DNA of 63,356 bases, filler included, from Reclinomonas americana ATCC 50394 (Eukaryota): NCBI GenBank assembly GCA_048213135.1. It is 6 parts of 6 records of this genome, joined end to end, with 100 filler letters (N's around TTAATTAATTAA, not from the genome) between each part and the next. Parts side by side here need not be neighbours in the genome. Positions count along the whole stretch, not along the records: positions 1 to 18,452 come from PS015379.1; 5 more parts are not named here. One strand, given 5' to 3'. The notes beneath the pieces were generated by a model. That model was not told the DNA's origin. It ran no database searches and worked only from the letters and a program-made list of their open reading frames with translations. Position 1 is the first letter of the stretch, and each line of letters starts with the position of its first letter. Of the stretch, positions 1 through 63,356 are shown piece after piece. The translations under genes and the position numbers were made by a program.

Positions 1-27
1 CCTCCTCTCCTCTCTCTCTCTCTCTAC

Positions 28-70
<43 letters not shown>

Positions 71-71
71 A

Positions 72-3000
72 CCTCTCTCTTCTCTCTCCACCTCTCTCTT
101 TCTGACTCCTTGATTGATATCGCACCTGCCGCCGCCGAAGACGACGATCGAGAACGACTGGAGCGTGCCGGTGGCGGCGGCGCGGCTTCGCGCTTGTCTT
201 GACCGAGGAAGAACACACCGCCGCGCACAGAGCCGACGGATTTCGCAGCGCTCTTGGGTTTCGGGGTGAGGCCGGCGGCCGCCAATGCCAATGCCGAAGC
301 ACTGGCCGAGGACGGCTTCTTCGACGACGCTTGCTTGCCGCGGGCATTGCGGGCAGCTCGCTGGCGTTTCGGTGGCGGGGCCTGTTCCTCCTCGTCCTCC
401 TCCTCCTCTCCTTCCCCTCCTTGTCCGTCACCATCGTCATCAGCTCCCTCCAGCTCCACTTGCGGTCTTGCTCCCTTGCCCGCACGACCACGCTTCCGCG
501 ACGATCCAGGCTTGCCTTTCCCGGAACTGAGAGAATTGAGAGAGATATGAGTACACACACGAAGCAAGAAGACAAAGAAAGTGTCTACGCAACTCTTGAC
601 GGTATTGATTCATGGCGGCGCCGCCCACGAGCTTGCGCTTGCCGGTAATGTACGTTCGGCGACCGCCAATCGTGCGCCAGTAGCCTCCTGCTTCACCATG
701 AGTCGCATAGCCACAACCACACATGCACGTAATACACGTGATGTGTTGTGGAGTCAAGGGTGAATGAGAAGGAAAGCAAGTCACTGTGTGCGAGAGACAG
801 AGAGAATGGGGAGAGGGCTGGAGTCTCGGAGACTGAGATCGCACCGCAGTCTTGCACTGCTTCCTCTTCCCATCCCCCCTTCCCCCCTCACCCCTCACCC
901 CTCCCTTTCCCCTTCCCCTTCAGTCACCTTTCTTGGCCGCCCTGCCACCGGCGCGACCGCCTCTCGCACGTGGAGCAGCCGCCTGCGCATCGCCATTCTC
1001 GTCGTCTGCTTCCTCCACTGCACTCAGTTAGAGGAATCAGTGTGCTGAACGCAGAGAGACTCCCACGAGTGGACGGTCGACCGACCTTGCGCCTTGGTAC
1101 GTGACTTGCGCTTCCGCGCCGGCTGCGCCGCCGGCAGCGAGCGATCGTACATTTCGCGAAAGTTGATGACGGACCCTCGTGCTTGGTCAATCTGCCGCAC
1201 CACAAGCGTGAGGATTCACGAATCCCATCACACACAACACACACGCATGCACGCAACGGGCACAAATTGTCGCTGATAGCCTTGCGGTGCACCGTTCGTC
1301 GTCGGCAGGTCGGTGAGATCCAAGATTTGTGGCGGTTCCCGCACACGATGCGCGTTGCGGTCGTCGTCGTCATCCGAAGCACACGAGAGGATCTCGAGGT
1401 CGGGAGTCGGCGCGACGGCCCGCACTGGCCGCACCTCTTCCTCGTCCAGCGTGACGGTCAGCGGGCGCTTGCCAGTAGTCTTCGCTGCTGCCTTGCTGGG
1501 GGCGGCTGTCCTTGTCGATGTCGTCGTTGTTGTTGTCGTTGTTGCCGGTCGTTGTGTACCGAACCTTCCTCTTGCCCGCCGCGCCGCATCCTGGTCATCC
1601 TTATCGTCGTCACTGCTCTCCCTGTCAAAAACCAAGCGGAGTGGCGCGGGAGGCGAGGACGATTGCGACTGCGATTGCGATGGCGACACAATCGCTCGGC
1701 TGCGCCTCCATGCTGCGACGAGGTTGGGGTGAGAAAGCACGCAAGATTCTCACTTGGGATAACACTTGCGCACCATCATCTTCGTCGTCGTCGTCGTCGT
1801 CCTCAGCCTCCTGCTCCTCGGCGCACTGGTCCACGTGTGCATTGATCTCGGCGAGCGGAAAGCGCAGCATGCAGATGGGACACTCAGAGTCGCGTGCCCG
1901 CTGTGTGCACAGAGGAGAGTGAGTCGTGTGGTGCATGGAGGAGACGGTGGCATGAGAGACGCACAACAGCACGGCGAAACATGTCGGCCACCGACTGACT
2001 GGCGACGACTGCCGTCTTTCGGCGACTGTCGAGAACAGTGAGTGTGTGAGGGAAATGACAACAAAAGCACTTCCATCCCCACCTGTTGGACTTCGACTCC
2101 TGCGAGGACTCGGCTGAGGGGGTGACACGCGTGGCCGCCGGCGCCGGTGCCTTCGAAATAGCTGTGGTCGTGGTCGTCGTGGTGCTGGTGGAGGTCGTCG
2201 TGGAGGTGGCAGTGGATGGCGCTGAGCGCGGTGATGATCGTTTGCTGCGAAGAAGTGACGAGAGCGTCGGTCGTCGTCCAGAGGGACCTGTGCCCGTCGC
2301 ACGTCAGCAAGGCGACACCACGAAGAGAAAGGAGCACGAGACATGTGTCGCAACTGGAGAGCGGTGGTGGCGACGAGGGCGTGGACATGGGCTTGTTGCT
2401 CAGCGGACGCATGGTCATTGGCGTATCGACAGAATGATCACCATTGTTGCTGCTGCTGCTGCTGTTGATGCTGCTGGTCGAGATCAGCATTCTGCAAGAA
2501 GCAAACAGAGAACGACAGAAGGAAACACACACCTGCGCGACACTGGCGGCACCGGTGAGGCAACCACGGGAGTGCGCGGAGTGGAGGGAGTGAATTTGCG
2601 CTGCGGGAAACGGCGAGTACATGAGCATGCATGAAACAAGAAAGAGACGGCACTGGTGGATGCGCAAACCGTGGAGGGTGGTGCCGACGGAGCGCCGACA
2701 GCAGGCTGCAGGAGGCAAGAGCAGTGAGTCCGACATCCACCTAACGTCGTGTCGGAAGAACCCCAACCTTTGGCAGTGGCACTGGTCGATGTCGGAAATC
2801 ACCATCGTCGTCGCCATCGTCATCGTCGTCGGCGTCCAACACAAACGACAAACGCGGCGCCGTGAAGCACGGAGTGCTGGTGGTCGTCGTGGTGGTGCTG
2901 GTCAATGACGGCTTGGGCGGCGGAGGCGACACGAATGTCTTGAGCGGGCTGGCCAGTGGCGCCGCCGATCTGTGTTCCTCCTCCTCTTCCTCCTCCTCGT

Positions 3001-3615
3001 CGTCGTCGTCCATCAACACACGTCGTTTGCTGTGCATTGATGTTAGCAAGTGGCGCCGCAAAAAAGAAGAAGCGATGTGACAGCACGCAACTGCGACGAA
3101 GAAGGCGGTGGAGGCGAGTCGCCGATCACCAGCTTCAGTGGCACCACCTCGGCCTCGTACTGATCGGCCACCATCCAGCGCGGAACAACCACCGGTGAGT
3201 TGGACTTGCGTCGCACAATGTTCTCGTGGTCGGCGAAGAAGGAGACCTGGCCGTCCTGTGACAGGAGGGAGAAAGGAGAGAAGGGGAAAGGGAGAGGGGG
3301 AGGGGGAGAATGAGAGAGTGAGGTAGGGAGGGAGGGAGAGAGGCAGAGATAACGGGGGAGAAGAGGGGCGAGAGTGAGTGAGAACGAGTGTGCGTGAGAA
3401 TGAGTGTGCGTTTGTGAGTTAGTAAGCGAGGCAGAAGAGAGAGAGAGGTAGATACAGAGAGACATCGAGGGAGGAAGGCAAGAGACGAGCGGGGAATGCG
3501 TGAGAGGGAGGTAGAAAGATTGAGAAAGAGAGAACGTAGGCAATCACTGTTGCTCTCCCTCTGTCTCTGCATGCGTGCGTGAGAGAGAGTGAGGGAGAGA
3601 GGGGGGAATGGGAGA

Positions 3616-3653
<38 letters not shown>

Positions 3654-4455
3654 AAGAGGACAATCACTGCTGCTGTCTCTCTCTCTCTCTCTCTCTGCAT
3701 GTGTGCGTGAGAGAGACAGAGGCAGAAACAGAGACGGAGACAGACACACACAGAGGGGGGGGGGAGAAAGCATGAGAGAGTCAGCAGTGGCAGTGATCGC
3801 TCTCTGTCTCACACTCACACACACACGCACACACACTGCCTCATCTGTGCGTGAGAAAGAATGAGTGAGTGTTGTGTTGTTTCTCAGTCTCTCTTCCCTC
3901 TTTCTCTTTCTTCGTCCCTTCCTCCTCTCTTGCTCTCCTCTCTCTCTCTCTCTCTCTCTCTGTGAATGTATGTGCGCGTGTATTCTTCCTCATTTCTCTC
4001 TCTTCTCCCTCATTTCCCTCCTCTCTCTCTCCCTCCCTTCCCCCCCTCTCTCCCTCTCCCCCCTTCCCCCTCTCTCCCCCTCTCCCCCCCTCTCTGCCTC
4101 CGCACACCTTCCTCGGAGAATGTGCCACCTGCGTTGCCTGCTTCACAGAGGCCACCGGAGAGGGCTTTGCCGGGCTGCGCTCACGTGAGGGGCTCTTGAC
4201 AGCAAAACGAGTCACACTGACTTCCGCTGGTCGATCCAGTGGAGGCGGAGGTCGAAGAGCAGAAGAAGAAGGCGGAGGAAGAAGAGGCGGAGAGGGTTGA
4301 TGATCAACTGTGTGTAAACAGAGACAGAGAGAGAGTGAGTAACTGTACAATGCATATGTTTGCCTGCCAAGAGTGTTACCTTGTTCGTCGTCGAGGAAGA
4401 GGGCGAAGCAGGGCGGAGAGTCGTCCTCATCTTCGTCGTCGTTGTGCGTGCTCAT
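72..4455 (-). CDS. Multi-exon low-complexity protein with a UBZ4-type zinc finger and SIM-like motifs; 3' end runs out of the window or into the CT repeat
   Basis: Exon ~1820-1890 encodes ECPICMLRFPLAEINAHVDQC (C-x2-C-x11-H-x3-C). It also has hydrophobic/acidic motifs VTLDEEE, LEILSCASDDDD and ILDLTD, and the exon GYWRTIGGRRTYITGKRKLVGGAAMNQYRQ. The probable ATG at 4455 gives MSTHNDDEDEDD followed by a GT donor. Exon chain approximate. Confidence 0.55.
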
Positions 4456-4937
4456 GAGACAGAGAGTTTGCGAAGCGATTTGGCGCCAAGGTGATGACGT
4501 CACGTTGGTGACGCGGGACGTCGATCGACGTTTGTGTAAACTTTGCCACTTGCGCGATTGACGGTTTGGAGTGCCTCTTCGATGTGCTTCGAATTCCGCG
4601 AGTTGTGACGAGTTGTGTGATGTGAGGATCCTGTGACTGAAGTCGACCTGAGGAGTCACGTTGCCCACGGCCTTGTCGGCGACGAGCACAGTGGAGGCGC
4701 TGATGGACATCAGTACTGCACTGGCGAGCCGGTGTATGATCGCGATCGGGTGCACACAGACGGTACATTGTGAATCGTCATCTGCGTCTGCTGAAATCCC
4801 GGCAAGTGGTTCGACCGCAAGATCCACAGCGGCAATCCACTGGTACTGGTGCTCAGGCGCCGTTCTTGAATGTGCTTTCGCATCGGCATTCCGAATGATC
4901 TGCAAATCTTGAGTGGCGTGAATACATCGATATCTTC

Positions 4938-5046
4938 TGCAACTTGACCCACCCGAGTCCCCACTCAACAATCCCCTCTCGTCGACCACAACTGACCCAT
5001 GCATGCCTCAACGAGTCACCCCACCGCTGTGCACCACTCTCCACTT
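4938..5046 (+). promoter_or_regulatory. snRNA promoter elements shared by both U2-like genes
   Basis: TGCAACTTGAC (4938-4948) and CCACAACTGACC (4986-4997) recur on the - strand upstream of the second copy (6463-6473, 6269-6280). The proximal element is at the same distance (48-49 nt) from each inferred start. Confidence 0.6.
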
Positions 5047-5262
5047 GTACCTCTCGGCCCTCGTGGCTGTGATCAAGTGTAGTATCTGTTCTACCCAGAT
5101 TAACCTCTGGGTGCCACGCTCCCAAAAGCGTGGTCACTAGAATGTTAGCCTAATTTCTCATCCCCGGGGTTCCCTCGTACTGTTGGAGAGTCGGCTAGCC
5201 GACGTCTCTCGAGGGATGGGGTGTTCCTCTTATTGCACCCGTCGAGAGGATACGCCCTGCCC
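5047..5262 (+). ncRNA. U2: U2 spliceosomal snRNA
   Basis: Contains CTCGGCC..GGCT-GT-GATCAAGTGTAGTATCTGTTCT (branch-point recognition GUAGUA within 5071-5092), stem IIa CCCAGA/TTAACC/TCTGGG, stem IIb CCACGCT/AGCGTGG, IIc complement GTTAG, Sm-like AATTTCTC, stem III TCCCTCG/CGAGGGA, and terminal stem-loop IV with loop ATTGCAC. Confidence 0.95.
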
Positions 5263-5689
5263 AAACCCCACCATAAACAACTCTGAAAACGAAAAACATG
5301 CTGAAGGGAAGCAACCTCTCTCCCGCTCTCTATCTGCATCTCTCTTTGAGTCTTTTCATGCAACTCTAGCATGGAAGCCTCTCTCTCACACACACACTCT
5401 GTCGCTCTCTCCTGCACAACATATGGGTGTGACAACAAACCTGGCCTCTGAGAGCTGAACACGCGCTTCGAGCGACTGGAAGCCCTGGCGCAGCTCGTCA
5501 AGGACAGCCTGGAGCTTGTCATCGAGAGTCTGGAGCTTGTCATCGAGCTTGCCAAGTATCTCAGCACGCAGCCCATCCAACAGCTCAACGACATCCTCAC
5601 GGGTTGCCGCCATTTCTCGCCGTCTGTCAGGTCGGAGGAGAACAGGACCTTGTCCGGGGGGTTTACAGCACCCGAAGGTCAGAAGCCAC

Positions 5690-5731
<42 letters not shown>

Positions 5732-5843
5732 GAGAGAAGCGAGGGACGAGGTCGTTCCCGTCCGGCAGCTCGACCACCCGCTAGTTGTACAACAACTACA
5801 ATAATCAGACAAAANNNNNNNNNNNNNNNNNNNNNNNNNNNNN

Positions 5844-5986
5844 GCTCCATGGGATTTCCGAGAAGACGCTGCCGCACCTGCACCTGCTGCTCAGCCGCCA
5901 CCACCAGCAGCAGCACCAGCACCAGAAGCAGCAGAGCAGCCACCACTACCAGACGCAGAAGCAGAAGAAGAAGCTCCCGATGAATA
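5844..5986 (+). CDS. 3' fragment of a Pro/Ala/Glu-rich protein (5' part lost in gap)
   Basis: Frame after the gap reads APWDFREDAAAPAPAAQPPPPAAAPAPEAAEQPPLPDAEAEEEAPDE-stop. Confidence 0.3.
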
Positions 5987-6043
5987 ATGACTTGTTTGTT
6001 GTTGTTTTTTTCGTGTTTCAGCGTTTCGTGTGGTGGCGGGGTT

Positions 6044-6220
6044 GGTCAGGGTTGCATCCTCTCGAACCAGTGCAATGAGAGGATGCGCCCCGTCCCTCGG
6101 TTCCCACCGGGGAACGGTGACGGCAAGCCGCACCGACGAAGGAGACTCCCGCAGGAGAAATTAGGTTAACATTCAAGTGGTGCTGGTGAGCGTGGCGCTC
6201 ACGAACGACCGAGTTGTGCT
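6044..6220 (-). ncRNA. U2-derived variant snRNA lacking the branch-point recognition region and stem IIa
   Basis: The reverse complement aligns to the U2 copy: CTCGG..TCGTG, then GCGCCACGCTC..CACTTGAATGTTAACCTAATTTCTCC, stem TCCTTCG/CGAGGGA, and hairpin GCATCCTCTC-ATTGCACTGGTTC-GAGAGGATGC. About 45 nt including GATCAAGTGTAGTA is absent. Confidence 0.75.
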
Positions 6221-6944
6221 GGTTGGAAGGCGGTGCTGGTGGTTGGGTCATTCAGTGTGACACGCGGAGGTCAGTTGTGGGGGATGAGAGACGAAAGAGA
6301 GAGGATTGTTGTGTGTGGACCCTCAATGCAGGGAAGATTGTTTGCTTTCTCCCTTTACTCTTTGTTTTTCTCTTTCCTCACTCGTCTCCTTTCACAAGAG
6401 ATAGGGAAGTGGAGCAATGATGGAGGGGGTTCATGGAGAAGACAGCTTGCTCGTGGCGATGAGTCAAGTTGCAAATTTATGACCGTACGTGATAGGCTTT
6501 TGCTGATTATGTAGTTGTTGACAACTGCGGGGTGTCAGCTGCCGGAGGGAACACCTCGTCCCCTGCTTCTCTCTATTNNNNNNNNNNNNNNNNNNNNGAG
6601 TGAGTGAGTGAGTGAGAGAGTGAGTGAGTGAGAGAGAGAGTGAGTGAGTGAGTGAGTGAGTGAGTGAGTGAGCGAGTGAGTGAGTGAGTGAGTGAGTGAG
6701 TGAGTGAGTGAGTGAGTGAGTGAAGGGGAGTGAGAGAGAGAGAGAGAGAGAGAGGATGAGTGAGTGAGTGAGCGTGTGCAGTGAGGAAGCGCATGTCTCT
6801 GGGTAACCTTTGATCACAGGAGCGCGTCGTACACCACTCGCACTCGCCATTTCTTGCAATCAGTGATCAGTTGGCGCGAAAATTTACTCTCCTTTACTTC
6901 ACCACCGATTCTTCTGCTGCCCTTCTCCCGCGCGCGCGCCAACA

Positions 6945-8296
6945 ATGGCGAGTCGACGCGCACACCCGTCGTCCCCGTCATCCTCCTCCTCGTCTGCCGA
7001 TGACACCGTGGGACAGTCGACAGTGACTGCTGCTGCTCCCTCGGCATCGCGCCCACGATCGCGTGCAGCAACGCCCGCGATCGAGTACTGGAAGGGTGGC
7101 ACTCTGGCACTGGTGGGACCCGCAGGCTCGGGCAAGACCAGCGTTCTTAATCGGTTGTTGTTGAGGCCTCCGGTTGGCGCCTTTGATCCACGACACAAGA
7201 TCCACACCGAGTTGCGTGCTGCACTGAGCTTCTTTCGTTTTTGTATGTGGTGCTGACTACTGTGGTCGACAGGGTACTGCCGATGCGTGTGTGCGTTGGT
7301 GCTTCATTGATCTCACTGACGATTGTTGTCGCAGAGTGAGCCGTTTGTGATCTGCGAGAGAGTGAGTTGTCTGTGTGTTGTGTTTTGTCTCTAACGAGTC
7401 ATGGTGAGGGCAGCGTGTATGAAGCACCACGTCACGATCGATGCACCCAACGGGCAGGAGATCGCCTTTGAGGTGCGGCGAGTCTTTTTGTTGTTCTGCT
7501 GTGCCGCTCTTCTTGATCTGATTTGTCGATTAGCTGCGTGAGATCCCTGGCGTGAGTCCCAAGAGCAAGCCCGGCGAGCCGCAGTTTGGCTACTCGATCC
7601 CGGAGCTGCGCATGATCTTTGAGGGTTCGTGGCTCCGTCAGCAGACCAGTGCAGCTCCATTGCTGACCTCGTTTGCAGATGGTCCACAGGTCGACGCCTG
7701 CATCCTGTTCCTGGACCGCTCCGATGTCGACAGCGTTCGAGTTCAGCTCCCGTCCGCACATATTTCACTACGCACTCCACATTGCTCACTCTCTGAGGAT
7801 CGCGCAGAGCACCGTCCAGTGGGCCCAATTGGTGCGTCTCGTCAATGCCGACATGCCGATCTTCCTCTTCACCACCAAGGTGAGCCATCGACACACATCG
7901 TCAACGCGTCACACGCGATATCTCACCCTGTGCCCCCTTGTCTGTGTGCAGACCGAATCTGCGAACTTCTCCATCGATCTCGAGGAGTGGACACGACCGC
8001 GCAAGACACCCGTCAGCGGGCGCGGTGCAGTGGCACAAGTCATCGACGCGTGGGAGATTGAATGCAACCCGCGCGACGAGACCATCCTCAATCGCAGCCG
8101 CAACAGCATCATCACGGCGCTGCGTGGCGTCTCCAATGTTGCGCACTCGCACGCACCTCTTTTCTCCCTCATGCACTCACTTGTCACCGCCACACAGATC
8201 CTCTCGCGAGAGCGAGTCGAACTCGCGCCCGAGGGAACCCTCGGACTGACCGAGGCCGAGGAGAACCCGCCGCCGCAGAAGAAATCGTGCTGCTGA
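6945..8296 (+). CDS. Divergent Ras-superfamily (Rab-like) small GTPase, multi-exon with microexons
   Basis: P-loop LVGPAGSGKTS, G3-like EIPG, VDACILFLD, G4-like FTTK-TE, and C-terminal KKSCC prenylation motif before TGA. Confidence 0.65.
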
Positions 8297-8410
8297 TGGT
8301 ATCACCTGGTACTCCATCATTCTTGCAATCTCTCAAAATCCGCACCAATACAATGTTTCCTCACGCCATCCGTCTCCTCCTTCTATCCCATCCACGACGG
8401 TGGTGCCGTC

Positions 8411-11400
8411 TCACCACCGCAGACCGAGTCGCCACACCTGCGGTTGGAGGTGTGAGCTGATGCAAGTCCATCTCGTCACCGTCGTTTAGTCGCTCTCAGT
8501 CCGCCTCTCCCTCAGTCTCTCTCAGTCTCTTAGTCTCTCCATATCTCTCCATGTCTCTCTCACTCTTCGCAATCCCTCACCGTCTATCTCTCTCCCAGCC
8601 TCTCAGAGAGAGAGAAAGAGAAAGAAAAAGAGTCTGAGAGAGGCTAGAGAGAGACACACACAGAGAGTGAGAAAGAGTCTCAGAACCTTTCTCTACTTCT
8701 CTCTTAGTCGCTCTCAGTCTATGTCTCTCTCAGTCTCTAGGTCCCCCTCAGTCTCTTTCTCTTTTTTCTCTCTCAGCCCCCTCAGTCTCTCTCTCATTCT
8801 CTCGCAGTCTCTTTCAGTCTCTCTCCATGTCTATCTCAGTCTCTCTATGTCTCCCAGTCTCTCTCAATCTCTCGCAGTCTCTCCCTGGCCCTCTCAGTCC
8901 TCTCAGTCCCTCTCTCNNNNNNNNNNNNNNNNNNNNTCCTCCTCTCTCTCTCTCTCTCTGTCTCTCTGTCTCTCTCTCTCTCTCTCTCATCCTCTTTCTC
9001 TCTCCTTCTCCTTCTCCCCCTCCCTCTCTGTCACAGTGCTCACCTTGATCGACTTGTCGCTCGAGGCCGTGACCAGAAGCGTACCGATTCGCACAAAATC
9101 ATTAATCGCCTTGGTGTGCGCCTGACATGTGTCGACGCACACCAACGTGTTTGTGTCCCACAACTGCAACACCGACATGAGCACACACGTAAGACCACAC
9201 TTGCGTGACAATACGCACCTTGACTTCACCGCCCTTGGAGCCGCTGATGAGCATGTCGTGCTCCGGGTACGAGGAGAGCGCCGTCACCCAGTCGTCGTGT
9301 GCCTTGAAGCTCTCCGTGTTCTCGTACGAGACGCCATCCCACTCCTTGATGTGCAAATCACGCGATGAGGTGTACATGGCGCCGCTGCAGAGCGCCAGAT
9401 CGGTGACCGCGTCGTAGTGTGGTGGGTGAAAGCTGGCATACTCCTCCAGCGACTGGTCGTCCCACAGCTGCCAATCGATCACGCACGGCTCAGAATCACG
9501 AGTGCGTCGTCGTTCCGCCCACAACAACAACAACTACAAACCTTCACATGGTGATCGCGAGATACCGTCACCAGCAGATGGTCGGAGAATCCCATCGAAA
9601 ACACCGTGGACGTGTGTGCCGTCTTGACGGTCACCAGTGTCTCCAGCGTCGTGGCATTCGACATTTTCACGCAGCCATCGTCGCCTGCCAAACGCTCGTG
9701 TAAGTCATCCATCCCTCCCCCTCAGAACATTTCCTCCCACTGGCGGACTCACTGGCCGAGTACAAACGCCCGCCACACTCGAGAATCGCCGTGACACCCT
9801 TCCGATGCGCCGTGACTGTGGCCAGACACTCAAAGGTGACCAAGCTCCACATCTGCGCACACACACCGGACCGATGAGAATACGAACTTGTCTGCGTGCA
9901 TTTGCAGGTGCAGACGAAACTCGAATCTTGCGGTCCTCGCCACCCGTGTAGAATCGCTTCACCTCGCCGTCCGTGTTGACACACGTACACAGGGCCGGTC
10001 CGTCGTGCGCCTGCATCGTCTTGATGCACTTTAACCGCGCCAAATCCCACAGCTGTTTGACAATGCGATGAGCAGTCCGTCGAAATCAACAACAACGAGG
10101 GGAAGACTTTGCGACGCAACTCGAGCCTGTCCATCGAGCGCGACGCTAATCAGCGTCTCGTCGTACACGTCCAGTTGCATCACGAAACCTGTGTGACCGG
10201 CCAGCACGCCCACCAACCGCATCGACTCGGACCCCTCCTGTCCATTCAGTGGATCCTGCTCGCGTACGTACGGCTTGCCAAATAGTCTCACGGTCTGCGT
10301 GGCATTGAGTGAGGAAGGAGACGACTAGAGAGAGAGACACACATGCATCCCGACTCCATTCGCACCCGCTTGGTCGTGTACTTGACATTCTCTCGCATCT
10401 GATCCGAAATCATACGACGCTGCGTTGCGTTCTCGTCACACATCACGCGCCAAGCACAGCGACACGTTTGCACAAGTGACTCACCTTTTGCGACACTGCT
10501 CGCCGCCGTCGGGCGCCCTCGCTCTCGTAGCCCATGACCTCCCGGGCCGCGGACTCGTCGAGTGCCAGCGTGACGCGGCCGGGGGGACCACTGAGCCGGC
10601 GCGGTTCGTACTCGCCAAAGGAACCCGATAGCGCCGGGCTTGTGGGCGAGAACGACGACATGCTCAGCGGTGCAATCGGAGTGTCCGCCGAACTGGCTCG
10701 CCCACCACTGGCCACAAACGCCGACCACATGGGCCGTGCCAGCGAATTGTAATCGGTAGGCGGTGGTGCACTGGCCACCTGCCGCATCATCGTTGCCGAC
10801 GACCCCGGCCCGAAGCGCGACTCGGTGTAGTTGCTAAAGTGACCGCCGGGTTGCTGCAATGCATTGAAAAGGTGAGTATCACGCTCGCCTTTTCCCTTCC
10901 TGTCACCGCCTCACGCAACTCGAATGACAGTGGTGGTGCCGGCAATGCTACTGCGCAACAGCGGCCGCGCACTGGACGGCGACGAGTCCACGTACGGCAC
11001 ATGCATGTCGTCTGCCAGCGACGACGACGACCCCGCAGCAACGCTGGTTCGCGGCCGCGGTGGCGGCGGCAAGCTCTTGCGCGACACTACAAACAAACAG
11101 AGAGTCAAACACCAGCGCCTCTCCCCCGCGCTGCAATCGCACACACGTGCACGCACCTCCGTCGGGCGAGTTCGGCGCCATGTCACCGGCCAGGTAATAC
11201 GGCGACGGAAGCGATGGCTGCCCGACGCCGCCCACTCGACTGTGATGATGCAGCTGCTGCTGGTGCTGACGCTGATGATGATGATGCGATGCCGCGCTGG
11301 AGCTCAGATCGGCGATTCGCAACGCCGCTGATGCCACTGCGCCAACATCATCAGTCGCCGTCTCTGCATGACGGAGAAATCATCAGTCATCTCTTCTGTG

Positions 11401-27928: not shown

Positions 27929-28086
27929 GCTCTCTCACACAATCACTCACAAAGTTGATACACGAGCACAGGACTTTGGAAGTCCCTCAATTCATTGCAT
28001 TCGGGCACCTCTCTCTCTCTTTCCTCACTTGACAAGCGGCCAGCAGCAGCAGAGGACGAGAGCAGTCAGTACAAGGCGAGGATGGC

Positions 28087-29739
28087 TTAGAAACCACCGG
28101 TGCCCAACGAGGCCTCATCGGCGGCCGCCGTCTTCATGAAGTTGACGTAGCCCTCCGACAGGAACTGGGTCGCAGCCAGCGTGCCGACCTGGAACTGCGG
28201 GGAGTACTGTGGTGCGAGGGAGGAAGGAGAGAGAGAGTGAGAATCAAAGCAAAGGAGAAAAGAGCAGGAGAGCACGTGAATGCCGACTCTGCTGCATGCG
28301 CAGGGCGAGGAGCATGAAGGAAGAAGCCCCTGATTGAATGAAGAATGCTCCTGGATCTGCCGTCTGCTTACGTGACCGCACAACAAGAACGCTTTGCAAA
28401 GAAAGGACGCGAGAAGTGTGGAGAAGCGCACATCTGCGCCTAAAAACTCTAACGCAGGCAGTGGAGCGAGGGCAGGAAGAAGGCAAGAAGCAGAAAAGCG
28501 AGAATGCCCACGGCTCTGCCTTCTGGCAGCATAAGAGGAACGCCTAGGTGAGAAGCGCAAGGTAGAGCCCAAGAACAGGGTGCAGGCGTGTGAAGGAAGA
28601 CAGCAACTGTTCACATGGGCGCTTACAAAAAAGTAAACAGAGAACGAGAACCTTCTGGTGAACGGGTTAACGGGGATGCTTTTGCGACGTGAGAACGCGA
28701 AAGGATAGAGCAGAGAGGCGCACAGCTGCGACATCGCAGGCTGTGGAGCGCAGGAAGATGGCAGGAACAGGCGAATGCTTTGAGAAGCACACAACAGAGC
28801 CCAAAGCCTCTGACGAGCGTGCGAAGGAAGTAGCCCGTGACATCAATTCATGGATCTATTGTTGAGAAAGGGCGAGAAAGACGGTGCACATGCGAACACG
28901 CAAGCTTCTGAGCAAGTACAAAACGGTGCGCATTCATGCAACATTGCACGTGGCTCTCAGCAGCGCAGTGCAGTGACAGGGCGATGAGAGGCAAGGAGAG
29001 GAGCGAACGAGTGTGAACGGAGCGGTTGACTGCAATGCTTTCTCGGACACAAGGGGTCAGTGTTGACTGGATGATTCGAGGTGCGCATGATAAGAAGAGA
29101 AAGAGAAGGAGAGAGAGGGAGAGAGAGAGAAAAAGGAGGGCGCGGAAGAGCAAAGAGATTTACCCGCGAAGTCAATACATCTCACAACAGGTACACTCTA
29201 TACAAAAAAAAAAACGCAACGACAGTGGGGTTGGCCATCACCGCGTGATCCAGGCCAATCAGACCAGCAGTGGCCGCGTAGTGCTCACCACTACACATAA
29301 AAAAAAACAAGCACACAAACGCCACATAAGTGAGAGAAAGAAAGAGAAAGAGATATCGGTGAACCCGTGCTCTTTCTCAAGCAGGGAAGCACACAAGCAC
29401 ATAAGAACATGCACTAGCAGGAGCGAGAGAGAGAGGAGAACAAGAAGAAGAAGAAGAAGAAGAAGAAGAACAAGAATGAGAAGAAGAAGAGGAAGAAGAA
29501 GAAAAGTTTCACTGAACTCTCACTATGTCACACACACTCTCTCTCTCTCACACACACACACACTCACTCACACACTCACTCACTCACACTCACTCCTCCA
29601 CTCATCTACTCACACAATCACACACACTCACTCTCCCCTCACTCTCTCACTCTTCCCTCTCTCTCTCTCTCTCTGCCTCTCTCTCACACACACGCAACTT
29701 GGGGCCCACAGCACTCGACAACGACGGAACGGACGACAT
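28087..29739 (-). CDS. Tandem microprotein copy 1 (76 aa; candidate Reb/Tri-like)
   Basis: Exons 29699-29739, 29221-29290 and 28087-28206 give MSSVPSLSSAVGPNGEHYAATAGLIGLDHAVMANPTVYSPQFQVGTLAATQFLSEGYVNFMKTAAADEASLGTGGF*. Confidence 0.85.
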
Positions 29740-29805
29740 TCTTCTCACTCACTCACTCTCACACAAGAAAGCTTGTCCTGTGTCACACACTCACTGACAA
29801 GTTAA

Positions 29806-31239
29806 ATGCTTCTCCGCGCGACCACACGACTGCTCACACTCTCGCGCCCTTCCTGTGCGCATGTGCGCTCATTGGCACTCTTCTCTTCCTCTGCATCGCA
29901 ACCTCCACAAGAGCAACAACAACAACAACAAGAGAATGCAGAAGAAGCAAAGGTAAGTCACCTCCCTCTCTCTCTCTCTTTCTCTTACGCTTGTCACTGT
30001 TTGCAGTCTTGTTGTGCATCTCTCTCTCTCTCTCTCAATCTCTCTGTTGAGATGTGATTGCTGCATCTCTCTCACTCTCCGTCGTTCTCTCCGTATCTCC
30101 TCATGCATTTCTCTCCTCGTCTCCTCCTTTGTTGCTTCTCTCCCTTCCCTTTACAAGCCACTGCCTCTCTCATCTCTCCCTCTCTCTCCCTTCTCTTCCC
30201 TGGCCCTTCACTCTCCGTGTCTTCCTCCTCTTCTTTTCTCTTCCCTCTCTTCTCTCTGCTCTCTTCACTCACTTCCGCTGCTTTGCTCATTCTCCTTCAC
30301 TGCCCACTGCCTCTCCCTTCTCCCTTCCCTCCCTCTTCCTCCTATCCCTCCCTTATCCTCTGCCCCTCTCCTTCTCCTTATCCCTCTCTTTCTCCCTCTC
30401 CCCTCCCTCCTTCTCCTTATCCCTCCCTTCCCCCTTCCCCCTCCCTTCCCCCTGCATAGCCCGGCTTCCTCCGCCGCACCATCCTCCGCTTCATGGGCTA
30501 CTACAGCCTCGAGAGCGTGCATCTGCGCGCCTCCGCCCAGCTCTTCTCCACCATTCGCGCCCAGTGTGAATCGCCGGCACTTTACACGGGTCAGTGTTGA
30601 GACGAGCGCCGAAGAGAAAGAGAGACGTGAACGCCGATCGCTCATCGCTTTTACCGCAGCATTCCAGCTTCCTCGCGACTTTCGCAGCGAGTACGCCATG
30701 CTGACGCTGCATACGTGGTTTGTGCTGTCGCGATTGCGTGCGTGCGGTCGCGAGGGGCAGGATCTGCGGGCGACACTGTGCGAGGCATTGTGGGATGATA
30801 CGTTCCGGAGAGTGCGCGAAAAGGGAGTTGCGTAGTGGCGCGCGTCGCTTGTGCACACTCGCTGCGGTGAGACTCAACCAGACAAATCAAACAAAGGTCA
30901 CGGAGATGCGTGTGGGCAAGCAGGTGAAGCAGTTGCAGCAGTCGTTCCTCGGCGCCGCCGTGTCGTTCGACAAGGGCATTGTTGCGTCTCTCCTCCTGTC
31001 GCGCACGCAGTTTCTTTGTACCAACGACTGCGATGCAGGCCAATACCGCCAACAACAACGAGGCGCTGCGGTCGGCGCTGTGGCGCAACGTGTACGCGGA
31101 ACAGGGAGCGAGCGCCGATCAACCACACATTCACCGGCTCGTCAGCTACGTCTACGGCAACATTCATCGACTAGAGAAGATCTCCAACTACGACATGATG
31201 CACGGACGCGCCACGTTCCAGGAGCTCAAGGCGGAGTGA
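29806..31239 (+). CDS. UQCC1: Ubiquinol-cytochrome c reductase assembly factor (Cbp3/UQCC1)
   Basis: Mitochondrial-type presequence, FQLPRDFRSEYAMLTLHTWFVLSRLR, LWDD, FLGAAVSFDKGI, LRSALWRNVY and LVSYV. Confidence 0.88.
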
Positions 31240-31400
31240 TGAGAACGTAGCGATCGCAGCACCACGCACTATTAGACGACGACGAAAACAATGACTACAT
31301 TCTGCTCTTGTTTGTTTGTTTGCTTTTTCCACTTGGCCACCCGCAAGAAAGAATAAGGGGAAAATACGGTAGCGGGGGTACAACGGCCCACGGCTTGCCC

Positions 31401-32657
31401 TCATGTCTCGTGCATCTTCAACAAATCAAACACTTGCCGCGAGTACCCGTTCGATTGCAGCCATTCCTGCGTGAGGCGAGAGGAGGTGAGCAGAGAAGGC
31501 AAAGGGAATGACGCAGACTCTTGCGGGGCCTGTCACTTCTCACTCCGCCTGCCGTTTGACAGGACACATAATTCTTCCCTAAACAGCAATCGCTATCTGC
31601 GCCACTGCCTTCTTCTCTTGCGTGTTTGCAAGTGCATTCCATTCTCATAATCAAGGCGCTTCTTCTCTCTCCTACCACCTAGTCCTCACATGAGTGCACA
31701 CCTCCCTTCTTCTCAGCCTTGAATCTTGCCGCACTTGGCTTTCTTTTTCTCTTTTCATCTACATCCTCATCCTCGCGAGCGTGCACACCTTTCTTCTTCT
31801 CATGCTTGACATTCACCTCACGTCACTCACGCACTCTCTCCCACTTCCTTGTTCTCGCGAGCTTAGCCACAGTCCGTCTTCTCAAGGTAGACGCTCACCG
31901 CACACCTCACTCACGTCACTCACACACTCTCCCACTTCTTGCTCTGGCGAGCGTGCACATCTTCCTTCTTTTCATGCTTGGCATACATCACACCTCACTC
32001 ACGTCACTCACGCACTCTCATTCGCTGACTCTCGCTCGCACTCTCCCCACTTCTTGTTCCGGCGTACGCAGCCACAGTCCGTCTTCTCGTGTATGAATTT
32101 CACAGCACTTCTTGCACTCGCGATAATTCCCTCCATCCTCGTCCTCGCATTGGTGCACACTTCTTCTCCCAATGCTTATGATAACCTCACTGCTCTCTCG
32201 TCCTCCCGCTCACGTACGCACTCGCTCGCACTCTACCCACTTCCTTGTTCTCGCGTAATTACCACAGACCGTCTTCTGATGCTTCTCTCACTTCACTTCT
32301 GCCACACACATACACTCTCTCCCCACATTCTCATACTCGCGAGTGCACACCATTCTTCTTCTCATGCTTGACATACATCGCACCACTCTCTCGCCACTCC
32401 CACTCACGTACTCACTCCTCTCACATACTCATTTCCGAGTCCACTCCTTCTCCACTAATCTCGTTCTCTTTCCCATCCTACCTTCTCCCTCTCCCTCCCT
32501 CTTTCTGTTTTCCTTCCTTCCCTCTCACCTTGAATGCATCCTTTACATGCTGCTGTATTTCGGCCGTGCATCCCAACTCCTGTCCCCGAGCCTCGGCACG
32601 ACTCTGTGCAACATCAAAGCAGCAGTGAGTCAGCGACAACCCATGGACAGGAGGACA

Positions 32658-32734
<77 letters not shown>

Positions 32735-35700
32735 CTACTACGACGACGACNNNNNNNNNNNNNNNNNNNNGCAACGCATCAAAGTAGGCCTCGGGAACGA
32801 CAAACGGATTTCCCTGTTGAGCACTGTCAGCATTCTAGCGAACGACAAAAATTGCAACACAAAGACACACACAACTCTTGTGTCGCCAGCCATCTCAAAC
32901 GGCACCACAAACGTGAAGAACTCTTGCGGATCCAGCATCTGGCACACTTCGTGTGGAATTGAGTCGCCTGCACATTCGAAACATGAGCACCATCATTTCT
33001 CTGAACATTAAGCAGCACCATCCTCACCATGTGTGGGCACCAGCGGCTTGTCCCACTTGCTGAGGTGGGGATTCACGCCGGCCTGCACCAAGTGCTCCTC
33101 CAACGCCGCGTAGTACGTGTTGTACGGCGCCAGATGGAGGCCGCGGCAGGAGGGCGCCACCACCGGGTACAGATTGACACCTACGTAGGCCACCGAGTCG
33201 AGCACGTTGCTGAAGGAGGCGCCACGACATGGCGCCAGCAGCTGGATCTTCTCCGAGTGCTCGACCGACAGTGCGCCGCTGACCGGTCCGAGCACGATCG
33301 TGCATCGTCGGCAGCCGAAAATGGACACCGATCTGGGGGGTATGAGGAGAAGGAGGGGTTGGGCAAAGAAGAGACTTGACTCGCGCCCTCTCACCATCTC
33401 TATGGTGCATACAGTGGATCTGCTTCGTTCTTTTTCTCTGTCTCCTCTCTTGCTTTCTGCTTGGCTTCACTTTTCACCACTCTGCTGGTTGTTGATTACC
33501 TCCAAACAAACTAGTGTTTCACTCGCGCGGTATACTCACTCTCTCTCGCTCACCATCTGTCTTTCTCACATTCTCTTGCAATTATTTTCACGAATTATCA
33601 GGTGTCTGTTGTTTCTTCTGCTCCTTTCTTCCTCGTTGTCTCTTTCATCACACAGACAAACACACTGCGTCTCTCACTCGCACAGAAGACTCCCGCTTTC
33701 CTCTATTCCATCACTGTACCCCTATCGCTTCTCTCTCTCTCTCTCTCTCGCACACAAACACAATTGTCTTCTTCTCTCACTTCTTCACTGTTTGTCTGCT
33801 TGCATGTTTCTGCTCTTCCCTTTCTTTCTCCTTCAGCTTGTCGCTCTCTACTAAGACGCTGTGTTTGTCACTTGCGCAGGAGATTCACTCTTCTTGTCTT
33901 TTCCGTCTGTCTGCCCATCTCGTTTCTCACTCACTCGCATACGTTCACATTGCCTTCTTTTCTCACATGCTTCGTTCCCTTCTTGATCGTGTCAGTTTGT
34001 GTGTTTCAGCTGGTCCCTTTTTCCTACTCTCCTCTCTCTCTCTCTCCCTGTCGCTCTCTATCTCACATAATCTCACCTCGTCTATCATTCTATAATTTCA
34101 TCTAATCCTCAGTTCAATCTCGACATCGCTTCTGCAATATCTTCCCCTTACCCCGTTCCCGCTTCCCCTTCCCCCCTTCCCCCTTTCCTCCCTTCCCCCC
34201 CTTTTCCCTTCCTCCCTCCTCACCGCAGCGGTCCCAGCAGATAAATGTAACACGACGTGGCACCAAAAATGCGCACATCCACATTGGCCAAATCGTCGGC
34301 CGACGCCGTGCGCAGAATGGTGGTCTTTGACAGATTGGTGAGCGACAAGAGACCCGCAGTGACCGTGGCCTTGTGTGTTGGTGGCTCCATTGGTCTCCAC
34401 GAGCAGCCGGTGAGCGCAGAGTTGAGGGCACGCTGCGACGTGTGCAGGGTGGTGAGCATTGTGCGAAATGACTCCTGTATGCTTTCCTCTCACCTCGACA
34501 GCGGCAGTGGAACAGGGAAGTGGTGGCAGTGCGTGTCGCAGCGGGTGTCCACGATCGCCGTTCTGAAGAATGAACTCCAGGTTGCGTACCGAGGCCTCGT
34601 CAATCTGCAGGAATCGCAGTAATTAATAAAAGTGCAATCCCGATCAGTATTACAATGTAAAACTGCACCTGATCCGTGGCGCCATTGGCCAGCAGCAGGA
34701 ACTCGTGCAGACTGCGCTGAATGTACGAACGGAAACTGTCGCCGAGTGCCGACTGCAGTGAGGCGATGTGAGAACGATACCGCACGCGACGACGGCGGCG
34801 GCAACTGTGACGGGTGTGGAACCTTTTGTGCAAAGGCGGCACTCTTGCTTGGTGAATGTGAGAGTGGTGAGCTTGCGCCCGACGGCGATGGCTCGCTGCT
34901 GTCCTGTGCATTCGGCCATCTGCGGAGGAGTAGCGTGAGATGACTTGATGCAAGAATGATGCTGTGTGTACGCAGGGCAGACGCAACGTGGCATCCATGT
35001 GTTGCCGCGGACTGCGCGTTGTGGAGCGCACAAACAGCTGGCAACCAAGGAACAGGGCGAACTTTTCTTTTGGTGCCGCGCGATACTTTTCAAAGTCATC
35101 GACTGCGGACGATCGATTGATCAGCACCGACGCGCACCGTGGCGAAAAAACAAAAGAACGCAACTTTCACCGGCCTCCCGTGCTCCTAGTTCCTCACGCG
35201 TGCGCAACACAAACTCCTCCGACGGAGCGCTCTCCAGCATCAAGAACAACTCGAACAGACTGGCCAACAGCAAGGAAATGAGGGGCAGGACGGACGAGTG
35301 TGAGAGGAAACGGGAGGTGACGCAACACTCGCGCCTGGCTCTCCGACAGTCGCAGTGACTCTGCAGCAGTCTCCATCCATTCCCAGAATCTGCGGGGCGG
35401 ATCAGCAGCAGAGCGAAGAAGAGAAGCACAGCACAGCGATGCAACAAAGCACAGCAGAGCGATGCAGCGAAGCACAGAGCGATGAAGCGAAGCACAGCAG
35501 AGCGATGCAGCGAAGCACAGCAGAGCGATGCAGCGAAGCACAGCAGAGCGATGCAGCGAAGCACAGCAGAGCGATGCAGCGAAGCACAGCAGAGCGATGC
35601 AGCGAAGCACAGCAGAGCGATGCAGCGAAGCACAGCAGAGCGACGCAGCGAAGCACAGCAGAGCGACACAGCGAAGCACAGCAGAGCGACACAGCGAAGC

Positions 35701-36691
35701 ACAGCAGAGCGACACAGCGAAGCACAGCAGAGCGACGCATAGCAGAGCGAAGAAGCGAAGCACAGCAGAGCGACACAGCGAAGCACAGCAGAGCGACACA
35801 GCGAAGCACAGCAGAGCGACGCAGCGAAGCACACCAGAGCGACGCATAGCAGAGCGAAGAAGCGAAGCGCGAAGAAAAATGTACAGAAGCTGCCACCACC
35901 CCAGCGATCCATCTCGTCCACCCTCCACTGTGCACGCAACTGCAGCTCCGGCGGCCACTCCGCCACCAACCGCAGCAACGCCGCAAAGTTGTACGTCGGC
36001 GGCAACGCGATGTGCAACAGACCGCACTCGAACACTGCCGAGCGCACGACAACCTCCGCCTGTGACGACGCAGAAGCTGTGCCTCCCGTGGCTGTGGAAG
36101 ACGACGATGATGATGATCCGCCAGAGGAGCCGAGCTTGCCGCCCTGCAAGCGTGAATGACAAGTGGTGAGAGAGAGAGAGAGGGTGAAGATGTGCAAGGA
36201 TGTGATCGATGTCTTGCTGGAATGAAAGAGTGAAATGTGTGCGAGTGTGTGTGTGTGTGTGTGTGGAACTGGGGGTGAGAGAAGTTCGTGAATGAGACAA
36301 GACGAGCAGATTGAAGAGGGACTGTTACTGCATGTGAAACGCGGTGCAACACAAAGCGTGTGTCTGTGTGTGTATGAGAGAGAGAGAAGAGAACGATATT
36401 GAGATAGATGATGCAACACACGTGTGCATTTGTGTCTGCTTGCGAGTAAAGATAACAACAGACAGCAAGCAGCCTGTCTGCGTGCGTGTGTGTGCGAGTG
36501 AGAGTGTGTATGAGAGAGAGAGACTCAACTCGTCCACCACCAGCCGACGAAAAGGCACCACTACTCGCACTCACAGTAGAGCTGCCTCCACGACTTCCAG
36601 CACCAGCAGCAGAAGAACCACCTCCACTACCAGTGCCACCAGCAGAAGCAGCAGGCGTGCTGCTCACGTTCCCAGTGCGTCGAGTGGCCAT
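31401..36691 (-). CDS. TBCCD1: TBCC-domain-containing protein 1
   Basis: C-CAP/TBCC beta-helix YIYLLGPLRSVSIFGCRRCTIVLGPV...LAPYNTYY...NPHLSKWDKP, LDPQEFFTFVVPF, and terminal EWLQSNGYSRQVFDLL. Confidence 0.88.
31760..32420. repeat. Degenerate ~180-bp tandem repeat in a TBCCD1 intron
   Basis: GCGAGCGTGCACA...TCATGCTTG(A/G)CAT recurs at ~31775, 31947 and 32338 (weaker ~32150). Confidence 0.55.
35401..35870. repeat. 23-bp minisatellite (CAGCGAAGCACAGCAGAGCGATG)n inside a TBCCD1 intron
   Basis: Directly visible; about 18-20 units with ATG/ACG/ACA variants. Confidence 0.95.
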
Positions 36692-37808
36692 GGCGCGAAA
36701 AAACGACAGAGAAACAAAACAAACTTTCTTGTGCGTGTGACTGTGTGCTTCGACGATCGCTCTCTCTCTCTTTCTCTCTGTCTTGTTGTGTTGCTGTTGC
36801 GCTGATACACACAAGAGCGCGCGATGTGATGTGACGATGCACCGTTTGCGCGAGCACGTGCATTTGTCTGCGATTGGCCTCGATTTAACATAATTGCGGC
36901 CGATCGGCAGCGGCAACAACAGCAGCTTTACTAGTTCAAGCAGCAGCACAACTGCATGATAATCACCATCTTGAGTTGAGCACCGGGAGCGAAGACTTTC
37001 CGGAAAACAATTGCATGAATTCGAATTCGAAATGCGTGCTTGTTTCATGCCGGCGTTTCTGCAACCGGATGCGGCGCAACAACAACAAAAAACTTCACTA
37101 ATCCATGCAGCACCGCAGCTGCGAAATAATCAGCATTTCGAGCGAGCACCCGAAGCACAAGCTCTACGGGAAAGTTTGAAAGAATGCGAATTCGAAATGT
37201 CACAGCTGGCGTTACTGCAACGTGGTTGCACGTAGAACGATGGGGTTGAGTTCGATAGGCAGGTGTTATTAAACTGCCGTTGCGGCCCGCGGCTGTGAAC
37301 TCCTCGAAAAACGGAAAATACTTCGTATCGAATTCGTACATTCATCACCAAGCGGATCCAAAAGCCCTCGAGTCGAATCCTTTCCCGGAATTGCTTAGCC
37401 ACTCCTACCAACCATGGTCGAAAAAGCACAGCAGCTCTTCTCCGTACGGCCGTCTTTTCTTTCGAACTCAAGAAGCAAGACATGGCCAGGCTGTCGACGT
37501 TTGCGAATTGCGATTCATTGGAAAGCCGCTACATCCGCGTGTGCCAACCCAATGTGCAATGCTCTACACCGCGCAGGAGCCTCGCAGCTTTCTGACTTCG
37601 CCATCCACGGATCCGCACAACGTCGACGTCGTTGAATTCAACTCTTCAACGCACACCGCCGTCAACGCACGCACGCACGCACACACACAGCGCACACCAC
37701 CACAACAATCGCGAAACCGACACACTCCATTCCACGCACGAGGCGGACACGGAACGTCGAAAAAATTACAAAACACACACACGCAAGCATACACACAACG
37801 CACACACA

Positions 37809-38270
37809 ATGGCCAGCAATCGCAAAGCCGAAGGTCAGTGCCACACAACACACACACACTCTCTCTTACACACACACAAACGCACAATGCAAAAATTACG
37901 AATGTGCACGGCGGCTCCCCTCTCTCACTCTCTCACACTCTCACACATAACACACACAGGCTTTGCCAAGCTCATTGGACCCGACTTTGAGTATCTGGTG
38001 CAACGCATGAGCATCACCTTTGGGCGGTTTCCTGCAGCAGCAGCAGCCGCGGCCGCAGCTGCTGCCGCCAAGTCGCCTCCTTCCGGGGATGTGAGCGCAG
38101 GCGCAGTGTCTTCTTCTTCTTCGTCATCCTCCGACTCTGTGGATGTGTATGTGGGACGCGACAAGAAGCTGTCGCGGAAGCACGGGAGGATCTACTATGA
38201 TGTGGAACAGAGGCGATGGATGGTGCAAGTGATTGGTCGCAATGGGTTGTGTGTCGATGGGAAGGAGTTG
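37809..38270 (+). CDS. FHA-domain protein (Fkh/FHA1-like N-terminus), 3' truncated
   Basis: GFAKLIGPDFEYLVQRMSITFGR...VDVYVGRDKKLSRKHGRIYYD...VIGRNGLCVDG (FHA GR, SRxH and NG motifs). Confidence 0.85.
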
Positions 38271-38743
38271 AGTGTGGCGGGCACAGGGGGAGGGTACAGG
38301 GAGAGAGAGCAAGAGAGCAAGAGAGAAAAGCGTGTGTGAGAGAGATGAATGAGATGAATGAGAACGCAGAGAGAACGTGTCTGTGCGTACCTAAGTCTTT
38401 ATGCACCAGGGAGTAGCTGCAAGCAGTGTGTGAGTGTGAGTGTGAGACTGTGTGTCTCTATCGCTCGCTCCACTCGGAGATTTGCTCGTGATTAGTGTCG
38501 CTGTGCGGGTTTGCTTCGTCGTGCCGCCTTCTCACGCGCGAAAAGCAGTTTGCGAGATTGCACAGCTCACTCTCTCTCTCTCCTCCACGTTGAGAAACCC
38601 TCGTTCTGCGATCTGTGTTCTGTGCGTGTGCGCGTGATATGTCTGTCCTCTCTCGCTTGCATCTCTCGGAGTCTTGCATGCGCAGTGCGGGTTGCTTCCA
38701 CTTGCCGCCCTCCCGCGTACGAAGCAGTTTGCGAGATTGCGCA

Positions 38744-38780
<37 letters not shown>

Positions 38781-39394
38781 AAATGAGGCAGCCTTTCTCT
38801 CGCATGCTTCTCGTGCTTGCATGTACCCGGCTTTGCAGCCACCAGCAGCTTGAGAGAGGTGGCTTCTTTGTTATGCCTGTTCTGGCAGTAGAAGAGAGAG
38901 AGAGAGACACGTGAGAGACGCTCTTTAACTTCCCGTTTGCGCCTTGATAACAGAAAGAACTCGTTTACGAGAGAACGTTCTGTGCTTGACATACAGGCAG
39001 ACTCGAGCGAAGAAAGTGATCGTTGCAGACGTGCCAGGAAACGTAGTCTATCTTGCTCATCTTCCCGAAACACTCTTTGTCTCTTTTATGTTTCTCTTCC
39101 GTTCCTTTTTCTCTCTTTCTTCCTTCTCCTGAGAGTGGGAGTGCGTATGTACGCGTGTGCGTCGTACAAGCGCCATCTCACTTGCGTGATTTCTCTCTGT
39201 AGCTGTCGTGTTCTCTTTGCCATTCCACACTCACTCGTTTTCATCTCGCGCACCTTTGTTCCCTTTCGATNNNNNNNNNNNNNNNNNNNNNNNNNNNNNN
39301 NNNNNNNNNNNNNNTTAATTAATTAANNNNNNNNNNNNNNNNNNNNNNNNNNNNNNNNNNNNNNNNNNNNGGCGGCGACGTGTTGCCGGCCGAG

Positions 39395-40127
39395 TTATGG
39401 CTTGCTGCTGGCAGCGTCGCGATCGGCGGCATTCGACGACGACGACGACTTGGGCCGCGTCGCGTAGTAGGCCAAGCCGGCGAGGCCAATGACGGCCACG
39501 GTGCCGAGTGCCACCGCGAGAATGTTGGTCGAGTCCCATGGACGCTCGCCGCTCACCTGTTTATGGTCGATATGCATCAGCGTATAGTTATTCAGCAAGG
39601 AGAAGCGGCACGCAAAAAACGGCACCTGGCCAGTGACGGCGTCCACCATGAAATGGTAGTCCTTCCCGTTGAACCTGTGCGTGGATGAGCAACGAGGGGA
39701 AAGGAAAAGAAAAAAGTGGTTGTGACGACGACGCACTTGTATGTGCCATAGTAGACGGGAGTGTAGACGAGAGCGTAGCCATTGTCGACGATGTCGAGGC
39801 TGGTGCGCCACCTGGGTGAGCACGGACGGAGCACATCGAGAGAGAGGATCAATGGACATTTCGCAACTCTACGCGGTTGCTGTGCCAGGTGAACGGCGCG
39901 TTGCCGAAGCGGTTGCGCACATTCTTCTGTGACTCGGCTTGCAGCAACTCGCGGATGTGTGGGAAGGCCTGCGGTGTGTAGCAAGGGGAGTCAAAGGGAG
40001 GGGAGGACGGGAGCAAAGGCAAAGTCGCTGTCTGCTGGCCCAACTCGCAGACAAGTCGCAGTCTGCTGCCCACACTCATTAGCTTCTCTCTAAGCTTTCA
40101 ATGGAAGGCCACACTGCTCATTCTTTT

Positions 40128-40169
<42 letters not shown>

Positions 40170-54252: not shown

Positions 54253-54699
54253 CTAATCATCCGAGCTGACCACGCTGCTGCGAATCCACGCCTGCAGCAC
54301 ATCGACACAAGTGAGCACCCAAAGTCAGTCAATGTCACCACATCCGATCAGGCAGACCTCCTCCATGCGCTTGGCCACGAAGAGAGTGACGGCGCCACCG
54401 AGTGCTGCTCCGCCCTTGCAATTGCACACACGTAGCAATCAATCTCTCTCTCCCCACATTGGAAGAGAATGCGATCAAAGGAAGGAGGGGAGACATACCA
54501 GCACACCGGCCACCACTGGTCTCCTGCTGTAGGCCGCCAGTCGAGGCGCCATGCGATAGCCCGCAAGAGCGCCACCCGCCGCACCTTACAGCACAAAGAT
54601 CAAACGTCAGTGAAAATGTGCAGAAGAGGAGGGCATGCTTGCAGTACCTGAGAACACCATGATGCGCTTCAGAGTCTTCCGCAAGTCGCCGAGGCCCAT
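54253..54699 (-). CDS. Small glycine-zipper membrane protein (~75 aa, probably 4 exons)
   Basis: Spliced MGLGDLRKTLKRIMVFSGAAGGALAGYRMAPRLAAYSRRPVVAGVL-GGAALGGAVTLFVAKRMEE-AWIRSSVVSSDD*. Confidence 0.5.
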
Positions 54700-55046
54700 T
54701 CGTCTCTGTCTCGTGATTGACCTTGTCCTCGACGTTCACGAGTGAGATGCGGTGTCGACGAGAGAGTTGCAGCGTGAAAGTGTGCAGTACAAGCTGTTTA
54801 ACTACGCGCGAGGCATGTGCGGAAAGAGAGGCAGTCACAGCATGAATCGCGCGCAACGTCGCACTTCGACGTCATGAGTTGCTTCTTTGCTGCTCAGTTG
54901 CCATCACGGCGTTCATTCCATACAACGCCAGATGGCAAGCAGAGCAATCTATGACACCTGCCAGGCGTGCTGTCGGAGATGGATCTCGAGCTCGAACTCC
55001 GCGCGCGCAGGACAGACACTTCCTCATCCTCGACTCGTTGAGCGCG

Positions 55047-56589
55047 ATGTGGTCGCAGTCACTTCGACTGCGGCTGCTCGGCCTGATGCCGCCACAGCGC
55101 ACCACTGCGGTGGTGCAGCAGATGGTGTGGGCATCCACGCGCGCCTCCATTCAGCGTGTGGAGAGCGAGTCGTTCCTCAGTGGAGCCTCTGCGTTGCGTA
55201 ACAGACTGAGAAGAAGAGTGGAGAGGAGAGGAGTGAGCAGATGCACAAGCAAAGAGACAACACGTGCGTGAGAGTGAGTGTGAGTGTGTGCGTTGGTTTG
55301 GCCCACATGGGCATGCCTGTGTTAGTTTTGGTCAATCTGCATGCTCTTCTCTCTCGCTTGACTCTCACTGTGCGCGCGCGTGTGTGTGTGCGTGCTGGCT
55401 CGTTCTGGTCTCTGGGAGAAGAAGAAAAAAACGAGTCGACTGCTGCAAAGTTTTGATTGATGTATAATGTTCGTTTTCCCTCGCAAACACACAGATGCAC
55501 AGATGCACTCTTTCTCTCTTCCTTTCTCTCTCATTGTGCTCGCTCGACCAGCGCATTCACACACAGATCAGTGATTGATGAAATGGGAAACTGGGGGGGG
55601 GGGGTTTGCTGTCAGTCATCTGCATGTCGTACTCACACACACTCGCATACAGTCAAGTGGTAGACGACATGTATCAGCAGTGGCAGGCGGATGCCAACTC
55701 GGTGCCGGAGTCGTGGCGCAAGTTTTTCGGCGATGTGGATCGCTCAGGTGCTGTGGATCCGAGCAAATCGATTCCCTTTGTGCCGCTCGCACGCACCACC
55801 GTCCTCTCGGCGGCGGCGGTGGAGGCCACTGGATCGCAGGCGTCGCCCATGACCAGCAAGAGCGTCGAGCGAGAGCTGCAGGATCACAACATTCGTTGCG
55901 CGCGCGTGTTGTGTTGCCTTCTTTTGCTGCCCTTCCTGACCCTCTCGCGTGCGCACAGTGACACAGCTCATTCGTGGGTACCGCGTGCGCGGCCACTTGC
56001 TGGCCGACTTGGACCCGCTCAAGCTCGACAAGCGCCCCTACGCGGCCGATCTCGATCCAAGCAGCTACGGTTTCACGGAGGCCGACATGCAACGCAAGTT
56101 TTACGTGGGCGAGAGTCTGGGCCTGGTGGCCACCGAGGAGGAGCCGCATTCATGGCGCACCCTCGAGTCCATCATTGCACAGCTCAAGTCTGCGTACTGC
56201 GGCCGGCTCGGTGTGGAGTTCTTCCACATTGCCGATCAGGGCCAGCGTGCTTTCCTCGGTCGCATTGTTGCGCATGTTGTTGTTATTATTGTTGTCGTCG
56301 CGTCGCTTTTGTGGCACATTGCTTACTCGTGCTGCAGATGGAGCGCCAGAACCCGTACGCACTCTCGGCAGAGAAGAAGAAACGTATCCTGCTGGGTTTG
56401 CTGCACGCTGACCGCTTCGAGAACTTCCTCAAGACCAAGTGGACCACGGCCAAGCGCTTTGGACTGGAGGGTGGCGAGGCTCTGATCCCGGCTCTGGACA
56501 TGCTGATTACGCACGCGTCGGAGCTCGGTGTCGAGGCTTGCGTGCTCGGCATGCCCCATCGTGGTCGTCTATCTGTGCTGTGCAACATT
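55047..56589 (+). CDS. OGDH: 2-oxoglutarate dehydrogenase E1, 5' part
   Basis: Presequence plus ESFLSGASA|QVVDDMYQQWQADANSVPESW, LIRGYRVRGHLLADLDPL, YCGRLGVEFFHI, FENFL-TKW-TAKRFGLEGGE and GMPHRGRL. Confidence 0.95.
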
Positions 56590-56759
56590 GTTGCGTCGCT
56601 GATGCTGCTGATGATGGATGCACAGTGTGCTCTCTGCTCACCCTTTTTCTCTCCCATCNNNNNNNNNNNNNNNNNNNNNNNNNNNNNNNNNNNNNNNNNN
56701 NNTTAATTAATTAANNNNNNNNNNNNNNNNNNNNNNNNNNNNNNNNNNNNNNNNNNNNT

Positions 56760-57912
<1,153 letters not shown>

Positions 57913-57960
57913 TACACCACCACAAGACATTGTACGATTGTGTACTACTACTCACACGTC

Positions 57961-60900
57961 TCATCTCTCGCCCATTCCACCACCATTGCCGGCACCATTG
58001 CCGCCACCACCGCCACCGAGGAACGAACCGAACACCTTGGAGGCCCAGCCAGACGGCGAGCTTGCACTGTTGGGCGAGGGTGCGGCCAGGTCGCCACCAT
58101 CGCCACCGGCACCGTTGCGTGGTGACTTGTTGGGAGATGAGGGAGCCGCTACAACGCATTCCGACAAGTCGAGAAAAGAAGCATGTCAGCACTCGTTCTC
58201 ACTCACATCTGCGATGGGGGGCGCCACTCACACTTCTTGCGACCGGTCAGCATGCCTCCCAACAGGCTGCCCAGCTGGCCAAGAGCGCCGGACTGCTGGC
58301 GTCCATCGTTTGACGACTGCACCGCAATAGTCAGCACGACATGCAGAGCAGAGACAGCGAGTGTTGCTGGATGACGCACATCGACGCGAACAGAGGGTGC
58401 ACTCGACATGGATGAGGCCGCGGCCGCAGCGGCAGCTGCAGCCTTGCTCGCCTGCTGTTGCTGCTCCTTTTGCTTCGACGGCAGCGAGGCCGGCAAGTAT
58501 GCCAGTTTGGAGGGTGTGGCAGAGAGGAAGTGCAGCGCAGCCGTCTCCCACGCTGCGTTGTAGCCACTGCGAGAGGGGCGTCAGATCAAGACAGCCACGG
58601 AAGCTGTTGCGACAGCACGTACCCCAGTTCCGCAAACGACTCGACACCCAACGATTCCTGGAAGCAAAGCGAGCCAAACAGGAGACGAGTCCGGCTGACA
58701 CACTTGCTGACCTCGGCGGGCAAGTGCGCCGAAATCAGCGCCCAGTTGATCGGATCCATCTATCAGTGGCGTCAGTCGCGACTCACATGAGCATGCAGAC
58801 ATTTGCAGACACACTGACACACCAGCTCTTCCAGTCTTGTCAGGAGCTCCACAGAGTCGACGGCGTCATCGGCACCGGCAGGAAGCGCCAACGCCAAGAA
58901 GGAGACGTCGAACCACATTTGCAACGCCAAATCTTCGCCATGCGCGGCTGACAATCGGCTGCTGCCGCCTGCGTCACCATCGCCACCTGCCAGCACGCAC
59001 AGAGTGAGTCATTTTTCCTGTGAGACAACAGTGGTGGCAGTTTCCGTACCTCCCGACTGCAGGCTTGCTACCACGGCCTCCGCCGCACGCGACAAACAGG
59101 ACAAGCACTCGCGCCGCACGCCTGTGCGCACACGGAGCAGGGCACTCTATGGTGTCCGGCAAGAGAACGCGGATGAGAAACCCCAAATCGATTCATCTCA
59201 AACCAACAGCACAAAATGCACCTTGGGCAACGACGACGGTCCCACGCCGTGTAATCTCTCCACGCAGCGCGCCAGCAGCGTGTACACAAACTCGGAGGCC
59301 TGGCCTGGCAAGAAGAGCACTTCGGCAGTGTCGCCTGCCTCACCACCGATGCGGATGGCTGACACGACACAATCGCGGATGAGAAAAACATGACAGCTCT
59401 CCCTCTCTCCCTCCCTCTCCCTTTCCCGCTGCCCCCTCACCAGTCCACCACTGTCTCGCAAGAACGAGACGTGCGTATTGCGAGACACTGAACGCGTCAC
59501 AGTCGGCTCGGAGTGCCACCAAATACGAACGCAGGAGCCACTCATCAAATGCCACAGACGACACTTGTGCGAAGCGATTCTCCAGCGCGTCAATCTGCTG
59601 TCGCAGAGCGGCGCCGACACTTGCATCATCTGCACAACACCAGTGAGCTGCACACAACGAGGCACGAGATTAACACTACTCATCGACCACGCACCACGTC
59701 CCGACGCTCTGCCGGCAGAGTACAGCAGGGAGACAAACACGGGGGAGAACGACTCCCACATGGTGTGCGACAACTGGGCCACGAACAAGCAAATGCCAAC
59801 ATTGCCTGTCCTCGGGTGTCAGTGCCACCAACAAGGGATATTCTACCCCCTTTCACATACACACACACCTGATTTCACCACTCGCTCGGCACAAGTGGCC
59901 AACTCAGAGTGCGCTTCGTGGATGGATGACAGGACGCAGGTGTGAATGTGCGAAAAGAGCTCACCGAGCTCTGCATGATCACTCGGTCGGGCAATCAACC
60001 TGCACCGCATTTTTTCGTGAGGTTTCAGCGACGCTGCGCACACTCAACTAATGCACCGCACCGTTGCAGCGCAAGCCACGAATCACCCTGTGTGCGCTCG
60101 CCACCAGCGCGATGAGCACCACCACCTCCGCCGCCGCCACCACCACCACCGACGGCGAATCCGGGTGGTGACGAGCTCGGCGAGAACACATCTGCTGAGC
60201 GCATCAGCTGTCGCAGAGTCCGTGTGAACTTCTGGGCAATGTCCCACACGAGTCGATCCACGCAAGGGAGCTGCAGGTGTGGTAAATATTTTAGTAGGGC
60301 GACCTCGACATGACCGGAGGTCGCTGGCAGGCAAAACGCAACATGATTTGCTTGCTTTAGTGTTCGATATTGTTCTTGCGACGAGCTGCGCGGTTGCTGC
60401 TGCAGCACCTCCACACACTGCGCCTCGAGTTCGCGAAAGGCCACCAGCGGCGCTTGCCAGAGTTCTACGTATCGGGAGCATCACTGATCAGCAACCAGGT
60501 GTTGCTAGTTGCACATCTCCAACGCTGCGCACCGCGATTCAGCTCCAAGTCACGTCCCTTGGCAGCACGCTGCGATGCCGCGGTAACCGCGCTGGCCAGA
60601 CTGCTGTGAATGGAGAGGGAATCGAAGAGGCTCGACACTAGCTGCTCGCCGTGCTGCACAAACACCGGCACCAGTGTTTGCTGCCACACAGCTTCTCGCG
60701 CGTTCGAGTCGGTGAGTGCCGAAAACATCTGCATGGAGGCGACAAGTCAGCTCTTCATCCATGAATCCATGAACCTGAAATGCTTACCTCCGCCAGACGA
60801 TGTGCGCTGACCGCATCCAGAAACACAGACCGATCGACGTTGATCTCACCCGAAACCTTGCGTGATAGTCGCCAACTGTGCCCGCAGTCAACCGTGTCAT

Positions 60901-61808
60901 TTACACATACATATACGCTCCGCCATCACAAACACACAGACGCACCTGGGCGATCCCATGCCCGCATCCAGGCCATCGGCGGAGCGACCAAAGAGACCAT
61001 GGCAACACAGTGTTTTGCAGGCCTCAAATACCCGCACCAAATCCTCGCCCGTCTCCAGCCGTTGCACCAGCACACGCAGCTCTTGCGTCATGCGTGGCAG
61101 CGCCTGTTCGAGCAAGTGAGAAGCACGACGTCACACCGATTCAACCATAAACACACATACACAAACTCACACACCTCCTTGGTCCACCACTCACGGAATC
61201 TGGCAGTCACGGCGGCCGGCGTCATGGCCGAGAGCGACGACAAACGAGCGAGGAATCGATCATGCAGTGCGTCGTCCAGCTCTCTCGTGGCATCTGCAAC
61301 ACAAGTGGATCAGCAATCACGCTAGAGCGGGACCTGGCAAACGCACTGTCGACGCACCACTCTCGCCGAGAGCCGTCAGCATCACGTGGAACAAGCTGCC
61401 GGTCGAGGAACTGCCGCGGCGAGGAGGAGAGCATGCTCATGTGAGCAACATAACAACTGCATTTACGTGGTGAGTGCGTCGCAACTCTGGCAGTCCACCT
61501 CGCGACGACGAGCCCGTGCGGTCGTCAGTCACATTCGCACTCTCTACTGCCGACCGCAGCTGCAGCAAATCTTCGCGAAGCACACAGATGCACATGTGTT
61601 CGAGGTCGCGATCACCTCCCATCCCAGCCCCCGTCCCTGCGGCAGTGATGATTGTGTACACGGGTGAGCTGCGTCAATCTGCTGCCCCTCTTCTCCAAAA
61701 CACACAGTGCACCTGCACGAGTGGCCGGCACTCCGCGCATCCACGTACTGAGGCGAATGGCTGCCGATTTCGCAATGTCATCCGCGTCGGCGCTGCCGTC
61801 GGTTCCCG
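57961..61808 (-). CDS. COG1: Conserved oligomeric Golgi complex subunit 1-like, 5' truncated
   Basis: LFLPGQASEFVYTLL...RLHGVGPSSLPK, LALQMWFDVSFL, IDPINWALISAHL and RFALLP resemble the COG1 C-terminal motifs (LP-QPS, ALQL-FD--YL, IDP-D, RF-LLP). Confidence 0.65.
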
Positions 61809-61909
61809 TNNNNNNNNNNNNNNNNNNNNNNNNNNNNNNNNNNNNNNNNNNNNTTAATTAATTAANNNNNNNNNNNNNNNNNNNNNNNNNNNNNNNNNNN
61901 NNNNNNNNN

Positions 61910-63356
61910 GCATATTTGCTGCGATCCACTGGCGCCGCCGTTCCACCACCGTCGCCCACCGACGGCGGGTGGCCCAACATGCCCGGAGCGAGTGACATTT
62001 TCGGGTGATCCGGCGCAGACGAGGCGCGGGTGGATTTCAAGTCGCCGACCTGCGACCGCAAGAGAGGGAAAGAATGAGAAGAAGAGATAGGGGAAGAGAG
62101 AGAGAGAGAAAAAGAAGATGTAAAGGATATGGAGGGAGAAGAGAGAGCGGAGATGGAGAGAGAGTGGAGATGGAGAGAAAAAGGATATGCAGAGGAGATG
62201 GAGAGAGCAAGAGGAGATGGACAGAGAAGTGAGATGGTAGAGACGGAGAGAGAGGAGATTGAGAGAGAGATCGTGGAGAGAAAGGAGATGGAGAGAGAGG
62301 AGATGGAGATGGAGAGAGAGAGAGGAGATGGAGAGATAGATGAAGAGAGAGAGAGAGAAGGAGAAGATGGAAAGGAGATGGAGAAGAGAGAGGAGATGGA
62401 GAGAAAAGGATATGCAACAGGAGATGGAGAGAGCAAGAGGAGATGGACAGAGAACTGAGATGGTGGAGACGGAAAGAGAGGAGACTGAGAGAGAGAGAGA
62501 GAGAGAGAGATCATGGACAGAGAGGAGATGGAGAGAGAAGATGGAGATGGAGAGAGGGTGAGAGACGTGGAGAGCGATGATGTAGAAAGCCAGAAAAATG
62601 GAGAGAGAGAAAGGAGATGGACAGAGAAATGAGATGGTAGAGACAGAGAGAGAGGAGATTGGGAGATCATAGACAGAAAGGAAATGGAAAGAGGAATGGA
62701 CATGGACAGAGAGAGGAATGGAAAGAGGAATGGAAAGGGGAATGGAAAGAGAGGAGAGGGGGAGAGAGATGAGAGGGTGAGAGGGATAAGAGGGTGAGAG
62801 AGGTAAGAGGGTGAGAGAGGTAAGAGGGAGAGAAGGAGATAGTGAGAAAGGAGATTGAAAGAGAGAGAGGGGGGATGGAAATGGAGAGAAGGACAGAGAT
62901 GAAGAAAAAATGAGATGGAGAAAGAAAGTGGGGAGAGAAAGAGAGAAGCGGAGGAGAGAGAACCCCCCGAATAAAACCCTTCGCCATCCATCAATAAACC
63001 TACCTCCACCGACAGATTAATGATCTTCTTGATCAACTCGCGTCGCTCCGTCGTCGCCTTCTCCTCGTGCTCGCGCAATCGCTGCTGCATCACATCGCTC
63101 TCGATGCTCAACCGCAACGCACCAAGCTCGCCCTTCAAGTGATCCACTTGCAGGCGGAGCGCGGCAGCCTCCTTTCGACACTCAATCAGCTTCTCGTTCT
63201 CCACAAACGGATTGTCGTCGCCGCCCGTGTCGCGCAGCTGCTGCAAGTGCACCAGCTCGTTGCGCACTTGCCGCATCTCGGCCTCCATCTCCGATTGACG
63301 GCGATCCTTGCACTCCACCATGCCCTCCAGCAACGCAATGCGCTTCTCGTAGTGCC
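61910..63356 (-). CDS. Internal exons of a coiled-coil protein (both ends outside the window or scaffold)
   Basis: Exon 63004-63356 (EMEAEMRQVRNELVHLQQL...RRELIKKIINLSVE|GT), a CT-rich intron, then exon 61910-62049. Confidence 0.55.

Follow-up and report, generated by a model that had tools for sequence, protein, structure and literature searches.

A U2-derived snRNA gene copy lacking the U6- and branch-site-pairing core in Reclinomonas americana

Several small RNAs, namely U7, nematode SmY, the spliced-leader RNAs and the herpesvirus HSURs, carry an Sm site between stem-loops and are encoded by genes of the snRNA type. To our knowledge, none of these is derived from U2. The counterpart of U2 in the minor spliceosome is U12, an RNA of ancient origin that resembles U2 and has both an Sm site and 3' stem-loops. 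Among Sm-class RNAs with no part in splicing catalysis, HSUR2 is a described example (PMC6763288).

Families of variant and pseudogene snRNA copies have been reported in human (PMC8457000, PMC3561869), and the status of individual copies as genes or pseudogenes has been revised repeatedly (PMC3561869, PMC8457000, PMC12165851). In experimental work, a human U2 lacking SLI and stems IIa and IIb was reported to be expressed like the wild type, to bind Sm proteins and to reach Cajal bodies; since it binds neither SF3a nor SF3b, this engineered RNA mimics an immature snRNP (PMC5909452). In a literature search we found no natural U2 copy with its core cut out and the rest kept. Here we describe a candidate from an assembly of Reclinomonas americana, and compare it with the intact U2 gene of the same scaffold and with these systems.

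The intact U2 gene and its copy

The DNA analysed (hereafter the window) is a stretch of 63,356 nucleotides from R. americana ATCC 50394, a gappy draft scaffold of an intron-bearing eukaryote with 20 runs of N (for example at 5815-5843, 6578-6597, 19192-19963 and 21346-22257). Several of the gaps consist of paired 44-N runs placed 12 bases apart, and the order and orientation of the small contigs are uncertain. The sole snRNA gene found by Rfam in the window is a full-length U2 (Table 1), which folds at -85.2 kcal/mol (z -3.82) and which we used as the reference for all comparisons with the copy.

Apart from U2, a whole-window Rfam scan at E<=0.5 returned only sub-threshold matches to microRNA families and two sub-threshold matches of small-nucleolar type (snoR125 and SCARNA2). 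The microRNA-family matches, at 3612-3710, 8609-8771 and 44753-45000 and on both strands, reach 56.6 bits for MIR533 (gathering score 80) and for the most part coincide with GA/CT-rich microsatellites. Low complexity or gaps are their most likely cause, because 3612-3710 lies on a (GA)n run and 44753-45000 spans two 44-N gaps. For protein-coding genes, we identified at 55606-56703 (+) an exon for the N-terminus of 2-oxoglutarate dehydrogenase E1 (Pfam PF16078, E 5e-10), in a gene that looks intron-rich. Its best relatives in a collection of 5.8 billion proteins are 52-61% identical over about one fifth of the query, and proteins of this genome and of its close relatives seem to be absent from that collection. 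Searches with the eleven other long ORFs of the window gave nothing beyond one weak WD40 match.

Table 1. Coordinates of the U2 gene, the U2-derived copy and their elements, counted along the window
Feature	Position	Strand	Description
U2 upstream blocks	4957-4997	+	Distal GTCCCCACTCAACAATCC (4957-4974); proximal PSE-like block with core CCACAACTGACC (4986-4997)
Intact U2 snRNA gene	5049-5264	+	Rfam RF00004, 84.2 bits (gathering score 46), E 3.6e-15, model positions 1-192 of 192
U2 segment without counterpart in the copy	5068-5112	+	45 nt; U6 helix I region, branch-site recognition GUAGUA, stem IIa
Assembly gap	5815-5843	.	29 N (list of N runs); separates the U2-bearing contig from the 734-bp contig with the copy
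Copy, 3' flank	5990-6043	-	Blocks common to the U2 3' flank, e.g. CTGAAA and an A-rich run
Copy, predicted transcript	6044-6217	-	About 174 nt; both ends placed by homology with U2
Copy, SL-IV equivalent	6049-6091	-	Loop AUUGCAC (6070-6076); 28/36 identical, loop 7/7
Copy, SL-III equivalent	6093-6143	-	Kept outer stem around two new hairpins, three-way junction
Copy, single-stranded block ending in Sm-like site	6155-6179	-	Sm-like site AAUUUCUC (6155-6162); 23/25 identical to U2 5135-5159
Copy, new 5' hairpin	6186-6202	-	GUGAGCG-CCA-CGCUCAC, across the deletion junction; in the minimum-energy fold
Copy, spacer from proximal block to start region	6214-6268	-	55 nt, 27/55 identical, gap-free
Copy, proximal PSE-like block	6269-6286	-	15/18 identical to U2; core 6269-6280 12/12
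Copy, distal promoter block	6303-6320	-	16/18 identical to U2 4957-4974

The original prediction held that a U2-derived paralog lies beside the intact gene. BLAST aligned positions 6007-6201 of the copy with U2 5296-5108 (67% over 200 columns, E 7e-18) and positions 6209-6290 with U2 5057-4976 (67.5% over 83 columns, E 3e-6), and the 20-mer GAATGTTARCCTAATTTCTC, which covers the Sm site, has two occurrences in the window, one per gene (0.00 expected, from 100 shuffles). These alignments, and a 20-mer confined to the two genes, confirm the paralog as real. With homology spanning promoter, RNA and 3' flank, the copy is, judged on its sequence, a DNA-level duplicate of the neighbouring U2 gene. 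Over the aligned transcribed part, 97/143 positions are identical (0.68, pairwise alignment), and the point divergence of the copy from U2 is 33%.

A search of the copy (5850-6570) against 4227 Rfam families at E<=10 matched none of them, whether U2, U12 or another snRNA, and its 3' half alone (6030-6182) likewise gave no match at this threshold. The covariance-model check proposed with the prediction gave no match of the copy to RF00004 (gathering score 46 bits) even at E<=10, against 84.2 bits for the neighbouring U2, and the copy would escape standard annotation. When folded (6040-6218), the copy reaches -75 kcal/mol (z -4.14), and none of 200 shuffles is as stable. In its minimum-energy fold, a 7-bp hairpin forms at the junction, the Sm region stays unpaired, SL-III becomes a three-way junction, and SL-IV has a stem of 10 bp.

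A single 734-bp contig (5844-6577), flanked by the N runs 5815-5843 and 6578-6597, carries the entire gene, from distal promoter block through 3' flank. The described placement of the copy, 0.8 kb from U2 and in convergent orientation, depends on the scaffold join, and how far from U2 it lies, and which way round, is uncertain.

We additionally identified an inverted repeat (5728-5814 and 6498-6577; 87% identical over 87 columns, E 2e-17) present in two copies only in the window. Both arms lie at contig ends beside N runs, are far more alike than the two U2 genes, and each contain a small palindrome (TAGTTGT...ACAACTA); the repeat may be an assembly-breaking repeat or a shared regulatory element. 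A short ORF, read by eye, is located between the two U2 genes at 5400-5613 (-), with an ATG at 5613 and a direct 21-nt repeat (5492-5533, 76% identical).

Retained and lost elements of the copy

Upstream of the copy, CCACAACTGACC is found exactly as in U2, at 6269-6280 (-) and 4986-4997 (+) respectively, and in both genes it starts 67 nt before CTCGG. We take the proximal block to be PSE-like from its position, which points to a presumptive snRNA-type promoter element. The distal block (AACAATCC) is also shared, but the gap between distal and proximal blocks is 11 nt longer in the copy than in U2. Because of these 11 extra bases, the reported sharing of upstream elements at equal spacing holds, as far as spacing is concerned, for the proximal block only. 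Identity in the spacer (27/55) compares with 0.30 by chance, and 4/5000 shuffles reach 27; it has no indel though about half of its bases differ, whereas the other flanks are gap-rich. A similar 3' flank had also been noted, and we recovered short blocks common to both genes over U2 5259-5320 (38/62 identical, 27 gap columns), which may have a role in 3'-end formation.

Within the RNA, the Sm-like site AATTTCTC at 6155-6162 is, as described, the same in both genes (8/8), within a pre-Sm and Sm block of 23/25 identical positions, and the stretch that follows it is 5/12 identical to U2. We observed the same unusual Sm site, AAUUUCUC, which ends in C where G is usual, in the U2 genes of several unrelated environmental eukaryote lineages; it is therefore not peculiar to this genome.

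All seven pairs of the SL-III outer stem are kept, one of them now as G-U. The SL-III interior (6101-6135, 11/30 identical to U2) has been rebuilt with two other hairpins, as the original prediction stated, and both are in the minimum-energy fold. The terminal hairpin with the AUUGCAC loop is likewise borne out: the loop at 6070-6076 is intact and the hairpin forms in the minimum-energy fold, with a 10-bp inner stem GCAUCCUCUC/GAGAGGAUGC and a 3-bp outer stem. Compared with the 13 pairs of U2 SL-IV, 11 are kept (one with a two-sided and one with a one-sided change) and two are broken. The copy thereby has the U2-type arrangement of an Sm site followed by SL-III and then by SL-IV with an AUUGCA loop. 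The stems had been said to differ in sequence and still to pair; pairing is indeed mostly kept, but compensatory changes are few, with one two-sided change, two one-sided changes and two broken pairs among 20.

The deletion of the core was confirmed. The best-fitting deletion, among starts 5056-5077 and lengths 38-49, removes U2 5068-5112 (45 nt), and MAFFT places 42 gap columns of the missing segment within U2 5061-5110. The missing 45 nt contain GAUCAAGUGUAGUA and stem IIa, and neither the U6 helix I partner GAUC...AGUGUAGUA nor GUAGUA has a counterpart in the copy. Pairing with U6 helix I and with the branch site is impossible for the copy and, with this pairing part and stem IIa lost, it cannot work as U2 in splicing. 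The loss of an element essential to the parent, a feature of snRNA pseudogenes, is seen here as the 45-nt core deletion. Stem IIb cannot form either: its 5' strand is 10/11 identical to U2 but now pairs upstream, and the rest of the stem (the 3' strand) has been replaced (3/8 identical, with 5 gap columns). Outside the deletion, the 5' remnant matches U2 at 28/36 positions and has decayed no further than the 3' elements, which fits a late loss of the core.

The predicted new hairpin GUGAGCG/CGCUCAC (6186-6202) is present in the minimum-energy fold of the copy. In neutral simulations of a deleted U2, a perfect hairpin of at least 7 bp arose in 209/5000 replicates and the folding energy of the junction hairpin was reached in 1418/5000; the hairpin is mildly unusual as a perfect 7-bp stem, and as evidence of selection it is weak.

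We also considered the copy as an antisense RNA to the U2 5' core, and rejected this candidate, as shuffles match its complementarity in 738/1000 and 215/500 trials.

Neutral decay, constraint and competing explanations

As a neutral yardstick we used the gap-free 55-nt promoter spacer, whose identity of 0.49, against 0.30 by chance, corresponds to about 0.9 substitutions per site between the copies. The identity expected at U2-constrained sites, if only the copy has drifted since duplication, is 0.67, and the overall transcribed identity of 0.68 is close to this neutral expectation. The changes are distributed unevenly along the copy (heterogeneity chi2 33.3, df 7, p 2.4e-5). RNA elements defined a priori (the pre-Sm and Sm block, outer SL-III, linker and SL-IV) are identical at 68/82 positions against the expected 0.67 (P 7.7e-4), a result that loses significance at the upper confidence bound of spacer identity (P 0.18). 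The promoter blocks, which were picked after the data had been seen, are identical at 31/36 positions (P 0.0075).

Among 20 homologous stem pairs, in a comparison of two sequences at a single locus, 15 are unchanged, two have one-sided changes and are still paired, one has a two-sided change and is still paired, and two are broken. About 8.5 broken pairs would be expected at a per-site identity of 0.67 (P 0.002), and the test weakens to P 0.046 at a per-site identity of 0.80 and to 0.12 at 0.84. The 3' domain of the copy is more stable than that of U2 (-55.2 vs -45.9 kcal/mol), a value reached by 23/2000 replicates that decay at random positions; when the changed positions are those observed and only the replacement bases are random, 221/2000 replicates fold as well.

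Taken together, block conservation, stem-pair retention and 3'-domain stability indicate that constraint acted on the promoter and 3' domain of the copy during much of the period that followed duplication. The proposal of a selected, repurposed snRNA rather than a decaying pseudogene is supported in so far as the substitutions are unlike uniform neutral decay since duplication (chi2 33.3; 68/82; 2/20 pairs broken). Its other part, selection acting now on a repurposed RNA, is unsupported, because a divergent working U2 that had lost its core fairly recently predicts the same pattern. Early core loss with selection since, and fairly recent core deletion from a divergent working U2, fit the data equally well.

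On balance, we lean towards the view that the copy is a crippled member of the U2 family, long constrained, and with no demonstrated function of its own. In this view selection maintained it over much of its existence, probably as a divergent U2 gene. An internal deletion of some 45 nt took the U6- and branch-site-pairing part and stem IIa out of the duplicated U2, and left what appear to be the signals of an Sm-class RNA: a promoter block whose distance from the start is unchanged, the Sm site, the outer stem of SL-III, and the U2A'/U2B''-binding loop of SL-IV. If the copy is transcribed, as we infer, its RNA would be capped, acquire an Sm ring together with U2A'/U2B'', and reach the nucleus, where it would presumably stall as a 12S-like immature U2 particle, unable to take up SF3b or SF3a. 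Transcription would not guarantee accumulation, since pseudogene-derived snRNAs are reported to be degraded by quality control (PMC13573567).

A crippled U2 is consistent with the lack of any Rfam match at E<=10, with an identity (0.68) near the neutral 0.67, with the loss of U2 5068-5112, and with a 5' remnant (28/36) that fits late loss. Two-sided compensatory change is seen in only 1/20 pairs, 221/2000 fixed-position replicates fold as well, the energy of the junction hairpin is ordinary (1418/5000), and complementarity to the U2 5' core does not exceed that of shuffles. Broken U2 copies are found in other lineages too, with four replaced 5' ends and one internal rearrangement among the 56 metagenome loci described below. 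Against this explanation, the key blocks are too well kept for a copy that was neutral since duplication (68/82; promoter 31/36, post hoc), and nothing has changed in the promoter core (12/12), the Sm site (8/8) or the SL-IV loop (7/7). The 55-nt spacer is indel-free, the SL-III interior has been rebuilt into two well-paired hairpins instead of being degraded, and the 3' domain is more stable than that of U2, at a level that 23/2000 random-position decay replicates reach. Two working U2 genes 0.8 kb apart would, furthermore, usually be homogenised. These points fit equally well with a core-less RNA that has stayed under selection.

We consider such an RNA, maintained and repurposed in the Sm class, less likely than a crippled U2. 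The copy would in this case be a natural, selected, non-catalytic descendant of U2, forming a core-only particle of Sm ring and U2A'/U2B'' that binds neither SF3b/SF3a, U6 nor the branch site. It might buffer or titrate U2 core proteins and the maturation capacity of Cajal bodies, or might target another RNA via its new 5' end and rebuilt SL-III. An engineered human U2 without SLI and IIa,b is reported to be stable and to assemble an Sm core (PMC5909452). In the copy, the presumptive expression and assembly signals are all intact while the catalytic part is missing, the blocks are conserved beyond what neutrality predicts (68/82, P 7.7e-4; heterogeneity p 2.4e-5), 2/20 pairs are broken against about 8.5 expected (P 0.002), and the spacer is indel-free. 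The exchange of the SL-III interior for two paired hairpins, a 3' domain more stable than that of U2, a whole-fold z of -4.14 and a perfect 7-bp junction hairpin (209/5000 under neutrality) point in the same direction. The block test, however, falls to P 0.18 at the upper neutral bound and the stem test to P 0.05-0.12 at per-site identities of 0.80-0.84, both in a comparison of two sequences at a single locus, and target complementarity was not found against the U2 5' core. Perfect hairpins can, moreover, arise by template-switch mutation without selection, and the prior for a repurposed RNA is low because spliceosomal snRNAs seldom give rise to new Sm-class RNAs.

A long-dead pseudogene, with its conserved blocks refreshed by short gene-conversion patches from the adjacent U2, would account for patchy identity between genes that lie close together, and for a transcribed identity (0.68) that equals the neutral expectation. 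We regard it as improbable: the best block is still mismatched at 2/25 positions and exact runs extend over only 8-12 nt, shorter than usual tracts, which argues against a recent conversion transfer, and conversion would not single out the promoter core, the Sm site and the SL-IV loop.

We attach very little weight to the copy as a putative spliced-leader-like or guide RNA, with a new 5' end of about 15 nt followed by a GUGAGC that resembles a 5' splice site. The order of elements (...GUUC/GUGAGCG at 6203/6202, with an Sm site downstream) does resemble the layout of spliced-leader RNAs, but GTRAG occurs by chance about once per eight such 60-nt stretches, and the motif is buried in the 7-bp hairpin. 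An assembly artefact, that is a chimeric or misplaced small contig, is just as hard to credit: the copy does lie on a 734-bp contig between N runs, and both neighbouring contig ends carry an 87%-identical inverted repeat, but a misjoin cannot yield a point divergence of 33% alongside stems and promoter blocks that stay coherent. The whole gene is inside one contig, and doubt attaches only to how far it lies from U2 and in which orientation.

Other genomes and known systems

We investigated the distribution of similar loci in other genomes. The shared 20-mer GAATGTTARCCTAATTTCTC had no match in a metagenome collection, and a scan of prokaryote genome contigs for it likewise gave none. A pattern scan of the metagenome for the U2 core with TAATTTCTC recovered 56 U2 loci. 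By BLAST, 55/56 match, and all matches are confined to U2 positions 1-61; since these first 61 nt are universal in U2, no locus represents a close relative. Searching the 56 loci against themselves gave three short matches only (19-22 nt), and no second U2-like copy.

Four of these metagenome loci (L023, L028, L039 and L044) have the first ~20 nt of U2 replaced by unrelated sequence, and a fifth (L042) has the segment from stem IIb to the Sm site repeated after SL-III. With four replaced 5' ends and one such rearrangement among 56 loci, damaged U2 copies are common in other lineages.

Should the R. americana copy prove to be expressed and maintained, it would present a rare case of a spliceosomal snRNA gene spawning a new Sm-class RNA, and a natural counterpart to the engineered core-only U2 of snRNP quality-control studies, so that the emergence of new snRNP classes could be tested in a eukaryote that has been little studied. 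As a crippled relic it would be ordinary, yet it would illustrate that the promoter and assembly signals of an snRNA can persist after its functional core is lost, and that covariance-model annotation misses such copies entirely.

The closest known family is U2 itself (RF00004), with which the copy shares the promoter blocks, the Sm-like site with its preceding block (23/25), the outer SL-III stem and an SL-IV with an AUUGCAC loop. It differs in lacking the U6 helix I region, GUAGUA and stem IIa, in a stem IIb that cannot form, and in a replaced SL-III interior. U12 keeps its branch-site recognition sequence, whereas the copy has none, and U12 was not matched among the 4227 Rfam families. The Rfam families of U7, SmY, spliced-leader and HSUR type likewise gave no match to the copy (E<=10).

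Among natural copies, the human variant snRNA genes and gene-duplicate pseudogenes (variant U1, and RNU2-2, formerly RNU2-2P) are similar in that they have diverged, have kept their promoters, and may be transcribed and packaged (PMC3561869, PMC8457000, PMC12165851). According to the abstracts of these papers, the human variants are full-length with point changes, whereas in the copy described here the functional core is deleted and SL-III is rebuilt.

The best functional analogue is the engineered U2 without SLI and IIa,b (Roithova et al. 2018, PMC5909452), in which only the Sm site, SL-III and SL-IV are kept. That RNA is an artificial human construct from which the first 94 nt were removed. 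The copy, in contrast, still has some 20 nt of the 5' end as well as the 5' strand of stem IIb, taken up into a new hairpin, and carries an SL-III unlike that of its parent.

Follow-up and report, generated by a model that had tools for sequence, protein, structure and literature searches.

A truncated U2-like snRNA gene in Reclinomonas americana and the complementarity of its 5' arm to GUUGCG donors

Introduction

Positions 6209-6220 of a 63,356-nt window of the Reclinomonas americana ATCC 50394 genome (the window being the whole stretch of DNA that was analysed) have been described as the start of a variant small nuclear RNA whose 5' arm reads like that of U1, retuned to the GUUG donors of this genome. 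The locus raises the question of whether this arm recognises 5' splice sites or is a leftover of the U2 snRNA to which the rest of the gene is related. If the arm reads donors, it would be the first 5' splice-site reader on a U2 chassis, and a new snRNP specificity would have arisen from a gene duplicate through one deletion and three point changes. If it is simply U2 sequence that has drifted, the locus is an ordinary variant or a pseudo-snRNA gene. We analyzed the anatomy and predicted fold of the variant, the origin of its arm, the donor classes of the window and the pairing between arm and donors, and weighed these results against several explanations of what the RNA may be.

Results

The variant gene and the U2 gene of the same genome

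Direct reading of 6209-6220 gives CCGAGTTGTGCT on the plus strand and AGCACAACTCGG on the minus strand. This agrees with the preliminary description. Also in agreement with it, alignment and the Sm block place the segment at the start of a gene that resembles U2 and is read from the minus strand. This variant gene lies between about 6219 and about 6035. About 1 kb away is a bona fide U2 snRNA gene, which is the sole match to the Rfam U2 model (RF00004) in the window and has a 5' end that reads (GU)ACCUCUCGGCC. The features of the two genes are listed below, the variant running from its upstream boxes to its 3' end.

5049..5264, plus strand: bona fide U2 snRNA gene (Rfam RF00004, 84.2 bits, E 3.6e-15)
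6303..6315, minus strand: distal upstream box CACACAACAATCC, 12/13 against the true U2 box at 4962-4974 (plus strand)
6269..6280, minus strand: proximal promoter box CCACAACTGACC, 12/12 identical to the U2 box at 4986-4997 (plus strand)
6209..6220, minus strand: the arm, predicted RNA 5' end AGCACAACUCGG, from the sequence and its spacing from the promoter box
6179..6210, minus strand: new irregular hairpin, nt 11-42 of the RNA, from folds and alignment with U2
6155..6174, minus strand: Sm-site block GAAUGUUAACCUAAUUUCUC, 19/20 against U2 5140-5159, predicted single-stranded
6089..6152, minus strand: remodelled stem-loop III domain, from alignment and folds
6049..6088, minus strand: stem-loop IV with loop AUUGCAC, from alignment and fold
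6007..6048, minus strand: 3' tail CCAACCCCGCCACCA and 3'-box-like CTGAAAC..AAAAAAAC, as 3' of U2

The resemblance to U2 is concentrated in blocks. In the alignment, the distance from the proximal box to the RNA start is gapless and equal in the two genes, and the stretch between box and start is just 24/49 identical. Region by region, the wider stretch around the Sm block is identical to U2 at 21 of 24 positions, and the core 20-mer has two matches in the window, one in the variant and one in U2, where none would be expected. Stem-loop III is about half identical to its counterpart; the outer stem has been kept, with a C-G pair replaced by U-G, and the inside has been rebuilt as two hairpins. 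Stem-loop IV agrees with U2 at 29 of 38 aligned positions, and its differences include one compensatory change from U-A to C-G, one change from U-G to C-G, and an inserted A that pairs a bulge present in U2, with a predicted energy of -24.5 kcal/mol for the variant versus -19.3 kcal/mol for U2. Its AUUGCA-type loop is presumably the binding site for a protein of the U2B''/U1A type. The 3' tail and the CTGAAA-type box are identical to U2 at 25 of 39 aligned positions. The variant thus has several features of membership in U2: stem-loops III and IV lie 3' of the Sm site, stem-loop IV bears an AUUGCA-type loop, and the promoter and 3' box are of the snRNA type, like those of the bona fide U2 of the same genome. 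This block-wise conservation, together with the helix-preserving changes, suggests that the variant gene is, or recently was, under maintenance.

The 5' half is another matter. A 43-column gap opposite U2 5060-5112 removes the remainder of stem-loop I together with the GUAGUA branch-site reader and stem-loop IIa; the stretch of U2 that pairs with U6 is also missing, and GUAGUA is absent from the minus-strand sequence of the variant. Lacking the 3' half of stem-loop I, the GUAGUA reader and stem-loop IIa, the variant is incapable of the work of U2. The hairpin of nt 11-42 has, in the predicted fold, a perfect 7-bp core (GUGAGCG-CCA-CGCUCAC), and its 3' strand is the reused GCCACGCUC of U2 stem-loop IIb. 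The variant RNA as a whole folds at -76.8 kcal/mol (z = -3.3), and unpaired probabilities and the fold leave nt 1-10 mostly unpaired and the Sm site likewise free. Searching 6030-6220 with Rfam, including RF00004 (gathering threshold 46 bits), gave no match at E up to 10, and no Rfam family was named for the variant locus in a scan of the whole window at permissive thresholds (E up to 5).

Both snRNA genes and a neighbouring P-loop GTPase gene lie on one piece of the window, which is a draft sequence, with only gaps of 20-29 N between them. A long (GAGT)n microsatellite with an N gap beside it occupies 6598-6780, between the variant snRNA and the GTPase gene. Elsewhere, five N44-TTAATTAATTAA-N44 linkers with stops in six frames, at 18453, 39271, 44815, 56659 and 61810, join separate contigs, so that gene neighbourhood across them is artificial; an OGDH gene, for example, breaks off at the linker at 56659 and a TTL gene comes next. 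Palindromes of GA/CT repeats at 3619-3695 and 44753-45000, the second spanning a linker, gave spurious microRNA-family matches on both strands in the permissive Rfam scan.

Start site and origin of the arm

In the gapless alignment from the promoter box, G5047 of U2 falls opposite 6219, and A5049, the first base of the Rfam match, falls opposite 6217. From this alignment and the Rfam start of U2 we infer that the variant RNA begins within 6217-6220. The preliminary description had placed the start at 6220, give or take one nucleotide, from the promoter spacing; that position lies one base upstream of the alignment with G5047, and the start is less certain than was stated there. The difference has consequences for pairing, since with a start at 6217 the arm would extend only to donor position +4/+5.

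Aligned without gaps from the promoter box, GUACCUCUCGGCC of U2 and GCACAACUCGGUC of the variant are identical at 9 of 13 positions. The arm can be derived from the 5' end of U2 itself (GUACCUCUCGG) by three substitutions, U to C, C to A and U to A. Unchanged from U2 are CUCGG, which pairs with the exon side of a donor, and the A that faces donor +5. As for the changed bases, the U-to-C substitution faces the +6 G, and the C-to-A and U-to-A substitutions face the U at +3 and at +2. All three create or strengthen pairing with GUUGCG, an outcome with a nominal chance of about 1 in 27. The three changes produce the motif CACAACT, which also forms the promoter-box core of U2 and of the variant and may therefore have a second cause.

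Donor classes in the window

Introns could be anchored by Pfam profiles or by homolog alignment in three genes.

57060-57123, 57333-57402, 57597-57668 and 57732-57806, plus strand: introns of the TTL gene with GTTGCG (Pfam profile coordinates, parse)
57425-57486, plus strand: intron of the TTL gene with GTACTT (Pfam profile coordinates, sequence, parse)
55895-55958 and 56267-56337, plus strand: introns of the OGDH gene, both GTTGCG (homolog alignment)
30827-30896 and 30981-31038, plus strand: introns of the ubiquinol-cytochrome c chaperone gene, both GTTGCG (Pfam coordinates, sequence)

GTTGCG thus begins eight of the nine anchored introns. The OGDH exon between the two introns lies in another reading frame and matches residues 117-221 of homolog P0001 (E 6e-22); the best homolog match found for an OGDH exon has 31% identity. 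Counted on both strands of the window, GTTGCG occurs 92 times versus three times for GTAAGT.

All intron statistics come from this one 63-kb concatenated window and from a home-made Viterbi parser with codon, acceptor, branch and length terms. When the parser was kept blind to the donor beyond GT, it called 141 introns, among which GTTGCG came first with 25 and the next hexamers had 5 each. When GTTGCG and 18 GTRNGN hexamers were given an equal bonus, it called 121 introns, of which 35 begin with GTTGCG (class 2 below), 52 with GTRNGN (class 1) and 34 with other hexamers. These shares are rough, since the parser calls too many introns, puts some donors in the wrong place and does not find exon 1 of the GTPase gene. 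The GUUGCG class of the preliminary description is therefore real (8/9 anchored introns), but it is the commonest class (25/141 in the donor-blind parse) and not a second one, as it had been called there.

With a slash marking the splice site, class 1 has the form AG/GUGMGU, with G at -1 in 28 of 52 introns, A at -2 in 20 of 52 and G at -3 in 18 of 52. Class 2 has the form H/GUUGCGU. Position -1 is never G (0/36) and is instead A (14/36), U (14/36) or C (8/36); G stands at -2 in 13 of 36; at +7, 26 of 36 have U and 5 of 36 have C. The two classes do not differ in intron length (median 69-70 nt) or in acceptors, and they are found side by side within the same genes. The extended donor GAGTTGCGT (GA/GTTGCGT) is found nine times against 1.06 expected. 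Five of these nine sites read TCGA/GTTGCGT; they differ in codon phase, and their introns have no further similarity. Searches of the literature with literal strings found neither a GTTGCG or GUUGCG donor class nor unusual donors in protists with an adapted U1, which other authors may have described in other terms.

Several minor observations concern these introns. Among predicted introns, the branch motif may differ between the classes, with YTCAC in 16 of 25 of class 2, whereas class 1 has CTCAY mixed with YTGAY. In the variant RNA, the new hairpin has a 3' strand, CGCUCAC, that resembles the common branch motif (G/A)CUCAC, and an exactly complementary 5' strand, GUGAGCG; the resemblance may be coincidence. 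On the minus strand, three tandem paralogous first exons at 26411, 27893 and 29704 have the arrangement ATGTCGTCC...GTGGGCCCCAA/GTTGCGT, each with GA/GT-rich repeats after it, and seem to form a small family of tandem genes.

Pairing of the arm with donors

In the register of U1, C8 of the arm stands opposite the +1 G of the donor. The arm is complementary to GUUGCG donors in this register, as previously claimed, with a single mismatch at +5, where its A faces an invariant C. A donor reading CGA/GUUGUG would be the perfect complement of the arm, as had also been proposed, but GTTGTG carries no donor signature in the window, being preceded by G at -1 in 10 of 59 occurrences and by GA in 4 of 59.

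Pair counts favour GUUGCG over GTRNG donors within the window. On class 2 the arm forms a mean of 6.8 Watson-Crick and 1.1 G-U pairs, and on class 1 a mean of 3.4 and 1.0. The class-wide energy is within chance; over all parsed class-2 donors the mean duplex energy is -8.0 to -8.3 kcal/mol, and 9.6-11% of shuffled arms and 7.9-9.4% of 12-mers from the genome do as well. On the nine GA/GUUGCGU sites the mean is -12.06 kcal/mol, matched by 0.4-0.7% of controls. A random 12-mer would match CGCAAC in a fixed register with at most one mismatch at P = 0.0055, a value that goes with an uncertain register and a post hoc hypothesis. Targets of the full 12-mer with at most two mismatches are not enriched in the window (8 found vs 8.66 expected). 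At +7, which is mostly U, an A in U1 would be a better fit than G2 of the arm, which favours C.

The best target of the arm anywhere in the window, at -14.7 kcal/mol, is the donor at 7211 of the following predicted intron.

7211..7273, plus strand: predicted first intron of the neighbouring P-loop GTPase gene, donor CCGA/GTTGCGTGCT

The gene is read from an ATG at 6946 and contains the P-loop; reading through the intron leads to a stop after 14 codons, and the Viterbi parser did not recover the intron. Around the donor, 7207-7220 is CCGAGTTGCGTGCT and pairs with the arm over eight contiguous bases, with TGCT following after a 2-nt bulge, which bears out the match reported for this site. The arm is able to pair imperfectly with GUUGCG donors. 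Whether it has been tuned to them is a separate matter, on which the evidence is indirect and leans against.

Discussion

Comparison with known snRNAs

The variant is by descent a U2 paralog. It shares with U2 (RF00004) the promoter boxes and their spacing, a 5' end of the form ..CUCGG.C, the Sm block, the outer stem of stem-loop III, stem-loop IV with its AUUGCAC loop, the 3' tail and the 3' box. It differs from U2 in lacking the 3' strand of stem-loop I, GUAGUA, the U6-pairing stretch and stem-loop IIa, in place of which it has the new hairpin. Like U1 (RF00003), it has a short free 5' arm directly before a helix, with C8 opposite the +1 G of a donor class. Unlike U1, it lacks ACUUACCU, its body is that of U2, its arm mismatches the +5 C, and a single hairpin (nt 11-42) precedes the Sm site in place of a four-way junction with stem-loops I-III, which hold the U1-70K and U1A sites. 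The U2 model score and the lost branch-site reader set it apart from the U2 family, and the differences from U1 just listed set it apart from the U1 family, which it resembles in arm geometry alone.

No Rfam match to U1 was found anywhere in the window, and a scan of its full length at E up to 5 gave none to the minor-spliceosome RNAs U11, U12, U4atac and U6atac. Identities as U11, U12 or a spliced-leader RNA were considered and rejected, there being no model matches and no AAGGAA-type branch reader, and the GUCGUU that follows the arm not being a donor type of this window.

The animal variant snRNAs known to us keep the overall architecture of the parent snRNA, and we know of no variant snRNA paralog that has lost a whole domain. 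The present variant is unlike them in lacking a whole functional domain. Altered extra copies of snRNA genes are described for human vU1 (PMC3561869 and PMC10870369) and among human snRNA sequence variants (PMC8457000). The variant resembles these human RNAs in that they may be transcribed and packaged and are proposed to alter target choice. The order of free 5' arm, hairpin, Sm site and 3' structure is also that of U7, U11 and the HSURs; the target of the variant is putative, and its 3' domain, unlike theirs, is that of U2.

What the variant RNA may be

The explanation that we favour, tentatively and short of calling it probable, is that the RNA is made and packaged as a non-catalytic, core-only offshoot of U2 without an evolved role at donors. 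In this case a second, truncated gene of the U2 type would still be transcribed, and its RNA would acquire a cap, Sm proteins and the proteins of U2 stem-loop IV. The resulting core-only particle would be degenerating, or would be at most a competitor for the core proteins of U2. Pairing with GUUGCG would be mostly a by-product, with the CUCGG half-helix and the A opposite the +5 C inherited from U2. A core-only particle is a weak reason for the apparent maintenance of the gene.

The GUUGCG donors would then be read most simply by an ordinary U1 shifted by one base. GA/GUUGCGU is GAG/GUGCGU with one base changed and cut one base upstream, or, put differently, GUGCGU with an extra U. After a one-base shift the flanks of the two classes correspond, given that A at -1 of class 2 (14/36) is close to A at -2 of class 1 (20/52) and that G at -2 of class 2 is likewise close to G at -3 of class 1. 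A human-type U1 arm in the shifted register forms 4.8 Watson-Crick and 1.5 G-U pairs on GUUGCG (2.9 Watson-Crick when unshifted), and in the normal register it forms 5.5 Watson-Crick and 1.7 G-U pairs on class 1. Non-canonical registers between U1 and the 5' splice site were reportedly described by Roca and Krainer in 2009. PMC4856993 and a review (PMC9311317) document shifted registers and registers with bulges at +2/+3 for U1 at human donors. Reports on humans treat such donors as exceptions, whereas GUUGCG is here the commonest donor (8/9 anchored and 35/121 parsed introns, the latter from the rough parse). Nearest-neighbour energies speak against the shifted U1, with -1.1 kcal/mol for the human-type arm versus -8.0 kcal/mol for the variant arm on class 2, and the variant arm in the U1 register forms more pairs on GUUGCG than the human-type arm in any register. 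A shifted U1 also leaves the absence of G at -1 (0/36) and the preference for TCGA unexplained; an exon ending in CGA suits the UCG of the variant arm, not the CCUG of standard U1.

These last points lead to the reading proposed in the preliminary description, according to which an snRNP with the body of U2 and an arm like that of U1 would bind (Y)CGA/GUUGCGU and help to recognise or regulate this class, while ordinary U1 would serve AG/GUGMGU. We consider a particle of this kind unlikely. Its geometry would be U1-like, with about 10 free nucleotides and then a helix from nt 11 in the predicted fold, and it would explain why the arm pairs better with class 2 (6.8 + 1.1 pairs) than with class 1 (3.4 + 1.0), why the energy of -12.06 kcal/mol on GA/GUUGCGU sites is reached by only 0.4-0.7% of controls, and why all three substitutions relative to U2 improve pairing. 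The exon preference for (T)CGA is complementary to UCG(G), the gene looks maintained, and the commonest donor, GUUGCG, is bound poorly by a human-type U1 arm as judged by energy. However, the arm places an A against the invariant +5 C and its ideal partner GUUGUG is unused as a donor; +7 favours U over C; the A at -1 that would pair with U9 is present in only 14 of 36 introns, with U in another 14; and the class-wide energy is within chance. Half of the helix is inherited from U2, and CACAACT, as the promoter-box core, may have another cause. The RNA also lacks the four-way junction and stem-loop I of U1 and draws no Rfam match to U1 or U11, and a start at 6217 would limit the arm to +4/+5. 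The single mismatch of the arm is not disqualifying, since yeast U1 likewise mismatches an invariant donor position (+4). A full division of labour between two particles, with U1 for AG/GUGMGU and a U2-bodied arm made by three substitutions for (Y)CGA/GUUGCGU, the commonest donor type, seems to us decidedly doubtful.

The free arm might also serve a different target. U7, U11 and the HSURs of herpesviruses are Sm-class RNAs whose action depends on a free 5' arm, and the variant could be a maintained antisense RNA of this class, a regulator or chaperone directed at the 3' region of U6 or at another RNA. U6 would be reached through CUCGG, which the variant keeps from the 5' end of U2 and which is left over from U2/U6 helix II. 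Over its first 13 nt the variant is closer to U2 (9/13) than over the upstream 49 nt (24/49) or the remainder of the 5' domain; conservation, with helix-preserving changes, extends to the promoter boxes, the Sm block, stem-loop IV and the 3' box; and the arm is free by prediction. Against an antisense role, Rfam identifies no U6 in the window, the three substitutions would weaken pairing with the U6 complement of the canonical U2 end, and targets of the 12-mer are not enriched in the window; we think such a role improbable. A silent relic would be a U2 paralog that was recently disabled and is now untranscribed or unstable, with conserved blocks that predate the disabling. The 43-column deletion takes essential parts of U2 and Rfam gives no recognition at E up to 10, as a relic would have it, and stem-loops III and IIb and the flanks vary among functional U2 paralogs, so that the divergence of the variant may itself predate the deletion. 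The intact promoter boxes and 3' box argue the other way, as does the fold z-score of -3.3, and decay would not be expected to yield a new hairpin with a perfect 7-bp core or a stem-loop IV stronger than that of U2 (-24.5 vs -19.3 kcal/mol). A relic is accordingly very unlikely in our estimation.

Regardless of what the arm does, the locus holds a maintained-looking offshoot of U2 without any catalytic element, and the commonest donor of the window, GUUGCG, pairs poorly with standard U1 in the normal register. As the commonest donor pairs so poorly with standard U1, this genome is a natural test bed for shifted and bulged registers of U1 and U6.

Beyond this genome, the 20-mer of the Sm block had no matches in metagenome, prokaryote-genome or viral contigs. 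Two metagenome contigs, L001 and L002, were retrieved with a pattern for the 5' half of U2; they belong to an unrelated organism whose U2 is short. The short U2 of L001 lies at 125-262 (91 bits), and a U1-like start, AAACTTACCTGG, is found about 220 nt downstream, at about 480-495. L002 carries three 5S rRNA matches at 945-1858, and the two contigs represent a mixed cluster of small-RNA genes.
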